Made by a program: the position numbers and the translations under genes. Of a DNA stretch of 64,000 nucleotides, positions 1-64,000 are shown in pieces. The stretch lies in NCBI GenBank assembly GCA_965208125.1, contig OZ242320.1, positions 1,568,001-1,632,000 of the forward strand. Direction: 5' to 3'. The number at the start of each line of letters is the position of its first letter. The first letter of the stretch is position 1. Source of the DNA: Candidatus Latescibacterota bacterium. GTDB lineage: Bacteria; Latescibacterota; UBA2968. The notes under the pieces were generated by a model. The model did no database searches. It saw only the letters and a program-made list of their open reading frames with translations, and had not been told where the DNA came from.

Positions 1-1038
1 AATGCCTTGAAGCGGTCCCGGATAACTGATTATCTCCATGCGATCCGGGTATAGATATATCTTCGTGGGTTCGCGCAGGTTGTCATAAGAACGATGATAC
101 ACGGCGTTGACGACCGCTTCCTCCATCGCTTCGTAGGGATATGCGACCGCGCGATCCACTTCGGCCTGTTGCGGTCGCTTTTGCAGCATGAGGTCTGCGA
201 GTGAATTGAGGTGGTCTAAAGTGCGTTTGATCTGTTCGTTGAGCGGTCCAGTAATTGTTCTCTCTTCAATTAAATCGCCTCCCGTATCGTCGCCGAACTG
301 CACAATCTCGATTCGCGCACCGTCAAAGAAACTGTCCGGGGTCTCGTTGAAGAACAGGATGGCTGCGTTGCGCGGCGCGTAGTGATCATTGAGGCGGACG
401 ACGATTCGCATCCGCTGATACAGGTCGATATCTGCGACATTTATTCCGGTCTGTATCAAATCGCTTCGCACATCCCAAAGAAAGCGACGGACCAGCGTAG
501 GAGATATGTCCTCGACTTTGGCGACCAGACTGCGCCGATCATCGAACGGTATCCGTGCTGTTTGCTCTATGAGTTGGGTGCGTATTTCACCCCTCGCCTC
601 GACAGTGCTGGAGCCTTGCCGCACGTAGTATTCCCGTTCGCCACTGCGTCCGCGTTTCGGAGCTTGATAGGGCCGATTATCGCCGCCGGGCGCCCAAATA
701 ATCAGTATCGTCTCACCGTGGTATGTTTCGGGGAATACGAGTGGCTGGTACATGGGATCAATGCGATTACACTGTCCGTATATCTCTCTTTGGACATGAT
801 CGAGATCGAGACGACCAAGACCACGCGGGGGCAATATAGGGAGGCCCTGTTCATCTGTGTCGATACCCAGGATGACGTATCCGCCGTTTAGATTGAGCAA
901 GTCATTCGCAAATGCACACACGCTCCGAACAACCGATTCCTTTACGGCGTCATTCCAGGTCGCTTTGAACTCTCTGCGGTTGTCTTCAACCGATCTGGCG
1001 TGGATCAGGTTATCAATATTAATTGGCACACCTTGCAT
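1..1038 (-). CDS. AlbA_2/Schlafen-like domain plus HATPase_c_4 (RecG C-terminal-like) ATP-binding protein, runs off the left edge
   Basis: Not in ORF track. Manual translation from ATG 1038: MQGVPINIDNLIHARSVEDNRREFKATW...VCAFANDLLNLNGGYVILG...EAMEEAVVNAVYHRSY...IYLYPDRMEIISYPGPL; EFK, AFAN..GG and NAxxHRxY motifs. Confidence 0.85.
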   Translation of the reverse strand, partial: MQGVPINIDNLIHARSVEDNRREFKATWNDAVKESVVRSVCAFANDLLNLNGGYVILGIDTDEQGLPILPPRGLGRLDLDHVQREIYGQCNRIDPMYQPLVFPETYHGETILIIWAPGGDNRPYQAPKRGRSGEREYYVRQGSSTVEARGEIRTQLIEQTARIPFDDRRSLVAKVEDISPTLVRRFLWDVRSDLIQTGINVADIDLYQRMRIVVRLNDHYAPRNAAILFFNETPDSFFDGARIEIVQFGDDTGGDLIEERTITGPLNEQIKRTLDHLNSLADLMLQKRPQQAEVDRAVAYPYEAMEEAVVNAVYHRSYDNLREPTKIYLYPDRMEIISYPGPLQGI

Positions 1039-1343
1039 GGGACCCTTACCGATCTGTGATACTGCGAGTAGTTTTGTGAAGGCGAACGCTTTTGTTCATC
1101 ATATCCAATGTCGTGAACAAAATATGCGATCACAGCAAAAAGTCAATGGCCTCCTGAATATAATTGGACAATGAGAGGGTCAGTGGCGTATTAGGCAAGG
1201 CAAATTTGCGGCTATACCGAATCAGACCTCGACACGGTATTCGCGCCAGAACTGCCTGGTGTTCATCCAGGCACCACAACCACCTTCCAGCATGCCCTGT
1301 ATTCTTCAGGGCATTTTTCGTGTACTCTCCCCTGTAAATCCCC

Positions 1344-1403
1344 TGTCTCATTATACTCCCAACTGTTTCATTTGAAACACCAACTGTGTCATATGACACA
1401 GTT
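1344..1403. promoter_or_regulatory. Tandem operator-like palindromes upstream of the ATPase/hydrolase pair
   Basis: Perfect 22-bp palindrome AACTGTGTCATATGACACAGTT (1382-1403), a second TGTTTCA-TT-TGAAACA (1364-1379) and a half-site TGTCTCA (1344-1350). Confidence 0.55.
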
Positions 1404-1544
1404 TTCGGCATGTCCATTTTGGGCATTTTTTAAAAACACGCTCTCCTGCAAGCAGTTACGGGTTTTTGGGTTGTTTGGCACGCTTTTTGCGCTATATAAA
1501 GGGCACGAAGTTTCAATTCCAAACCACACAGGAGGGCATTTCTC

Positions 1545-2390
1545 ATGATACACCAGCCCGTAGAACGAAAAGAAAAACTGCGCTTGATACAAGAAAACCT
1601 ATCAAAACGCATCGACACCCTGATAGTCGGACCCATCGGCATAGGCAAAAGTCATCTCCTCGCGCAACTCAATGCAGACCATGCGCTCAAAGTAAAAACC
1701 CTATCCCCAATAAAAGAAGCCCTCATAAATATTGCGGAAGAACTTCACAAAAGCGGAAAACTCTATCCGCATATTGAGGACTTTGAAACCATCAAAAAAC
1801 GACACACCCGCGAAACCATTCAAACCTGGACAGACAGGGTACTCGACTCAGTACAAAAAAACGAATGCGTCTTAATCGTAGATGACCTATCCGACATAAC
1901 ACCCTCCGTCGGACGACTAATCGACAAACTCAACTGCAAATACATCATCATAGCCGCCATGCGCGAAATTGTAAAAACGTACGAAAAACACTTCTGGAAA
2001 TTCGACCGCATAGAAATAGAAAATCTGACCACTTCCGAAGCCAAAAAACTCATCCGACAATGTACTATCGGCGCCGACATAGAAGACTACCGCATGACCG
2101 AAACCTCCATCTTGCAACAAAGTGCTGGCAACCCGCGCGCCATCATCGAAATCGTCGAAAGACTCCGCAAAGAACCCGCCGTAACCCGATCCGCTGTACG
2201 ACATGTATCTCACACAGGCGCCCGAAACCAGATTGATCTCACCGTCGCAGTCGTCCTCCTCTTACTCGCAGTCGTCGCGGCGCGATTCTTCATGCGAGGC
2301 ATCGGAAGCATGGAAGGCTATGTCCTCGCCGGCATAGGCAGCGCGATACTCGTAGGCATTCGATTCTTCATGTACAGGTTCAAACGATGA
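1545..2390 (+). CDS. P-loop (AAA-like) ATPase with two C-terminal hydrophobic helices
   Basis: GGAGG RBS; Walker A GPIGIGKS, Walker B LIVDD, GNPR motif; C-terminal segments VAVVLLLLAVVAA and VLAGIGSAILVGI. Confidence 0.8.
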   Translation: MIHQPVERKEKLRLIQENLSKRIDTLIVGPIGIGKSHLLAQLNADHALKVKTLSPIKEALINIAEELHKSGKLYPHIEDFETIKKRHTRETIQTWTDRVLDSVQKNECVLIVDDLSDITPSVGRLIDKLNCKYIIIAAMREIVKTYEKHFWKFDRIEIENLTTSEAKKLIRQCTIGADIEDYRMTETSILQQSAGNPRAIIEIVERLRKEPAVTRSAVRHVSHTGARNQIDLTVAVVLLLLAVVAARFFMRGIGSMEGYVLAGIGSAILVGIRFFMYRFKR

Positions 2391-3568
2391 CAGCACCTAC
2401 ACATATAGCATTCGGACTACTCACCGTAGCGGGATCCTTTTCCTTCTTCTCCATGCCCCTTCATCGCAACCTCCCCGCCGTCGCATGCGCCATCATAGGA
2501 AGCGTGCTCCCGGATATAGATTCGCCAAAGAGCTATATCGGTCGCGTGCTCCCCTATGCATCCATCCCCATCGAACGGCAATGGGGGCACCGCACCATCA
2601 CACACTCGCTGCTCTGCCTCCTCGCCCTATCGGTTATGATCTGGCCCTTGCTCATCTGGCAAACCCCGTGTTATGCAGCCCTGCTTCTGGGCTATATGAG
2701 CCATATAATCGCCGATTGCGCCACCAAAAGCGGCGTACCCCTGTTCTATCCCCATTCAGCGGCCTGTGTCTTCCCCGGCAGCGCGAAATACAGAATCAAA
2801 ACTGGATCTATGGTAGAACGCTGCCTGTTAATCGGACTCGTATGTATGCTCCTGATATTCCTGCCCGTATTGCACATAGGAGGCATCTGGCAATCATTCA
2901 GATACCTCATGGCCACGCCCTCTGCTGCTTATGCAAATTACCGGCAAGCCGACACTGAAACCATCTTAACCTTCGAAGGACGCTGGCGACACACGCGGGA
3001 GCACATACGCGGAGAAAGTGTGATCCTCGATGCCAGCCCCACCATGTTCTGGATCATAGTCAACGGACAGGTTCAAACGTGCGGAGAACACGGCGCCATC
3101 TTGTCAGACAAAGTGCGCGTGCGCGAAACAGATCGCCCCGTACAAATTCAGACGCTCCAGTTGAAAAACGAAACCTATGAAGAACTGGTAAAGCAGATCC
3201 CCGAAAACAGTTTTGTATCTGGACAACTCAAAGCAACTGAAACATTCTCCCCCGGACATGAAACCCCCAGTGCCATCACCATCACCTCCCGGGCATTGAA
3301 ATTTCAATTTGCCCGAAAAGGGAACATCTCGCGGCTTCAGCCCGTCCCTCAAAATTTATCAGAACGCGTAAAAAATCTATCGGAGGAAATATTGAGAATA
3401 TGTGAAAAACTGGAAATCGCAAAAATGGCTTATCCGCCAATTCACTACCTCGAACTGAGGCGAATGGAACAAGAAATTACAGAAAAAAGAAAAAAAATCG
3501 AAACACTGAAACGCGCACATGTGCGATTCAGCGGCACATTATACATTCGTATATTGGGAGACACATAA
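2387..3568 (+). CDS. YdjM-like membrane metal-dependent hydrolase with long C-terminal extension
   Basis: TH, LPDID, GHRTITHS and SHIIAD..T.SGVPLFYP motifs; ATGA overlap with the upstream ATPase. Confidence 0.8.
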   Translation: MTAPTHIAFGLLTVAGSFSFFSMPLHRNLPAVACAIIGSVLPDIDSPKSYIGRVLPYASIPIERQWGHRTITHSLLCLLALSVMIWPLLIWQTPCYAALLLGYMSHIIADCATKSGVPLFYPHSAACVFPGSAKYRIKTGSMVERCLLIGLVCMLLIFLPVLHIGGIWQSFRYLMATPSAAYANYRQADTETILTFEGRWRHTREHIRGESVILDASPTMFWIIVNGQVQTCGEHGAILSDKVRVRETDRPVQIQTLQLKNETYEELVKQIPENSFVSGQLKATETFSPGHETPSAITITSRALKFQFARKGNISRLQPVPQNLSERVKNLSEEILRICEKLEIAKMAYPPIHYLELRRMEQEITEKRKKIETLKRAHVRFSGTLYIRILGDT

Positions 3569-3593
3569 TGCGCAAAATGACAACCAAAACCTT

Positions 3594-3629
3594 CTGGATC
3601 GCGGCTCAAAGCCTGCCGCGATGACGGCT
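3594..3629. repeat. REP-like palindrome (CGTC/GACG-tailed family), copy 1
   Basis: CTGGATCGCGGC...GCCGCGATGACGGCT; near-identical copy at 30338-30373. Confidence 0.7.
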
Positions 3630-5033
3630 TTACAACCCATACCTCTTCATCCTGCTCCTCAGCACCATCCTCGAAATATCCAGAAGCGCGGCAGCCTGAA
3701 CTTGATTTCCCTCTGTCCGTCGCAAAGCCTCTTTGAGCATAGCCCTCTCGACCACAGGCAAATTCATCTGATCCTCGGGCAGGGTTTGCACCATCTGTTC
3801 AACCCCACTATCCCCGCCCGGACCACCCTCAAATAGCTCAAAACCCAGATCATCCGCCTCAATCTCCCCATCCCCACACAAAATCGCTGCTCGCTCAACC
3901 GCATTCTTCAGCATGCGGACATTGCCCGGAAAAACCTGTTTCTGAAGCAAATCCTCAGCCTCTCTCGAAAATCCCACCAGCGGCTTCCGCAAATCGCGGG
4001 CATAATTAGTCAAAAAGTGCCGCGCCAAAAACAAAACATCTCCCACCCGCTCGCGCAACGGCGGCACCTGAATCGCGAACACATTCAACCTGTAATACAA
4101 ATCCTCTCTAAAAGACCCTTCCCGCACCGCTACACTAAGCACGCTATTAGTAGCAGCAACCACACGCACATCCACATCTACCTCACAGCTACTCCCCACG
4201 GGACGGATGCATCGTTCCTCTATGGTTCGCAACAAACGCACCTGCATCTCGAGCGACATATCTCCGATCTCATCCAGAAACAGCGTACCGCCATCTGCCA
4301 GCTCAAAATGACCCTTCTGATCTGCCTTCGCATCTGTAAACGCACCCTTCTTATGCCCGAAAAACGCGCTCTCAAACAAATTGCCCGGAATCGCAGAACA
4401 ATTCACAGCAACAAATGGGCCGCCAGCGCGACCACTTTCACAATGCACAGCCCGAGCAACCAATTCCTTCCCCGTACCCGTCTCCCCAACAATAAGCACC
4501 GTCGTATGATCAGTCGCTGCCACCTGTCGGATCTGCGCCTTCATCTTCGCAACCGCCTCACTCTCCCCTATAATCGCATTCAAACCACCCCTCTCTCGCT
4601 CCTGCGCCACAAACTGATCCAACCTGTCCTGTACCCTATTCTTCTCTTTTCGAAGCACCTGATAGCGCACAGTGCGCCGGATAGCCGCATGCAACTCTTC
4701 CACCTTGAAAGGCTTATTAAAAAAATCAAACGCCCCTTCCCGCAAAGCCCGAAACGCATTCTCCGCCTCTTTAACCCCGGTAATCACAATCACCTCAGCC
4801 TCAGGCGAAACAGACCGCACCCGCCGAAGCACCTCAAACCCATCCATACCGGGCATCTTCACATCCGTAATCACAATATCAACAGCCTGACTCTCCACCA
4901 CCTCCACGCCCTTCTCGCCATTCGCCGCTTCAATAACCGTATGCCCCCTCGCAATGAGAAACTTCCCAATAGCAGCACGGATATGTGCATCGTCATCAAT
5001 CACCAGAACCGTCATGCTGACCTGCTCAGCCAT
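3630..5033 (-). CDS. Sigma-54-dependent response regulator (NtrC family)
   Basis: Receiver domain (VIDDD, TDVKMP), AAA+ GETGTGKE, GAFTDA, Fis-type HTH; start taken at MAEQV. Confidence 0.95.
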   Translation of the reverse strand: MAEQVSMTVLVIDDDAHIRAAIGKFLIARGHTVIEAANGEKGVEVVESQAVDIVITDVKMPGMDGFEVLRRVRSVSPEAEVIVITGVKEAENAFRALREGAFDFFNKPFKVEELHAAIRRTVRYQVLRKEKNRVQDRLDQFVAQERERGGLNAIIGESEAVAKMKAQIRQVAATDHTTVLIVGETGTGKELVARAVHCESGRAGGPFVAVNCSAIPGNLFESAFFGHKKGAFTDAKADQKGHFELADGGTLFLDEIGDMSLEMQVRLLRTIEERCIRPVGSSCEVDVDVRVVAATNSVLSVAVREGSFREDLYYRLNVFAIQVPPLRERVGDVLFLARHFLTNYARDLRKPLVGFSREAEDLLQKQVFPGNVRMLKNAVERAAILCGDGEIEADDLGFELFEGGPGGDSGVEQMVQTLPEDQMNLPVVERAMLKEALRRTEGNQVQAAALLDISRMVLRSRMKRYGL

Positions 5034-5139
5034 TCTTATTTCCCCCACATTTACATGCTTTGTTTTCGGGAAAATAAAACGGGAATGGCAAAAAGCAAGA
5101 TCACGCATTCAGAATATGCGCTTGTGCATTCCAATGTTC

Positions 5140-7587
5140 TTATACATTTTGAAAAAACTCAATGCGCTTGTTGATATCCCCCGCAACCTCGAGCGACTCA
5201 ACCGGCGCGCGAACCACCTCGCCAGCACGCTGTCGCAGGGCAACAATAAGAGGTGCCAACGCATCGGATTGCCCCCCGGATAGAATCTCGACAAGATCGC
5301 GCTCCAACACGCCATTTGCAATCAACTCGGGCACAAGCTGTAGCATCTCGGACATCATCATCTCGTTATCGGGCACGAACACAGCATACGCCGATCGGAA
5401 CACATCTATAGCGACCCGTTGTCTTTTTTTCTTTTGTAGGGCCAAAGCCTGCACATATCTCGCTCGCCATGTAAACATCACCCGCTCATCGTCAGTCAAA
5501 GCACCAAGTCTTCCTTCAAGCTCTTCACTTATGAGCAAAGCTTCTTCCACACGGCCCACCTTAATTTGTATCATAGCCTTTTGGGACAACGCCCAGGCGA
5601 CCAGAAGCTGAATCCCTGGCCCATCGCTGGTCCCAAAACGGTCGATCACCTCATCATACGCCGACATCGCCAAACCCAATTCTCCAAGTTGGACTTGCAT
5701 ATCTCCCTTTTGGGACAACGCCAGAACGACCAGAAGCTGAATCCCCGGTGCGGCACTGGTCCCAAAACGGTCGATCACCCCATCATACGCTGACATCGCC
5801 AAACCCAACTCCCCCAATTGGACTTGCATATCTCCCTTTTGGGACAACGCCAGAGCGATCGGAAACTGAAAATCGGGTACATCGCTGGTCCCAAAACGGT
5901 CGATCACCTCATCATACGCCAACATCGCCAAACCCAATTCTCCAAGTCCAAGTCGCGCTCTTGCCCCGTGGATCAATACGCGAGCCATCCGCGCCAGAAG
6001 TGTCTGATCGGCCGCGTCGTCGAACCGATCAACCATCTCATCGCAGACCGCGACCACCCCTTGAAAATCTTCCAATTTCTCATAAGCAATAGCCCTCATA
6101 TGCAATATATAGGCGACAAGAGACTCTGGCATAAGAGATGCTTCCACACCTCCTGAATCCATAAAATGGTTACCAATTTCCACAACCCTTTCAAATTCTT
6201 TCTCATCGAGCGCCGTTTGGATCTCCTCTTTTAAACGCAGTTCCGCTGTGAATGGCGCATTTGCCGTCGCTTTGTCCGATAGATATTCGATAGCCGACCC
6301 TGCCACGCGTAAAAAACTGTCCTCAACATGCGGTTGTTCGGAGAGCGCACGCTCAATACCCCCGCGAATAATCGCCGCTCCCAAACCCAGCCGACTGGAC
6401 ATCTGGTACAATTCACCTATCCCGTAGAACGCCATCATGAAATGGATCAGACTTCTCACAACTATTGCCCCATCACGCTCACGTCGCAACTTATAGTAAA
6501 TACTGTAGATAGGTTCTCCTGGGACGTACAATCGCTTCCTGCCAGAACCCTCAAATCTGACCACACCCCGGCTGACCAGTCGTCCCAGCATAGTCGATAC
6601 GGGGCGAACCTCCATACGCGCGCGCGCCGCAACCTCGCCAGTACTCGACGGTTGCCACAGATCAATCAACGCGAGATACACGCGGCGTTCAACCCTGCTC
6701 AGGACCTCCAGATGACCGCGAAAATACTCGGTATGATCGTCAATCATCGCAACCAGTTCTTCCATCAACTGGCGCAACGACCTGTGCTGCGCGAACTCAG
6801 CAACCATAATCAAGAGACGGGGATTGCCACCGGTCAGGATCTCGAGCGGCCTGATCTCGTGCGCGCTCACCTCATCGCCGCTGACCACCTGCCACAAACG
6901 ACGGCATGCTTCGGTACCCAGCGGTTCCAGATCGACGATTCGAAACAACTCGAAAAACGGCTGTTTCGCATCATCCAGACCCTCAAAGCGACTCGTCGCA
7001 GTAGCGAGTAACACAATCCGAGGCTCGGACGCCAACGCATCGCGCAACTGCCAGCCAAAATCGTCATCCACATCTTCGCAGAGCGCCTGCAAATTTTCGA
7101 CCATGAGAACGAGTTTTTTCCCCAGCCGATCCGCCGCGTCCAGAACAGTATCAAAAACCCGATCCGCAAGCGCCTCCTCGCGCCAGCGATCGGTCAAATC
7201 GGCATGCGTCTCCCGCAGCTCCTGTGCGAGATCGGGATCGTACTTAACACTCTCCTTCGCAAGATAGAACAGGGTATCGAGCCAAAAATCCGCGAGATCG
7301 AATATCTCGTGACTCTCTTCCATAAACCGAACCGGCAAAAAACACTCGGAAAGTTCCTCATCAGCATTCAACTCCGCCACAATCCGCGCGAGCAACATAG
7401 TCTTCCCCCGCCCCCGAGGCGCGACCACCAGAACATGCTCGCACAATGGTGAATCGATATTCCCGCGCAAACCCTCAAGCACCATATTGAGTTCGCGCCT
7501 CCTCACCACGAACTGCTCAATCACCTCCTCATCGGATTGAAACGACCCCGGATTGAACTTGCGGATTGCTCGATCGGACTTGTTCAT
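5140..7587 (-). CDS. AAA/STAND-like ATPase with winged helix and TPR-like repeats
   Basis: Walker A APRGRGKT, LMVEN Walker B variant, TGGNPR, wHTH-like STGEVAARARM..VSTMLGRL, then helical repeats. Confidence 0.85.
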   Translation of the reverse strand: MNKSDRAIRKFNPGSFQSDEEVIEQFVVRRRELNMVLEGLRGNIDSPLCEHVLVVAPRGRGKTMLLARIVAELNADEELSECFLPVRFMEESHEIFDLADFWLDTLFYLAKESVKYDPDLAQELRETHADLTDRWREEALADRVFDTVLDAADRLGKKLVLMVENLQALCEDVDDDFGWQLRDALASEPRIVLLATATSRFEGLDDAKQPFFELFRIVDLEPLGTEACRRLWQVVSGDEVSAHEIRPLEILTGGNPRLLIMVAEFAQHRSLRQLMEELVAMIDDHTEYFRGHLEVLSRVERRVYLALIDLWQPSSTGEVAARARMEVRPVSTMLGRLVSRGVVRFEGSGRKRLYVPGEPIYSIYYKLRRERDGAIVVRSLIHFMMAFYGIGELYQMSSRLGLGAAIIRGGIERALSEQPHVEDSFLRVAGSAIEYLSDKATANAPFTAELRLKEEIQTALDEKEFERVVEIGNHFMDSGGVEASLMPESLVAYILHMRAIAYEKLEDFQGVVAVCDEMVDRFDDAADQTLLARMARVLIHGARARLGLGELGLAMLAYDEVIDRFGTSDVPDFQFPIALALSQKGDMQVQLGELGLAMSAYDGVIDRFGTSAAPGIQLLVVLALSQKGDMQVQLGELGLAMSAYDEVIDRFGTSDGPGIQLLVAWALSQKAMIQIKVGRVEEALLISEELEGRLGALTDDERVMFTWRARYVQALALQKKKRQRVAIDVFRSAYAVFVPDNEMMMSEMLQLVPELIANGVLERDLVEILSGGQSDALAPLIVALRQRAGEVVRAPVESLEVAGDINKRIEFFQNV
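5580..5945 (-). repeat. About three 129-bp (43-aa) near-identical coding repeats
   Basis: CCCAAAACGGTCGATCACC recurs at 5632, 5761 and 5890; unit LGELGLAMxAYDxVIDRFGTS...ALSQKGDMQVQ. Confidence 0.9.
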
Positions 7588-7614
7588 TACACATCTCCCG
7601 GTGATTCATTAAAT

Positions 7615-7678
7615 TTTTGTCAACCAAACTGTTGACAAAATAATATTCCCCAGAAAAATGTCAACCAAATTGTTGACA
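7615..7678. promoter_or_regulatory. Two copies of a TGTCAAC-N6-GTTGACA operator-like palindrome
   Basis: TTTTGTCAAC-CAAACT-GTTGACAAAA (7615-7640) and TGTCAAC-CAAATT-GTTGACA (7659-7678), directly upstream of the ATPase-TPR start. Confidence 0.65.
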
Positions 7679-7741
7679 AAAATTTAAGGGCGATATAACT
7701 CGTTCTCTACCATTGAGATATGGTACACATGGAATGAGAGT

Positions 7742-7793
7742 AAACCACACAAAAGCCCAACGGTCTTCTTTAAATCGCTGGGCTTTCTTTTTT
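7742..7793. terminator. Hairpin/terminator-like repeat, copy 1
   Basis: AAAGCCCAACGG...CGCTGGGCTTT plus T tract; first 22 bp identical to 8655-8676. Confidence 0.65.
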
Positions 7794-7840
7794 CGAACCT
7801 TAACAGAAAGGATCGAGATGCTCATACCTTATACGGTCTG

Positions 7841-7869
7841 TTGACACCCTTTTGGATTTGGGCTATATT
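7841..7869 (+). promoter_or_regulatory. Sigma70-type promoter facing higBA
   Basis: TTGACA (7841-7846), 17 bp, TATATT (7864-7869). Confidence 0.55.
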
Positions 7870-7931
7870 GCTTGAAAGATCACGCTAATTGTTTTGGAAT
7901 ACGACCTTATAGCACATAGATACCACAGACG

Positions 7932-8073
7932 CTATATATATAGAAATGTCCCCGGATTGAACTTGCGAATTCGTTGATCGGACTTGTTCATTGCGTGTCT
8001 CCAGTATCCGCAACTCGCGTTCGCGATTAAAAAAGTCGTCGTCGCTTACCCAACGGCCAGTCGATGAATTCAT
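7932..8073 (-). pseudogene. Collapsed relic of a two-ATPase operon (only the 5' ends of both genes remain)
   Basis: GAGG RBS plus MNSSTGRWVSDDDFFNRERELRILETR (AAA-ATPase-like N-terminus), then ATG 7991 MNKSDQRIRKFNPGTFLYI*, matching the start of 5140-7587 (MNKSDRAIRKFNPGSF). Confidence 0.75.
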
Positions 8074-8080
8074 TGTTCCT

Positions 8081-8311
8081 CGCGCCCGTAGCTTTCCGCC
8101 AGATATTATACGTGCCGCTTTAAGAAAATTGGATGTCATTGAAACCGCACATCGCCTGCAAGACTTGCGGACACCTCCGGGCAATCGTCTGGAAGCCCTG
8201 AAAGGCAATCTTCAGGGATTTTACAGCATCCGTGTCAACGAGCAATGGCGGATCATTTTTCGATGGTCTGAAAATTCTGCACATCAGGTATCGCTGACGG
8301 ACTATCATTAG
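8081..8311 (+). pseudogene. higB: HigB/RelE-family toxin, 5'-truncated
   Basis: RKL..I..A..LQDLRTPPGNRLEALKG...YSIRVNEQWRIIFRW..DYH; native N-terminus is replaced by antisense ATPase relic sequence and only a TTG at 7991 is in frame. Confidence 0.7.
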
Positions 8312-8328
8312 ACTATTTGGAGACAATC

Positions 8329-8619
8329 ATGCTGCCTGAAAATCGCATTCCGACGCATCCAGGTGAGATCCTTTTGGAAGAATTTCTGAAACCCCTGGGA
8401 ATGACCCAGGTAGCGTTTGCCAAACACATTGAAGTGCCACTTCAAAGAGTTAACGAGATCATACGTGGCAAGCGGGGGGTAACGCCTGAGACAGCCTGGT
8501 TATTTTCTCAAGCACTGGGGACAACACCTGAGTTATGGATGAATCTTCAACGGAATTACGATCTGGCTAAGACCCGACTGCCAAAAAAGATTCCAAAACT
8601 TGAACTTGACCCGTTTTGA
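8329..8619 (+). CDS. higA: HigA antitoxin (HTH)
   Basis: PTHPGEILLEEFLKPLG, IIRGKRGVTPETA, WMNLQ..YDL; GGAG RBS before ATG 8329. Confidence 0.92.
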   Translation: MLPENRIPTHPGEILLEEFLKPLGMTQVAFAKHIEVPLQRVNEIIRGKRGVTPETAWLFSQALGTTPELWMNLQRNYDLAKTRLPKKIPKLELDPF

Positions 8620-8654
8620 AGGACTTGTATCGCATTCTCGCCAAACAAAATAGA

Positions 8655-8700
8655 AAACCACACAAAAGCCCAACGGCCTCCTATAGACCGTTGGGCTTTT
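8655..8700 (+). terminator. Hairpin/terminator-like repeat, copy 2
   Basis: AAAAGCCCAACGG...CCGTTGGGCTTTT downstream of higA. Confidence 0.7.
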
Positions 8701-8792
8701 CTCAATAGAACAGGTCAAATACGCTTTGCCTATTGCGCCTGAAAATATATTTTGACCGCGAGACCTGTCTTTAACGCAAAGAAAGGCGCAGC

Positions 8793-10331
8793 ATGAAGCG
8801 TTTGTATATCCCGCTTGTTGTTATTGCAAGCTGTCTATGGACCTGGGCGCACGCATCACAATCCAGATCTCTCCCCGACTTTGACGGAAATGGCGTTGTG
8901 GATCTTCCAGACTTCTTGCTATTTGTCGAACACTTCGGGACAAGTCGCGGTGATGAGACGTATGAAGACCGATTCGACCTGGATGGCGATGGCGCGATTG
9001 CATTTTCAGACTTTCTGATCTTTGCCAGCGACTTTGGCAAAACAGTGCCCCAGACGACGGACACGATAATAAAATTTCCGCTACGCGCCATTCATGCTGC
9101 GGGCAATTGGGGAGATACTGGCTATGTCGTAGATAGATGGGAAGCCGCTGGAAGGATCGGAACGCTCATACCTCTGGACTATATCCAATGGCTAAAGAGC
9201 CTGCATATAAACTGGATCGGCCTTTCCGTCGCGCTGCATTACAACGACAGCATGGACAGCACAGTCGAACGCGTGTACGCATCAAATGTAGATATTCCCA
9301 CTTTTTCAGATGAAGCACTCAGACAATTGATCCGAGAATTTAGAAATCACGGGATTGACGTATATCTAACCCTGGCATTCGAAGCCTATGAGGCAGAAAC
9401 CGCCGCACGCCCGGTACGCAGGTGGCAACTCGGAGACCCGGCACCTCCTCACACCGGCGGCGTTCCGCCTGATAATCCGAATGTCTATGGGTTGATACAA
9501 CCCCAACACTGGCCCTGGCGTCCAGATCACCCAGATCACCGGCGTTTTGTCGCCGAGTTCTGGGCAACCTATACGCAACAGGCGGTACATTTTGCCAGAA
9601 TAGCAGAGGCCGAAGGCGTGCGTTTATACTCATTGGGCACGGAGACCGACCGACTCTTTCGCACGCGCTCAGGAGGTTATATGACGAATGATTTTGGTCG
9701 AGAACTCAGATCAATGGTGGAAAGTGTGCGTGCCGTGTACAGTGGCTTGCTAACCTATGACATGCACTACGACGTACTCGCAGCATCCCACTTTTACGGA
9801 CCGGGATCGGGAGCCGGTCATCTATGGACAGACCTCGATCTCGACCTCATTGGAATCAGTGCGTGGTTTCCACTGACAGACTCGCGTCCGTCAACAGTAC
9901 TGAGCGTCGAAAGTTTCCAGACGCGTTACAGGCAGATATTCCAAAACCAGCTTATTCCGCTTGCGAACACAAATCCCGAACGACCCATTGTATTTACCGA
10001 ATACGGGGCTATGGATGTGGTTGAAACACCCGAACGGCCAGGTGATACATCAGCGCAAAACCGGCGATTCCTATTTACCGACTCGAACCGCAATGGACTG
10101 GATGACGGGCGAGAAACTCAGGCCAATATCTATAAGGCACTCATCAACACCCTGACTCAGTACCCCGGGATAGTAAATGGTGTCTTCTATTGGGATAATT
10201 GGATAACCAGCGACGAACGGTGGGCGAGATACTGGGCACGTCGCCGCAATTATGCCATCCGCGGCAAACTGTCCGAGGAAATTGTGCGATCGGCGTATGC
10301 GTCCTATGCTGAATCATCCAGGAACGACTAA
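8793..10331 (+). CDS. Secreted protein: dockerin-like EF-hand pair plus GH113-like TIM-barrel glycoside hydrolase
   Basis: Signal peptide; DFDGNGVVDLPDF...DLDGDGAIAFSDF; SLGTE, IGISAWFPL, IVFTEYG and GVFYW motifs. Confidence 0.65.
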   Translation: MKRLYIPLVVIASCLWTWAHASQSRSLPDFDGNGVVDLPDFLLFVEHFGTSRGDETYEDRFDLDGDGAIAFSDFLIFASDFGKTVPQTTDTIIKFPLRAIHAAGNWGDTGYVVDRWEAAGRIGTLIPLDYIQWLKSLHINWIGLSVALHYNDSMDSTVERVYASNVDIPTFSDEALRQLIREFRNHGIDVYLTLAFEAYEAETAARPVRRWQLGDPAPPHTGGVPPDNPNVYGLIQPQHWPWRPDHPDHRRFVAEFWATYTQQAVHFARIAEAEGVRLYSLGTETDRLFRTRSGGYMTNDFGRELRSMVESVRAVYSGLLTYDMHYDVLAASHFYGPGSGAGHLWTDLDLDLIGISAWFPLTDSRPSTVLSVESFQTRYRQIFQNQLIPLANTNPERPIVFTEYGAMDVVETPERPGDTSAQNRRFLFTDSNRNGLDDGRETQANIYKALINTLTQYPGIVNGVFYWDNWITSDERWARYWARRRNYAIRGKLSEEIVRSAYASYAESSRND

Positions 10332-10445
10332 CGATCTCAACATTGCAGAAGGCATGCGAATTGTGTAAATTTGGAAAGTGATCATGCATTAGGGAAAATG
10401 AACGGGTCAATTTTGGGCATCGCGATCAAAAAATGGCGGTTTAAG

Positions 10446-12065
10446 ATGCTGCGAAACTATGTTCTACTCGTGATGACATTCATAACATTTGGACAGGCAG
10501 ACGCGGGATTGCTACCAGAAACCCCCAGTCCTCAAGGTGGGGATCTCACCGGTTCCTGGGTAGCCAGGAAATTCGAACTGAACGCTTATGTCCCGGCTGC
10601 GCTCGTGGAAGCAGTAAAGCCTCTTACAGTTGAAGGCGAGATCAACGGCACACTGATTTTGGATTCAGATGGCAGTATTCAAGCGAACTACGAGACAGTA
10701 GCCAATGTCTCTGCGTTATTATGGGTTCTACTTACGGTCACTGTACACGATACGAGCCAATACACAGGCAATTACACCGTCATGTCCGATACACATGAGC
10801 TCATCATAACACGCGAAAATGAAGATCCACTCAATTATACGTACACGGCTACGGCGGATTCACTGCATATTATACGTCCGCTTCTTTTAGATGAATTATT
10901 GGCGTCATTACCCGAATCTGTAAGAGACCTGGCACTGAGTTCGCTTTCTCATCTCGTTCCGCCAGATGATCCTATCAGGTTCGTGATCAGTTTTGCAAAA
11001 TCGGCAGATATAGGGACATCGAGTGTGCTAACGGGTGATTTTAATGGGAATGGTGTGGTTAATATTTCCGATTTTTTACTGTTTGTAACTCACTTCGAGA
11101 CAAGTCGTGGCGATAGGACGTATAACGCCAGGTATGATCTGGACAGCAACGGCGTAATTGGATTCTCCGATTTTCTGATCTTTGTCAACAACTTTGGTAA
11201 AGAGGCATCTTCCCCTGGCGGTGTTGCAACGATCGTTGCCATTCCGGATGAGAATCTGCTCGCTGTTATCGAGAATAGTCTCGACAAGGCGGAGGGTACT
11301 CCGATCACCAGAGGTGACATGGTGGCCTTAACGAACCTTGAGGCACCAAACAATAATATTCGCGATCTAACCGGACTTGAGTTTGCAATTAACCTGACAA
11401 AGCTGTCTCTTTACAACAACAGCATATCGGACATCACACCCCTTTCAAGATTGAACAGTCTGGAATGGCTGGTTCTTTCCAGCAACAGCATATCGGACAT
11501 CACACCCCTTCTGGGATTGAACAGTCTGGAATGGCTGTATCTTTCCAACAACAGCGTATCGAACATCACACCCCTTTCAAGATTGAACAATCTGGAATGG
11601 CTGTTTCTCGAAAGCAACAGCATATCGGACATCACACCCCTTTCAGGATTCAACAATCTGGAAGGACTGTATCTTTACAACAACAGCATATCGGACATCA
11701 CATCCCTTTCGGGATTGAACAGTCTAAGATTGCTGGATCTTGAAAACAACAGCATATCGGACATCACATCCCTTTCAGGATTGAACAGTCTGGAAAGGCT
11801 ATCTCTTCACAGCAACAGCATATCGGACCTCGCGCCCCTGGTCGCAAATACGGGATTGGGTAGTGGGGATTGGGTTTATGTGAGAAATAACCCGTTAAAT
11901 GCTACATCAATCAACACGCACATTCCAGCACTTCAGAGCAGAGGGATTAATGTGAGCTTTGGCGCGTCGAAGCCCGCGGCAGGTGAGCAAGAACGAGACA
12001 TATTCCGTTCCTTTAGGGAGGAACTGGGGAGAGGCCCCTCTCCACCACCGGCAACATCACCCTGA
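10446..12065 (+). CDS. Secreted dockerin-like plus internalin-type leucine-rich-repeat protein
   Basis: Signal peptide; DFNGNGVVNISDF...DLDSNGVIGFSDF; IPDENL cap; 22-aa LRRs; 3' end overlaps the convergent kinase. Confidence 0.88.
   Translation: MLRNYVLLVMTFITFGQADAGLLPETPSPQGGDLTGSWVARKFELNAYVPAALVEAVKPLTVEGEINGTLILDSDGSIQANYETVANVSALLWVLLTVTVHDTSQYTGNYTVMSDTHELIITRENEDPLNYTYTATADSLHIIRPLLLDELLASLPESVRDLALSSLSHLVPPDDPIRFVISFAKSADIGTSSVLTGDFNGNGVVNISDFLLFVTHFETSRGDRTYNARYDLDSNGVIGFSDFLIFVNNFGKEASSPGGVATIVAIPDENLLAVIENSLDKAEGTPITRGDMVALTNLEAPNNNIRDLTGLEFAINLTKLSLYNNSISDITPLSRLNSLEWLVLSSNSISDITPLLGLNSLEWLYLSNNSVSNITPLSRLNNLEWLFLESNSISDITPLSGFNNLEGLYLYNNSISDITSLSGLNSLRLLDLENNSISDITSLSGLNSLERLSLHSNSISDLAPLVANTGLGSGDWVYVRNNPLNATSINTHIPALQSRGINVSFGASKPAAGEQERDIFRSFREELGRGPSPPPATSP
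11390..11850 (+). repeat. About seven 66-bp LRR-coding tandem repeats
   Basis: CAACAGCATATCGGACATCACA recurs with a 66-bp period; unit LxxLxLxxNSISDITxLSxL. Confidence 0.9.
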
Positions 12066-15000
12066 ACGTCGTGCCCACGCCCTGCTCGCTCTCCACCGCG
12101 ATCTCCCCATCGTGATTGCGAACAATGGCATAAATAATCGACAACCCCAAACCCGTACCCCGGTCTGCATCCTTAGTCGTAAAAAAAGGCTCAAAAAGAC
12201 GCTGCCGGATCGCCTCATCCATTCCAACCCCATTATCCTCCACCTCGACAACAACCGCATCGTCCTCACCCCGCGTTCTGATCCAGACCTGCTTATCATA
12301 CCCCGCCCCCTCCATCTCCGCCCGCTCATCCACTGCATCCCGGGCATTAGACAGCAAATTGAGAACCACCTGCTCAAGAGGATGCGGATGTCCCCAGACC
12401 TCTGGGAGCGCGTCAGAAAGATCCAGCCAGAGATCAATCCCGTGCCTTTCAAGCTGCGAACCCATCAACTTCAGACTGCTCTGTATCACCTCATTCACAA
12501 CCATCGCCTGGCGTGGCTCCTCGGACACATCGCGCGAAAACACACGCAAATGATCGACAGTACCTGCCATCCGACCAACCACACCCCGAACATCCTCCAT
12601 CATCTCCCTCAACTCGTCCGTCTCAAGTGGCATACCCTCCATCAGCCGCAGGGAAATATCTCCAGCAGTTGTCTCAACGGCGGTCAGCGGCTGGTTGAGC
12701 TCGTGTGCCACACCCGCAACCATCTGCCCCAGCGACACCAGACGTGCGGACTGCAAAAGCTGCGTCTCATTAGCAGCTGCAAGATCTTCATTCGCCTTCC
12801 GCAATTTCCGATCCCGAACAATAATCCGCGAAATCAGATAACCCGTAAGAATCACAAACCCCAGGATCAACCCGATAAACCACAGACGGCGCCACACCAG
12901 CGGAACAACATTGAACGACATCGCAGACGGTATGGGATCTTCATTAAACGCCAGATCGCGCGCTTTAACCTCCAGCGTATGCGTCCCCACATCCAGACCC
13001 TCAAAGGATAGGACCGTATCCCCGCCATAAGGCGACCACGCCCCACCATTCAAACGGTGGGCGTATTGCAGATCTTCGCGCAATGTACTTCGCCAGGCGT
13101 CTATCCCTGTCCACGCGAAAGTTATCTTTTCACCTTCAGAGACTTCATCCTGAACAATAGTCATCACGGTTTCAGGTGGATCTGTCTCTGGCACATATCG
13201 AATCGTACGCAGCGTACAGGACGCCACAACGCCCTCGGATTCTGACCGTTTGTGCCAGGCGCCTGTATCAGATACAAAATTGAGCCAGAGTGCTCCGTCT
13301 CCAGACTGGAGAATCGGATCATGGAACTCTGTGTGCGGAAGTCCGGAAGGTAAAGCCTGTGGCAACCATGCGCGCCCATCAAACCGGCTAACACCCCCTG
13401 CCGTCCCCACCCAGATCGCGCCATCCCGATCCTGAAAAATACTTCGCACCTCATTATCCGCCAGCCCATCGCCATAATCGAACTGCTGCCACGCCGTCCC
13501 ATCATACCGAAACACCCCATAAATTCGGGACCCCAACCACAGGTCCCCCTGAGTATAAACAGCATCAATAAAACCTCTGGTCAACTCCTCTGGTCCAGTA
13601 AATTGTACCTCTCGCACCCCATCAAAACCGAACAGCCTTCCGCCAAACCACAAAATCCCATCAGAACTCTGCCCGATCCCATAAGCATAACGCGTCATCT
13701 CCGGAGGAGTATAATGTGTCCATCTCACCCCATCAAAAACCACCACCCCACCGAGAAAGCCATCATATAACCACCAATCCACCGCCGCGGCAAACCACAG
13801 AGAACCGTCAAAAGCCTCATAAACCGCACGCGGATCAACACCCCAGGAAAGCTGGGGATGGCGATCCATAACCCATTCAGAACCATTCAACCGCGCTGTA
13901 GCGGCGACATACTCATGGCTACCCGCAGCCCACAACGCACCCTCTCGCGTCACAATCAACTTACCCGGCATATCCATCAAGCCATCCGCCACACCAAACC
14001 GCGTCCATCCCTGCGCATCACGACGCACAACACCGTTATCCTGCGAGATAAACCATTGCGCCCCATCGGGCGTATCGCACTGAAAAATGAGACCCTCATA
14101 AGTCTGCCAGTGCTTCCCACTCAAATCCAGACGCGCAGCTTCCTGTCCGCGGCCTATAATCCAGAGCGCGCCATCCGCCGCCTCGAAAAGTTCCATACGG
14201 TGCGACGGCAACGACACAACATCTTTCGAATCATAAACGCGCCACACACCATCCCTATAAGCAATCAAGCGACTACCACCAATCCAGAGCGTCCCATCCC
14301 GACTTTCTATGATAGACGTATAATGATGGTCGAGATCACCAACTTCAAGCACCTCCCACTTCTCGCCGTCAAACCGGTTGACACTTTTACTCTTATCGCC
14401 ATACACCACCCAAACGATACCGTCCTCTGTCACACACATCCTCGGATACACACCCTGATCGATCCCATCATCCCCACTAAAACGCTGATAACCCGATGCA
14501 AAATCAAAACGAATCAGATCGCCATCGTGCGTCCCAAACCAGATCGCCCCATTGGACCCTTCACACACATCATAAACCATCAACCTCCGATTGTCCAAAA
14601 CGCGATCTGGAACCACAACAAAAGTCACCGCATCGGATACCATCTCCCGAACACCTGTCGTATCCTCCGCAGCCACATACAACCTTACCCCATCTGGCGT
14701 CAACCTGAGCGCACCCCATTCCGTACCCACCCACAAACTCCCATCCTGTGCCTCCATCAAATCATAGGTATTCCATTCTCCCTCAGATGGAAATACCCAT
14801 TCCCACGCCCCATTCTCAAAACGACTAATACCCCGATCAGACCCCACATAAACACCGCCATCCCGGGCGACATAAAGCGCGTTGATCCGCGCCCCAACCA
14901 TCCCCTCATCAAACGGAAAGAGATGCCAACTTATCCCATCGTAGCGATAAATACCATCATCCGTCCCAAATAAAAAACTACCATCCCCATCCTCCACCAA

Positions 15001-15156
15001 ACACGACACGCCTTGCCCCTTCAACTCTGGAAAAGATCGCCAGCGCCAGGACTCATGCACAGGATCTGGATGACGAGGCGTAAAAGGCGTCGCCGCGAAA
15101 CACACACTCGCGCCCACAAGCATCAGAAGCATCAGACATTTTGTGCATTCAATCAT
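12013..15156 (-). CDS. Sensor histidine kinase with extracytoplasmic beta-propeller (Reg_prop/Y_Y_Y-like) domains
   Basis: Repeated DGxLWxGT, a TM helix, H-box GVAHELNQPL, NLLSNARDA, DNGVG, FFTTK, GTGLGL; exact start uncertain. Confidence 0.92.
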   Translation of the reverse strand: MIECTKCLMLLMLVGASVCFAATPFTPRHPDPVHESWRWRSFPELKGQGVSCLVEDGDGSFLFGTDDGIYRYDGISWHLFPFDEGMVGARINALYVARDGGVYVGSDRGISRFENGAWEWVFPSEGEWNTYDLMEAQDGSLWVGTEWGALRLTPDGVRLYVAAEDTTGVREMVSDAVTFVVVPDRVLDNRRLMVYDVCEGSNGAIWFGTHDGDLIRFDFASGYQRFSGDDGIDQGVYPRMCVTEDGIVWVVYGDKSKSVNRFDGEKWEVLEVGDLDHHYTSIIESRDGTLWIGGSRLIAYRDGVWRVYDSKDVVSLPSHRMELFEAADGALWIIGRGQEAARLDLSGKHWQTYEGLIFQCDTPDGAQWFISQDNGVVRRDAQGWTRFGVADGLMDMPGKLIVTREGALWAAGSHEYVAATARLNGSEWVMDRHPQLSWGVDPRAVYEAFDGSLWFAAAVDWWLYDGFLGGVVVFDGVRWTHYTPPEMTRYAYGIGQSSDGILWFGGRLFGFDGVREVQFTGPEELTRGFIDAVYTQGDLWLGSRIYGVFRYDGTAWQQFDYGDGLADNEVRSIFQDRDGAIWVGTAGGVSRFDGRAWLPQALPSGLPHTEFHDPILQSGDGALWLNFVSDTGAWHKRSESEGVVASCTLRTIRYVPETDPPETVMTIVQDEVSEGEKITFAWTGIDAWRSTLREDLQYAHRLNGGAWSPYGGDTVLSFEGLDVGTHTLEVKARDLAFNEDPIPSAMSFNVVPLVWRRLWFIGLILGFVILTGYLISRIIVRDRKLRKANEDLAAANETQLLQSARLVSLGQMVAGVAHELNQPLTAVETTAGDISLRLMEGMPLETDELREMMEDVRGVVGRMAGTVDHLRVFSRDVSEEPRQAMVVNEVIQSSLKLMGSQLERHGIDLWLDLSDALPEVWGHPHPLEQVVLNLLSNARDAVDERAEMEGAGYDKQVWIRTRGEDDAVVVEVEDNGVGMDEAIRQRLFEPFFTTKDADRGTGLGLSIIYAIVRNHDGEIAVESEQGVGTTFRVMLPVVERGLSPVPP

Positions 15157-15397
15157 ACTCAATCCATCCATAAAAAAAGCGGCACTGGCGATAAATATCA
15201 CCAGCACCGCTATACACTGTCAGCGACTCATCGTGCTCCATGCATGTAATGGGTTTCCTGTACTTAAGCATTTGCCAACGACAAGTCTGTTGACTATACC
15301 CTGATTGGACATGGCAGTGTTGCCCAGCGCTTCAAAGTTCAGCGAGCGCGGTGAGACCTCCTCTCGGCTCCCAGATACCGTTGGTAGCGGTAGATCA

Positions 15398-17698
15398 TCA
15401 ATCGTTGTCCTCAACAGTCACGCTCGCCGAGAATGGACTACCCAATAAATTGTCATCACTGTCTTTCCATTGCGCGGTCAGGGTGACCACACTATCAGGC
15501 TCATCTACATCATCATCTATGGTCTTGATCGTAAGCGTGGTGGCGTTCTGAGTTCCACTAACCAGCACTTCGCCGCTCATGACATCGCCAGATTCGTCGA
15601 TACCTATACTTAGATTTCCCTGGGGTAAAGTAATCGTACTCGGGGAAATAATCGTAAAGGTCACATCCGTCCCTTCCGTCACAGGGGTAGTACCGGCAGA
15701 AATTGTCGTCTCTGAGAGATCGTTGTCTTGAACCGTCACACTCGCAGAAGAAGAACTACCCACTGCATAACCCGTACCAGCCTCCACTTCCGCAGTCACG
15801 CTGCTATTGATCTCACCTACATTATCATCGTCCGTATTGACCGTCAGCGTGGCAGTGGATTCGTTGGCGTTGATGGTCACCGATGAGGGTGCTGCCCCAC
15901 TGATCACAGCGCCATCCTCGGTCACGCTCACACTCACGGTTATTGCTGTTGTCGGAGCAGGGGATGCTGTAATCGTGAACGTCGCTGCCGTGCCCTCAGT
16001 CACAGGGGTAGTACCGGCAGAGATCGTCACTTGTGGGTGTTCGTTGTCGCTCACGGTCACACTCGCAGAAGAAGAACTACCCACATTATAACCTGTGCCA
16101 GTCGCCACTTGCGCGGTCACGATGCTATTGTTCTCACCTACATTATCATCGTCCGTATTAACCGTCAGCGTAGCAGTGGTCGCGTTGGCGTTGATGGTCA
16201 CCGATGAAGGTGCTGTACCACTGATCACAGCGCCATCCTCACTGACGCTCACATTCACTGTCAATGGGGAGGCTGGCGCAGGGGAAGCCGTGATTGTGAA
16301 CGTCGCTGCCGTACCCTCGGTCACAGGAGTAGTACCCGCAGAGATCGTCACTTGTGGGTGTTCGTTGTCGCTCACGGTCACACTCGCAGAGGAAGGACTA
16401 CCCACGGTATAACCTGTTCCGGTCTGCACTTCCGCCGTCACGATGCTATTGTTCTCACCTACATTATCATTATCCGTATTGACCCTCAGCGTGGCTGCGG
16501 ACTCGTTGGCGTCGATGGTCACCGATGAGGGTGCTGCCCCACTGATCACATCGCCATCCTCACTGACGTTCACATTCACCGTCAATGGGGAAGCTGACCG
16601 AGGGAACGCCGCGATTACAAAAACCGCTACCCTACCCTCAGTCACAGGTCCGCTAAGAGCTCGGATCGTCACCCTTGGGAGATCGTTATCCTCAACCGTC
16701 ACACTCGCAGAAGATGAACTGCCCACGGTATAACCTGTTCCGGTCTGCACTTCCGCCGTCACCACACTGTTAGACTCATCTGTCTTATCATTATCCGTAT
16801 TAACCGTCAGCGTAGCAGTGGACTCGTTGGCGTTGATGGTCACCGATGAGGGTGCTGTCCCACTGATCACATCGCCATCCTCGGTCACGCTCACACTCAC
16901 GGTTATTGCTGAGGTTGGCGCAGAGGATGCTGTGATCGTGAACGTCGCTGCCGTACCCTCCGTCACAGGGGTAGTACCCGCAGAGATCGTCACCTGTGGG
17001 GTCACCTGCTGTTGTCCGGTCGGCGGTGGGGGCGCAGGATCGTCATTATCCTCAACCGTCACACTCGCAGAGGAGGAACTGCCCACTGTATAGCCTGTCC
17101 CACTCTCCACTTCCGCTGTCACCACACTATTAGACTCATCTGCATCATCATCGTCCGTATTGACCGTCAGCGTAGCAGTGGACTCGTTGGCGTCGATGGT
17201 CACTGTCGAAGACGGCGTCCCACTGATCACATCGCCATCCTCGGTCACGCTCACACTCACGGTTATTGCTGAGGTCGGCGCAGAGGATGCCGTAATTGTA
17301 AACGTCGCTGACGTACCTTCCGTCACAGGTGAAGTACCCGCTGAAATTGTCACCTGTGGGGTCTCCTGTGGGGTCTCCTGCTGTTGCGAGGGCGAATCGT
17401 CGATGTTCACTGTCTTGCCCCAATTGGAAATCAAGATCCTGAGATCCAATTGGTTGATGACCCCATCGCCGTGCAGATCCAACTCCTCCTGCCAATTTGG
17501 TCCACCTGCTCGCGTTCCCCAATTGGAGATAAGGAGTCTTAAGTCCAATTCATCGACAATCCCATCGTCGTTAAAGTCCGAAGATGGCGGACTACTATCC
17601 TGTGAAAAAAGCGACAAAGGAGCAATCAAGAGCAGAAGGCTCAGAAAACTGGCGATACGGAGCGTGAAGTTGGGATACGAATTACGACTAATCATCAT
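15398..17698 (-). CDS. Secreted adhesin-like protein: dockerin-like module plus six Calx-beta-like repeats
   Basis: GGAG RBS and ATG 17698; signal peptide; DFNDDGIVDELDL...DLHGDGVINQLDL; six ~107-aa units PQVTISAGTTPVTEG...ASVTVxDND. Confidence 0.85.
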   Translation of the reverse strand: MMISRNSYPNFTLRIASFLSLLLLIAPLSLFSQDSSPPSSDFNDDGIVDELDLRLLISNWGTRAGGPNWQEELDLHGDGVINQLDLRILISNWGKTVNIDDSPSQQQETPQETPQVTISAGTSPVTEGTSATFTITASSAPTSAITVSVSVTEDGDVISGTPSSTVTIDANESTATLTVNTDDDDADESNSVVTAEVESGTGYTVGSSSSASVTVEDNDDPAPPPPTGQQQVTPQVTISAGTTPVTEGTAATFTITASSAPTSAITVSVSVTEDGDVISGTAPSSVTINANESTATLTVNTDNDKTDESNSVVTAEVQTGTGYTVGSSSSASVTVEDNDLPRVTIRALSGPVTEGRVAVFVIAAFPRSASPLTVNVNVSEDGDVISGAAPSSVTIDANESAATLRVNTDNDNVGENNSIVTAEVQTGTGYTVGSPSSASVTVSDNEHPQVTISAGTTPVTEGTAATFTITASPAPASPLTVNVSVSEDGAVISGTAPSSVTINANATTATLTVNTDDDNVGENNSIVTAQVATGTGYNVGSSSSASVTVSDNEHPQVTISAGTTPVTEGTAATFTITASPAPTTAITVSVSVTEDGAVISGAAPSSVTINANESTATLTVNTDDDNVGEINSSVTAEVEAGTGYAVGSSSSASVTVQDNDLSETTISAGTTPVTEGTDVTFTIISPSTITLPQGNLSIGIDESGDVMSGEVLVSGTQNATTLTIKTIDDDVDEPDSVVTLTAQWKDSDDNLLGSPFSASVTVEDND

Positions 17699-17783
17699 TT
17701 TTCTCCATAGACATATATGCAAACGTTCTCAGTTAGGGTGAAAGATCGACGGCAAATAAGCCGAGAATTAACTCAATAACACC

Positions 17784-17944
17784 TAATTATACTTATACGG
17801 ATATAAGTTGCTTCGGCTATACTGAGAAGCAGATCAACCTTTTGCTTTGTTCTTTTTTAACGCTTAAATGGTTTCGTTTGTTGCGCGGTCACTGCCTCGC
17901 TAAACGTTTGTATTTGACAAAATAATTCCGTATAAGTATAATTA
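17784..17944. repeat. Perfect 18-bp inverted repeats flanking a 125-bp segment (candidate invertible element)
   Basis: TAATTATACTTATACGGA (17784-17801) and its reverse complement TCCGTATAAGTATAATTA (17927-17944). Confidence 0.9.
17914..17942 (+). promoter_or_regulatory. Consensus sigma70 promoter facing the recombinase
   Basis: TTGACA (17914-17919), 17 bp, TATAAT (17937-17942). Confidence 0.85.
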
Positions 17945-18043
17945 TATGGATTAAAATATCAGATTACCGAGCACAAAGCCGACAGCTTAACCCTCCGTAT
18001 AACCTGACAGTTAGCCACAGTCGAGCAGCTCAGGAGCGACTCT

Positions 18044-18982
18044 ATGCTACGAAATATCTCCCTACAATCTGCCCTCGACACCACGCCCGCGTCAATATCC
18101 ATCGACATGGCCCGATTGATGCAGGCCAGCATCGCGCCCAACACGGCGAAGGCGTACCACACTGCTCTTGACAAGCTGACCAAATATTTGAACGGGCGGC
18201 CACCAACCGACGGGACACTGGCCGACTACTTAGCCCACTTATATGCCAGAGGACTGGCGCCCGCTTCTATCGCCTTAGTGGTGCAAGCCATCCGCTTTTG
18301 GGAAAAAATAGAAGGCCGTCCATCGAGTGTTGGCCCGTTGACGACTCGCACCCTGGCCGGAATCCGCCGCGAAGGTCGAGGACGAGGCCGCGGCCAGGTA
18401 ACTGGATTGACCCGAGAGACGGTCAAACTCATGGCTCATAACGCCACCAAGACCGGCACCCTGGCCGGATTGAGAGACGCCGCCCTGTTGCGCGTGATGA
18501 GCGACGCCCTGTTGAGGATCGGCGAGGCTGTAGCCATCGACTGCGAGCACATCACGACCGAAGCCGACGGTACCGGACGACTTGAGATCCATCAGAGCAA
18601 AACCGACCAGAATGGGAAAGGCACGAGCCTCTACTTGACCACCCGCACCATTGATGCCATCCGCCAGTTGCAGGCCCGCGCTGGCTACAAGACCGGCCCT
18701 CTCTTTCGTCGGATGTTAAAGGGCGACCACATGAGCAACAACCGCTTGACAGTCGATGGTGCGCGATTAGCCATCAAAGCGTCCGCAAAGCAAGCCGGTA
18801 TTGCGGGCGTAAGCGGCCACAGCCTCCGAATTGGAACTGCCCAGGAGCTTGCCCAGCGCGGCGCTACCCTGGTCGAGTTGCAGAACGCCGGCCGCTGGAC
18901 AGATAGCCAGATGCCAGCCCACTATACCCGCAATCAGGCCGCAGGTAAGGGAGCCGTGGCCCGCTTGCTGCGAGATGACTAA
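18044..18982 (+). CDS. Cre-like tyrosine recombinase
   Basis: AGGAG RBS; full catalytic set: R (LLRIGE), K (SKTDQ), HxxR (GHSLR), W (AGRW), Y (HYTR); N-terminal SAM-like APNTAKAY. Confidence 0.93.
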   Translation: MLRNISLQSALDTTPASISIDMARLMQASIAPNTAKAYHTALDKLTKYLNGRPPTDGTLADYLAHLYARGLAPASIALVVQAIRFWEKIEGRPSSVGPLTTRTLAGIRREGRGRGRGQVTGLTRETVKLMAHNATKTGTLAGLRDAALLRVMSDALLRIGEAVAIDCEHITTEADGTGRLEIHQSKTDQNGKGTSLYLTTRTIDAIRQLQARAGYKTGPLFRRMLKGDHMSNNRLTVDGARLAIKASAKQAGIAGVSGHSLRIGTAQELAQRGATLVELQNAGRWTDSQMPAHYTRNQAAGKGAVARLLRDD

Positions 18983-19100
18983 GAGAGATAGAGACGTTAT
19001 GAGTGCCCGACGACCTCTCTTGTCAGTAGTAAATTTAAGACGCAGGACTTTCTGCAAAATATCTCCTCAAAAACGGAATATGAAAAATTTTAACAACCAT

Positions 19101-19127
19101 TAAAACTTTTTCCCTCAACCAAACGTC
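19101..19127 (+). promoter_or_regulatory. Possible ECF-type autoregulatory promoter
   Basis: TAAAAC, 17 bp, CGTC upstream of the ECF sigma gene. Confidence 0.35.
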
Positions 19128-19171
19128 TTGAAAGATGAACAACACACAGAACCCCAAACACGGTCCACCGA

Positions 19172-19732
19172 ATGAACGATGCGGAATTGATTGCCCAGTT
19201 CCGAGCCGGGCAAATCGCGGCCTTTAACACCCTGGTCAAACGCTGGGAGTGTCCGATCTACAACTTTGTCCTGCGCTATGTGGGCAATCGCGACGACGCG
19301 CGCGACCTGTGTCAGCAAACCTTTATCCGCGCGTATAAAAACATGCGGCGCTTGCGCGACCCCGACAAATTCACCTCGTGGATCTATCAAATCGCGCTCA
19401 ACGCCTGCCGCGACGCTGGCCGCCGTCGCAGCCTCGTCTCCCTCGACACACTCGACACCCCTATAGCAGACACAACAACGCCCCCAGACGCGCTGATACA
19501 CGAACAAAGTGTTCGGGACCTGCTCAACCGCGCACTGCAAAACTTGCCCGAAGAACAGCGCATCGTCATCATCATGAAAGAATATCAGGGACTAAAATTC
19601 ACCGAAATTGCCGAAACACTCAAAGTGCCCATCAACACCGTCAAATCCAGAATGTATTACGGCCTCTCTGCCCTCAAAAAAATCTTTGACCGCTGGCACA
19701 TCAGCGAGGACATGGTGCGTTATGAACTGTGA
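19172..19732 (+). CDS. ECF RNA polymerase sigma factor
   Basis: DARDLCQQTFIRAY, FTSWIYQIALN, EIAETLKVPINTVKSR. Confidence 0.95.
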   Translation: MNDAELIAQFRAGQIAAFNTLVKRWECPIYNFVLRYVGNRDDARDLCQQTFIRAYKNMRRLRDPDKFTSWIYQIALNACRDAGRRRSLVSLDTLDTPIADTTTPPDALIHEQSVRDLLNRALQNLPEEQRIVIIMKEYQGLKFTEIAETLKVPINTVKSRMYYGLSALKKIFDRWHISEDMVRYEL

Positions 19733-20468
19733 CATCACCCGCGAACAAATAGTCGCCTACCTCTACGACGAAGACATCCGTCCAGAAGCGCGTGAACGCC
19801 TCAAAGTACACATCGAAACCTGCCCATTATGCAGCCAAACCCTTGAAGAACTGGGCAGCACATCCCGCATCCTCAATGCCTGGGGCGACGAAAAACCCGA
19901 CATGGACCTCGTCTTTGTACAGGAACGCCAAACCCTCTGGCAAAACCTGCTCCCCACGCGATACCCCAAAACCTGGGCAACTGCAGGCGTAGCCATCGCC
20001 GCAATCCTCATCTTCACCTTTCTCAACATCGAATTTGCCATACGAGACGGCGCATTCCACACCTCTATCGGCCTGCGATCCAGCGATCCTCCCGAGCAAA
20101 TCGCCATCACCGACACCACTGAAGCCCCCTCATTAGACGCCCCCATCACCCTCGGCGAATTTATCATCCATCAACAAAACTTGATCGACTACACCAATCG
20201 CCTCGTCCAAACATCGCAAAACCAGCAACGCAATGAAATCAACAACACTTTTATCCGCCTCGTAGGCGAACTCGAAACCCAACGTCAACAGGACCTCCTG
20301 CGCATAGACCGCGGGCTACAAATCCTCTACAACACACAGGAAACCCGCTATGGTCACATCCTGCGACAAATAGCTCCTGTTTATAATAAAGAAGCTGTTG
20401 AAGTTAAAGAAATCCCCATAGATAACCGACCATACCGCACGATTCCCACAAGAGGGAAAACCCCATGA
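19722..20468 (+). CDS. Zinc-binding anti-sigma factor (zf-HC2) with TM helix
   Basis: MNC...AYLY...HIETCPLC, then TM segment; overlaps the sigma stop. Confidence 0.85.
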   Translation: MNCDITREQIVAYLYDEDIRPEARERLKVHIETCPLCSQTLEELGSTSRILNAWGDEKPDMDLVFVQERQTLWQNLLPTRYPKTWATAGVAIAAILIFTFLNIEFAIRDGAFHTSIGLRSSDPPEQIAITDTTEAPSLDAPITLGEFIIHQQNLIDYTNRLVQTSQNQQRNEINNTFIRLVGELETQRQQDLLRIDRGLQILYNTQETRYGHILRQIAPVYNKEAVEVKEIPIDNRPYRTIPTRGKTP

Positions 20469-20827
20469 AACGCGAAATCGGAAAACTCGCAGTACTGATG
20501 ACAGCGCCGATCATGCTATCTCTCGTCTGGAATATTCACGCATCTGACAAAACGCTATCATCGGACACACGGGTAAAAACCGCGCAACTCGATACCCTAT
20601 CAATCCCTCATACTGCACAACTCGATTCCTTGAGCAAGGCACTCTCCGATTCCATACGCAGAAGAGTTAGAATTCTTATCTCAGAACGCCACAACCCCAA
20701 CGCCCGCGACCTGCTTCTCCGCCCGGCTGACAAAGCCAGCTATACCACAAGCGACCTGCTCCTCAGACCCAATGACAACATCAATTCTATATTTATCTCG
20801 CGTCATCCCACGCGAGTACAACGCTAA
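20465..20827 (+). CDS. Hypothetical exported protein
   Basis: ATGA overlap with the anti-sigma; N-terminal hydrophobic segment; short DLLLRP duplication. Confidence 0.6.
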   Translation: MKREIGKLAVLMTAPIMLSLVWNIHASDKTLSSDTRVKTAQLDTLSIPHTAQLDSLSKALSDSIRRRVRILISERHNPNARDLLLRPADKASYTTSDLLLRPNDNINSIFISRHPTRVQR

Positions 20828-20841
20828 AAGGAGATATTTCA

Positions 20842-22059
20842 ATGTATCACTCTCATCTACTAAAAATCGCAATCATTGTTCAGATATTTGCTACAAGTGT
20901 AATCGCCCAGGAGATCTCAACTGAGAAGGTCAAAGAAGTGTTGGTTATGAATGTAATGGGAACGCAGAGCCTGATCGGACAGACTGCGCCAGAGTTGGAC
21001 ATCGAAAAATTTCTACAAGCACCAGAAGGAGAAAAAAGCTTATCGGCATTAAAGGGCAAAGTTGTCGTCCTGGAATTTTGGGCAACCTGGTGTGCCCCCT
21101 GTGTGGCAGCAATCCCACATCTGAACCAGTTAAACGAGGAATTTCGCGACAAGCAGGTACAGTTTATCTCAGTAACAGATGAAGGCGAAGACGTAATTGC
21201 GCCATTTCTAAAACGACAAGAAATGAAATCGTGGATTGGACTGGACACGGACCGGTCGGTTTTCGAAGCTTATGGTGTTAAAGGAATCCCACGGACATTT
21301 TTGATCAACCAGGAGGGCATAATCGCCGCATCACTCCACCCGGCAGGGCTCTCATCTGACATGATCGAAAAGGTCATCGCGGGAGAAAAAATAGAACGTC
21401 CCAAATTGCCAAAACCGAGAACTGTCGAAAGCGAAGGCACCGACCCCATCTTCAAAATATCGATAGCACCTACAGAAAAAGAAGGTGGCCGTAGTTCAAG
21501 CAAAATTTCAAAAGGATACAAACAGCAGGAAGCAGAGAGCAGGACATTGCACCAGATTTTAAGCATGGCTTATGGCGTTCCCCAAACGCGGATTACAGGT
21601 CCAAAGGCACTTTTAGAGTCACGGTACGAGATTTCAGTCAGACTGCCGACCAATCAGTTCGAATTGCTATTCCAACAAGCATTGACTGCATCGCTACAAT
21701 TGCGCGTTTCCAACCAGAAAAAACCTGTTGAAGTCCTCGTACTCACGGCTGGAGAAGACAGCGCAGAAAAATTGAAGCCCACAGTAATGGGTTCAGGGGG
21801 ATCTATGACAATGGGTGGACGTGGCAAGATAAAGACAATGAACGGTGAAATCAGCAGACTGGCGCAATCATTGGAACATGTTTTGGAACGTGTCGTAGAG
21901 GATGGTACCGGGATAGAAGGAAAATACGACTGGGAACTCACCTATGACGAAGACGATCCCAATTCCGTGATCGCAGTCTTAGAAGAACAACTCGGTTTAC
22001 AAGTTCGGAAAGAACAGCGGGAGATAGAGTTTTTGGTTGTGAATGATGCCAGTGATTGA
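20842..22059 (+). CDS. TlpA-like redoxin fused to a TIGR03435-like C-terminal domain
   Basis: LEFWATWCAPC; C-terminal VEDGTGIEGKYDWEL...LEEQLGL. Confidence 0.85.
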   Translation: MYHSHLLKIAIIVQIFATSVIAQEISTEKVKEVLVMNVMGTQSLIGQTAPELDIEKFLQAPEGEKSLSALKGKVVVLEFWATWCAPCVAAIPHLNQLNEEFRDKQVQFISVTDEGEDVIAPFLKRQEMKSWIGLDTDRSVFEAYGVKGIPRTFLINQEGIIAASLHPAGLSSDMIEKVIAGEKIERPKLPKPRTVESEGTDPIFKISIAPTEKEGGRSSSKISKGYKQQEAESRTLHQILSMAYGVPQTRITGPKALLESRYEISVRLPTNQFELLFQQALTASLQLRVSNQKKPVEVLVLTAGEDSAEKLKPTVMGSGGSMTMGGRGKIKTMNGEISRLAQSLEHVLERVVEDGTGIEGKYDWELTYDEDDPNSVIAVLEEQLGLQVRKEQREIEFLVVNDASD

Positions 22060-22089
22060 TGCAGATACCCCTCGAAAGGAGAACTCAAA

Positions 22090-23352
22090 ATGAAACACAT
22101 CGTGACAAAAATCGTGCAAACCATCCTCTTTGCAGGAATAGCTCTCTTTGCCTTTTGCACTTCGGCCCTCGCCGACATGGACTGGAAACGCATGAAACGC
22201 GACCTCTCCATTCAGGAAAGCATACTCGACCAATTTTTTGACACAACAAAAGGTTCCACAACAGGTCTTTATATCGAAAACCACGGCGTCTTGCTCATTG
22301 CCAGCGGCGGGGTAAAACCTGAGATTCGAGTGCGTACGATCCGCAACAAAGGCAGAAGTCTCGACATTGCCATACCCCACAAGGATGTTTGGCAAACACA
22401 AAAGAGTGGAGGCGACAAAAGCAGTGAAAATCAAGAGGAAGAAATCCTCGAATTTTCTATGACCGAAAAAAAACCAGAAGCTGCTCAAAGTGCAAAGAAA
22501 GATCAAAATGAAGCCCTAAAAAAACAAATCACCGAATTTTTAAGCATCTATGGAAATGCCATTGGACAACTTAAAGATGACAACCGCGTAACCGTTCTCT
22601 TGTACCCAGCAGAACATAGCTCTCTCGTCAAATTTATCGTCCATGCCGACTCCACCCATGCCGATAAAATACATATCAAACAATCCACAATAGATCGAAG
22701 CGGTGATATTCAATTTGAAATAAAAGCCTTCATGGAGGAAGCCAAAAAACAGATAGAGGAAGTCTCCAAACACATTAAAATTGTCACCCCCAAGCGTATT
22801 CTCCTCGAAGCCACCATCACCAAACGCGACATCGACGCGTACAACCGCAGTAAAATTGACGAACAAACCTTTCAGGATCGAATCACCTTTCGCGAGCACA
22901 AACCACAGCCAGCACGCGACAAAACAATCGACATCATGGCCGATATTTTGACCAACATTCTAAAAAAAGATACGGATCTTCACTTCTTGAGTGGCACTCA
23001 ATGCACGGGCTTCTACCAAAAAGGCATAGGCGCGCTCTTTCTCGTCTCGCAAAAACCCTCCCTGTTACACTTCGAACCCAAGAACATCAACACACTCAAA
23101 GCCGCAGTCATAGCAACCCTTGCCGACTATGGTCCCACCCTGCGCGGCTTATCGCCAGAGGAATCCATCATCGTTCACGCCAACCTCATCGGGCAGAGCC
23201 ACTACAAAATCGGCCAAAAAGACAAAACAGCCGATATTAAACCTCCTGACCGCATCCTCTTCCGCGTTGCCAAACGCGACATTGAAGCCTACACCAGTCA
23301 AAAAATTGACCTCGACACATTCAAAAAAAGAGTTGTAATTACTGAGATGTGA
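22090..23352 (+). CDS. Hypothetical secreted protein with internal duplication
   Basis: GGAG RBS, signal peptide; two similar halves (GLYIENHGVL / GFYQKGIGAL; KRDIDAY / KRDIEAY). Confidence 0.75.
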   Translation: MKHIVTKIVQTILFAGIALFAFCTSALADMDWKRMKRDLSIQESILDQFFDTTKGSTTGLYIENHGVLLIASGGVKPEIRVRTIRNKGRSLDIAIPHKDVWQTQKSGGDKSSENQEEEILEFSMTEKKPEAAQSAKKDQNEALKKQITEFLSIYGNAIGQLKDDNRVTVLLYPAEHSSLVKFIVHADSTHADKIHIKQSTIDRSGDIQFEIKAFMEEAKKQIEEVSKHIKIVTPKRILLEATITKRDIDAYNRSKIDEQTFQDRITFREHKPQPARDKTIDIMADILTNILKKDTDLHFLSGTQCTGFYQKGIGALFLVSQKPSLLHFEPKNINTLKAAVIATLADYGPTLRGLSPEESIIVHANLIGQSHYKIGQKDKTADIKPPDRILFRVAKRDIEAYTSQKIDLDTFKKRVVITEM

Positions 23353-23356
23353 AAAG

Positions 23357-23436
23357 CACCTACCCCCTAACCCCCTTCCTACGAGGAAGGGGGGATCAGG
23401 TCTCCCCGTCCCGGGGAGGGGCCGGGGGAGGGGTCA
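23357..23436. repeat. GC-rich REP-like palindromic element
   Basis: CCCCCTAACCCCCTTCC...GGAAGGGGGG...CTCCCC..CCCGGGGAGGGG..GGGGGAGGGG. Confidence 0.6.
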
Positions 23437-23463
23437 AAATGCGTTTTAAGACAGCTTGTAAAC

Positions 23464-23498
23464 AAAAATCCCACCCTGAACTCAGGATGGGATTTTTC
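23464..23498. terminator. Intrinsic terminator
   Basis: AAAAATCCCA-CCCTGA..TCAGGA-TGGGATTTTT. Confidence 0.7.
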
Positions 23499-23607
23499 AT
23501 TTCTATCAGCAAATTTCCCGTAGCTTTTTAGTATCTAATTCTCTACATTTCTCTATGGGACTGGCGGGTGTGTATTATTCCCCAAAATTTTGGAAAGGAG
23601 ACGCCCC

Positions 23608-24579
23608 ATGTATCGCTCTCATCTACTAAAAATCGCAATCATTGTTCAGATATTTGCTACAAATGTAATAGCGCAGGAGAGCCTGATTGGACAGGCTGCG
23701 CCAGAATTGGGCATTGAAAAATTTCTACAAGCACCAGAAGGTGAAAAAAGCTTATCCGCATTACAGGGCAAAGTCGTCGTCCTGGAATTTTGGGCAACAT
23801 GGTGCGCTCCCTGTGTGGCAGCAATCCCACATCTGAACCAGTTAAACGAAGAATTTCGCGATAAGCCGGTGCAATTTATATCCGTAACCCATGAAGGTGA
23901 AGACGTGGTTGCACCATTTCTGAAAAAGAAAGAAATGAAATCGTGGATTGGACTGGACACGGATCGGTCAGTCTTCAAAGCTTATGGTATCAGGAGCATC
24001 CCACGGACATTTGTGATCGACCAAAAAGGCATAATCGCCGCGTCGTTCCATCCAACAGAACTCTCATCTGTCCTGCTTGAAAAGGCCCTCAAGGGAGAAA
24101 AAGTAGAAATAGAGCTTCCCGAATTGCCAAAACCGACCGAACTCATCTCCAATTTTGCTGGTACAGAAAAGCTCCAAATGCGCAATGTACATTGGGGCAT
24201 GACAGTGGAAGAATTGAAAAAAGCGGAAGATTGGAAACTGCTTCCAGGACACAGAGGCACAACAACGGCTCCCTATGGTCAATTCAAGGCTTTGAGATAT
24301 TCAGGCACATTATCTGGTTTGAATGTCGATCTTTCCTATTGGTTCTATCGAGATGAGGTGGGCACGTACAGATTGCGTAGGGCCTCATATCGCATCGCAG
24401 AAGATCCAGACAAAAAAGCCTTTCAAATGTTCAAAGATGAATTCAATCTGAAGTACGGGGCAGGTAGGCCATATAGGAGGGATTCGTCCAACTATCTCAG
24501 TTGGGAGCAGACCGAAGATACAGGATTAAGCCTTAGATGGGAAGACGACAGAACCAGCATCAGTATGAGGCAGAGATGA
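23608..24579 (+). CDS. TlpA-like redoxin paralog with a different C-terminal domain
   Basis: AGGAG RBS; WCAPC; N-terminal ~175 aa nearly identical to 20842-22059. Confidence 0.85.
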   Translation: MYRSHLLKIAIIVQIFATNVIAQESLIGQAAPELGIEKFLQAPEGEKSLSALQGKVVVLEFWATWCAPCVAAIPHLNQLNEEFRDKPVQFISVTHEGEDVVAPFLKKKEMKSWIGLDTDRSVFKAYGIRSIPRTFVIDQKGIIAASFHPTELSSVLLEKALKGEKVEIELPELPKPTELISNFAGTEKLQMRNVHWGMTVEELKKAEDWKLLPGHRGTTTAPYGQFKALRYSGTLSGLNVDLSYWFYRDEVGTYRLRRASYRIAEDPDKKAFQMFKDEFNLKYGAGRPYRRDSSNYLSWEQTEDTGLSLRWEDDRTSISMRQR

Positions 24580-24614
24580 TGTATGAAACCTATTACTTTA
24601 AAAGGAAATTGTCC

Positions 24615-26030
24615 ATGTCTATAGCTTCATCTGGTATGTTTTGCAAAGTGTTGACAATCGCTATCCTGGTACACTCGGGCGTCTCGGCTCAAGCGCAGGA
24701 CAAGATCGCGGGCGTCTGGCACGGAGAAATCAAAATCCCCGGACAGCCTCTCGCTGTAAAGGTCGTTCTCACTCGCGCCGACGCGGACTGGACCGGCACC
24801 ATCGACATCCCGGCTCAGGGCGCGAAAGACCTTCCGCTCATCGGCATCAACGTCGAAACTGACGAAACAGACACACAGATCACATTCGCAATACGCGGCG
24901 TACCGGGCAACCCGACCTTCGAGGGCCGCCTGCAGAACGATGGTGTCATACTCGGCACATTCTCCCAGGGCGGCGCACGCCTGGACTTTCAACTCTCACG
25001 CGATAGTGCCGGACCAGCGAGACCTCAGGAACCCAAAGCACCGTTCCCCTACCAGATTGAAGAAGCAACATTCGAACGCGATACAGTAGGCTTCGCCGGC
25101 ACATTGACCATCCCCTCGAGCACAGGCCCCTTTCCAGCAGTATTACTCATCTCGGGCAGCGGACCGCAGAACCGCGACAGCGAAATATTCGGTCACAAAC
25201 CCTTCCTCGTAATCGCCGACCATCTGACACGAGCCGGAATCGCCGTACTCCGGGTTGACGACCCGGGCGTCGGCGGATCCACGGCGCATCCGCACTCCCC
25301 CACAGCCTCGGATTTTGCCGACAACGCCATCGCTGCCATTGATTTCCTGAAGCGCGACAGCCGCATCAACCCCGATCAAATCGGCCTCATCGGACACAGC
25401 GAAGGCGGTATCGTCGCGCCCCTAACCGCCACTCGCGGAAAAGGCGTCGCCTTCATCGTATTGCTGGCGGCACCGGGTGTTCCCGGAGACAAAATGATGA
25501 GAAAGCAGAACGAACGCATCCTGGATGCTGCTGGCATCGCAGGCGAGCAAAAAGAGGTGCGCCTCGCGCTTTTCGATCAGCTATCCACAGCTTTAACCTC
25601 GGATTTATCCGAAGCCGAGGTGCGTCAGAAGGTCGAGGAAATCGTGCGACAACAATTCGAGACCAACGGTATTCCCCGCACACAACAGGACGAGACCCAG
25701 GTCAGGATGGCCGTTGAACAAGCGATCAGTCCCGGGATGCGTTACATACTCGCTTACGATCCCCGTCCTGCACTCGAAAAGATTACCGTTCCCGTACTCG
25801 CATTAAACGGCGAATTGGACACCCAGGTAGATGCAGAGCAAAACCTCGTCGCCATTGCTGCGGCACTGGAGAACAACAGCAACGTCACGATTCACCGCCT
25901 GCCAGAACTCAACCACTTATTTCAACATGCCAGAACAGGACTCATTGGCGAGTACGGTGTGATCGAAGAAACCATATCGCCGGAAGTCCTGGACCTGATC
26001 CGCGACTGGATCCTGACCATCACCCAATGA
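24615..26030 (+). CDS. Secreted alpha/beta hydrolase
   Basis: SGSGPQNRD, GHSEGG nucleophile elbow, GELDTQV, LNHLFQ. Confidence 0.9.
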   Translation: MSIASSGMFCKVLTIAILVHSGVSAQAQDKIAGVWHGEIKIPGQPLAVKVVLTRADADWTGTIDIPAQGAKDLPLIGINVETDETDTQITFAIRGVPGNPTFEGRLQNDGVILGTFSQGGARLDFQLSRDSAGPARPQEPKAPFPYQIEEATFERDTVGFAGTLTIPSSTGPFPAVLLISGSGPQNRDSEIFGHKPFLVIADHLTRAGIAVLRVDDPGVGGSTAHPHSPTASDFADNAIAAIDFLKRDSRINPDQIGLIGHSEGGIVAPLTATRGKGVAFIVLLAAPGVPGDKMMRKQNERILDAAGIAGEQKEVRLALFDQLSTALTSDLSEAEVRQKVEEIVRQQFETNGIPRTQQDETQVRMAVEQAISPGMRYILAYDPRPALEKITVPVLALNGELDTQVDAEQNLVAIAAALENNSNVTIHRLPELNHLFQHARTGLIGEYGVIEETISPEVLDLIRDWILTITQ

Positions 26031-26058
26031 TCGTTAGCACCCCATCTATATGAACAAC

Positions 26059-26727
26059 TCAATTCCCGCCACCGCCGCGACCACCGCCGCGACCACCTTC
26101 ACCACCACGTCCACCACCGCGACGACCTTGCTGACCCCGCGCCTGTCTGGGCGGACCCGCTTCAATCGTGATATTCACCCGCACCTCATCCCCCAGCACA
26201 TTGGCAAAATTCGCCCAGCTATTCACGCCAAAATCCGAACACAACAGCGTCAACTCCGTCTCAAAACCGGCCAGAGGCGTATTGCGCTGCGGATGCGTAC
26301 CAATGCCGAGCACCGTCACCGGCAACGTAACACTCTTCGTCACCCCGTGCATCGTCAAATCGCCCGTCACCAGAATTTTTTCACCCTCCTTCACAGCCGA
26401 CGTACTCTTAAACGCGATCGTCGGATACGTCTCCACCTCAAAGAAATCTGGTCCGCGCAAATGATCGTCGCGCCGCTGATTCCCCGTATCGATACTCCGC
26501 GTCTGAATCGTCGTTTCAATCATCATCTTCTCGGGCGCGGCAGGATCGTAATCAATCGTGCCGCCAAACTGATTAAACCGACCCGCCGTACGGCTCACAA
26601 AATGCCGAATCGAAAACCCGACCGACGAATGTGACCGATCAATCTGGTACTTCTCGGCAAAACCCGTATCCGCCATCACAAGCGATGACACCAGCCCCAA
26701 ACACAACAAACGAATGAATCTCAACAT
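26059..26727 (-). CDS. YceI-family lipid/polyisoprenoid-binding protein with Gly/Arg-rich tail
   Basis: IDRSHSSVGF, SIDTGNQRRDDHLR, GDLTMHGVTK. Confidence 0.92.
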   Translation of the reverse strand: MLRFIRLLCLGLVSSLVMADTGFAEKYQIDRSHSSVGFSIRHFVSRTAGRFNQFGGTIDYDPAAPEKMMIETTIQTRSIDTGNQRRDDHLRGPDFFEVETYPTIAFKSTSAVKEGEKILVTGDLTMHGVTKSVTLPVTVLGIGTHPQRNTPLAGFETELTLLCSDFGVNSWANFANVLGDEVRVNITIEAGPPRQARGQQGRRGGGRGGEGGRGGGRGGGGN

Positions 26728-26781
26728 TACTACCCTCCTGTGAAAATTACCCCCGGCTCTATATTAACCAAAACGACACAC

Positions 26782-26808
26782 GGGCGGGCACAGGGGCACC
26801 GCCCCTAC
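26782..26808. repeat. GTAG-family REP, single copy
   Basis: GGGCGGGCACAGGGGCACCGCCCCTAC; related copies at 29190, 45320 and 56777. Confidence 0.8.
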
Positions 26809-26813
26809 GTACT

Positions 26814-29090
26814 TCACCCTTCATCCGCCTCTGCCATCACCACGCGCGACGCCGCCAACCCATCTACCCTGGCGACTCCACCCGTCGCAGGATCGATCTG
26901 CCCAAACGACAGCACACCCGTTGGACAACTCTGCACACAGGCCGAACACCGCACGCACTCCGGATCCTCCATAGGCAAACCCTTATTCGCAAAATTCATC
27001 ACATCAATACCCTGATGGCACACCGACGTACACACACTACACGAAATACACTTCTTCTTATCCGCAAAAATCCGAAATCGCGAAAACCGCGCATAAACAT
27101 GCATCAGAGCAGCTAACGGACACGCAAACCGGCACCACATCCGCCCGCTAAAATGCCAGTAAAAACCCACCCCAATAATACCCGCCAAAAACAAATCCAC
27201 AAACCACTGATAATTCAAAAACGTCAGCGGAAATATCAGACCGCCCCAATTCACATCCTTCCCCATAAACAGCCCCATATACCCCGCATTCACCCAGTGG
27301 TCATAAGGCAATAACCAGCCTGCAATACGCAACGCCAGAAGCACAAAAGCCAGAACCAGAATCACCTGCCCCACCATATTCATTCGATTCCAAACAGGAC
27401 CGTGCGGCATCTTCTGCCGGTGCATATCCCCCATCGTCTCTGCCAGTGCCCCGCACGAACAAATCCACCCGCAATAAGCCCCCTTGCCCCAGCGCCAGAT
27501 AATCAGAGGAATCACCACAAAAGTCTGCACCAGACTAATGCCCAACCACCACCCCAGCGGCTGGCTCGTAAACACATTCCAGAAAAACAGGGGCCACGCC
27601 AGAATAAAGCCCAAACTCCGCCAGTACTCCCGCCCGTGTGCATCCCACTCCGTCGCCGGGAACAACGCATCGGCCACAGGCTTCAGAAAAGCACCATCGG
27701 AAAACCAACCATTGTGACCCAGCCACGGCAAGAAAATGTACGGCAACAAAAACAGGGGCACACACTGAATAACCATCAGCGTCACCGTCTGCACCGTCAC
27801 ATAAGGCGTCTGCCGTCGATTAATCCTGCGAATCCCAAACCCCACCACACACGCACAATAAGCCAGAGAATAATAAAAACCCGGCTGCGTCATCGACGTC
27901 CACACCGTCCCAAAAAGACCCGACTTATCCTCCGCTGGCATCAAATTAAACGGAAACAGCTTTGCCCCCTTAAACCACTCGTAAATCGGAATCCCCGCAC
28001 CCGTCTTCCAGTGATACACAAACACACACGCCAGCATAACCAGCGCAAAAGACACCCACGTACCCACGCGCCATTCCCCTCTAATCGGCACACCTGACCG
28101 CCTGAAAAAATCCAGCGGCGCCTCGCGCCCAATCATCGAAAACACCGCGTCATTGGGCATCGCCTCATCACCCTCACCCGTCGAAAGCACCACCTCTTCC
28201 TCACCAATCGCCCTCACCTCACTCGCCAGCGCCATTCGCAAATGTTCCCCACCCGAAAGTACCTCAATCTTCTCCACATTCTCGGGCTTGGGACGGCTCA
28301 ACTCCGCGCGTCGATACGACAGCGTCACTCGCCCGCCGGACTCGGCAATCGCAATTGCAGTCTCCAGCGCACTATCACCGCCACCAACCACCAGCACATC
28401 CTGATCTGCATAATCCTTTGGATCGTGCAACCGATTCATCACCTTATCCAGATCCTCGCCCGGCACATTTAACTTTCTAAAATTGCCCGACCGCCCAATC
28501 GCCACAATCACCCGATGCGCCAGCAAATCCTCACCCTCGGGAATCACCACCCGCAACACATCCCCCTCCCGCTGCACACACTCCGCCCGCGCAAACACCG
28601 GCTCGATATCCGCGGTCCGCTCCTCCAACTCATCCAACAACCGCTCCTTCACATCTGCCCGATCTGAAAACTGCAAATCACCTGCCGGAACCATATCCGT
28701 CGGATACGTGTAAATCGGCTTCGCCTTTGGAAAATTCACCACCGTAGAAAACCGCTCTGACGCCTCCAACAGCACAAAATCCAATCCCCGATTTCTCGCC
28801 TCAATACCCGCTGCCATACCCGACACACCCCCACCAATAATCACCAGATCGCGCACCCCATCCCTATGCGTCCGACCCTCAAATCCCGAATCACCCACAA
28901 TCGTCTGCACTGCCCGCGCGCCCGTATCCGACGAAAACTTCAACAGCGGAATCCCCGTCAAATCCCCCACAATATAAAGCCCCGGCACCGCCGTTGACCC
29001 ATCCTCATTCATCTCGGGCAACTTCTCCACCGTGCCCGAAGGCCACCGCGTGTGCAACCAGTGCATATACCGCTTCAAAAATCCAAACAT
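26814..29090 (-). CDS. FAD/NAD(P)-binding oxidoreductase fused to a membrane 4Fe-4S (NapH/MauN-like) domain
   Basis: IIGGGVSG, VVGGGDSALE; multiple TMs; CGWICSCG, CRFACP, CISCSVCTSVC, CVRCSACVQSCP. Confidence 0.85.
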   Translation of the reverse strand: MFGFLKRYMHWLHTRWPSGTVEKLPEMNEDGSTAVPGLYIVGDLTGIPLLKFSSDTGARAVQTIVGDSGFEGRTHRDGVRDLVIIGGGVSGMAAGIEARNRGLDFVLLEASERFSTVVNFPKAKPIYTYPTDMVPAGDLQFSDRADVKERLLDELEERTADIEPVFARAECVQREGDVLRVVIPEGEDLLAHRVIVAIGRSGNFRKLNVPGEDLDKVMNRLHDPKDYADQDVLVVGGGDSALETAIAIAESGGRVTLSYRRAELSRPKPENVEKIEVLSGGEHLRMALASEVRAIGEEEVVLSTGEGDEAMPNDAVFSMIGREAPLDFFRRSGVPIRGEWRVGTWVSFALVMLACVFVYHWKTGAGIPIYEWFKGAKLFPFNLMPAEDKSGLFGTVWTSMTQPGFYYSLAYCACVVGFGIRRINRRQTPYVTVQTVTLMVIQCVPLFLLPYIFLPWLGHNGWFSDGAFLKPVADALFPATEWDAHGREYWRSLGFILAWPLFFWNVFTSQPLGWWLGISLVQTFVVIPLIIWRWGKGAYCGWICSCGALAETMGDMHRQKMPHGPVWNRMNMVGQVILVLAFVLLALRIAGWLLPYDHWVNAGYMGLFMGKDVNWGGLIFPLTFLNYQWFVDLFLAGIIGVGFYWHFSGRMWCRFACPLAALMHVYARFSRFRIFADKKKCISCSVCTSVCHQGIDVMNFANKGLPMEDPECVRCSACVQSCPTGVLSFGQIDPATGGVARVDGLAASRVVMAEADEG

Positions 29091-29189
29091 CGCTACCTCT
29101 CCGATCAAAAATTCGCCCGCACAGGATAATCACACCATCTCACATCGTCAATTCCAAAATTTGCGTCACCCACAGACATATGTAAAGGC

Positions 29190-29266
29190 GGGACGGCACA
29201 GGGGCCGTCCCCTACGATGATATTTTTATTCCACCTGTTGTAGGGGCGGTGCCCCCGTGCCCGCCC
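29190..29266. repeat. Inverted pair of GTAG-family REPs
   Basis: GGGACGGCACAGGGGCCGTCCCCTAC, spacer, GTAGGGGCGGTGCCCCCGTGCCCGCCC. Confidence 0.85.
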
Positions 29267-29270
29267 GCAA

Positions 29271-30290
29271 TCACCCATAAACATCATCGATCAACGCGCG
29301 GATATACCCAATCGCATACGCCTTCCCGTGCAATTTCGTATATGCGGAATGGGCAAAACCCGGCGTATGATCCATCATATACGGCCCATTGAACCCATTA
29401 TCGCGATAAACCGCCATCGCGCGCTTCATATCAATATCGCCCTCATCCATAAAAACTTCCACAAATCGCGGCAACTGACCCTTCACATTGCGAAAATGCA
29501 CCCACACAATTTTATTATTCGAAGCCATCTCGGCAATCGCATCATAAACGCCCTCACCCAGCAACTCCGTCATACACCCCTGGCAAAATAACATCCCATT
29601 GTGCTCGCCCGGCGCAATCTCAAAAAGCGTGCGCCTGAACTGTTCCAGAGACGAACAAATCTGTGCAATACCGCCCAGAGGCTCTGGAATCGGCGGATCA
29701 TCCGGATGCAGCGCCATACGCACCCCCGCCTTCTCTGCAACGGGAATCACCTCCTGCAAAAAGGTCTCCATATTTGCCCACATCGTCTCTTCTGAAACAG
29801 GCGGATCGTGTTGCTCCGGACGATTCTCACTAAAATACGCATAATCAAACGTACTATACCTCACCCCACCGCGACCCGTATCTGAAGGCGTTCGAAAATT
29901 CCCCATCGGCTTGAAATTCCAGCCCAAACACGGAATCCCCGCCCTGCCCAGCGACGCCAGCATCTGACACCAGAATCCGATCTTCTCATCCCGATCTTCC
30001 ATAGCCAGCGCAATCTCCTCCCAGCACGGCATAAAAATATTATTCAACTTCATACCATGGGACTCCACCAACTCCCGCGCCTTCTCAAATTCCTCCGTAC
30101 AATCCTCTCCCGCGCGAATCCGCTGCGCCAGTGCCGTATTCGCCACACCCGTGCCACCGCGCTTCGCTGATTTTGCAGACGGCCTACCACCCCGCAACTC
30201 GAGATGAATAGAATCCACGCTAATCGCCCTGTAAAAACTCAAAATCTCATCGTCCAAATTATCGTAATGAACCTGATCTTGAATGTACAT
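29271..30290 (-). CDS. Mannonate dehydratase (UxuA) family protein
   Basis: PVAEKAGVRMALHPDDPP, FCQGC, VHFRNV, EGDIDM, DH. Confidence 0.85.
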   Translation of the reverse strand: MYIQDQVHYDNLDDEILSFYRAISVDSIHLELRGGRPSAKSAKRGGTGVANTALAQRIRAGEDCTEEFEKARELVESHGMKLNNIFMPCWEEIALAMEDRDEKIGFWCQMLASLGRAGIPCLGWNFKPMGNFRTPSDTGRGGVRYSTFDYAYFSENRPEQHDPPVSEETMWANMETFLQEVIPVAEKAGVRMALHPDDPPIPEPLGGIAQICSSLEQFRRTLFEIAPGEHNGMLFCQGCMTELLGEGVYDAIAEMASNNKIVWVHFRNVKGQLPRFVEVFMDEGDIDMKRAMAVYRDNGFNGPYMMDHTPGFAHSAYTKLHGKAYAIGYIRALIDDVYG

Positions 30291-30337
30291 CTCTCATCGC
30301 CTCCTGTATAGCTATCAGTCCCCCGCCCAGCCACCCA

Positions 30338-30373
30338 CTGGATTGCGGCTAAAACCCTGCCGCAATGACGGCT
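30338..30373. repeat. REP-like palindrome (CGTC/GACG-tailed family), copy 2
   Basis: CTGGATTGCGGC...GCCGCAATGACGGCT, with compensatory changes relative to 3594-3629. Confidence 0.7.
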
Positions 30374-30452
30374 CTACAACGCATGTTCCTGACTGCTGAT
30401 TGCTCCTCACATCCTAATAAACGGCTAAGCAGTTTGGACCGTTCCTTAATTT

Positions 30453-31859
30453 TTAACTCTCAACCTCAACATCGGACACCCGCCGTTGACCACCTTGTCG
30501 TTCTTCCGCATCGACAACCTGGGGCACATACCCCTCAACATCCCGAATATAGCCGAGCAACCGCGCCTTCATTCGGTCTGCAACCGGACGGTGGCTTTCA
30601 TAGCCAATCAAATTGCGCAACTCGTACGGATCTGCCTCCAGATCGTAGAGATACGCCTCCTCATAACTTCTCGCACCCTCTGCACCGGGCGGCACCTCAT
30701 CGCTTTGGACCGCGTACTTCCATCGCTTTGTGCGAACAGCGCGACCAATACCACTCTCTGAAATTTGCACAAACACATCATCCGGCCAGGGATCTGCGAG
30801 CGAGCGCCCACCACCGCCCAAAATGGGAAGCACAGAACGCCCCGACATCTGATCGGGAATCTCCAATCCGGCACCATCCAACAGCGTCGGCGGCAAATCC
30901 ACCAGACTCACCAACTCGCCCAATGTGCCACCCCCTGTAAACGGACCACCCGTCAACACCGTTGGCGTGCGGATAGAACTCTCGTGACACGAACGCTTGT
31001 ATTCCTTATTACGGGTGCGGAAATGGCAGGCGTGATCAGAAGTGAACAGCACAATCGTATCCTCTAACAGCCCCAGACTCTTCAGCGCATCGAGCAACCG
31101 TCCATAAGCCTCATCCAAACGCTTAATCATCCCCCAATACCCGGCCAAATGCTGCTGCGTACTCCCCCCCGTGGGAACCGCGCCGGGATACTCGCCTTCT
31201 GCCAAAGGATGCGTGGGCAATCCCTCCAGATCGGGCGGTGTCCATCGCCCGGCATACATCTCGCGATACCCATCCGGCGGCGGATAATCATCCAGATGAT
31301 TCTGGTGATGGGGTTCCAAAAACGAAATAAACAGATAAAAGGGATCGCTCTGATGTTCATCCACATACCGAATCGCCGCATCGGTCAGCGCATCAACCCG
31401 ATAACCGGGCAACTTCACCTCCTGATTATCATGATCGTAAACAACGCAATCATACGTATCAGATGTTCCCTCCAGCGCATTTGCCGCGAGCCAGTACTGG
31501 TACCCGCCGCGCGCTTTTACGGGCACAAAACCGCGCCCAGTCGTCGCCAGATGCCACTTGCCAATATATCCCGTGTGATAACCCGCATCATTAAAACACT
31601 GTGCAAGCGTCTTGTGATCCGGATTCAGCGCAATCCCATTGCGATACACCCCCGTCTCACTCGCGTACATCCCCGTCTGCAAACACGAACGCGCCGGACC
31701 GCACACGGGCTGACATGTAAAACTATTGTACACATGCGTCCCGTGCTGCGCCGCGCGATCCAGATTGGGCGTAATACCCAATGGATTGCCATGCGCTGCC
31801 ATGCAATCCCAGCGCTGTTGATCCGTAAAAAATACAATAACATTTGGTTTGCTATCCAT
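30453..31859 (-). CDS. Sulfatase (Cys-type)
   Basis: PNVIVFFTDQQR, CGPAR, GKWHL, FTSDH. Confidence 0.95.
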   Translation of the reverse strand: MDSKPNVIVFFTDQQRWDCMAAHGNPLGITPNLDRAAQHGTHVYNSFTCQPVCGPARSCLQTGMYASETGVYRNGIALNPDHKTLAQCFNDAGYHTGYIGKWHLATTGRGFVPVKARGGYQYWLAANALEGTSDTYDCVVYDHDNQEVKLPGYRVDALTDAAIRYVDEHQSDPFYLFISFLEPHHQNHLDDYPPPDGYREMYAGRWTPPDLEGLPTHPLAEGEYPGAVPTGGSTQQHLAGYWGMIKRLDEAYGRLLDALKSLGLLEDTIVLFTSDHACHFRTRNKEYKRSCHESSIRTPTVLTGGPFTGGGTLGELVSLVDLPPTLLDGAGLEIPDQMSGRSVLPILGGGGRSLADPWPDDVFVQISESGIGRAVRTKRWKYAVQSDEVPPGAEGARSYEEAYLYDLEADPYELRNLIGYESHRPVADRMKARLLGYIRDVEGYVPQVVDAEERQGGQRRVSDVEVES

Positions 31860-31874
31860 AACATCTCCTTTCGT

Positions 31875-33371
31875 TCATGCACCAGGTGTAATTTTGGGAT
31901 TATCCATACGCGTACAGCGAATACTCTCCCGCATCAAGCGCGTCAAAAGATCCGCCTTCACATCCCGCGCCTCTGAATGATCCCACAAATTTACTTTCTC
32001 GCGTGGATCATTTTCCAGATCCACCAGCACATTATGTCCAATACCCGAAGCATCCACCACAATTTTATAACGCTCCGTAATCAACGTCCTCATGGACCCC
32101 ATCTCCACAAAAGCCGCACGGTCGGACATATCCGCACCATCATGAATAAAACCTCTCAACGAACGCCCCGGCAACTCAAAACCCTCAACAGCCCAATCCT
32201 CGCGCCGAAACCGCATAGCACTTTGATCTATCCCCGCATAATCCAGCACCGTAGGCACAAAATCCAGATTGCTCACCACATCATCGCAAACACCTGTCCG
32301 TCCCCCGGGCACCCTCCAGATATACGGCACGCGCAGCAACTCCTCCCACTGATAGGGCGTCTTATGCCACAAATGGTGTGACCCCAGGTACTCGCCGTGA
32401 TCTGCGATAAAAGCAATAATCGTATTATCGTACAAACCCTTCGTCTGCAAAAAATCAATCGCGCGCCCCACATTATCGTCAATATGCGAAATCATACCAT
32501 AAGTCTGCGCCATCACCTGCCGCAAATCCCCCTCATCGCCATTAAACCATGCGGGCCCCACTCTCCGCAGCAAACTATCAGAAGCTGGATCTTCGTCAAC
32601 AACAAACGTCTCCGGCAGGGTTAAAGCTCCAGGATCGTACATTTCACTATACGGCCTGCAAGCCACAAACGGATGATGCGGATCCGGAAAAGAACACCAC
32701 GCAAAAAAACTTTCACCCGCGCCCAAACCATCTATAAAAGCCATCGTGCGATCTGTAATCCAGTGATTGTAATGCAACTCAGCTGGAATTTGATCAATCT
32801 TCCAGGTCTGATAGCCAAAATTCTGATACGCCGAAAACTGAGCATAAGGAACACAGGTTGAAGGACCTTCTTCCGGATGATCCTTCTGCGCGACATCCGG
32901 ATATTCTCTTTCCAACCAATTTCGGTAATCGCCACAAACGTAATTCACATGCCCACCCACATAATCCGTCTCCCCAAAACCGTAATACCCCTCGGGCAAA
33001 TGGGTCACCTCACCGCTGTACCACCGATATCGGTTCTCCCACGAATCACCGCCCGAAAAAGGCTGCAAATGCAACTTGCCCGCCGCATGTGTGCGATACC
33101 CCGCTTCGGACAACGTCCCCGTCACAGTCGGCATATCTTCAGATAGACTCATGCCATTTTGTATCAACCCGTGTTGCGAAGGCGTCAATCCAGTAATCAA
33201 AGAAGCCCGCGACGGCTGGCACACCGGATGCGAGCAATAATTGCGGCGAAACAGAACCCCATCCTGTGCCAGACGATCCAGATTGGGCGTCTGTACATCC
33301 GGATGCCCACTGCAACTCATACAATACGCCTGCATCTGATCCACACAAAAAATCAAAAAATTCGGTCGCAT
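31875..33371 (-). CDS. Sulfatase (Cys-type)
   Basis: RPNFL..VDQ, CQPSR, GKLHL, ADHGE. Confidence 0.95.
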   Translation of the reverse strand: MRPNFLIFCVDQMQAYCMSCSGHPDVQTPNLDRLAQDGVLFRRNYCSHPVCQPSRASLITGLTPSQHGLIQNGMSLSEDMPTVTGTLSEAGYRTHAAGKLHLQPFSGGDSWENRYRWYSGEVTHLPEGYYGFGETDYVGGHVNYVCGDYRNWLEREYPDVAQKDHPEEGPSTCVPYAQFSAYQNFGYQTWKIDQIPAELHYNHWITDRTMAFIDGLGAGESFFAWCSFPDPHHPFVACRPYSEMYDPGALTLPETFVVDEDPASDSLLRRVGPAWFNGDEGDLRQVMAQTYGMISHIDDNVGRAIDFLQTKGLYDNTIIAFIADHGEYLGSHHLWHKTPYQWEELLRVPYIWRVPGGRTGVCDDVVSNLDFVPTVLDYAGIDQSAMRFRREDWAVEGFELPGRSLRGFIHDGADMSDRAAFVEMGSMRTLITERYKIVVDASGIGHNVLVDLENDPREKVNLWDHSEARDVKADLLTRLMRESIRCTRMDNPKITPGA

Positions 33372-33470
33372 ATTATCACTCCATAGTTATATTCATGCCT
33401 GCTTAACATCCGTACCAATATACAACTTACACCACGTAGCGCCACCCGTTTCCCTCAACAGGAGCAAGCC

Positions 33471-34337
33471 ATGAGACACTTAGTCACCATATTTTTCACC
33501 ATCATCTTCCTCGCCCCAGCCCATGCAGAAGTAAAACCCTGGGACGACGCATTCAAAAAACAGTGGTACGCCGGACTCGCAGAAATCACCCGCTATGAAC
33601 TCAAACAGGCGCAGTACCGCGACACATACGACGGCGATGCCGTCCTCATATTCGTAACCGAAAACTTCCTCACAGACAAACACGTAAAGCACGAACGCGG
33701 CGACGGACCCAGCACCTCCATACTCAAACTCAACGCCATGCGCCAATTTACAACGGGCCTTTATCCCTACTCCATCATGACCTCTGTATTCACACCCGTA
33801 GCCCCCGACCAAACGCGCACACTCAAAGTCACCAGCACAGCCCAGGAATGGTGCGGACACACCTTTGCCCAAATAAACCATCGCGACGGCAAATACAAAG
33901 CCACATTGCGATCTTATTTTCAAAGCGACGGCGACCACGACCTCACATTGCCCGGCGCCATTCTTGAAGACGAAATCTGGACGCGCATCCGACTGGCACC
34001 CGAGCGCTTGCCCACAGGTGAAATCCAGATCATCCCCGGCATGCTATTCCAGCGCCTGACACACACCCTCCCCGATGTTCAGACCGCCAATGCGGAACTC
34101 ATCGAAAGCGACACAACCCACGTCTATACCCTCGCGTACACCTCTATTGGCCGCAAACTCGCCATAACCTTTGAAAAAAACTATCCCCACGCCATCCTCG
34201 GCTGGGAAGAATCCACGCAACGCCGGGGTCGCTGGACCACAACCACAGCGCGCAAAACGCATACTACGATGATCGACTACTGGAACAAAAACAAAGTTGA
34301 AGACATCGCCTATCGCGCACAACTGGGCTTAAAATAG
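33471..34337 (+). CDS. Conserved hypothetical secreted protein
   Basis: AGGAG RBS, signal peptide; WYAGLAEITRYEL, YPYSIMTSVF, QEWCG. Confidence 0.75.
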   Translation: MRHLVTIFFTIIFLAPAHAEVKPWDDAFKKQWYAGLAEITRYELKQAQYRDTYDGDAVLIFVTENFLTDKHVKHERGDGPSTSILKLNAMRQFTTGLYPYSIMTSVFTPVAPDQTRTLKVTSTAQEWCGHTFAQINHRDGKYKATLRSYFQSDGDHDLTLPGAILEDEIWTRIRLAPERLPTGEIQIIPGMLFQRLTHTLPDVQTANAELIESDTTHVYTLAYTSIGRKLAITFEKNYPHAILGWEESTQRRGRWTTTTARKTHTTMIDYWNKNKVEDIAYRAQLGLK

Positions 34338-34414
34338 TTGTTAATTTCAAGCGACTTATCTATCTTTAATTTTTTGAGAACCCCATCGAGTCGCCAAAAA
34401 GCGCGGAGATTGAA

Positions 34415-34852
34415 ATGACCACCAAAAAAATAAAATTCATCGCCGGATTTGCCGTCATAGTCGCCAGCTTGCTCACCATGATCGTGTACAGCTCTGAAAA
34501 AATGTCGCTGTATTACCTCACCGTCTCCGAACTGGAAGCGCGCGAAACCGAATTTGCCAACACCCGCTTCAAACTCGCCGGCAAAGTCATCCCCGGCACC
34601 ATCATCTCCCGCGACGGCAACCGCACCGTCGAATTTGAAATCGCTGACCTCATCGACGAAAATCCATCTGCCAGCAAACGCACCATCCGCTACAGCGGCG
34701 TCGTACCCGACACCTTCCGAGAAGAAGCCGATGTCGTACTCGAAGGCAAAATCGGACCCAACGGCATCTTCATCGCCGACGACATGCTCGCCAAATGCCC
34801 TTCCAAATACGAAAGCCAGAGCTACGAAGAAATCAAAGCGTCGTATGAATAG
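34415..34852 (+). CDS. ccmE: Cytochrome c maturation heme chaperone CcmE, CxxxY variant
   Basis: N-terminal anchor, YYLTVSE, YSGVVPDTF, LAKCPSKY. Confidence 0.92.
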   Translation: MTTKKIKFIAGFAVIVASLLTMIVYSSEKMSLYYLTVSELEARETEFANTRFKLAGKVIPGTIISRDGNRTVEFEIADLIDENPSASKRTIRYSGVVPDTFREEADVVLEGKIGPNGIFIADDMLAKCPSKYESQSYEEIKASYE

Positions 34853-34870
34853 ACAAATAAGGAACTTCTG

Positions 34871-35044
34871 ATGATTAAAGATCCTGTTGTTGAGGAAATT
34901 CGTCAGTACCGTAGGGCACATACCGCTGAACATGGAAATGACCTTGGACGCATTGTTCAAGCACTCCGCAAGCGCGAACGGGATTCTGACCGTCCAGTGC
35001 TAAATCCGGGACCCAAGAAACTGTTGGACCCAATCAAGCGGTAG
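34871..35044 (+). CDS. 57-aa orphan peptide resembling small partners of PIN-domain toxins
   Basis: MIKDPVVEEIRQYRRAHTAEHGNDLGRIVQALRKRE...; below the ORF-track cutoff; similar to 48890-49069. Confidence 0.55.
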   Translation: MIKDPVVEEIRQYRRAHTAEHGNDLGRIVQALRKRERDSDRPVLNPGPKKLLDPIKR

Positions 35045-35049
35045 CAAAT

Positions 35050-35199
35050 ATGAATAAATATAGCGGTAGCAACTTCGATGACTTCCTCAAAGAGGAAGGT
35101 ATTCTTGAAGAGGTATCGGCAAGAGCGCAGAAGCGGTTAAAAGAGCTTGCAATGCAAAGTTCGCCAAGTGACTATCTCCCGAAGGACCGAGGATGCTGA
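35050..35199 (+). pseudogene. N-terminal fragment of an XRE-type antitoxin, HTH missing
   Basis: MNKYSGSNFDDFLKEEGILEEVSARAQKRL, then unrelated sequence and a stop. Confidence 0.6.
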
Positions 35200-36056
35200 A
35201 TCTGCTGTTCTGGAATCTAAACAAAAAATCTCTATCAGAATCTGTCGGACTATTGGCTGAGGAAAGGGAGGCTGACATTGTAGTTCTCGCGGAAATGCCG
35301 GATAATACAGAGGAAATTCTCACTCGGCTCAGGCAGTACAACAGCGACTTTACAGTAAATGAACCGAGACTTCCCCCATCCACCGAGACAGCAACCGCTT
35401 CGGCGAAGACGCCAAAACGCCGAGTAATTCTGTATCACCGGTTTTCTTCTGATCAAGTGCAGTGCCTTCGCCTCGCCAAATTCTGGACAATCTATCAACT
35501 GGATTTGTCTGACGGAGAACCCCTCATATTAGTTGCTGTTCACATGCCAGCAAAGTCCAGGATAGGCTATACCAGCGTTGAAGACCGCCTTATAGAGTTT
35601 CGTGGACTATGCCAAAACATTCTGGAAGAAGAAAGTGCATTAGGAACAAATAGGACCATTGTCGTTGGAGATTTCAACCAAAATCCTTTCGATAAAGAGG
35701 TTGTCTATCTGGACACACTAAACGCAGTCATGGATCCAGATGTGGCTAATCGTGGTAGCTGCCGACGGGGTGGTCAAACGTACAAGTACTTTTACAATCC
35801 AATGTGGACAGCGTACGGACGCCGTCAAGCACCGATGGGAACCTACTACTACCAGGAGCCTGATTCCGTCCGTTACTACTGGCACGTACTTGACCAAGTG
35901 CTATTGCGGCCCGACCTGATACCGGCTCTGAGTAATGAAATGCCAACCATCATTACAGAGTTGGGAGGTGAGACCTTACTTCAAGCCAACGGCAGACCAG
36001 ATAATAGCCGATTTTCGGATCACCTGCCGATAGCTCTCTCACTGAACATCATTTAA
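35193..36056 (+). CDS. Endonuclease/exonuclease/phosphatase (EEP) family protein
   Basis: LLFWNL, DIVVLAE, AVH, VVGDFNQNP, GTYY, LDQVL, SDHLPI. Confidence 0.9.
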   Translation: MLNLLFWNLNKKSLSESVGLLAEEREADIVVLAEMPDNTEEILTRLRQYNSDFTVNEPRLPPSTETATASAKTPKRRVILYHRFSSDQVQCLRLAKFWTIYQLDLSDGEPLILVAVHMPAKSRIGYTSVEDRLIEFRGLCQNILEEESALGTNRTIVVGDFNQNPFDKEVVYLDTLNAVMDPDVANRGSCRRGGQTYKYFYNPMWTAYGRRQAPMGTYYYQEPDSVRYYWHVLDQVLLRPDLIPALSNEMPTIITELGGETLLQANGRPDNSRFSDHLPIALSLNII

Positions 36057-36075
36057 CCATGAGGAGTGTTTTGAG

Positions 36076-36486
36076 ATGTCAACACAAGACTACTGGGGTG
36101 ACCTCCAGGTTACTAGGCAGGTGACGCCTGTCCAGATACTACGGGAACAGGCAAGTGCTTTCAACGAAAAAGCCACGTCACTGATTATAGCATCGGTTGC
36201 TACAAGTGGACTGGAACAAAAACTCCGCTCAACGCTTGCCATCACAGTTCCGTCACTGAATCGCTATCATCTGGATATCGTTACGGCGATCTATCCACTG
36301 GGAGACTACTATCCACTTGTCCTGTCTGATGATCTTGGCGATCCCGATGATGAACGATCTAATATGATCTGCAATAGCGAACAGGAATTTCGTAATGCGT
36401 TGCGCCGAATTTTGAGTTCAAAGCGAACAACAGACACATTGAAGAGTTTGCTATTATTGACCGCAGAGGAAGTCTTGGCTCTATAA
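36076..36486 (+). CDS. Hypothetical protein, probable EEP partner
   Basis: GAGGAG RBS, 19 bp after the EEP stop; DYW...TPVQILREQAS...YYPL...EFRNALRRILSS. Confidence 0.75.
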   Translation: MSTQDYWGDLQVTRQVTPVQILREQASAFNEKATSLIIASVATSGLEQKLRSTLAITVPSLNRYHLDIVTAIYPLGDYYPLVLSDDLGDPDDERSNMICNSEQEFRNALRRILSSKRTTDTLKSLLLLTAEEVLAL

Positions 36487-36502
36487 CACGAGACCCAAAC
36501 AC

Positions 36503-38488
36503 ATGCTCCCACAACTCGGTAACTTCCTTATCTACCTCGCCCTATTCACCTCGGCTTATGCGGTAATCGCCGCAATTCTCGCTGCCAAAACCCGGCGAAT
36601 GGGCCTCATACTGAGCACGGAACGCGCAGTCCTCACCGGTTTTCTGCTCTGCCTCTCCGCCATGGCCATTCTCGAAGTGCTCTTCCTCACAGACCGCTTC
36701 GACATCTACTACATCGCCACCCACTCCAGCCGCGACCTGCCCACAGGTTACAAATTCACAGCCGTCTGGTCCGGCATGCAGGGATCGCTCCTCCTCTGGG
36801 CACTTATCCTATCCGGATTCATATTTTTTGCCGTCATCAAAACCCGCGCCTTTCGCGGTCCCCTCGCCTCTTATGCCACGGCCATCATGTCCTTCACGCT
36901 GACCTTCTTCCTCGCGCTCATCTGCATCCACGAAAATCCATTTGTCACCATGCCGCGCGCCCTGCCAGATGGAACCGGCATGAACCCCTTACTCGTCCAT
37001 CCCGTCATGGCCATCCACCCCCCCATGCTCTATCACGGCTACGTCGGCTTTACCGTACCCTTTGCCTTTGCAATGGCCGCCCTCTTATCCAGACAAATCG
37101 ACGAAGAATGGATTCGCACCACCCGCCGCTGGACCCTCCTCGCCTGGTTCTTCCTGGGCACGGGCCAACTCCTCGGCGGCAAATGGGCCTACGTCGTACT
37201 CGGCTGGGGCGGATACTGGGGCTGGGACCCGGTCGAAAACGCCGCCCTCTTGCCCTGGCTGACCGGCACCGCCTTCTTACACTCCGTCATGATCCAGGAA
37301 AAAAAAGGCATGCTCAAAATCTGGAACATGGTCCTCATCATCGCCACCTACACCCTGTGCATCTACGGCACCTTCCTCACCCGAAGCGGCGTCGTATCCT
37401 CCGTACACGCGTTTGCCCAATCCCCCATTGGACCCTGGTTTGGCGTCCTCGTCGTCCTCATCGTCATCTTCTCAAGCCTCCTCCTCGTCTCGCGCCTGGA
37501 CCTGCTCAAAACCAAAACCCAATACGAATCCCCCATCTCGCGCGAAGGTGGATTTTTGCTCAATAACTTGCTCTTCCTCACCGCTACATTCGCCGTCTTC
37601 TGGGGCGTCATGTTTCCCGTGATCTCCGAAGCCGTTACCGGCGACAAAATCACCGTAGGTCCCCCCTACTTCAACACCGTCATGGTCCCCATTGGCCTGC
37701 TCCTGCTCGTACTCACGGGCATAGGACCTCTGCTCGCCTGGCGGCGCACCTCGGGCAAAAGCCTGAGAAAACACTTCACGGGATCGAGCATCATGGGGCT
37801 GATCTGCGGCATCGTCGCCATCGCCCTCGGCGTACGCGACATCTACGCCATCATCTCCTTCCTCTTCTGCGGCTTTGTCACAGGCACCATCATCACCGAA
37901 TTTCACCGCGGCGCGCGCGCGCGCGGCAGCAGCTCTGGCGAATCCTATCTCCGCGCCATCGTCAACCTCACCCGGCGAAATCGCCGTCGATATGGCGGTT
38001 ACATCATCCACTTTGGCGTGGTCCTGCTCTTCATCGGATTCACCGGCAATGCGTTCAACAAAGATTCCCAGGTCGAACTCAAATACATGGAATCCACCAC
38101 AATCGGACCCTACACCCTCACACATGAAGGCATTACCGAATCCGTCAACCCACTCACCGCGGACATCGTCGCCCAGCTCGGCGTCTATAAACACGGACAG
38201 CGATTGGGCACCATGTGGCCCCACCAAAAAGTCTATTACAAGCGACAGGATCAACAAACCACCACAGAAGTTGCCATTCGATCCAACCTGCGAGAAGACC
38301 TCTACGCGCTCTACCAGGGCGTTGACATGCGAGACGGCGAAGAAGTCGCCCTCTTTCACCTGTACATCAACCCCCTCGTCATGTGGGTCTGGATAGGCGC
38401 GTGGATAATCACAATCGGCACCATCGTCGTCATGTGGCCCGACAAGCGCGAAAAACAGGCAATGCAAATGCGGGAGGCGATGGCATGA
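36503..38488 (+). CDS. ccmF: Heme lyase CcmF
   Basis: GSLLLW, GMNPLL, IHPPMLY, WGGYWGWDPVEN, TRSG..SVHAF. Confidence 0.97.
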   Translation: MLPQLGNFLIYLALFTSAYAVIAAILAAKTRRMGLILSTERAVLTGFLLCLSAMAILEVLFLTDRFDIYYIATHSSRDLPTGYKFTAVWSGMQGSLLLWALILSGFIFFAVIKTRAFRGPLASYATAIMSFTLTFFLALICIHENPFVTMPRALPDGTGMNPLLVHPVMAIHPPMLYHGYVGFTVPFAFAMAALLSRQIDEEWIRTTRRWTLLAWFFLGTGQLLGGKWAYVVLGWGGYWGWDPVENAALLPWLTGTAFLHSVMIQEKKGMLKIWNMVLIIATYTLCIYGTFLTRSGVVSSVHAFAQSPIGPWFGVLVVLIVIFSSLLLVSRLDLLKTKTQYESPISREGGFLLNNLLFLTATFAVFWGVMFPVISEAVTGDKITVGPPYFNTVMVPIGLLLLVLTGIGPLLAWRRTSGKSLRKHFTGSSIMGLICGIVAIALGVRDIYAIISFLFCGFVTGTIITEFHRGARARGSSSGESYLRAIVNLTRRNRRRYGGYIIHFGVVLLFIGFTGNAFNKDSQVELKYMESTTIGPYTLTHEGITESVNPLTADIVAQLGVYKHGQRLGTMWPHQKVYYKRQDQQTTTEVAIRSNLREDLYALYQGVDMRDGEEVALFHLYINPLVMWVWIGAWIITIGTIVVMWPDKREKQAMQMREAMA

Positions 38489-38940
38489 AGCCCGCACTCC
38501 TGATCCCAATATTCTTTCTCCTCTTCGCAGTCCCCGCCCGCGCCGAAGTAACCCGGGAGCAGATCAAAGAAGTCGGCAAAGAACTCGCCTGCTTGTGTGG
38601 CGACTGCCCGCGCAGACCACTGGACGAATGCGTCTGTGGATATGCACTACAACAGCACGAACGCATCAAAAAAATGCTGGCCTCCGGTCAAACGCCGCAG
38701 GCCATTGTCGATGCTTATATCAGTGAATTTGGCCTGGAAATCCTCTCCAAACCGCCAGCCAAAGGCTTCAACCTCACGGCATGGCTCATGCCGCCCCTCG
38801 TTCTCCTCATCGGATTCTTCGCCGTACGCAGCGTGCTTCGCGCCTGGTCAAAAACAAAAATACCCGCCACACCAGCACAACCCGCGCGCGATGACCCTTA
38901 CCTCGACCGCCTCGAAAGCGATCTCAAGGAGCGAGAGTAA
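38485..38940 (+). CDS. ccmH: CcmH-like protein
   Basis: LACLCGDC...C.CG, YISEFGLEILSKPP, AWLMP; ATGA overlap with ccmF. Confidence 0.8.
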   Translation: MKPALLIPIFFLLFAVPARAEVTREQIKEVGKELACLCGDCPRRPLDECVCGYALQQHERIKKMLASGQTPQAIVDAYISEFGLEILSKPPAKGFNLTAWLMPPLVLLIGFFAVRSVLRAWSKTKIPATPAQPARDDPYLDRLESDLKERE

Positions 38941-39317
38941 TGATCATTGCCGCTTTTATCCTCATCGCAGCGGGCATCTTGCTCTTTATATTCACACCGC
39001 TGTTCGACCCCCGCGACGCCAACACCATCAACCAGATCTCCCGCCGAGAAGCGCGACGCCGCGAACTGATCGAACAGCGCGACATGGTCTATGAAGCCAT
39101 CCGCGAACTCGACTTTGACCATCGCATGGGAAAAGTCGAAGAAGACGACTACCGGCAAACCCGCGCCCGTTATACAGCACAGGCAGTAGAACTCATCAAA
39201 TCCCTCGACAAAGCCTCCAGCCAGGCAGACCGTCCCGCCCCCAAACCGCAGGGAATCTCCGACCAAATAGAAAAAGAAATCGCCGCCATTCGCCGCACCC
39301 GAAGAAAACGCGGGTGA
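38940..39317 (+). CDS. Ccm-associated membrane protein (resembles the CcmI N-terminus)
   Basis: TM helix then IRELDFDHRMGKVEEDDY. Confidence 0.7.
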   Translation: MIIAAFILIAAGILLFIFTPLFDPRDANTINQISRREARRRELIEQRDMVYEAIRELDFDHRMGKVEEDDYRQTRARYTAQAVELIKSLDKASSQADRPAPKPQGISDQIEKEIAAIRRTRRKRG

Positions 39318-39322
39318 ATACT

Positions 39323-39590
39323 ATCCGCAGAAAAAAACGCGAGTAATTTGAGCGTTTTTCGCAGATAGACGCAGATGAAAGGCGTGGAGCATATAGAATA
39401 GTGCCGAAGTAGGGAATGAGAAAAGGCTACGCCCTGAAAGACGTAGCCTTTGTTATTTGCCAGAAGTCATGGATTACGCAAGAATCACCACCTGGCCAAG
39501 CGATACATATCTTTCACCTGATCACCCATTCATCGCTCAAAATGTACCCTCTCGCCTTTCATCTGTGCCCATCTGCGACCATCTGCGGAT
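39323..39590. repeat. Inverted pair of CGCAGAT-type palindromic repeats
   Basis: CGCAGATAGACGCAGATGAAAGGCG (to 39384) vs CGCCTTTCATCTGTGCCCATCTGCG (from 39553). Confidence 0.65.
39414..39476. repeat. 63-bp imperfect direct repeat with hairpin, copy 1
   Basis: GAATGAGAAAAGGCTACG..GAAAGACGTAGCCTTT...TTTGCCAGAAGT.ATGGATTA; copy 2 at 41018-41080. Confidence 0.85.
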
Positions 39591-39767
39591 TTAAATTCAG
39601 ATTGTGAACAAGTGTGTAAAACAACATATCTAAAGTATTTAGACATCTTCCAACGCAAAATATCGCTCAATTTTTGGAGAATTACCATTTTTGGCCTGAT
39701 ATTTGCTTTATGTCTGACTGTTGCGCGTATTCCACTTACTCACTCCATCAGACGCGAGGTATTTCAC

Positions 39768-40463
39768 ATGGCCAAATACGAAACCATCTCCAAACATCTC
39801 ATCCAGACCTATCCCAAAGACTTCATCCGATTCACGTTTGGACAGGGCGATGTAGAAGTCCTGGACATACTCGACACAGAGCAAGACACGGTTGATACAC
39901 GGCATACCGATAGCCTCATCCGCACCCATATCGCAGGTGAGGAGGCATTGATACACTACAAATTTCAAACCACTGACGACCCATCTATGCCACGCCTCAT
40001 GGCTGGCTATATTATGCGTGCGATTGGGCATCACGGTCTGCCGATTTATTCCAGTGTGATCTACTTGCGGCGCAGTGCAGGTCGGCGCGACCCGGGACGC
40101 TACATCCAGGAATGGCCCGGCTATGATATTTTGGTAGAATACAGAGTGATTCGGCTCAGTGAGATAGAAGGACAGGATATTCTCGATGGCGAGCCTTCGG
40201 GCTTGTTTCCGTTCGTGCCTTTGATGAAACGTCCTGCTGGAATGGATTCGGAGGCGTGGTTGCGTCACTGTGTTGATGCGACGAATGCTTTGCCGGTGGA
40301 TGAATCAATAAAAGTTGACCTTTTGGGTAGGTTGATGATATTGAGTGGGTTAGAGTATGATCCAACACTTATCAATCGTATTCTATCACAGGAGGGTCTT
40401 ATGGATGCTATTATGCGCGAATCGTCGTTTGCACAATACATTAAGCAAGAAGGCATTGAGTAA
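39768..40463 (+). pseudogene. Rpn/YhgA-like PD-(D/E)XK nuclease, probably decaying
   Basis: K.L...YPKDF, HTDSL, IHYKFQT (expected E is K), MPRLMAGY, YRVIRL, MRESSF..EGIE then TAA with Rpn-like sequence continuing in frame. Confidence 0.75.
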
Positions 40464-40592
40464 GGGGGTAGGCAACGCGCCATTGAAGATCTCCTTGCCT
40501 CATACAATGTGTTGACAATAGATCCTGGAAGACCTATTGTAAAAAAATTTTAAAGGGACACTTATCCAACCAACCTGAAGAGAGATGCAGCC

Positions 40593-40892
40593 ATGAAGGC
40601 CAGGACACTTAAAGATGAAATTTCCGCGTACAACAAATTGTGCGAAGAGGGCCTTGAGCTTGACCACTTTGGTAAGTGGATCATTATCTACGAAGGTGAA
40701 CTCAATGGGGTCTTTGATACAGAGGATGAAGCGATACTCGAAGCTGTCAAAAAATTCAGAGACCGCATTTTCTTGATCCTTCAAGTTGGGGCACCAGAAA
40801 GTCTATACAGAAGTGGATTACCTACTGTTTTGAGTGCTGCTCCCACTATTAAATTTGAGAGCGCACAATGCCAACAAAATCTACCAAAGTAG
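40593..40892 (+). CDS. DUF5678-like small protein
   Basis: EISAY...L..DHFGKWIIIYEGELNGVFDT.DEA...FLILQVG. Confidence 0.6.
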   Translation: MKARTLKDEISAYNKLCEEGLELDHFGKWIIIYEGELNGVFDTEDEAILEAVKKFRDRIFLILQVGAPESLYRSGLPTVLSAAPTIKFESAQCQQNLPK

Positions 40893-41002
40893 GATTTGAG
40901 AATCCGGATGATCTAATCGCATCAGGCCCAACAATGATGGTTCTTGTTGGGCTTTTTTATGATGGCACAACTGGAGATGTGGAAATAGAGGTTATGGGAT
41001 AG
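40868..41002 (+). pseudogene. Possible internally deleted partner (aspartyl-protease-like) of the DUF5678-like gene
   Basis: 44 aa; L...GPTMMVLVG directly joined to YDGTTGDVEI; no DTGA core. Confidence 0.4.
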
Positions 41003-41017
41003 ATTGAGAAAAAAAGA

Positions 41018-41080
41018 GAATGAGAAAAGGCTACGCCTCGAAAGACGTAGCCTTTATTGTTTGCCAGAAGTTATGGATTA
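41018..41080. repeat. 63-bp imperfect direct repeat with hairpin, copy 2
   Basis: Matches 39414-39476. Confidence 0.85.
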
Positions 41081-41150
41081 AATAAACGCGATGTGTGACT
41101 TCAAAAGTGAACAAGTCCGTAAATAAACTCATTGTGTTGCGTGTGTTCAC

Positions 41151-41239
41151 GCGACGAATGCTCTGCCAGTGGATGAATCAATAAAGATTGACTGTTTTGG
41201 GCAGGTTGATGATATTGAGTGGGTTAGAGTATGATCCAA
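41151..41239 (+). pseudogene. Fragment of a second Rpn copy
   Basis: Near-identical to 40278-40365, with a 1-nt insertion. Confidence 0.85.
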
Positions 41240-41289
41240 AGCATGACGAAATACAGGAACACCGCTATTTTCAAAAAACAAGGAGATAC

Positions 41290-42318
41290 ATGGAACGGCA
41301 GACATACGTGGTATTTCTTATACTTTTTATCTCCAGCCCAGTCTTCGCGCTCACGGGTCGCGTCATCAACCAGACCCTCAACCGTCCCGAACCCGATGTC
41401 GAAGTCTCGTACATCCTCCATGAGACTGGAGACGTCACCGTAATGCGCGACACCACCGACAGCAAAGGACAATTCATCCTCGACGTCCCCTCAGACCCGG
41501 GCGCCGAACCACCGCCCATGCTATTCGCCCGATACAACGGCATAGACTATCCCGGCAACCCGGCACCTGCGGGCGACACCGTTGACATCTCCGTATTTGA
41601 AACCACGGAATCCGACACCGCCATATCCCTATCTTCACACCACATCCTCCTCGACGCCCAGGCTGGCACAGTCACATATATTTTCATCGTACACAACCAC
41701 GGCGACCGCACCTACCTCACGGGCGGCGACCACGGTCACGGCCTGGAAATACCCCTGCCCGACGGCGTAACCGACTTTATCCACGCACCGCAAGGCGTAC
41801 ACCTGCACGATACATTACTCGTTGACCCGCGCCCCATCATCCCGGGAAATAGCCAGACCTTTTTTACGTTTTCCATACCCCCGTCCAACCGCATCGCACA
41901 ACGCATCACCTATCCCACCGCAGGCCTGGACTTGTTCGTCCAACCGGCCGATACCCCCGTCTCCACAACAGTACTTCGAGACCTCGGCGGCATAACCCTG
42001 GGCGATCATGTCTTTCAGCGCTTTGGTGCCGAACAACTCGCGCCCGGCACACAGATCGACATCGCACTCTCATCGTCCGAAATCACATCCAATTTACAAA
42101 CCCCAATATGGATTGCTGCTGCCAGTGTGGTCGCACTCGCAATCCTCGTCCTGTACATGCGCACGCTCAAAACAACGCCCAATCGGCGCACAATACTGCT
42201 CGAACAAATCGCCGACCTCGACGAGCGATATGAAAACGGCAACCTCTCGGAAACCGATTACAAAAACAGGCGCAATGCCCTCAAAGCCGAAGTCATTGAT
42301 CTTTCAGATAGCAACTAA
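41290..42318 (+). CDS. Ccm-associated exported protein (carboxypeptidase-regulatory-like beta domain, C-terminal TM)
   Basis: AGGAG RBS at 41281; GRVINQT, TTDSKGQF, LLEQIADLDERYENG; the ORF-track start lies within the Rpn fragment. Confidence 0.75.
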   Translation: MERQTYVVFLILFISSPVFALTGRVINQTLNRPEPDVEVSYILHETGDVTVMRDTTDSKGQFILDVPSDPGAEPPPMLFARYNGIDYPGNPAPAGDTVDISVFETTESDTAISLSSHHILLDAQAGTVTYIFIVHNHGDRTYLTGGDHGHGLEIPLPDGVTDFIHAPQGVHLHDTLLVDPRPIIPGNSQTFFTFSIPPSNRIAQRITYPTAGLDLFVQPADTPVSTTVLRDLGGITLGDHVFQRFGAEQLAPGTQIDIALSSSEITSNLQTPIWIAAASVVALAILVLYMRTLKTTPNRRTILLEQIADLDERYENGNLSETDYKNRRNALKAEVIDLSDSN

Positions 42319-43025
42319 TGAACGCGGCCATCGACATACAGAATACCACCCGCCGTTTTGGTCATATCACGGCCCTGCAAAACATAAACCTCACCGTACT
42401 AACGGGATGTATTTTTACACTCTTTGGTCCAAACGGAGCGGGCAAAACAACCCTGTTGCGCCTCATCGCCACACTATCAAAACCTTCATCGGGCGACATC
42501 TGGGTCAGCGGTATAAACACCCGGCGCAATCCGCATGAAATACGCAAAAACATCGGATTCATCTCGCATCAAACCATGCTCTACGACGACCTCACAGCGC
42601 GAGAAAACCTCGCATTTTACGGACGCATGTACGGCCTTCAAAACCTCAATACCCGAATTGAAGAAGTCCTCCTCGCCATTGGCCTGAAAGATCGCCAGCG
42701 CGACCGGATACACAAATACTCCCGGGGCATGAAACAGCGATTGGCCATAGCCCGGGCCATCTTGCACCACCCATCGACCCTCTTGCTCGACGAACCCTTC
42801 ACCGGCCTCGACACATCGGCTCAGTCGGTATTATCCAGCATAATCACCACCCTCAAAGCAGAAGGACGCACCATCTTCCTGGTCACACACGACCTCGCGC
42901 GGGGCCTCGCACTCGCAGACCGCTTTGGCATCCTCTTCCAGGGCCAATTAGTACACGAAGCATCGACAAAAGACATCAGTGAATCCGAATTGCAAACCCT
43001 CTACGAAAACAAAACCACCCTCTGA
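42318..43025 (+). CDS. ccmA: Heme exporter ATP-binding protein CcmA
   Basis: GPNGAGKT, YSRGM, LLLDEP; precedes ccmB. Confidence 0.9.
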   Translation: MNAAIDIQNTTRRFGHITALQNINLTVLTGCIFTLFGPNGAGKTTLLRLIATLSKPSSGDIWVSGINTRRNPHEIRKNIGFISHQTMLYDDLTARENLAFYGRMYGLQNLNTRIEEVLLAIGLKDRQRDRIHKYSRGMKQRLAIARAILHHPSTLLLDEPFTGLDTSAQSVLSSIITTLKAEGRTIFLVTHDLARGLALADRFGILFQGQLVHEASTKDISESELQTLYENKTTL

Positions 43026-43028
43026 AAA

Positions 43029-43700
43029 ATGCCTCTTTTCCTTACACAAACCCGCGCCATTCTCCAAAAAGATCTCAAAACCGAATGGCGTACCAGAGAA
43101 CGCCTCAGTGCCATGGCCTTCTTCGCATTTCTGATCGTCATCATCTTCAATTTCATATATGAACCCGGATCGCCAATCATAAAAACCGTAGCCCCCGGCA
43201 TCTTCTGGATCGCCACAGCTTTTGCAGGACTGCTGGGCCTCAGTCGATCTTATGCCATCGAACAACAAAACGACTGCCTGATGGGATTGCGCCTCACACC
43301 TGCGGACCCGGGAGCGATCTTTTTGGGCAAAATGCTGGGCAACACCCTCACCATGCTCATACTCCAGACACTCATCTTGCCCATCATCGTCATCTTTCTC
43401 AACTTGGAAATCGCACAGGCACTCCCGCGTCTAATCCTGCCCATCTTGCTGGGCACCCTCGGCCTTGCAGCCATTGGCACCCTCTTCTCTGCCATGTCGC
43501 TCAACACCCGCCTGCGAGAAGCCTTCTTGCCCCTGCTCACACTGCCCATCTTCATCCCGGCACTCCTCGCAGCCATCGAATCCTTTCGCGCAGTTCTCGA
43601 AGGCAGTGAAATCACAGACTGGCTCGTACTCAGCGGAGCCTTTGTCGCGCTCTACATCGCCGCCTGCCTGCTCTTATTCGAATATGTCCTGGAGGATTAA
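43029..43700 (+). CDS. ccmB: Heme exporter CcmB
   Basis: KDLKTEWR, PGIFWI, IFLGK, LPLLTLP. Confidence 0.92.
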   Translation: MPLFLTQTRAILQKDLKTEWRTRERLSAMAFFAFLIVIIFNFIYEPGSPIIKTVAPGIFWIATAFAGLLGLSRSYAIEQQNDCLMGLRLTPADPGAIFLGKMLGNTLTMLILQTLILPIIVIFLNLEIAQALPRLILPILLGTLGLAAIGTLFSAMSLNTRLREAFLPLLTLPIFIPALLAAIESFRAVLEGSEITDWLVLSGAFVALYIAACLLLFEYVLED

Positions 43701-43702
43701 CA

Positions 43703-44380
43703 ATGCCCCAAAAACCCTACATCCTTCCATTTGTCTTCGGCATCCTCGCGCTCATCTGCCTATCTATCGCGCCCTATCTGGTATTCGTTTACGCCGGAAT
43801 AGAAAAAGAAATGGGACTGGCACAAAAAATCTTCTACTACCACGTCCCATCTGCTTTCTCAATGTTCCTGGGCAGCTTTCTCTGCTTTGTCTTTAGCATC
43901 TTCTACCTGTGGAAACGCGACAAAAACTGTGACCTGTGGGCTGCTTGCTCAGCCGAAGTGAGCCTGCTCTTTAGCACCCTGGTCTTAATCACAGGCGCGA
44001 TCTGGGCAAAACCCATCTGGGGCGCGTGGTGGGTCTGGGATGCACAACTCACACTCACACTCATACTCTGGCTCACTCTCGCGGCGTATCACATGTTGCG
44101 CGCCTACCTCGAAGATCCGGTTCAAAGTGCGCGCTTCCGCGCAGTACTCGGCATAATCGGCTTCCTCAACGTACCCTTCATCCATTACGCCACCAAACTG
44201 TGGCGCACGCACCATCCCGAAGTGGTTCGCGGCGAAGAAATCAGCCTGCCACCCGACATGAAAGCGGCCTTCTTCTTTTGCGTCATCACCTTCTTCGCGC
44301 TCTTTTTTGCCCTGCTCTTCAAACGCGTATCGCTCGCAAAAGCACGGGACGAACTCGAATCGCTCAAAGCCGAAATATAA
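43703..44380 (+). CDS. ccmC: Heme exporter CcmC
   Basis: IFYYHVPSA, WAKPIWGAWWVWDA, WRTHHP. Confidence 0.93.
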   Translation: MPQKPYILPFVFGILALICLSIAPYLVFVYAGIEKEMGLAQKIFYYHVPSAFSMFLGSFLCFVFSIFYLWKRDKNCDLWAACSAEVSLLFSTLVLITGAIWAKPIWGAWWVWDAQLTLTLILWLTLAAYHMLRAYLEDPVQSARFRAVLGIIGFLNVPFIHYATKLWRTHHPEVVRGEEISLPPDMKAAFFFCVITFFALFFALLFKRVSLAKARDELESLKAEI

Positions 44381-44398
44381 CTTTTTCCGGAGGAACTT

Positions 44399-44548
44399 AT
44401 GCAACACCTCGAATACATGACCGCGGCGTACATCATAATATGGGTCGCCATCTTGCTCTACTTTTTGAGCCTATCCAAACGCGAAAAAGCAATCTGGGAA
44501 GAACTGCGCGAATTGCGCGCCACCATCAACAAAGACAACACCCCATAG
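44399..44548 (+). CDS. ccmD: CcmD-like small membrane protein
   Basis: GGAGG RBS; MQHLEYMTAAYIIIWVAILLYFLSLSKREK...; 49 aa, directly after ccmC; not in ORF track. Confidence 0.8.
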   Translation: MQHLEYMTAAYIIIWVAILLYFLSLSKREKAIWEELRELRATINKDNTP

Positions 44549-44551
44549 CCC

Positions 44552-45355
44552 ATGGCCATCAAAAACGCCAAAAAAATTCTGAACCTGAAACGCCGCAAAA
44601 TGCGTCAGGCAGAACAAAAATATCTCATAGAGGGCATTCGCCTCTGCGAAGAAGCACTCAAAAGCAGCGACACCCTCGAACAACTCATCTTCTGTCGCGA
44701 AAGCATCGCCCGCAACACGCGCCTCGAAAACCTCTACCAGGCAACTCTCGCACAACACATCCCCATCCAGCAAACCGACTGGCGCGCCTTCAAACACATG
44801 TCAGACACAGACACACCGCAAGGCGTACTCGGCGTGGTATCAATGCCGACCTGGGACCGCAAAACCGTCCTCAACACCAATGGTCCATTCCTCATCCTCG
44901 ACCGCATCTCCGACCCCGGCAACCTGGGCGTCATCATGCGAACAGCCGAAGCCGCCGGATGCAAAGGCATCTTTCTCACCCGCGGATCCGTCGAAGTCTA
45001 TAACCCCAAAGTCGTGCGCGCCACCATGGGCACCATCTTTCGCATGCCCGTCTTTCCCCTCCAGGACGGACCCGCCCTATTACACCAACTCCACCAGCGC
45101 AACATCCAGATCATCGCAGCACACACCAGCGGCATATCCTTCCACAAACTCCAAACCCAAAAACCCGTTGCCCTCCTCCTCGGCAACGAAGCTTTTGGCA
45201 TCGATCCCGCCATCCTCGCCCTATCCGATCACACCGTCACCATACCCATGGCCGCCCCGGTCGAATCGCTCAACATCGCAGTCGCAAGTGGCATCCTCCT
45301 CTATCAAATTCAACACATCGGGACGGCACAGGGGCCGTCCCCTACACCTGAATGA
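44552..45355 (+). CDS. TrmH/SpoU-family RNA methyltransferase
   Basis: TPQGV, DPGNLG..MRTA, GNE..GI, ESLNIAVA. Confidence 0.93.
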   Translation: MAIKNAKKILNLKRRKMRQAEQKYLIEGIRLCEEALKSSDTLEQLIFCRESIARNTRLENLYQATLAQHIPIQQTDWRAFKHMSDTDTPQGVLGVVSMPTWDRKTVLNTNGPFLILDRISDPGNLGVIMRTAEAAGCKGIFLTRGSVEVYNPKVVRATMGTIFRMPVFPLQDGPALLHQLHQRNIQIIAAHTSGISFHKLQTQKPVALLLGNEAFGIDPAILALSDHTVTIPMAAPVESLNIAVASGILLYQIQHIGTAQGPSPTPE

Positions 45356-45390
45356 TTTTAACCGTAGGGGCGGTGCCCCCGTGCCCGCCC
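45320..45390. repeat. Inverted pair of GTAG-family REPs
   Basis: Same arms as 29190-29266; overlaps the methyltransferase 3' end. Confidence 0.85.
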
Positions 45391-45402
45391 GTCAGATGGC
45401 AT

Positions 45403-45437
45403 AAAAAAACCCACCCGCCATCCTCGCGAGTGGGTTT
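45403..45437. terminator. Terminator between convergent genes
   Basis: AAAAAAACCCAC.CGC....GCGAGTGGGTTT. Confidence 0.6.
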
Positions 45438-45457
45438 CTGTCGTAATCATCGTCTCA

Positions 45458-46495
45458 TCAATCAAATTCCGAAAGCTTGACCGTGCGTCCCTCTGACGCC
45501 GAAAGATCTGCGGCAAAATTGACGCGGTGGGTCTCAAAAGCAATATCAAAATTCGTACGCTCCATCGGCTCATTCGCATTGATACCATCCACGAACGCCT
45601 GGAACTGTGGCTCATAGGGATGATCTGCCACATCGCCAGAGTCAATCAGCGACGTCTCCAGCGTACTCCATCTCTCTTTGCTCATGCCGTGCAACTTGTG
45701 CGAATAGATGCGATTGTCCAGCAAGCTACCTTCGGAACCGACGAGATGAATATGAAAATAATACGGCTGCAAACAATCGACACACGAAGTCACCTTTGCC
45801 GCATTGCCATTGGCAAATTTGAGAAGAGAAACCGTGGTCGTATCGTATTCATAAGGTTCAAAAATATCGGACCTCGATCTCGTAGCCAAACTGGTCACCT
45901 CCTCCACATCGCCATCCATAAAAAACAGACACGCATCCAGAGCGTGACACCCTGCGGTGAGCAAACTTGACCCGGCAAAATCCTTCTTCACATTCCATTC
46001 AAATTGCCCATACCAGGGACCAATGCCGTGGTAGTAATCAACCTCGCCATAGTGCAACTCGCCGAGCAACCCCTCGTCAATAATCGAGCGGATCATAGAA
46101 AAGTGCGCGCTAAAGCGACACTCAAAACAAACACATGATTGCACACCGGCTGCTACAATCGCATCGCGCACCCGTTTGAGATCCTCGTAAGACAGACATA
46201 TAGGCTTTTCAATCAGCAAATGTTTGCCCGCCTCGGCAGCCGCAACCGCCTGATCGGCGTGAAATTTGTGTGGCGTACAAATATCGATAATATGAATATC
46301 GGGATCTGCGATCATCTCATCGTAATTCTTATACGCCTTCAAAGGCGTGCCGTATTGTGCCGCAAGATCATCTTCGTTGTGATCCCGGCGAGAACATATC
46401 GCCGTGACATTTGCACCATTGACCGCCTTAAAAGTATCAATATGTGCCCCAGCTACCCAGCCGAGTCCAACAATGCCGACATTGAGATCGCTCAT
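45458..46495 (-). CDS. Gfo/Idh/MocA oxidoreductase
   Basis: [26 protein letters not shown]. Confidence 0.93.
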
Positions 46496-46551
46496 GAAAG
46501 CCTCCGTGATTAAATGGGGGATGTATAATTCATTTGTTGTGGTGAAACGAC

Positions 46552-46790
46552 CTATAAAGTTTTTTTAAAATTTTTCTTTTCATGCCTTCGGCGACCTACT
46601 TTTTTTCAGCAGCAAAAAAAAGTAGGCAAAAAATGCCGCTCTCAGACGCCGAGGGGCTGGCACAGCGCAAACCGTTTTTGTGATAATACGCCATGCTGTG
46701 GCCTGCACCCTTGGAATGGAATAACAATGTCCGCTGCGAGACGGACTCACGCGCTGTGTCGATGACTTGAGACTTTGACCAGTACTATAG
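46552..46790. repeat. Structured intergenic element (MITE- or ncRNA-like)
   Basis: Hairpin CCTACTTTTTTT-CAGCAGC-AAAAAAAAGTAGG, GGCA..TGCC and ACAGCGC..GCGCTGT pairings, CTATA at both ends; single copy in this window. Confidence 0.4.
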
Positions 46791-46792
46791 TT

Positions 46793-47110
46793 TCAGGCGA
46801 GGGTTTTTTCATATAGTACTTTGCCTTCTTTCAGGGCGGGATATAATACTGTGCCCACAGTGTTTCCGAATTTTGCAACCTCTTCGGGCGAGACAATAAT
46901 AATATCCTTTGGTACATGGATATCGTGAAGGGCAATGCCTATAGCGACGCGCTCCTTGCGTTTAGAACCTTCTATTTTTTTGATGACCAAAAGATCAATA
47001 TCACTGTCCGAGACAGCGGTTCCCCGTGCATGAGAACCAAAAAGAACGATCTTTATGGGATTGAATTGTTCGATAATTCTGCGCGTCATTTCTCGAATGG
47101 CTGTTTCCAT
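46793..47110 (-). CDS. Minimal nucleotidyltransferase (MNT) with no intact adjacent HEPN
   Basis: VLFGSHARG, DSDIDLLV, KEGKVLYE. Confidence 0.9.
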   Translation of the reverse strand: METAIREMTRRIIEQFNPIKIVLFGSHARGTAVSDSDIDLLVIKKIEGSKRKERVAIGIALHDIHVPKDIIIVSPEEVAKFGNTVGTVLYPALKEGKVLYEKTLA

Positions 47111-47125
47111 AACCGCAACCTTACA

Positions 47126-47308
47126 TTAGGGTTTGGGTATGGGTTTACCCAATTCGCTATAGGCTTGTATCATCTCGTTGAGCGCATCTTGTAGTAATTC
47201 TGTGCATTCTTGTAGCGTCGCCCCTTCCGTCACCACTTCTGGCCAATCCAAAAGCTGCCCCATATAACCCGACGGAATTGGCATATAGCAAGCATTGTAT
47301 TGTTTCAT
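47126..47308 (-). CDS. HicB-like antitoxin, short, no adjacent HicA
   Basis: GYMGQLLDWPEVVTEGATLQEC..L.DAL...Y.ELGKPIP. Confidence 0.8.
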   Translation of the reverse strand: MKQYNACYMPIPSGYMGQLLDWPEVVTEGATLQECTELLQDALNEMIQAYSELGKPIPKP

Positions 47309-47373
47309 TTTAATCGCCTGAGTTTGAGCCGGAGTTTTTTTACCCCGGCTCATTTATTTTCAGCATCCCCAAT

Positions 47374-47613
47374 TCACGAAATCCGGCTTTGAATATGCGG
47401 TTGAATTTCCTCGTATTCTGGAAAGCGTTTCTCCTTGAGTTTGGAGAACACCAGTTCGCCATCAACCGTAACCTCAAAGCGACCACCACTGGACGGAATC
47501 AGGGTAATAGCTTCGATATCCTGCTTAAACGCATTGACAATTTGATCCGTCATCCCGACGGATTGTGGTTCATAGCCTCAAGATGCGCAATATTCAATTT
47601 CTATCCGGGCCAT
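47374..47613 (-). CDS. SelW/SelT/SelH (Rdx)-family selenoprotein, 79 aa, Sec at codon 12
   Basis: AGGAGG RBS; MARIEIEYCAS-TGA(47580-47578)-GYEPQ...LIPSSGGRFEVTVDGELVFSKLKEKRFPE; CxxU plus Rdx C-terminal signature in one frame. Confidence 0.9.
47545..47563 (-). promoter_or_regulatory. Bacterial SECIS-like hairpin
   Basis: ATCCGTC-GGGAT-GACGGAT; stem begins 14 nt after the UGA, G-initiated loop 21 nt after it. Confidence 0.75.
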
Positions 47614-47702
47614 GTGACGCCTCCTTTTGAAAAGAGTGGAGAGAGAATGAGCAACCTTGTTAAAGAGGCTCTTCGACATATCATGCCTCCCATTATAACC
47701 AA

Positions 47703-48461
47703 TTAAAAAACCGCTTGCCTAAAAAATGTACCCGTGCGTTTCGGCAAAAAAGACGCGAGATCATCAAAATTGAGATCCACGCCCAAATCTCTTGCCGCGT
47801 GGCGGATGTTATGCCAGCAATCCGCACAGTCATCTCCGGCGAGCAACCCATCGACCTGCCTCGAAAATTCCCTCGCCTCACGGCGATCCACAGGGAAAGG
47901 ATAATCAGCCGTGCGGAAAAAGTCACCAACAAAATCATAGTGCCGCCGACGTTCTCTGGAAAAATTCGCATCCTTGCGATGTACAGAAAGCCATTCTGCC
48001 GCGCGGATGAGATGATAACCAAAATACGCCATTGCCGGATTGGAAATCCGCGCCTTATTGTGCCTGGGACTCTCCACATGCACACTGCGAATAACCGGAC
48101 CGGGCCAATAAATATCCTTGCGATACCGCTCCGTGCGGCGATCATATCCAAAGCCATCGAGTACAAAACCACTCGTCGAGCGAATCGTCAGCGCCAAACG
48201 CTTTTGCGAAAACCGATCGGGCTGCCGCATCAGGGCTTCACGCGTAAAATCTGGAATCCCAAACAGCGCGCTATACGCATAACAGAACACGACATAAGCA
48301 TGTGACACCGGCAACCAGAACACCTCACCGAGCCGTCGGGACAGGGCATCGTATTTCTCATCCAGAAAAAACCGCCCATCCGACAGCGCATCAGCCACAC
48401 ACACCGGTTCTGTAGAAAACGCATCGACAAGATTCTGGATAATATCGCGGTTATTTTTCAT
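47703..48461 (-). CDS. Hypothetical protein, possibly MpaB/DUF2236 (Lcp-like) heme oxygenase fold
   Basis: KRLALT...VIRSVH...ISNPAMAY...W...ERRRHYDF...YPFP resembles the family pattern; by-eye only. Confidence 0.45.
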   Translation of the reverse strand: MKNNRDIIQNLVDAFSTEPVCVADALSDGRFFLDEKYDALSRRLGEVFWLPVSHAYVVFCYAYSALFGIPDFTREALMRQPDRFSQKRLALTIRSTSGFVLDGFGYDRRTERYRKDIYWPGPVIRSVHVESPRHNKARISNPAMAYFGYHLIRAAEWLSVHRKDANFSRERRRHYDFVGDFFRTADYPFPVDRREAREFSRQVDGLLAGDDCADCWHNIRHAARDLGVDLNFDDLASFLPKRTGTFFRQAVF

Positions 48462-48893
48462 GCATCGTTTTCCGATTGTGACACTTCAGAGGATGCTTCA
48501 GTTGAGGCATTATTGAGAAGCTGCTCGACATGATCATAGAGCCTTTGTGCTTGTTCCGATGCATCAGAACGATCTAAAGGGGTCATCCGTCATTTCAGCG
48601 GCATCGTATCGAAAATTAACAGCATATGCTGTATATTCGACCAGATCCCAAAATGACTCGACATCACATCCATTCTCTTCGAGAATCGCAAGCAATCTCG
48701 CGATATTGTGGTTTAATGGGAACGCAACGCCAATAGCGATAATCCAGGCTTTTAACGATTTCGCTATCGTCTGCTGAACATGAAAACCAAAAATTTCATC
48801 ATCAAATACTGTCGCATCATCCATGCCTTTTAATGCACGCAAATTTTTTTCCGCCATCGAGAGCATAGCACGCGCCTCATCAACCTCGTTCAT
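48458..48893 (-). pseudogene. HEPN-domain gene with a +1 frameshift
   Basis: GFHVQQTIAKSLKA, HNIARL, YAVNFRY; removing one base at ~48577 extends it as PLDRSDASEQAQRLYDHV...* to an ATGA overlap with 48461. Confidence 0.75.
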
Positions 48894-49069
48894 AGAGTAC
48901 TATTCCTTCTTTCTGATTCTTTGGAATCAGCGAATTTGTATTTACCAGATCGCCTGAATTCTTTCTCTATCTTCTGGTAATGGGCGACCAATTGTCCAAT
49001 ATCGTGTCCAAATCTCGCTGAAATTTCATGTCGGATTCTGCGAACTTCATTAATCTCTTTATTTCTCAT
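48890..49069 (-). CDS. Orphan small protein resembling partners of PIN-domain toxins
   Basis: MRNKEINEVRRIRHEISARFGHDIGQLVAHYQ. Confidence 0.55.
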   Translation of the reverse strand: MRNKEINEVRRIRHEISARFGHDIGQLVAHYQKIEKEFRRSGKYKFADSKESERRNSTL

Positions 49070-49070
49070 T

Positions 49071-49325
49071 TTAATCATCCAAATCCTTATGCCTCCCACC
49101 CGCTTGCACAAGGGCTTTATCTGTCAACGGTTCTTCCGGCTCTCTTCCCTGTTCCTTGCAAAACGCAAAATACTCCTCAATTGACTTCTGCATCTCTTCC
49201 CTCACTTCCGCTACGGATGATCCATAGAACGTGATCACGTCATTGATATTGATCACCGTTCCGTGAAATGCGTCAATCTCAGGATCAAACACAATATCCG
49301 CGAGATAACCTTTGTATTCAATCAT
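49071..49325 (-). CDS. hicB: HicB-family antitoxin, C-terminal DNA-binding part apparently lost
   Basis: EYKGY...FHG.V..INDVITFYG.SV.E...Y.AFCKEQGREPEEP, then divergent. Confidence 0.8.
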   Translation of the reverse strand: MIEYKGYLADIVFDPEIDAFHGTVININDVITFYGSSVAEVREEMQKSIEEYFAFCKEQGREPEEPLTDKALVQAGGRHKDLDD

Positions 49326-49576
49326 GGCATAACCCCCGCATTTTCAAGAAATCTTCGCAGATCTCTTACTGCACCCTTATCCATATTTGGACTCGGATGT
49401 GGGCGATGAAAAACAGCAACTCTATCATTAAGCGACACAGCAACTCTCGATTCCGCACGTTCACTGAGGACTGCTCCCAAGGTCTTCAACAAGGCTTCAA
49501 CATCTCGCCATTTGATATTGCCCGATATAGGATGTGCAAAGATCGCATTAAATGTTCTCCAGTGACGTTTATTCAT
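49322..49576 (-). CDS. hicA: HicA-family toxin
   Basis: AIFAHP..NIKWRDVEALL..LGA..SRV...FHRPHP....KGAV. Confidence 0.88.
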   Translation of the reverse strand: MNKRHWRTFNAIFAHPISGNIKWRDVEALLKTLGAVLSERAESRVAVSLNDRVAVFHRPHPSPNMDKGAVRDLRRFLENAGVMP

Positions 49577-49826
49577 ATTCCCTGACCCAAACTACCCTGT
49601 TTCCAACAGTCCTCACATTGTTTACTCTAACCAGCTTCCCAAAGCATACTCAGAAATGTGTATTCTTTCAAGTGCTTTTCTGATTGTGCGTTCAAATTTC
49701 CGGCTTTTGAGACCAGAGGCGCGACGGATACTTGAAGAACCGTGTTTGCGCTTGACGAGTGCATGGAAGGCACGTAGATTTTGCTGTGCCATGCATCGTA
49801 TTGAAAAACCATCACAAGGAGCAAAA

Positions 49827-51341
49827 ATGGCCGATGTCAAATCCACATATCAGAAATTGATTGCAGAAATAAAACAAATTGCCCTATTGGGATCCTGCGC
49901 CGGTGTATTGGGCTGGGACAAACAGACCTACATGCCCAAAGGCGGAGCCGGGCATCGCGCCGAGCAACTCGCATTGCTCACCGGTATGATACACGAACGC
50001 GCAACCGCCCCTCAAATTGGCGACTATCTCGCAGAAATAGAAAACAGCGATCTAATATCCGACCCACGCTCCGAGACCGCAGTCAACATACGAGAACTTC
50101 GCCGGGGCTACGATCGATCTATCAAACTGCCTCGAACCCTCGTCGAAGAACTCGCCCGCGTAGCCACCATCTCGCAGCAAGCCTGGCGAGAAGCCCGAGA
50201 AAAATCGGATTACGCCCTGTTTCAACCCCACCTCACAAAGATCCTCGATCTAAAACATCAACAAGTAAATGCGCTGAACACGGGCGAAACCTCTTACGAC
50301 ACCCTATTAGACGACTATGAACCCGGCGAAACCACTGAAAACCTGACCCGGGTCTTCTCGGGCTTGCGCGACGAACTTGTCGAACTCGTGGGTGCAATCG
50401 CCGAATCCGGCAAAAAATCCGACGAAAATATCCTCACGCGCGCGTATCCCATAGAACAACAAGAAGAATTTGGAAAAACCGCAGCCGCGCAAATCGGCTT
50501 CAACTTTGACAACGGGCGTTTAGACATCACCACACATCCGTTTTGCAGCGGTATTGGACCGGGCGACACGCGCCTGACCACGCGTTATAACACACACTTC
50601 TTTTCAGAATCATTTTTCAGCATCATGCACGAAGCGGGCCACGGCATATACGACCAGGGATTAAACGATGAACATTACGGCACACCCATGGGAGGATCTG
50701 TATCCCTGGGCATACACGAATCGCAATCCCGCATGTGGGAAAACTTCGTCGGCCGCAGTGAGGCATTTTGGACACACTTCTACCCCAAAGTGCAAGCCGC
50801 ATTCCCAGACGCACTAAGTGACGTATCCGAACGCGACTTCTACGCAGCAATCAACGCCGTCGCCCCCTCATTTATTCGCGTAGAAGCCGACGAAGCCACG
50901 TACAATTTGCACATCATGCTGCGCTTTGAAATCGAACAAGCGCTCATCAACGGCGGACTAAAAGCCGAAGACGTCCCCGGCGTATGGAACGAAACATTTG
51001 AAAAATATCTGGGACTAACACCCCCGGACGATGCTCTGGGGTGTTTGCAAGACATACACTGGAGCGGAGGCGGGATAGGGTACTTTCCAACCTATGCCCT
51101 GGGCAACTTGTACGCCGCGCAATTCTTTGAACAAGCGCGCCAGGAAGTGGGCGATCTAAATGCACAATTTTCCGAAGGCGTATTTGACCCCCTGAAAAAC
51201 TGGCTAACCGAAAAAATCTACTCGCAGGGCAAGCGCTACCGCGCAAATGAACTCATCGAAGTCGTAACTGGAAAACCCCTGAGCCATGAACCCTTAATGC
51301 GGCATCTGAAGGCAAAGTACGAACCGTTATACGGGATTTAG
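49827..51341 (+). CDS. Carboxypeptidase Taq (M32)
   Basis: HPF, HEAGH, HESQ, IRVEADE, QDIHW, GYFPTY; AGGAG RBS before MADVKS. Confidence 0.96.
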   Translation: MADVKSTYQKLIAEIKQIALLGSCAGVLGWDKQTYMPKGGAGHRAEQLALLTGMIHERATAPQIGDYLAEIENSDLISDPRSETAVNIRELRRGYDRSIKLPRTLVEELARVATISQQAWREAREKSDYALFQPHLTKILDLKHQQVNALNTGETSYDTLLDDYEPGETTENLTRVFSGLRDELVELVGAIAESGKKSDENILTRAYPIEQQEEFGKTAAAQIGFNFDNGRLDITTHPFCSGIGPGDTRLTTRYNTHFFSESFFSIMHEAGHGIYDQGLNDEHYGTPMGGSVSLGIHESQSRMWENFVGRSEAFWTHFYPKVQAAFPDALSDVSERDFYAAINAVAPSFIRVEADEATYNLHIMLRFEIEQALINGGLKAEDVPGVWNETFEKYLGLTPPDDALGCLQDIHWSGGGIGYFPTYALGNLYAAQFFEQARQEVGDLNAQFSEGVFDPLKNWLTEKIYSQGKRYRANELIEVVTGKPLSHEPLMRHLKAKYEPLYGI

Positions 51342-51345
51342 CGAT

Positions 51346-52287
51346 ATGGCGACCACACAACCCATAATTTTAGACACCGACCCCGGCGTGGATGACGCGC
51401 TGGCCATCATGCTCGCCCTGCGATCCCCCGAACTCGACGTAATGGGCATCTGCACAGTAAGCGGCAACGTCCCTCTCAACACCGGCACGCGCAACGCACA
51501 GGGACTATTACAACTCTTAGAACGCACAGAAATACCCGTCTTTGCGGGTGCAGACCAGCCCTTAAAACGCGACCCCGTATTTGCCACCGAAGTCCATGGC
51601 GAAAGCGGCATGGGACAAGCCGTATTGCCAGAACCATTTCAAAAAATAAAAGGCAACGCCGTCGATTTCCTCGTACAAACCCTATCCGAACAACCGGGCG
51701 AAATCACAATAATAGCCGTCGGGCCCCTGACAAATCTGGCACTGGCTGAACAGCGCCAGCCGGACATACTCCAAAAGGCCAGACAGGTAATCGTAATGGG
51801 CGGAGCCATTGCAGAAACGGGCAACTCAACACCCGTAGCAGAATTCAACTTTTACGCCGACCCCCACGCTGCACAAATAGTCGTACATTCGGGCGCAACA
51901 CTCCTGATCGTACCATTAGATGCAACGCGTCAGGTCGTATTATCCGAAACGGATATCGAAAACCAAATCGCACCCCTGAAAACAGTCGCATCTCAATTCG
52001 TCGTCGATGCCGTCCAAAACGTATTCGCACTCTATCGACAACTCGGACGCGAGCCAATCGTGTACCTGCACGACCCACTCGCCGTAGGCGCGGCTATCGC
52101 ACCCGAACTCCTCCGCTCAGAAACCCTGTACATCGACATAGAAACATCGGGCGACCTCACCCTGGGCCAGGTCGTCACAGACCGCCGAGGCCTACCCCCG
52201 CCCTATCGTCTTGGAAAACCCGTCAACTGCGCAATGCACGTCAATGCCGAAGCGTTTTTGTCTCTATTCCTGACGCGAATTTTTTAA
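51346..52287 (+). CDS. Nucleoside hydrolase
   Basis: DTDPGVDDA, GPLTNLA, AEFN..DP, HDP. Confidence 0.95.
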   Translation: MATTQPIILDTDPGVDDALAIMLALRSPELDVMGICTVSGNVPLNTGTRNAQGLLQLLERTEIPVFAGADQPLKRDPVFATEVHGESGMGQAVLPEPFQKIKGNAVDFLVQTLSEQPGEITIIAVGPLTNLALAEQRQPDILQKARQVIVMGGAIAETGNSTPVAEFNFYADPHAAQIVVHSGATLLIVPLDATRQVVLSETDIENQIAPLKTVASQFVVDAVQNVFALYRQLGREPIVYLHDPLAVGAAIAPELLRSETLYIDIETSGDLTLGQVVTDRRGLPPPYRLGKPVNCAMHVNAEAFLSLFLTRIF

Positions 52288-52291
52288 ATAC

Positions 52292-53257
52292 CTACGGCCT
52301 CTTCCGCAACCTCAGATAGCTCTCGTAGCGCGGAAGCGCGATCTCGCCATCATCCACAGCCATCCTCACCGCGCAATTGGGTTCGTGGACATGCGAGCAA
52401 TCGCGAAAGCGGCACCCGCCCAGATACGGGTGCAAATCTCGAAAAAGCACGGGAATATTCTCGGGACTTATATCGTACAGATAAAACTCCCGAACACCGG
52501 GCATATCCCCGACAAAACCCCCCTTGTCGAGCGCGACCAATTCCGTATGTGTCGTCGTATGTATCCCCTCGCCCGTAGCTTTACTAACGGGACCTGTACG
52601 CAATTGCAACCCGGGTTGCAACCAGTTGAGCAAACTCGACTTCCCAACGCCAGAAGCCCCCATAAAAAGGGTAATTTTCCCGCGCAGAAGATCGTAAAAC
52701 GCCTCTTTACCCGCATCGGAAATAATACTGGTATAAACCATGGGATATCCCATTGCTCTGTAAGGACGCATAACCCGATCTGCCCAGGCCTCATCGGCGA
52801 GATCGAGCTTATTGAGACAGAGTGACGCGGGTATCTGCTGCCACTCTGCAATACCCAGCATGCGATCCAGCAAATGCCAGTCCGGGTCAGGCTCACCCGC
52901 AGACACAATAGGGACAACCTGATCGATATTGGCAGCCAAAAGTTGCTCCCTATAAGACCCGCCAGACGCGCGCCGAGAAACCTTATTGCTGCGGGGACAC
53001 ACCTCGCGAATCATACCCCTATCATCTGCACCCTCGGAAAAAACCACGCGGTCTCCAACCGCAACCGGATCAATCACCCGCACCTTTCTCACCGACTGCA
53101 CGCGGCGGCGGCGCGAACCCGGCGCAGCTTCGGGATATTCGAGCTGTTTCCGCAAACGAGTCGAAAGCGCGCACATCACCACGCGATCGGCAGTCTGGAC
53201 GACATAATGGCCGAGATGATGGCGGATAACAGTACCTTCATTGGCAGATTTGGACAT
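52292..53257 (-). CDS. rsgA: Ribosome small subunit-dependent GTPase A
   Basis: NKLD, GASGVGKSS, HTTT, DMPG, CRFRDCSHVHEPNC. Confidence 0.93.
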   Translation of the reverse strand: MSKSANEGTVIRHHLGHYVVQTADRVVMCALSTRLRKQLEYPEAAPGSRRRRVQSVRKVRVIDPVAVGDRVVFSEGADDRGMIREVCPRSNKVSRRASGGSYREQLLAANIDQVVPIVSAGEPDPDWHLLDRMLGIAEWQQIPASLCLNKLDLADEAWADRVMRPYRAMGYPMVYTSIISDAGKEAFYDLLRGKITLFMGASGVGKSSLLNWLQPGLQLRTGPVSKATGEGIHTTTHTELVALDKGGFVGDMPGVREFYLYDISPENIPVLFRDLHPYLGGCRFRDCSHVHEPNCAVRMAVDDGEIALPRYESYLRLRKRP

Positions 53258-53412
53258 ATCTATTCAGAGCCTTCCCTCTGTAATGGACATCCCTAAATAA
53301 CGCTCGCCAGATGTAATTGTCAAGTGCTGCCGTCCTTGTAAACGGGTTGACTTTTAGTGGGGTTTTCTTCATATTTCCCCGACATTTACAGGCTTACAAA
53401 AAAGGGGAAATA

Positions 53413-54162
53413 ATGAAACGCGACCTCAGCCCATTTTTGTCCAACTGGGATTTTGATCCCACCGATATTTGTGTACGCAAAATTCAGGGCCTGGACGGAC
53501 GGGAAAAATTGCAAGTACGCGTAGATCTGGGCGTAATGCAAATGGAGTTAAATGATCGGCCTGACGGAATGCGTCCGCACGGCCATTTTTCATTGCTCGA
53601 ATACTATTTAGACCAGCTCGAAATTGAACAAGCGCAATCTGGCACAGATGAAAATTTTTATCTCGACAGAGATGCGTGCATCGAATTGAGTCAAGAGGGG
53701 CTGTTATTTTATCATCGCTATGTCTGTTTGATGCGCCTGGGCGATTTTGAATCAGTCGTGCGCGACACCGCCCACAATCTGGCACTTCTGGATCTCGTGC
53801 GGGCTTATGCCGAAGAAGAAGAAGACCGAAAAATATTTGAACACTATCGGCCTTATGTACTCATGATTCACATCCGTGCGCGGGGTGAAATTTGTTTGCA
53901 GAAAGGCGATCATTCCGGCGCTCTGAATCACATTGAAGAAGGAATCGACAAAATTCAAACATGTGTGGTAAATTCCGGCATTGAAGCAGACGAAGAGATC
54001 GAAGCCCTTTCGGAATGGGCCGAAGAAATAGAACGCAACCGTCCAATCACCTTACAACAAAAACTGGCACAAAAACTCCAAAAAGCCATTGCCGAAGAGC
54101 GGTATGAACAAGCGGCTCGGTTGAGAGACAGGCTCAGTTCTCTAAAAAAAAACAACTTGTGA
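53413..54162 (+). CDS. UvrB/UvrC-motif-containing conserved protein
   Basis: LQVRVDLGVMQME..RPDG.RPHG; C-terminal AIAEERYEQAARLRD. Confidence 0.85.
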   Translation: MKRDLSPFLSNWDFDPTDICVRKIQGLDGREKLQVRVDLGVMQMELNDRPDGMRPHGHFSLLEYYLDQLEIEQAQSGTDENFYLDRDACIELSQEGLLFYHRYVCLMRLGDFESVVRDTAHNLALLDLVRAYAEEEEDRKIFEHYRPYVLMIHIRARGEICLQKGDHSGALNHIEEGIDKIQTCVVNSGIEADEEIEALSEWAEEIERNRPITLQQKLAQKLQKAIAEERYEQAARLRDRLSSLKKNNL

Positions 54163-54261
54163 AAACTGTAACCTGAACATCACAACACAAAAATCCTGAT
54201 TCTAAACACCGGTGTGCTTCTGAATCGGGATTTTTTGTATAAACGGATTAATAAAGGCCCA

Positions 54262-55491
54262 ATGGGATATGAATGGATCATAATCAGACGACACCTCTTC
54301 AGCGTTGGTCGTCGCCTGGGATTAACCACAATCATTGCCATCATAGGTGTCGGGCTGGGGGTTGGGGCACTCGTCATCACCCTATCGGTAATGAATGGCT
54401 ATGCAGACATGATTTTTGACCGCCAGGTAGGCATCAATCCCCATATAACCGTGCGGCGCCCATATAGCGAACGCATCGAAAATTACGCACCCATTGTCCA
54501 ATTGCTCGAAAAACACCCGGAAGTGGTCGGTGCCAATCCCGTCATAGAAACAGAAGGTTATATATTGAGCAGAGTTAAAGATGTAGGACCTGTCACATCG
54601 GGCGTCTTGGTGCGGGGCGTAGATGGCATTGTGAAAAGCAGCGACATCGCCCATCACATAACCGAAGGAAAAATGGAATTAACCCGCATCGAAGGCAACA
54701 CCTTTGGAATCGTAATAGGCAAAACACTTGCCGAAAAATTAGGTGCCTCCGCAGGATCAAAAATTCGCCTATTGGTCGCTCCCAAAGACCTGACCAACAT
54801 ACCCCCTCTTCGCCAATACGTGATAACCGGCATTTTTGAAACGGGATTTTACGAATTTGACGCCTCACTAATCTATGTACCCCTCGACGCAGTACAACGG
54901 GACTTAAAATGGGGCGATCTGGCGACCGGCATTCAAGTGCGCCTCGTCGATGCATTCGAGGCCGATCGCGTCAGCGTTGAATTGCGAGAGACATTGGCGG
55001 CGACGTATTCCGACTTATTCCCCACATCGTGGATGTATGCCCAGGGCAATCTGTACGCGTGGATCTGGTTGCAAAAATGGGCGAGTTTTGTAGTCTTGAG
55101 CCTGATCGTAGTCGTCGCGGGATTCAACATCATCAGCATACTAACCATGGCCGTTAATGAGCGCAGACGCGAAATTGGCATCTTGAAAGCAATGGGAGCA
55201 GCACCTAAAAGCATCGCCCAAATTTTTTCTCGAGAAGGTCTAATAATCGGAGCGAGCGGCGTGTTATTCGGCAACATACTGGGCGGGGGCCTGTGCTGGA
55301 TACAAAAGGTCTATGCACCCATATCTCTTTCCGGCGATGTCTATTTCATCAACGCCCTGCCCGTAACCATAAACATATCGGACTTCGCGATGACCTCGGC
55401 ACTGGCATTATTGCTATGCCTCGTATTTGCCCGCTGGCCAGCAAAACGAGCGGCAACTCTGGACCCCGTAGAAGCGATCAGATATGAATAA
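54262..55491 (+). CDS. LolC/E-family lipoprotein-releasing ABC permease
   Basis: LSVMNG, VAGFNIIS, EIGILKAMG, DPVEAIRYE. Confidence 0.92.
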   Translation: MGYEWIIIRRHLFSVGRRLGLTTIIAIIGVGLGVGALVITLSVMNGYADMIFDRQVGINPHITVRRPYSERIENYAPIVQLLEKHPEVVGANPVIETEGYILSRVKDVGPVTSGVLVRGVDGIVKSSDIAHHITEGKMELTRIEGNTFGIVIGKTLAEKLGASAGSKIRLLVAPKDLTNIPPLRQYVITGIFETGFYEFDASLIYVPLDAVQRDLKWGDLATGIQVRLVDAFEADRVSVELRETLAATYSDLFPTSWMYAQGNLYAWIWLQKWASFVVLSLIVVVAGFNIISILTMAVNERRREIGILKAMGAAPKSIAQIFSREGLIIGASGVLFGNILGGGLCWIQKVYAPISLSGDVYFINALPVTINISDFAMTSALALLLCLVFARWPAKRAATLDPVEAIRYE

Positions 55492-56755
55492 GACCTACGA
55501 ATACTTCATCGCGCGGCGATTCATGCGCGCCATGCGCCGGCAGCGTCAGATATCGTTAACCGCGGCCATTGCTATTGCAGGCGTAACCATTGGGGTTGCT
55601 GCCCTCGTCATTGTCCTATCCGTTTTCAACGGCTTTTCGTCACTATTGTGGGACAGCCTGTTGAGCGTAAGTCCGCATATCGTCGTGCAAAAACCCCATG
55701 CACAGCCCATGTCGCCCAACGGGGAGCAAATCGAACATTTGGAAAAACAGACCTCTGTACGCGCAGCAGCACCTTTTGTATCAACCGAGGGATTCGCGCT
55801 TCGGCGACCACCCGGCGGCGAAATGATCCAGGCTGGCGTAGCCGTGCGGGGAATAGACGCCGCACAATTGGCAAAAATTACAGACCTGAATGCGTATTTA
55901 TGGGCAGGCGACCTCGACCTGAACATTCAACCACCCGACCCCGATCAGGACGCGCGCGCCACCAGACGCGCCAAAGTATATGGCACGGCCATTGGCCGTG
56001 TACTCGCAGACCGGCTCGGCGCAGTAATCGGCACCGAAATCATGCTGGGATTGGTACCCAGAGAAGTCTTAATGGGACAACAACCGCAATTGTGGCCCTA
56101 CAAAGTAACCGCCATCTTTCACACGGGCCTGGACGAACTCGACTCTGCACTCGCATTTGTATCGCTTGAAGCGGCACAACGCGACCTGGGATGGCGCGAC
56201 CAGGTCTCGGGCATCCAGATTCGGCTCGCCGAGCCATTTGAAGCACACCGCATCGCACCCACCCTTGCCACGGGAACAGATTTTGACGTCATAACCTGGA
56301 TGGACACACACCGCAACTTATATGCGTCCATTCGCCTGGAAAAATGGTTTAGCTCTCTGGTACTATGTCTAATCGTAATGGTAGCTGGATTCAACATCAT
56401 CAGCATCTTGACCATGACAGTAGGCGACAGACAGCGCGACATCGGCATATTAAAAGCAATGGGAGCAACACCGCGTTCAATTGGCAAAATCTTCACACTC
56501 AAGGGCCTGGGCGTTGGCCTGACGGGCGTCGTTTTTGGCAATGCAATTGGCTATCTCCTGTGCTGGTCGCAACAAACCTTTGAATGGATCAAACTCCCCG
56601 GTCAAATTTACATCATCCAGGCGTTGCCCGTAAAAATGCTCGCCATTGATTTTGCATACATATCTATCGCATCTGTGGGGTTATGCTTTGTATTCGCCCT
56701 CTTACCCTCCCGCAAAGCTGCCTCACTCGCACCCGTCGTGGCATTGAGGGAATAG
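55484..56755 (+). CDS. LolC/E-family ABC permease, second subunit
   Basis: LSVFNGF, LEK, VAGFNIIS, DIGILKAMG. Confidence 0.92.
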   Translation: MNKTYEYFIARRFMRAMRRQRQISLTAAIAIAGVTIGVAALVIVLSVFNGFSSLLWDSLLSVSPHIVVQKPHAQPMSPNGEQIEHLEKQTSVRAAAPFVSTEGFALRRPPGGEMIQAGVAVRGIDAAQLAKITDLNAYLWAGDLDLNIQPPDPDQDARATRRAKVYGTAIGRVLADRLGAVIGTEIMLGLVPREVLMGQQPQLWPYKVTAIFHTGLDELDSALAFVSLEAAQRDLGWRDQVSGIQIRLAEPFEAHRIAPTLATGTDFDVITWMDTHRNLYASIRLEKWFSSLVLCLIVMVAGFNIISILTMTVGDRQRDIGILKAMGATPRSIGKIFTLKGLGVGLTGVVFGNAIGYLLCWSQQTFEWIKLPGQIYIIQALPVKMLAIDFAYISIASVGLCFVFALLPSRKAASLAPVVALRE

Positions 56756-56776
56756 AGGGATTTTCTATGGTCATTC

Positions 56777-56851
56777 GGGACGGCACAGGGGCCGTCCCCT
56801 ACGATAATATGTTATCGGGTTTTTGTAGGGGCGGTGCCCCCGTGCCCGCCC
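56777..56851. repeat. Inverted pair of GTAG-family REPs
   Basis: Same arms as the 29190 and 45320 copies. Confidence 0.85.
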
Positions 56852-56873
56852 GCTTATACGATAAAATAACACC

Positions 56874-57329
56874 ATGCAAAAACTAAATTTCCCAACCTCA
56901 TCCACATTTGACATCGCAAGCCGCGACGGAAGCGAAATGATCTTAGACCTCCTCCGTCAAAAATACGTGGTATTAACCCCTGAAGAATGGGTGCGCCAGA
57001 ATTTTGTGCGATACTTGATCGAAGGGTTGGGCTATCCGCAGGGGCGCACCGCAATCGAAACGGGATTTGTATTTCAGGGCATGCAGTGTCGCGCCGATGT
57101 ACTCGTATATGACACAACGGGAAAAGCACTGTTAATGGCAGAATGCAAAGCCCCTGAAATAAAAATCACCCAACAGGTCTTTGATCAGATTGGGCGATAC
57201 AACACAGTCGTACAGGCCACCTACCTCACAGTGACAAATGGCCTGCAGCATTATTGCTGTATGATCGATCGAAAAAACAACGCATATCGTTTCATAAACA
57301 CACTGCCGCGATACGAAGACATCGCGTAA
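56874..57329 (+). CDS. Stand-alone HsdR N-terminal-domain protein
   Basis: LTPEEWVRQ, RAD, ECKAP, QIGRYN, TNG. Confidence 0.88.
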   Translation: MQKLNFPTSSTFDIASRDGSEMILDLLRQKYVVLTPEEWVRQNFVRYLIEGLGYPQGRTAIETGFVFQGMQCRADVLVYDTTGKALLMAECKAPEIKITQQVFDQIGRYNTVVQATYLTVTNGLQHYCCMIDRKNNAYRFINTLPRYEDIA

Positions 57330-57345
57330 AATCGGAGGCAGGTGG

Positions 57346-58074
57346 TTATTCCGCTTCCATAACTTCTGAATCCAGTTGATACCAGAACACCTCACCGGAT
57401 TCAACGAGACCCTGTATCCGGTCATCTCGGCGCAAGCCCACAACAGCGGAAAATGCCTGCTTACCGGTAAACCTGGTCATGAACTCGGCATTTCGGAGGG
57501 CGCGGCTGGTGTCCCGTCCATTGGCGGTAAAGGAGATTTCCACAGCAATGTAGCAGGAAGTACCATTCTGGTCCGTGGCCTCTATAATCAGATCGGCGCG
57601 GCGGAAGCTTCTCAACTCATTTGTTGGAATGCCAGACGTGTCGGCACCGTTAATCAACTCCCACAGATCAAATTCGGTGAGGTCTTTGACCCACCGAAAG
57701 CCCATCTCACTGGCTATGAAGGGCGTCTCCCGAAGCGCGGCACTCCGTGCGTGGGCACCTTTGAGTATGCCGACATCATCCTGAATAGATGCCACTCTAT
57801 TTTCGAGCGCATCAAAGCGCCGGTTCGTAGCCTCGACGAACCTGTGCATCTCTGCAACAAAGCTATTCATCTCTGCAACAAAGCTATTCATCTCTGCAAC
57901 AAAGCTATTCATCTCTGCAACAAAGCTATTCATCTCTGCGACGAATTGGTTGAACCTTTCAGGCAACTCAATCAGTTCCCTCGTCAGCAACCGGGCACGC
58001 AGAGCATCGGCCCACTCGGGATGGTCGTCTATGATGCGAATAAGGTCTTCTATTGTATGAATCGTGGTGTTCAC
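57346..58074 (-). CDS. Coiled-coil heptad-repeat protein with PD-(D/E)XK-like C-terminus
   Basis: HPEW...LLTRELIELP, (AEMNSFV)n, ADLII...YIAVEISFT...RA..NA. Confidence 0.8.
   Translation of the reverse strand: MNTTIHTIEDLIRIIDDHPEWADALRARLLTRELIELPERFNQFVAEMNSFVAEMNSFVAEMNSFVAEMNSFVAEMHRFVEATNRRFDALENRVASIQDDVGILKGAHARSAALRETPFIASEMGFRWVKDLTEFDLWELINGADTSGIPTNELRSFRRADLIIEATDQNGTSCYIAVEISFTANGRDTSRALRNAEFMTRFTGKQAFSAVVGLRRDDRIQGLVESGEVFWYQLDSEVMEAE
57847..57939. repeat. Perfect 21-bp tandem repeat, about 4.4 copies
   Basis: CATCTCTGCAACAAAGCTATT x4 plus CATCTCTGC. Confidence 0.95.
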
Positions 58075-58250
58075 TGGTTTTCCTCAATGGCCGTTTTATT
58101 CATTGCCTAATCAGTGGGATTGGGAAAATAACTTGCCTGACCAAATCAATATATGGAAATTGTGCATACAGGGCAATATAGCGGCTGTAAATTTTGTGAG
58201 ATGGCCATTCAAAAAAGGATCAGGATGAGCAGGATACCCGGACGCAAAAG

Positions 58251-58285
58251 AGAATGCCCCAGCATTTTCAATGCTGGGGCATTCT
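58251..58285 (-). terminator. Intrinsic terminator
   Basis: 16-bp stem AGAATGCCCCAGCATT / AATGCTGGGGCATTCT downstream of 58308. Confidence 0.8.
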
Positions 58286-58307
58286 TATCAAACACCGCCA
58301 CCACTTC

Positions 58308-60659
58308 CTATTGCCCAGAATTCGTGTACACATAAACCTTTTCATCCTCCTCGTCAACCACATAGAATCTGTTGTTAGCATACGTGATACCTGCCGGATC
58401 ATCGTTGTCGCTATCCAGATCAAAGTCCGCACTTTCTACTCGCTGACCACTACTCGTGTACACATACACCTTAGCAGGATACCCCGTATCAACCACATAG
58501 AATCTGTTGTTGGCATACGTGATGCCTGCCGGCCAACTGTTGTCGCTATCCAGATCGAAGTCCGCACTTGCTACTCGCTGACCACTACTCGTGTACACAA
58601 GCATCTTATCATCACCATCAACAGACAACTCCCCGGCATCAGTCACATAGAATCTGTTGTTGGCATACGTGATACCTTCCGACCAAATGTTTCTGCCGCC
58701 ATCCAGATCGAAGTCCGCACTTGCATCACGCTGACCACTACTCGTGTACGCATACACCTTATCAACCACCAAATCAGTCACATAGAATCGGTTGTTGACA
58801 TACGTGATACCAGACGGCCACCACATGTCGGCTCTATCCAGATCAAAGTCTGCACTTGCATCACGCTGACCACTACTCGTGTACACATACACCTTTTCAT
58901 CCTCCTCGTCAACCACATAGAATCTGTTGTTGGCATACGTGATACCAGACGGATCACCGTTGCCGCTTTCCAGATTAAAGTCTGCACTTGCATCACGCTG
59001 ACCACTACTCGTGTACGCATACACCTTTTTAACACCAAAAATCTCATCATCAAGCACATAGAATCCGTTGTTAGCATACGTGATGCCTGCCGGCCAACTG
59101 TTGTCGCTATCCAGATCAAAGTCAGCACTTTCTTCACGCTGTCCACTACTCGTGTACACATACACCTTTTCAGGATACCTCGTATCAAGCACATAGAATC
59201 CGTTGTTGGCATACGTGATGCCTGCCGGACGACTGTTGTCGCTATCCAAATCGAAGTCTGCACTTGCTACTCGCTGACCACTACTTGTGTACGCATACAC
59301 CTTTTCATCCTCCTCATCAAGCACATAGAATCTGTTGTTGGCATACGTGATACCTTCCGGATCACCGTTGCCGCTATCCAGATCGAAGTCTGCACTTGCG
59401 TCACGCTGACCACTACTCGTGTACGCATACACCTTATCATCCCACCAATCAACCACATAGAATCTGTTGTTGGCATACGTGATGCCTGTCGGCCAACTGT
59501 TGTTGCTATCCAGATCAAAGTCAGCACTTTCTTCACGCTGTCCACTACTCGTGTACGCATACACCTTTTCATCATCATCAACCACATAGAACCGGTTGTT
59601 GGCATACGTGATTCTTGCCGGATCATCGTTTGCGCTATCCAGATCAAAGGGCGAGGTTGGTGTGCTTGTAGGTGGCGTCCCACCCCCACCAGAGGACGGA
59701 ACCTGTTGACCATAGCTGCTGGTAAACATTAAAAAATCAAAAAAATTGATCACGCCATTGCCATCCAGATCATACTTCGCCTGATATCTACCATCCCCTG
59801 CCTGTGCGCCATACTGCCCCTCAAACGCCACAAAGTCGGAAAAGCCAACAGTTCCATCGCCATCAAAGTCGGTAGAAAGCGCAACATTAAACGAGATCGC
59901 ATGTGTTGTTGTGATTACGTCGCTTGATGTCGCGCTTTCAGCAAGCGTAACCTGCTTAATACCAAGCCTGAACGCCTGACCCGTGACATCTGCGGCAGTG
60001 GAAAATTCTGCCCGTGCTATAAAACCAGACGAGGGCAAAGTGACAGGTGGGGCACCTGCCAGACTCGCACCTGTAGCCTCTGAAATAATAAACTGAAACG
60101 CACTGTTCTCGGCTTTGTCAAACGTCAAAACAGACGCATCAAAGTCAAACTCGAGTTTCACACCGACCAGTGATGTGGTCACACCTTTTGCGAAGACTTC
60201 AACGGCAATTTTTGTGCCCTGTCCAGAAACAACACCCGAATGAACGCCATCATCTATCTGATTACCCGCTCCACCATTGGGAATAAGATCAAGCGATAGG
60301 GGCGCATTTGCATTGGAACCAACAGCAATTTTTGCCCGCCGTTCAGGTCCTGCTCCAGATGCCCCTGCATCTTTTTCTTTTTGCACTTTAGCCTTGAGAG
60401 CGACCAGGCGTGCAAGAATTTCTGCACGTCGTTCAGGCTCCGCCTCCAATGCCATCGCCTCTTTTTCTTTCCGCATTCTGGCCTCAATTGCGGCCAGGCG
60501 TTCAAGCCACTGCTCCATCTGACGTTCAGCTATTTCTGAACGCCGTAAGGAATCCTTAGCCGAAGTATTAACCTTCGTGGCGTCAGCAGCAATCTGACTG
60601 CCCACAAAGACCAGCAATGCAAAGGCAACAATACCCAACAATACTTTTTTTTGAAACAT
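58308..60659 (-). CDS. Secreted protein: cohesin-like domain, dockerin-like module and ten beta-propeller (NHL-like) repeats
   Basis: Signal peptide; IAVEVF...GVKLEFDFDASVLTF; DFDGDGTVGFSDF...DLDGNGVINFFDF; 10x DFDLD....P.GITYANNRFYV.D...KVY.YTSSGQR. Confidence 0.85.
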   Translation of the reverse strand: MFQKKVLLGIVAFALLVFVGSQIAADATKVNTSAKDSLRRSEIAERQMEQWLERLAAIEARMRKEKEAMALEAEPERRAEILARLVALKAKVQKEKDAGASGAGPERRAKIAVGSNANAPLSLDLIPNGGAGNQIDDGVHSGVVSGQGTKIAVEVFAKGVTTSLVGVKLEFDFDASVLTFDKAENSAFQFIISEATGASLAGAPPVTLPSSGFIARAEFSTAADVTGQAFRLGIKQVTLAESATSSDVITTTHAISFNVALSTDFDGDGTVGFSDFVAFEGQYGAQAGDGRYQAKYDLDGNGVINFFDFLMFTSSYGQQVPSSGGGGTPPTSTPTSPFDLDSANDDPARITYANNRFYVVDDDEKVYAYTSSGQREESADFDLDSNNSWPTGITYANNRFYVVDWWDDKVYAYTSSGQRDASADFDLDSGNGDPEGITYANNRFYVLDEEDEKVYAYTSSGQRVASADFDLDSDNSRPAGITYANNGFYVLDTRYPEKVYVYTSSGQREESADFDLDSDNSWPAGITYANNGFYVLDDEIFGVKKVYAYTSSGQRDASADFNLESGNGDPSGITYANNRFYVVDEEDEKVYVYTSSGQRDASADFDLDRADMWWPSGITYVNNRFYVTDLVVDKVYAYTSSGQRDASADFDLDGGRNIWSEGITYANNRFYVTDAGELSVDGDDKMLVYTSSGQRVASADFDLDSDNSWPAGITYANNRFYVVDTGYPAKVYVYTSSGQRVESADFDLDSDNDDPAGITYANNRFYVVDEEDEKVYVYTNSGQ

Positions 60660-61006
60660 TTACAATCCCCGATGTCATTGTTGTTTTTCAGATACTTACA
60701 TGATGGATTCCACGAACATTGCGATGATAAATGGCCTGTCTTTTTTTGTAAACGTTTGTAAATCTCATTATAAAAAAATGATATATCATGTCAAATTAAA
60801 AATATCGCCGTAAATATGAAAGAGCAAGTCGTAAGATTTGTCCTGCTGTTCAGAATTTGTTCCAGTTTCCTTTTTTTGCGATTATTTTTCAGGTGGATAG
60901 GCAAAAATAGGAAGTTCTTTCGATATTTGGAGATCACAAGGCGATTGAGTATCTTAAATAATCTCTATCGAATCTATTCACAGGATTGATAATAAGGGAA
61001 TTACAC

Positions 61007-62590
61007 ATGATTGATATACTGGGTTTTATCTTCGTAATCTTAATCTGCGCCACAACCGCATGGGCAGAAGGAAACCACAGCAAATTGGTATATCCGGGAC
61101 CTGATGGACGGCTGGTCTATGTACCGGATGAAAAAGGCAATATAATCCCGGACTTTTCGCACTGCGGGTACATGGGGGGAGGTGTGGCACTGCCAGACGT
61201 ACCGGTCATATTGACCGTTCAACCCCAGGCAGAAGGAGACGACACAGCGCGATTACAAGCGGCAATTGACGACGTATCTGCGCGCGCACTGGACGCCAAT
61301 GGATTTCGCGGGACCCTGTTACTCGAGCGCGGAAAATATCGAATTGGCGGAACCCTGCGGATTCGGGCAAGCGGCGTTGTACTCCGCGGTCAAGGCACAG
61401 ATGAAAACGGCACAGTATTAATCGCAACAGGGAAAGGACAGCGCACATTAATCGAATTTGAAGGCCGGGGACGCAGGCCGCGAGAAATAGAAAACACGCG
61501 ACAGGCCATTGTAGATGATTATGTCCCCGTAGGCGCAAAAACATTCGCCATAGCAGACGCTTCAGATTTTGCATCAGGCGACGCGATCATCGTACATCGC
61601 CCCAGCACGGCAAAGTGGATTGCAACCATAGGCATGGACCGCATAGAAATGAAACACCCCGGAGTCCAACAATGGAAACCTGGCTCCTACGACTTTCACT
61701 TTGACCGCACCATAACAGCCATAAATGGCAATCGAATAACAATCGACGCGCCAATGGGCAACGCGATAGAAAGCGAATACGGCGGTGGATCGATTTACAA
61801 ATACGAATATCCCGGGCGCATTGAACAGGTCGGCATCGAAAACTTGCGCGGCGTATCGGAATTTGATGAAACAGAAAAAGATCCCCGGCGGAAAAACGAA
61901 TATATCGACGAAGACCACGCCTGGAACTTCGTCGTATTCTCCCGGGTAAAAAATGCCTGGGCACGCGACATAACCTCAGTTCACTTTGGATATGCATGTA
62001 TAACCATTGGCAACCAGGCAAAATGGATGACCGTACAGGATAGCCAATGCCTCGACCCCGTATCAAAAATCACTGGATCGCGGCGCTACTCCTTCCCCAT
62101 CCACGGGCAATTATCCCTCGTACAACGGTGTTATACCCGGCGGGGACGACACGATTATGTACTGCACGCCCGCGTACCCGGACCAAATGCATTTGTAGAT
62201 TGCGTAGCAGACATCGCGCACTCCGACACGGGACCCCATCACCGCTGGTCTGTTTGCACCCTGTTTGACAACGTAATCGTAAACGGCAACGCCATCAACG
62301 TACAGGACCGGCAAAGTTCGGGCACCGGCCACGGTTGGGCGGGCGCGCAAAAAGTATTGTGGAATTGCGAGGCAGAGAGCTTTATCTTACAAAAACCCCC
62401 AACATCGCAAAATTACGCCATTGGCTGCATCGGCGAAAAACGAAACGGTCGGCACGCGCGCGAGGACGGATACTGGGATTCACACGGGCAAAAAGTAGTT
62501 CCGCGCAGTCTGTACTTAAAACAACTCGAAGATCGCCTGGGCATAGAAGCCGTAGAAGCCATAGGCGCACAAATCGGAGAGGAAAATTAA
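61007..62590 (+). CDS. Secreted beta-helix (pectin-lyase-like) carbohydrate-active protein
   Basis: PDFSHCGYMGG, DDTARLQAAID, SGVVLRG, HHRW, HGWAGA, PRSLY..QL. Confidence 0.75.
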   Translation: MIDILGFIFVILICATTAWAEGNHSKLVYPGPDGRLVYVPDEKGNIIPDFSHCGYMGGGVALPDVPVILTVQPQAEGDDTARLQAAIDDVSARALDANGFRGTLLLERGKYRIGGTLRIRASGVVLRGQGTDENGTVLIATGKGQRTLIEFEGRGRRPREIENTRQAIVDDYVPVGAKTFAIADASDFASGDAIIVHRPSTAKWIATIGMDRIEMKHPGVQQWKPGSYDFHFDRTITAINGNRITIDAPMGNAIESEYGGGSIYKYEYPGRIEQVGIENLRGVSEFDETEKDPRRKNEYIDEDHAWNFVVFSRVKNAWARDITSVHFGYACITIGNQAKWMTVQDSQCLDPVSKITGSRRYSFPIHGQLSLVQRCYTRRGRHDYVLHARVPGPNAFVDCVADIAHSDTGPHHRWSVCTLFDNVIVNGNAINVQDRQSSGTGHGWAGAQKVLWNCEAESFILQKPPTSQNYAIGCIGEKRNGRHAREDGYWDSHGQKVVPRSLYLKQLEDRLGIEAVEAIGAQIGEEN

Positions 62591-63331
62591 ATGGCAAAAC
62601 GCAAACGACGACCACAAGCAGGACCGGAATTCATGCGGCGCACACAGTTCAAAAATTTGGGCCCAACCGGACAGGCGCGCAGAGAACCACCTCCCATGCC
62701 CGAATTGCATTACCGGGGCGAAACAATAGACCTGCCCGAACCCGCGCAGATCGAAACAACGCAAATCGACCTGCGCCGAGCCATAGATGAGCGCAAGAGC
62801 GAGCGCGTATTCTTCGACGACCCCATCACACTGGATGAGCTGACCTACTTACTCTGGGCAACGCAGGGCGTAAAGGAATTTGAACAGGGCGAAACATTTC
62901 GCACCGTACCATCGGCGGGTGCGCGTCACGCATTTGAAACCTATATCGTAGTGAACAACGTAGAAAGCCTGGACCGCGGGTTATACCGGTATCTGGCCAT
63001 GGGACACAAACTGGGAATAATCGACCAATCAGACGAAATTGGCGAAAGAATTGCCAACACCACCTTGCAACCCGAACTGATCCAGACAAGTGCCGCCACA
63101 TTCATCTGGACAACAGTAGCCGCGCGAATGACCTGGCGCTACGGTGACCGGGGGTATCGTTATATCCACCTCGATGCCGGACATGTGGGACAAAACCTGT
63201 ACCTGGGCGCCATGGCCGTAAACTGCCGCGCCTGCACCAGTGCGGCATTCAACGACGACGAATTAAATCGGACGCTCAAACTCGACGGCGTCGAACATTT
63301 TGCCGTATATTTCGGCTCAGTGGGAAAATAA
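62591..63331 (+). CDS. SagB/ThcOx-type nitroreductase-family dehydrogenase
   Basis: RKSER, LLWATQG, RTVPSAGARH, YGDRGYRYIHLDAGHVGQNLYL. Confidence 0.92.
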   Translation: MAKRKRRPQAGPEFMRRTQFKNLGPTGQARREPPPMPELHYRGETIDLPEPAQIETTQIDLRRAIDERKSERVFFDDPITLDELTYLLWATQGVKEFEQGETFRTVPSAGARHAFETYIVVNNVESLDRGLYRYLAMGHKLGIIDQSDEIGERIANTTLQPELIQTSAATFIWTTVAARMTWRYGDRGYRYIHLDAGHVGQNLYLGAMAVNCRACTSAAFNDDELNRTLKLDGVEHFAVYFGSVGK

Positions 63332-63347
63332 ATAGGAGGATAACGCC

Positions 63348-64000
63348 ATGAAAATTGAAGCAATCGACTTTCTGATCCTCAAAAGCGAACCCGTAACCCC
63401 GGAATGGCGACCCTTGCGCACCATGCGGGAATATCCCGGCGCGCACAAAGTGCGATTCGGTCACCGACTCTTTCAAGGCGAAGGAATTCAACTCACAAAA
63501 AGACCGGCGTACCTCACCCTGCTTCGCATCCGCACAGATGCAAACCTGGAAACCTGCGGTATTTTTGCCACCGGCTGGGCGCAGGAAGACCTCGAATGGG
63601 CAGCGCGCACATTCAAAGTACAGTGGGAACCGGAAATCGCAGGCACTGAAGCCCTGGACCGGGAGTACATGTGGCACAAAATGTGGATGGCGCGACGGTA
63701 TTTCCACATGGCATCCACCGCCCCGCTCGCCCTCATCGACTCCCTTCTCTGGGACCTGGCGGGCCTGCACGCACAATTACCCATCCACAAATTGCTCGGC
63801 GGATTTCGCAATCGCGTCCCCGCCTACCTCACCGAAACCGGCATACCCTACGAAGACACACTAAAATCCGCCCAAAGGGCTGTTGACGAAGGATACAAAG
63901 GCTTCAAAGACCACTCCATGCTCGGCGTGGAAACCAACCTCGCGCTCGCCAAAGACATCCGGGACCTCGTCGGCGACGACATGGTACTCATGCACGACCC
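63348..64000 (+). CDS. Mandelate racemase/muconate lactonizing enzyme family, runs off the right edge
   Basis: AGGAGG RBS; IDSLLWDLAG...LPIHKLLGG.R.RVPAY...GYKGFK...LMHD; not in ORF track. Confidence 0.88.
   Translation, partial: MKIEAIDFLILKSEPVTPEWRPLRTMREYPGAHKVRFGHRLFQGEGIQLTKRPAYLTLLRIRTDANLETCGIFATGWAQEDLEWAARTFKVQWEPEIAGTEALDREYMWHKMWMARRYFHMASTAPLALIDSLLWDLAGLHAQLPIHKLLGGFRNRVPAYLTETGIPYEDTLKSAQRAVDEGYKGFKDHSMLGVETNLALAKDIRDLVGDDMVLMHD

Follow-up and report, generated by a model that had tools for sequence, protein, structure and literature searches.

Among the closest described systems is the fimS element of Escherichia coli, in which tyrosine recombinase genes (FimB/FimE) adjoin a short, promoter-bearing segment that has an inverted repeat at either end and switches a surface structure on and off. 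The fim switch holds its entire promoter in ~314 bp, its repeats are 9 bp long and the recombinases are transcribed from promoters of their own, with expression depending partly on the orientation of the switch. In Bacteroides, the promoters ahead of genes for outer-surface proteins, SusC-like receptors among them, lie on segments that a local tyrosine recombinase inverts; such invertible promoters with locally encoded tyrosine recombinases were reportedly described by Weinacht et al. in 2004. Phage P1 carries a single loxP, for cyclisation and dimer resolution. Furthermore, eukaryote-like repeat proteins and adhesins are the classes most often proposed for recognition between sponge cells and their symbionts.

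The locus described here lies in a stretch of 64,000 nucleotides from a Candidatus Latescibacterota bacterium (contig OZ242320.1; hereafter, the window). Similar to fimS, it places a recombinase gene beside an inverted-repeat promoter segment, with predicted on/off control of a surface structure and orientation-dependent expression of the recombinase. It differs from fimS in that the enzyme is Cre-like, a -10 box is present in both repeats, only the -35 box would move and the moved promoter is the recombinase's own. As in Bacteroides, a paralogous switch in the same genus also faces a SusC-like operon; however, the recombinase of the window is of another lineage (its PDB relatives are only Cre and Tre), the phylum and habitat are different and the split promoter is of the sigma-70 type. 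With Cre/loxP it shares the fold family, the catalytic Trp and Tyr pattern, a site just upstream of the recombinase gene and the 13-8-13 site plan (perfect in the paralogous Latescibacterota type, proposed for the window with 9/13 arm positions matching), whereas the identity is 27% and two inverted chromosomal sites surround part of a promoter. The locus also belongs to the general class of invertons, i.e. promoters in inverted repeats near extracellular-function genes, as catalogued by PhaseFinder/DeepInverton (PMC11602134). The words sponge, Poribacteria and Latescibacter are absent from the main text of that article, the supplements of which may list predictions in these phyla, and searches of one literature collection yielded no article dealing with invertible promoters of sponge symbionts.

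Architecture of the locus

The features of the locus, in window coordinates, are as follows.

15398..17698, minus strand: secreted repeat adhesin gene, 766 aa (open reading frame; start chosen at ATG 17698 with GGAG upstream)
17773..17806, no strand: proposed distal (left) recombination site (outer arm 17773-17785, core ATTATACT 17786-17793, inner arm 17794-17806)
17784..17801, plus strand: left inverted repeat, 18 bp, TAATTATACTTATACGGA, carrying a leftward TATAAT (17791-17786, minus strand)
17802..17926, no strand: 125-bp inter-repeat segment, the predicted invertible part
17914..17919, plus strand: -35 hexamer TTGACA, within the segment, 7 bp from the right repeat; kept in a sister species (G006)
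17922..17955, no strand: proposed proximal (right) recombination site, lox-like 13-8-13, deduced from an internal dyad (arm 17922-17934, core AGTATAAT 17935-17942, arm 17943-17955)
17927..17944, minus strand: right inverted repeat, 18 bp, carrying a rightward TATAAT (17937-17942)
18044..18982, plus strand: Cre-like tyrosine recombinase gene, 312 aa (Pfam Phage_integrase, alignment to Cre)

Each of the sequence features named in the original prediction was re-found on direct checking of the letters. The 18-bp repeats are perfect (exact reverse complements), and the pair extends to 27 bp at 85% identity. Both repeats carry an outward TATAAT, on the minus strand in the left and on the plus strand in the right one; the sole TTGACA of the segment lies 17 bp from the TATAAT inside the right repeat, and the corresponding -35 position on the adhesin side (17814-17809) reads GAAGCA. 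The dyad symmetry noted for the left site (ACTTATA-CGGA-TATAAGT, 17791-17808) is present, and TTGACA-17-TATAAT is the only 12/12 promoter match in 17500-18200. Inverted repeats around promoter elements with a recombinase gene close by, one of the marks of an inverton, are present at this locus.

Positions 17784-17944, a 161-bp element, fairly likely form a split promoter that is inverted by the Cre-like tyrosine recombinase encoded next to it. In the proposed mechanism, each repeat would provide a crossover core that includes an outward-facing -10 box, with the lone -35 box located in the segment between the repeats, and in the assembled state the promoter would drive the recombinase gene. Recombination of the two cores would reverse the segment, bringing the -35 box before the leftward -10 box with the 17-bp spacing unchanged; the flipped promoter would then drive the dockerin/Ig-repeat adhesin gene ~80 nt downstream, and GAAGCA would occupy the -35 position on the recombinase side. 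That inversion would rebuild TTGACA-N17-TATAAT facing the adhesin, as originally proposed, holds by construction because the repeat is perfect. The element beside the adhesin gene is probably a genetic on/off switch: the locus itself presumably inverts, transcription is expected to follow the promoter boxes and the outcome would be phase-variable display of the adhesin. Such a design would be compact and portable, with a -10 box in both crossover cores, one shared movable -35 box and the recombinase's own promoter as the part that moves.

At ≤3 mismatches, 0.01 matches to the 18-mer are expected per window and three were observed (the third being the internal dyad of the right site), which excludes a chance origin; at ≤2 mismatches, just two copies exist in the whole genome (5,747,750 bp), both at this locus. 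A miniature inverted-repeat (MITE) or IS element was ruled out as the source of the repeats because the terminal repeat is unique in the genome, i.e. without further copies at ≤2 mismatches in 5.75 Mb. It is highly improbable that the inverted repeat has no link to the recombinase and arose by chance or for purely structural reasons in AT-rich intergenic DNA, for example as a cruciform or the site of an unrelated regulator. Although an AT-rich region (GC 0.375-0.40) of TA-rich hexamers favours short palindromes, such an origin is opposed by the chance expectation and the uniqueness given above, by the retention of the repeat in G006 with a matched change and by the fact that the architecture travels with homologous recombinases having unrelated repeat sequences.

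In the adhesin, a signal peptide and an N-terminal dockerin-type module are accompanied by ~6 tandem repeats of ~107 aa each. Its start had been placed at TTG 17722; the ATG at 17698, preceded by GGAG, is most likely instead. Pfam matches of the protein comprise Dockerin_1, PKD_4, LapA and Ig_3/I-set, and its repeats match LapA, PKD_4 and DUF5006 (E ≤ 1). The description as a Calx-beta adhesin was not retained, as Pfam gives no Calx-beta match even at E ≤ 1; judged by eye, the repeat presumably resembles the Calx-beta pattern.

The recombinase

The protein encoded at 18044..18982 scores 54.2 bits against PF00589 (cut-off 27.1), and its catalytic residues R158, K186, H259, R262, W285 and Y294 line up with the Cre motifs, all six being invariant across 7 homologues. 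The assignment to a Cre-like enzyme was borne out: at E ≤ 0.001 the PDB yields 17 matches, each of them to Cre or to Tre, an engineered derivative of Cre. Identity to P1/P7 Cre is 27% over 94% of the protein, and among 25 phage matches the best 10 are Cre proteins from phages of the P1/P7 type (~27% identity). Both marks of the Cre-like subgroup are found, i.e. Cre as the closest solved or annotated relative and Trp replacing the second His. Scores against the NCBIfam Xer models are far under their cut-offs. An integron integrase was rejected, with 56 bits against a cut-off of 220 for NF040815, the sole integron-integrase NCBIfam model among the matches at E ≤ 0.01.

Recombination sites and crossover point

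The arms of the proposed right site agree at 9/13 positions (arm count from sequence). For the left site, the register was derived from the right-site dyad, from the change shared by both cores in G006 and, by analogy, from homologous loci; its outer arm is degenerate, with 5/13 positions agreeing. In G006, the repeat persists as 15 bp, repeat position 4 is altered in both arms (TAATTA in the window, TAACTA in G006) and the right repeat is degraded in its inner part, where AAA replaces GGA. The stretch that stays matched between the two sites is AGTATAAT in the window and AGTATAGT in G006. The matched double change conserved in G006 supports, from comparison of letters, the reading that the repeats behave as recombination sites. 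Crossover had been placed at ACGGA, which is unlikely, since the corresponding letters of the G006 right site are ACAAA; a crossover in AGTATAAT appears more likely, and the strand cuts would fall within this stretch.

Further copies of the arm motif occur at 17655-17661 and 17994-18000. Their candidacy as accessory sites was dropped, as the copy at 17994-18000 is not kept in G006 and is altered in a second organism (X5).

Orientation in sequencing data and related genomes

No inverted form of the window locus was found in the contigs of four runs or in the G006 orthologue. Contigs from three runs of one sample (X1, X3 and X4; depth ~4-7) show the assembled orientation over 17504-18140 or 17624-18140, with 0 differences, and the contig of the second organism (X5; depth ~10, 19 differing letters) is collinear with that orientation. 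The Logan contigs covering the switch, which are blind to minority forms, hold no strand-changing joint. The locus is syntenic in G006, where the recombinase is 93% identical; the orthologue is in the assembled orientation with a collinear segment 52 bp longer, and nucleotide homology resumes at 17780, 4 bp ahead of the left repeat. Among the closest other orthologues, L029 (83%), L030 (77%) and L108 (75%), no repeat pair was found within the stretch searched. A metagenome scan with the protein gave 47 matching stretches and one relative (L108, 75%), with no inverted-repeat pair upstream.

Having one orientation in every source for this locus is what would be expected if the repeats were recombinase binding sites that now act as operators only, the proximal one for autorepression and the distal one as a relic or looping partner, in a segment that no longer inverts. 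Such a state is unlikely, even though the proximal site overlaps the -10 box and spacer of the recombinase promoter, the left outer arm is degenerate and L029 keeps only the homologous promoter and the right site; as the left copy is missing there, a single promoter site may be the older state. An operator role alone needs no identical cores, whereas the cores have changed in concert (G000, G006), and autorepression is in any case compatible with inversion.

Recurrence at homologous loci

Out of 272 relatives found, 80 homologous loci were examined, and the 900 bp upstream of the recombinase were scanned for repeat pairs at 76 of them. A repeat pair scoring ≥14 is present at 15/76 loci (maximum in 380 shuffles, 13) and a further 12 loci carry a conserved motif at the same position; an inverted-repeat pair closely precedes the recombinase gene in at least 27 of the 76 loci. 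These 27 switch-bearing loci belong to Poribacteria, Latescibacterota and one Bryobacterales genome, and the predicted geometry (a repeat pair, a -35 box in the segment and a -10 box in the repeat) recurs at homologous loci of other phyla. Most of the bacteria sharing this layout carry names that mark them as sponge symbionts. In 27/27 switch-bearing loci, the closest large ORF on the left is divergent, and the left-hand gene encodes a surface or eukaryote-like repeat protein in 18/27, with LRR, Big_1, cadherin, LDL-receptor-B, fn3 or ankyrin products in 15 and SusC-like receptors in 3.

Repeat cores vary across loci, yet always match inside one locus. In all 18 Poribacteria-type loci, 17-18 nt separate TTGACA from the downstream TAGAAT that opens the right repeat, and the 11-nt core TAGAATnnnnn is the same in the left and right sites (18/18), a match that argues against sites retained as operators only. 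The five variable core positions take 7 different values among these 18 loci, with adjacent columns differing freely. In the paralogous Latescibacterota type, the switch of which faces the SusC-like operon, the cores are likewise matched and the site is a perfect 13-8-13. Such diverse matched cores could provide ready-made orthogonal pairs of Cre-like recombinase and site. A leftward TTGACA in the segment of 7/18 Poribacteria-type loci was discounted as a second -35 box, being too distant to serve the leftward TAGAAT (e.g. 24 nt in L099).

The split promoter points at the recombinase in 22 of 23 such loci. A self-silencing toggle, in which the switch would shut off its own recombinase, had been put forward from the sequence as an inference; it fits poorly with this bias, which a simple toggle does not predict.

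The recombinase family is scattered over many phyla with several copies per genome, and two loci of one Poribacteria genome (L059 and L069) are 97% identical over only ~1.45 kb, spanning the switch and recombinase, with unrelated flanks. Likewise, the interval separating the genes for the histidine kinase and the sigma factor differs in content within the genus (G000, G006, G013 and G005 compared): it holds the recombinase in G000 and G006, is empty in G013 and contains the adhesin followed by a 237-aa ORF in G005, the latter two being without the recombinase. Each of these points would suit a small mobile module, the sites of which serve integration, excision or copy-out and the promoter effects of which are incidental. 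As the main function of the switch and recombinase, this is quite improbable, however. The two sites are inverted relative to each other and both are located on one flank of the recombinase gene, so inversion is expected and not excision of the gene, and the uniqueness of the repeat in the genome means that there is no second att-like partner. Moreover, a search of a viral collection gave 87 pattern matches and no relatives, and the conserved -35/-10 geometry together with the divergent left gene (27/27) indicates regulation.

An inverted copy in Bryobacterales

One Bryobacterales genome carries three ~4.5-kb copies that are 92-95% alike. In L060, the 186-bp repeat-bounded stretch is inverted, exactly at the repeats, relative to L098 and L050, and its TTGACA thereby faces the divergent ankyrin-repeat gene. 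One homologous system does invert, which speaks against a purely operator role of the sites. The expectation that homologous loci would show both orientations and conserved repeats held in part: the inversion in L060 and the recurrent repeats and geometry agree with it, whereas L029, L030 and L108 are without the pair and L060 is the single inverted copy among the 82 upstream regions compared. A search for the Bryobacterales switch across 101 genomes of its order recovered only the genome it came from and no new orientation variants.

A broader reading, which is plausible but tentative, holds that a family of Cre-like recombinases has spread horizontally among sponge-associated bacteria belonging to several phyla and runs self-contained split-promoter switches, each of which phase-varies an adjacent surface protein, either an adhesin or eukaryote-like (LRR, ankyrin, cadherin, LDL-receptor repeat or dockerin/Ig). 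The locus-specific cores would act like heterospecific lox sites and stop recombination between switches within a genome, and the window locus would be the Latescibacterota member of this group. If this is true, symbiont populations would hedge between the display and hiding of adhesins and eukaryote-like proteins.

The Bryobacterales genome also contains a fourth copy, which is decayed (~80% identity, recombinase partly deleted) and collinear.

Anatomy of the locus

The element between the two divergent genes is best read, on its sequence, as an invertible split promoter run by the adjacent Cre-like recombinase, which would direct transcription alternately into the recombinase gene or the adhesin gene. 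The observations in support are the anatomy of the locus, an intact catalytic set, conservation of the repeats accompanied by a matched change, a family-wide layout and one inverted homologue; from these we infer activity at the window locus, the cut positions, the transcriptional consequences and a biological role.

Features of the window locus
15398-17698, minus strand: adhesin ORF, divergent from the recombinase; most plausible start ATG at 17698, behind GGAG
17784-17801: left inverted repeat, TAATTATACTTATACGGA, exact reverse complement of 17927-17944
17935-17942: 8-bp core AGTATAAT of the proposed right site, with arms 17922-17934 and 17943-17955 matching at 9/13 positions
18044-18982, plus strand: tyrosine recombinase ORF, 312 aa, Pfam Phage_integrase match

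Reading of 17600-18100 bore out all sequence statements of the original prediction. The -35 TTGACA (17914-17919) is followed after 17 bp by the -10 TATAAT (17937-17942) within the right repeat, and this TTGACA-17-TATAAT is the sole 12-of-12 promoter match on both strands of 17500-18200; the left repeat holds a minus-strand TATAAT (17791-17786), with GAAGCA at its -35 position. A repeat finder extends the pair to 27 bp at 85%. A chance or structural repeat, third by weight of three rival readings, has to be set against a chance expectation of 0.01 in the window for the 18-mer at up to three mismatches. The window search also returned a third match, with three mismatches, at 17933-17950, indicating that the right site is itself a near-palindrome. 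Across the 5,747,750-bp genome, these two are the only copies at up to two mismatches, which rules out the end of a multi-copy MITE or IS. Outside the switch, the arm motif recurs twice (ATACGGA and TCCGTAT; 17655-17661 and 17994-18000), the two copies being nested and inverted; since the right-hand copy is absent in the sister species (G006) and altered in a run from another organism (X5), these extra copies are probably due to chance.

Recombinase and adhesin

The description of the enzyme as Cre-like was upheld: the PDB matches at E <= 0.001, 17 in number, are without exception Cre or its derivative Tre, residues R158, K186, H259, R262, W285 and Y294 align with the Cre catalytic positions, and identity to P1/P7 Cre is 27% across 94% of the protein. 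These six residues are invariant among seven homologues. NCBIfam yielded Xer-type matches below threshold only and no confident integron-integrase match, and the best plasmid-borne relatives are unnamed integrases at 32.5% identity or less. Outside the window, a 63-residue fragment (G000, the window's genome, C1:1719093-1719281), 46% identical to the recombinase C-terminus, is probably the remnant of a second family member.

The adhesin consists of a signal peptide, a dockerin-type module and about six near-identical tandem repeats of ~107 aa. Pfam matches are to Dockerin_1, PKD_4, LapA and Ig domains; its earlier designation as Calx-beta-like was not sustained, Pfam giving no Calx-beta match even at E <= 1. 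The nucleotide repeats match the G006 adhesin genes at many off-diagonal places, which suggests rapid repeat turnover. The gene pair has a Reg_prop histidine kinase as one neighbour; its other neighbours are an ECF sigma factor and the cognate anti-sigma factor.

Orthologous locus within the genus

Among 21 genus genomes, a close orthologue of the recombinase (93% amino-acid identity) occurs in G006 only, where the kinase, adhesin genes, switch, recombinase and sigma factor are syntenic with the window. The adhesin 5' region has diverged between the two, and 87% nucleotide homology restarts at 17780, 4 bp ahead of the left repeat. G006 retains TTGACA-17-TATAGT and a 15-bp perfect repeat (TAACTATACTTATAC), whose fourth position differs from the window in both arms, constituting one matched change; the inner end of the right repeat reads AAA in G006 and GGA in the window, and the segment between the repeats is 177 bp against 125 bp. 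No repeat pair is present in the stretch searched upstream of the next-closest recombinases, L029 (83%), L030 (77%) and L108 (75%), the L029 locus having kept only the homologous promoter and right site.

Within the genus, the stretch from kinase to sigma factor (window 12013-19171, compared with L121-L138) is hypervariable. The interval is empty in G013; in G005 it holds an adhesin orthologue followed by a membrane-protein-like 237-aa ORF, with switch and recombinase absent; in G006 it contains adhesin genes amounting to ~10 kb, together with the switch and an insert of 3.8 kb.

Putative switches across the recombinase family

A profile of seven homologues retrieved 272 relatives from a species-representative genome collection, of which the best 80 loci were kept; these come from MAGs named Poribacteria, Latescibacterota, Acidobacteriota, Gammaproteobacteria, Acidimicrobiia and others. 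In the 76 loci with enough flank (the window locus lies outside these), a scan of the 900 bp 5' of the recombinase gave an inverted-repeat pair scoring at least 14 in 15/76, against a control maximum of 13 over 380 local shuffles; the Poribacteria motif occupies the same position in 12 further loci. The pairs of L077 and L100 score above the shuffle control.

Types of repeat pair, with loci, repeats and spacing
Poribacteria type: 18 loci; ...TATTCTA / TAGAATA...; ~290 bp
Latescibacterota paralogue type: L034-L036 in the scan, plus L007; proximal perfect 13-8-13 palindrome with inverted distal partner; ~260 bp
Bryobacterales type: 3 copies; 17-bp repeats; 152 bp
Window type: one in the scan (L028, matching G006), plus the window locus itself; 177 bp in G006, 125 bp in the window

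The -35/-10 geometry, proposed earlier as a check in homologous loci, is conserved in 18/18 Poribacteria-type loci, where TTGACA stands 17-18 nt 5' of the TAGAAT opening the right repeat; the left repeat carries the same TAGAAT facing left, with no -35 at the proper distance. In the Bryobacterales loci L098 and L050, TTGACA abuts the right repeat and TAGAAT lies just past it. Judged by the geometry of these two types, the split design of the window, in which each side has its -10 and the only -35 is the movable one, is a trait of the family. The Latescibacterota paralogue type differs: its segment encloses a complete TTGACA-17-TAAATT, directed at the left-hand operon in 4/4 loci.

The paralogous Cre-like recombinase (~47% identity; L005/L034, L007, L008/L036 and L018/L035 of G014, G007, G004 and G006) has a perfect 13-8-13 lox-like site ~110 bp 5' of its start codon and an inverted partner ~260 bp further left, and its switch faces a divergent operon encoding a SusC-like receptor, a 718-aa protein and a PorP/SprF-like protein. 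In G015, a DDE transposase gene (L026:8849-9973) is inserted between this operon and the recombinase, and the distal half of the switch is replaced. Further, in a Poribacteria genome the left repeat and the greater part of the switch segment are partially duplicated at L069:1192-1550 (94% identity), 2.4 kb from the complete switch; the duplicate lacks right repeat and recombinase.

Matched cores and the proposed crossover site

Tyrosine recombinases require identical crossover regions in partner sites, as established for Cre/lox. On alignment of the reverse-complemented left site to the right site, columns 0-10 (TAGAAT and five bases) are identical between sites in all 18 Poribacteria-type loci, and the five variable core columns take seven different values among these loci; the columns flanking the core vary freely between sites, column 11 agreeing in just 4/18. 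Between closely related loci such as L087 and L090, the left flanks are nearly identical and a single core base differs, in both sites alike, and the Latescibacterota paralogue type shows three matched core variants in four loci. Such matching would be the pattern expected from continued recombination or from selection for recombination competence. It also suggests that crossover in the window would occur within AGTATAAT, a core shared by the left site, whose inner arm is good and whose outer arm is degenerate. The earlier placement of the crossover at ACGGA is less likely: under the 13-8-13 register this motif falls in an arm, and the G006 right site does not conserve it. With either register inversion would give an identical product, the 18-bp repeat being perfect.

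Orientation among homologues and at the window locus

One Bryobacterales genome harbours three copies, 92-95% identical, of a ~4.5-kb repeat in which an ankyrin-repeat gene is found together with the switch and the recombinase. L098 and L050 align collinearly; in L060, both flanks are collinear and the 186-bp stretch between the repeats aligns only when reverse-complemented (96-97% identity), its TTGACA facing left, toward a divergent 308-aa ankyrin-repeat gene that starts 7 bp from the left repeat. Both orientations, which the original prediction proposed to seek among homologous loci, were thus found. A fourth copy (L112) is decayed and collinear, and no inverted case besides L060 emerged from an all-against-all comparison of 82 upstream regions. 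No copy of the ~4.5-kb repeat turned up among 100 further genomes sampled from this order. Second by weight among the rivals is a mobile module with sites serving movement instead of regulation; the promoter geometry conserved across the family points to regulation.

At the window locus, inversion was sought in assembled contigs of public runs, and such contigs drop minority forms; sponge metagenomes are among the runs holding this stretch. Single contigs in three runs of one sample (depth ~4-7) cover 17504-18140 or 17624-18140 with 0 differences from the window, and a contig over 17613-18140 from the other-organism run has 19 differing letters, the same orientation and both 18-bp repeats unchanged. 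No strand-changing joint was reported in these contigs, a result compatible with inversion as well as with its absence. This uniformity would suit the weightiest rival, in which the repeats are operator-only sites at a now-fixed switch; the matched cores and the inverted homologue favour an invertible promoter. In the three runs of one sample (X1, X3, X4), a 29-77x contig resembles the recombinase gene start (18054-18140) but for 9 differences, and diverges upstream; with the window's organism at ~4-7x, a more abundant organism of the same sample appears to carry a related recombinase.

The split promoter faces the recombinase in 22/23 loci (18 Poribacteria-type, L098, L050, the window and G006), the exception being L060. 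A simple self-silencing toggle would be expected to pile up in the flipped state, contrary to this excess. The excess might be explained if the proximal site, lying over the -10, mediates autorepression, if there is a second, weak promoter, or if flipped cells are selected against.

Known systems and genes under putative switch control

Functional parallels of the putative invertible promoter of the window are fimS with its recombinases FimB/FimE and the Bacteroides promoters that local tyrosine recombinases invert. It differs from both in an enzyme of Cre-like lineage, a proposed lox-like plan of its sites and a split promoter, and in that the promoter predicted to move is the recombinase's own. 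A search of one literature collection on invertible promoters and phase variation in sponge symbionts and Poribacteria returned nothing on these switches, and the words sponge, Poribacteria and Latescibacter are absent from the main text of an inverton survey (PMC11602134).

The interest of the system lies mainly in the cross-phylum family and the gene classes under putative switch control. The nearest large left-hand ORF is on the opposite strand in 27/27 switch-bearing loci. Classes were drawn from 22 scanned proteins of 21 loci, plus L034 (as L024) and L098; the left-hand genes of L050, L060, L036 and L089 were assigned by likeness to scanned copies.

Classes of left-hand genes
LRR proteins, many with Big_12 or Por_Secre_tail: 7 loci
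Ankyrin, three copies of one element: 3 loci
SusC-like receptors: 3 loci
Big_1/invasin-like: 2 loci
Di-haem oxidoreductases: 2 loci
Weak YtkA-like matches: 2 loci
Cadherin/CARDB: 1 locus
LDL-receptor-B with dockerin: 1 locus
fn3/cadherin/dockerin: 1 locus (G006)
Other or no matches, one a transposase: 5 loci

The dockerin/Ig-repeat adhesin of the window fits this pattern.
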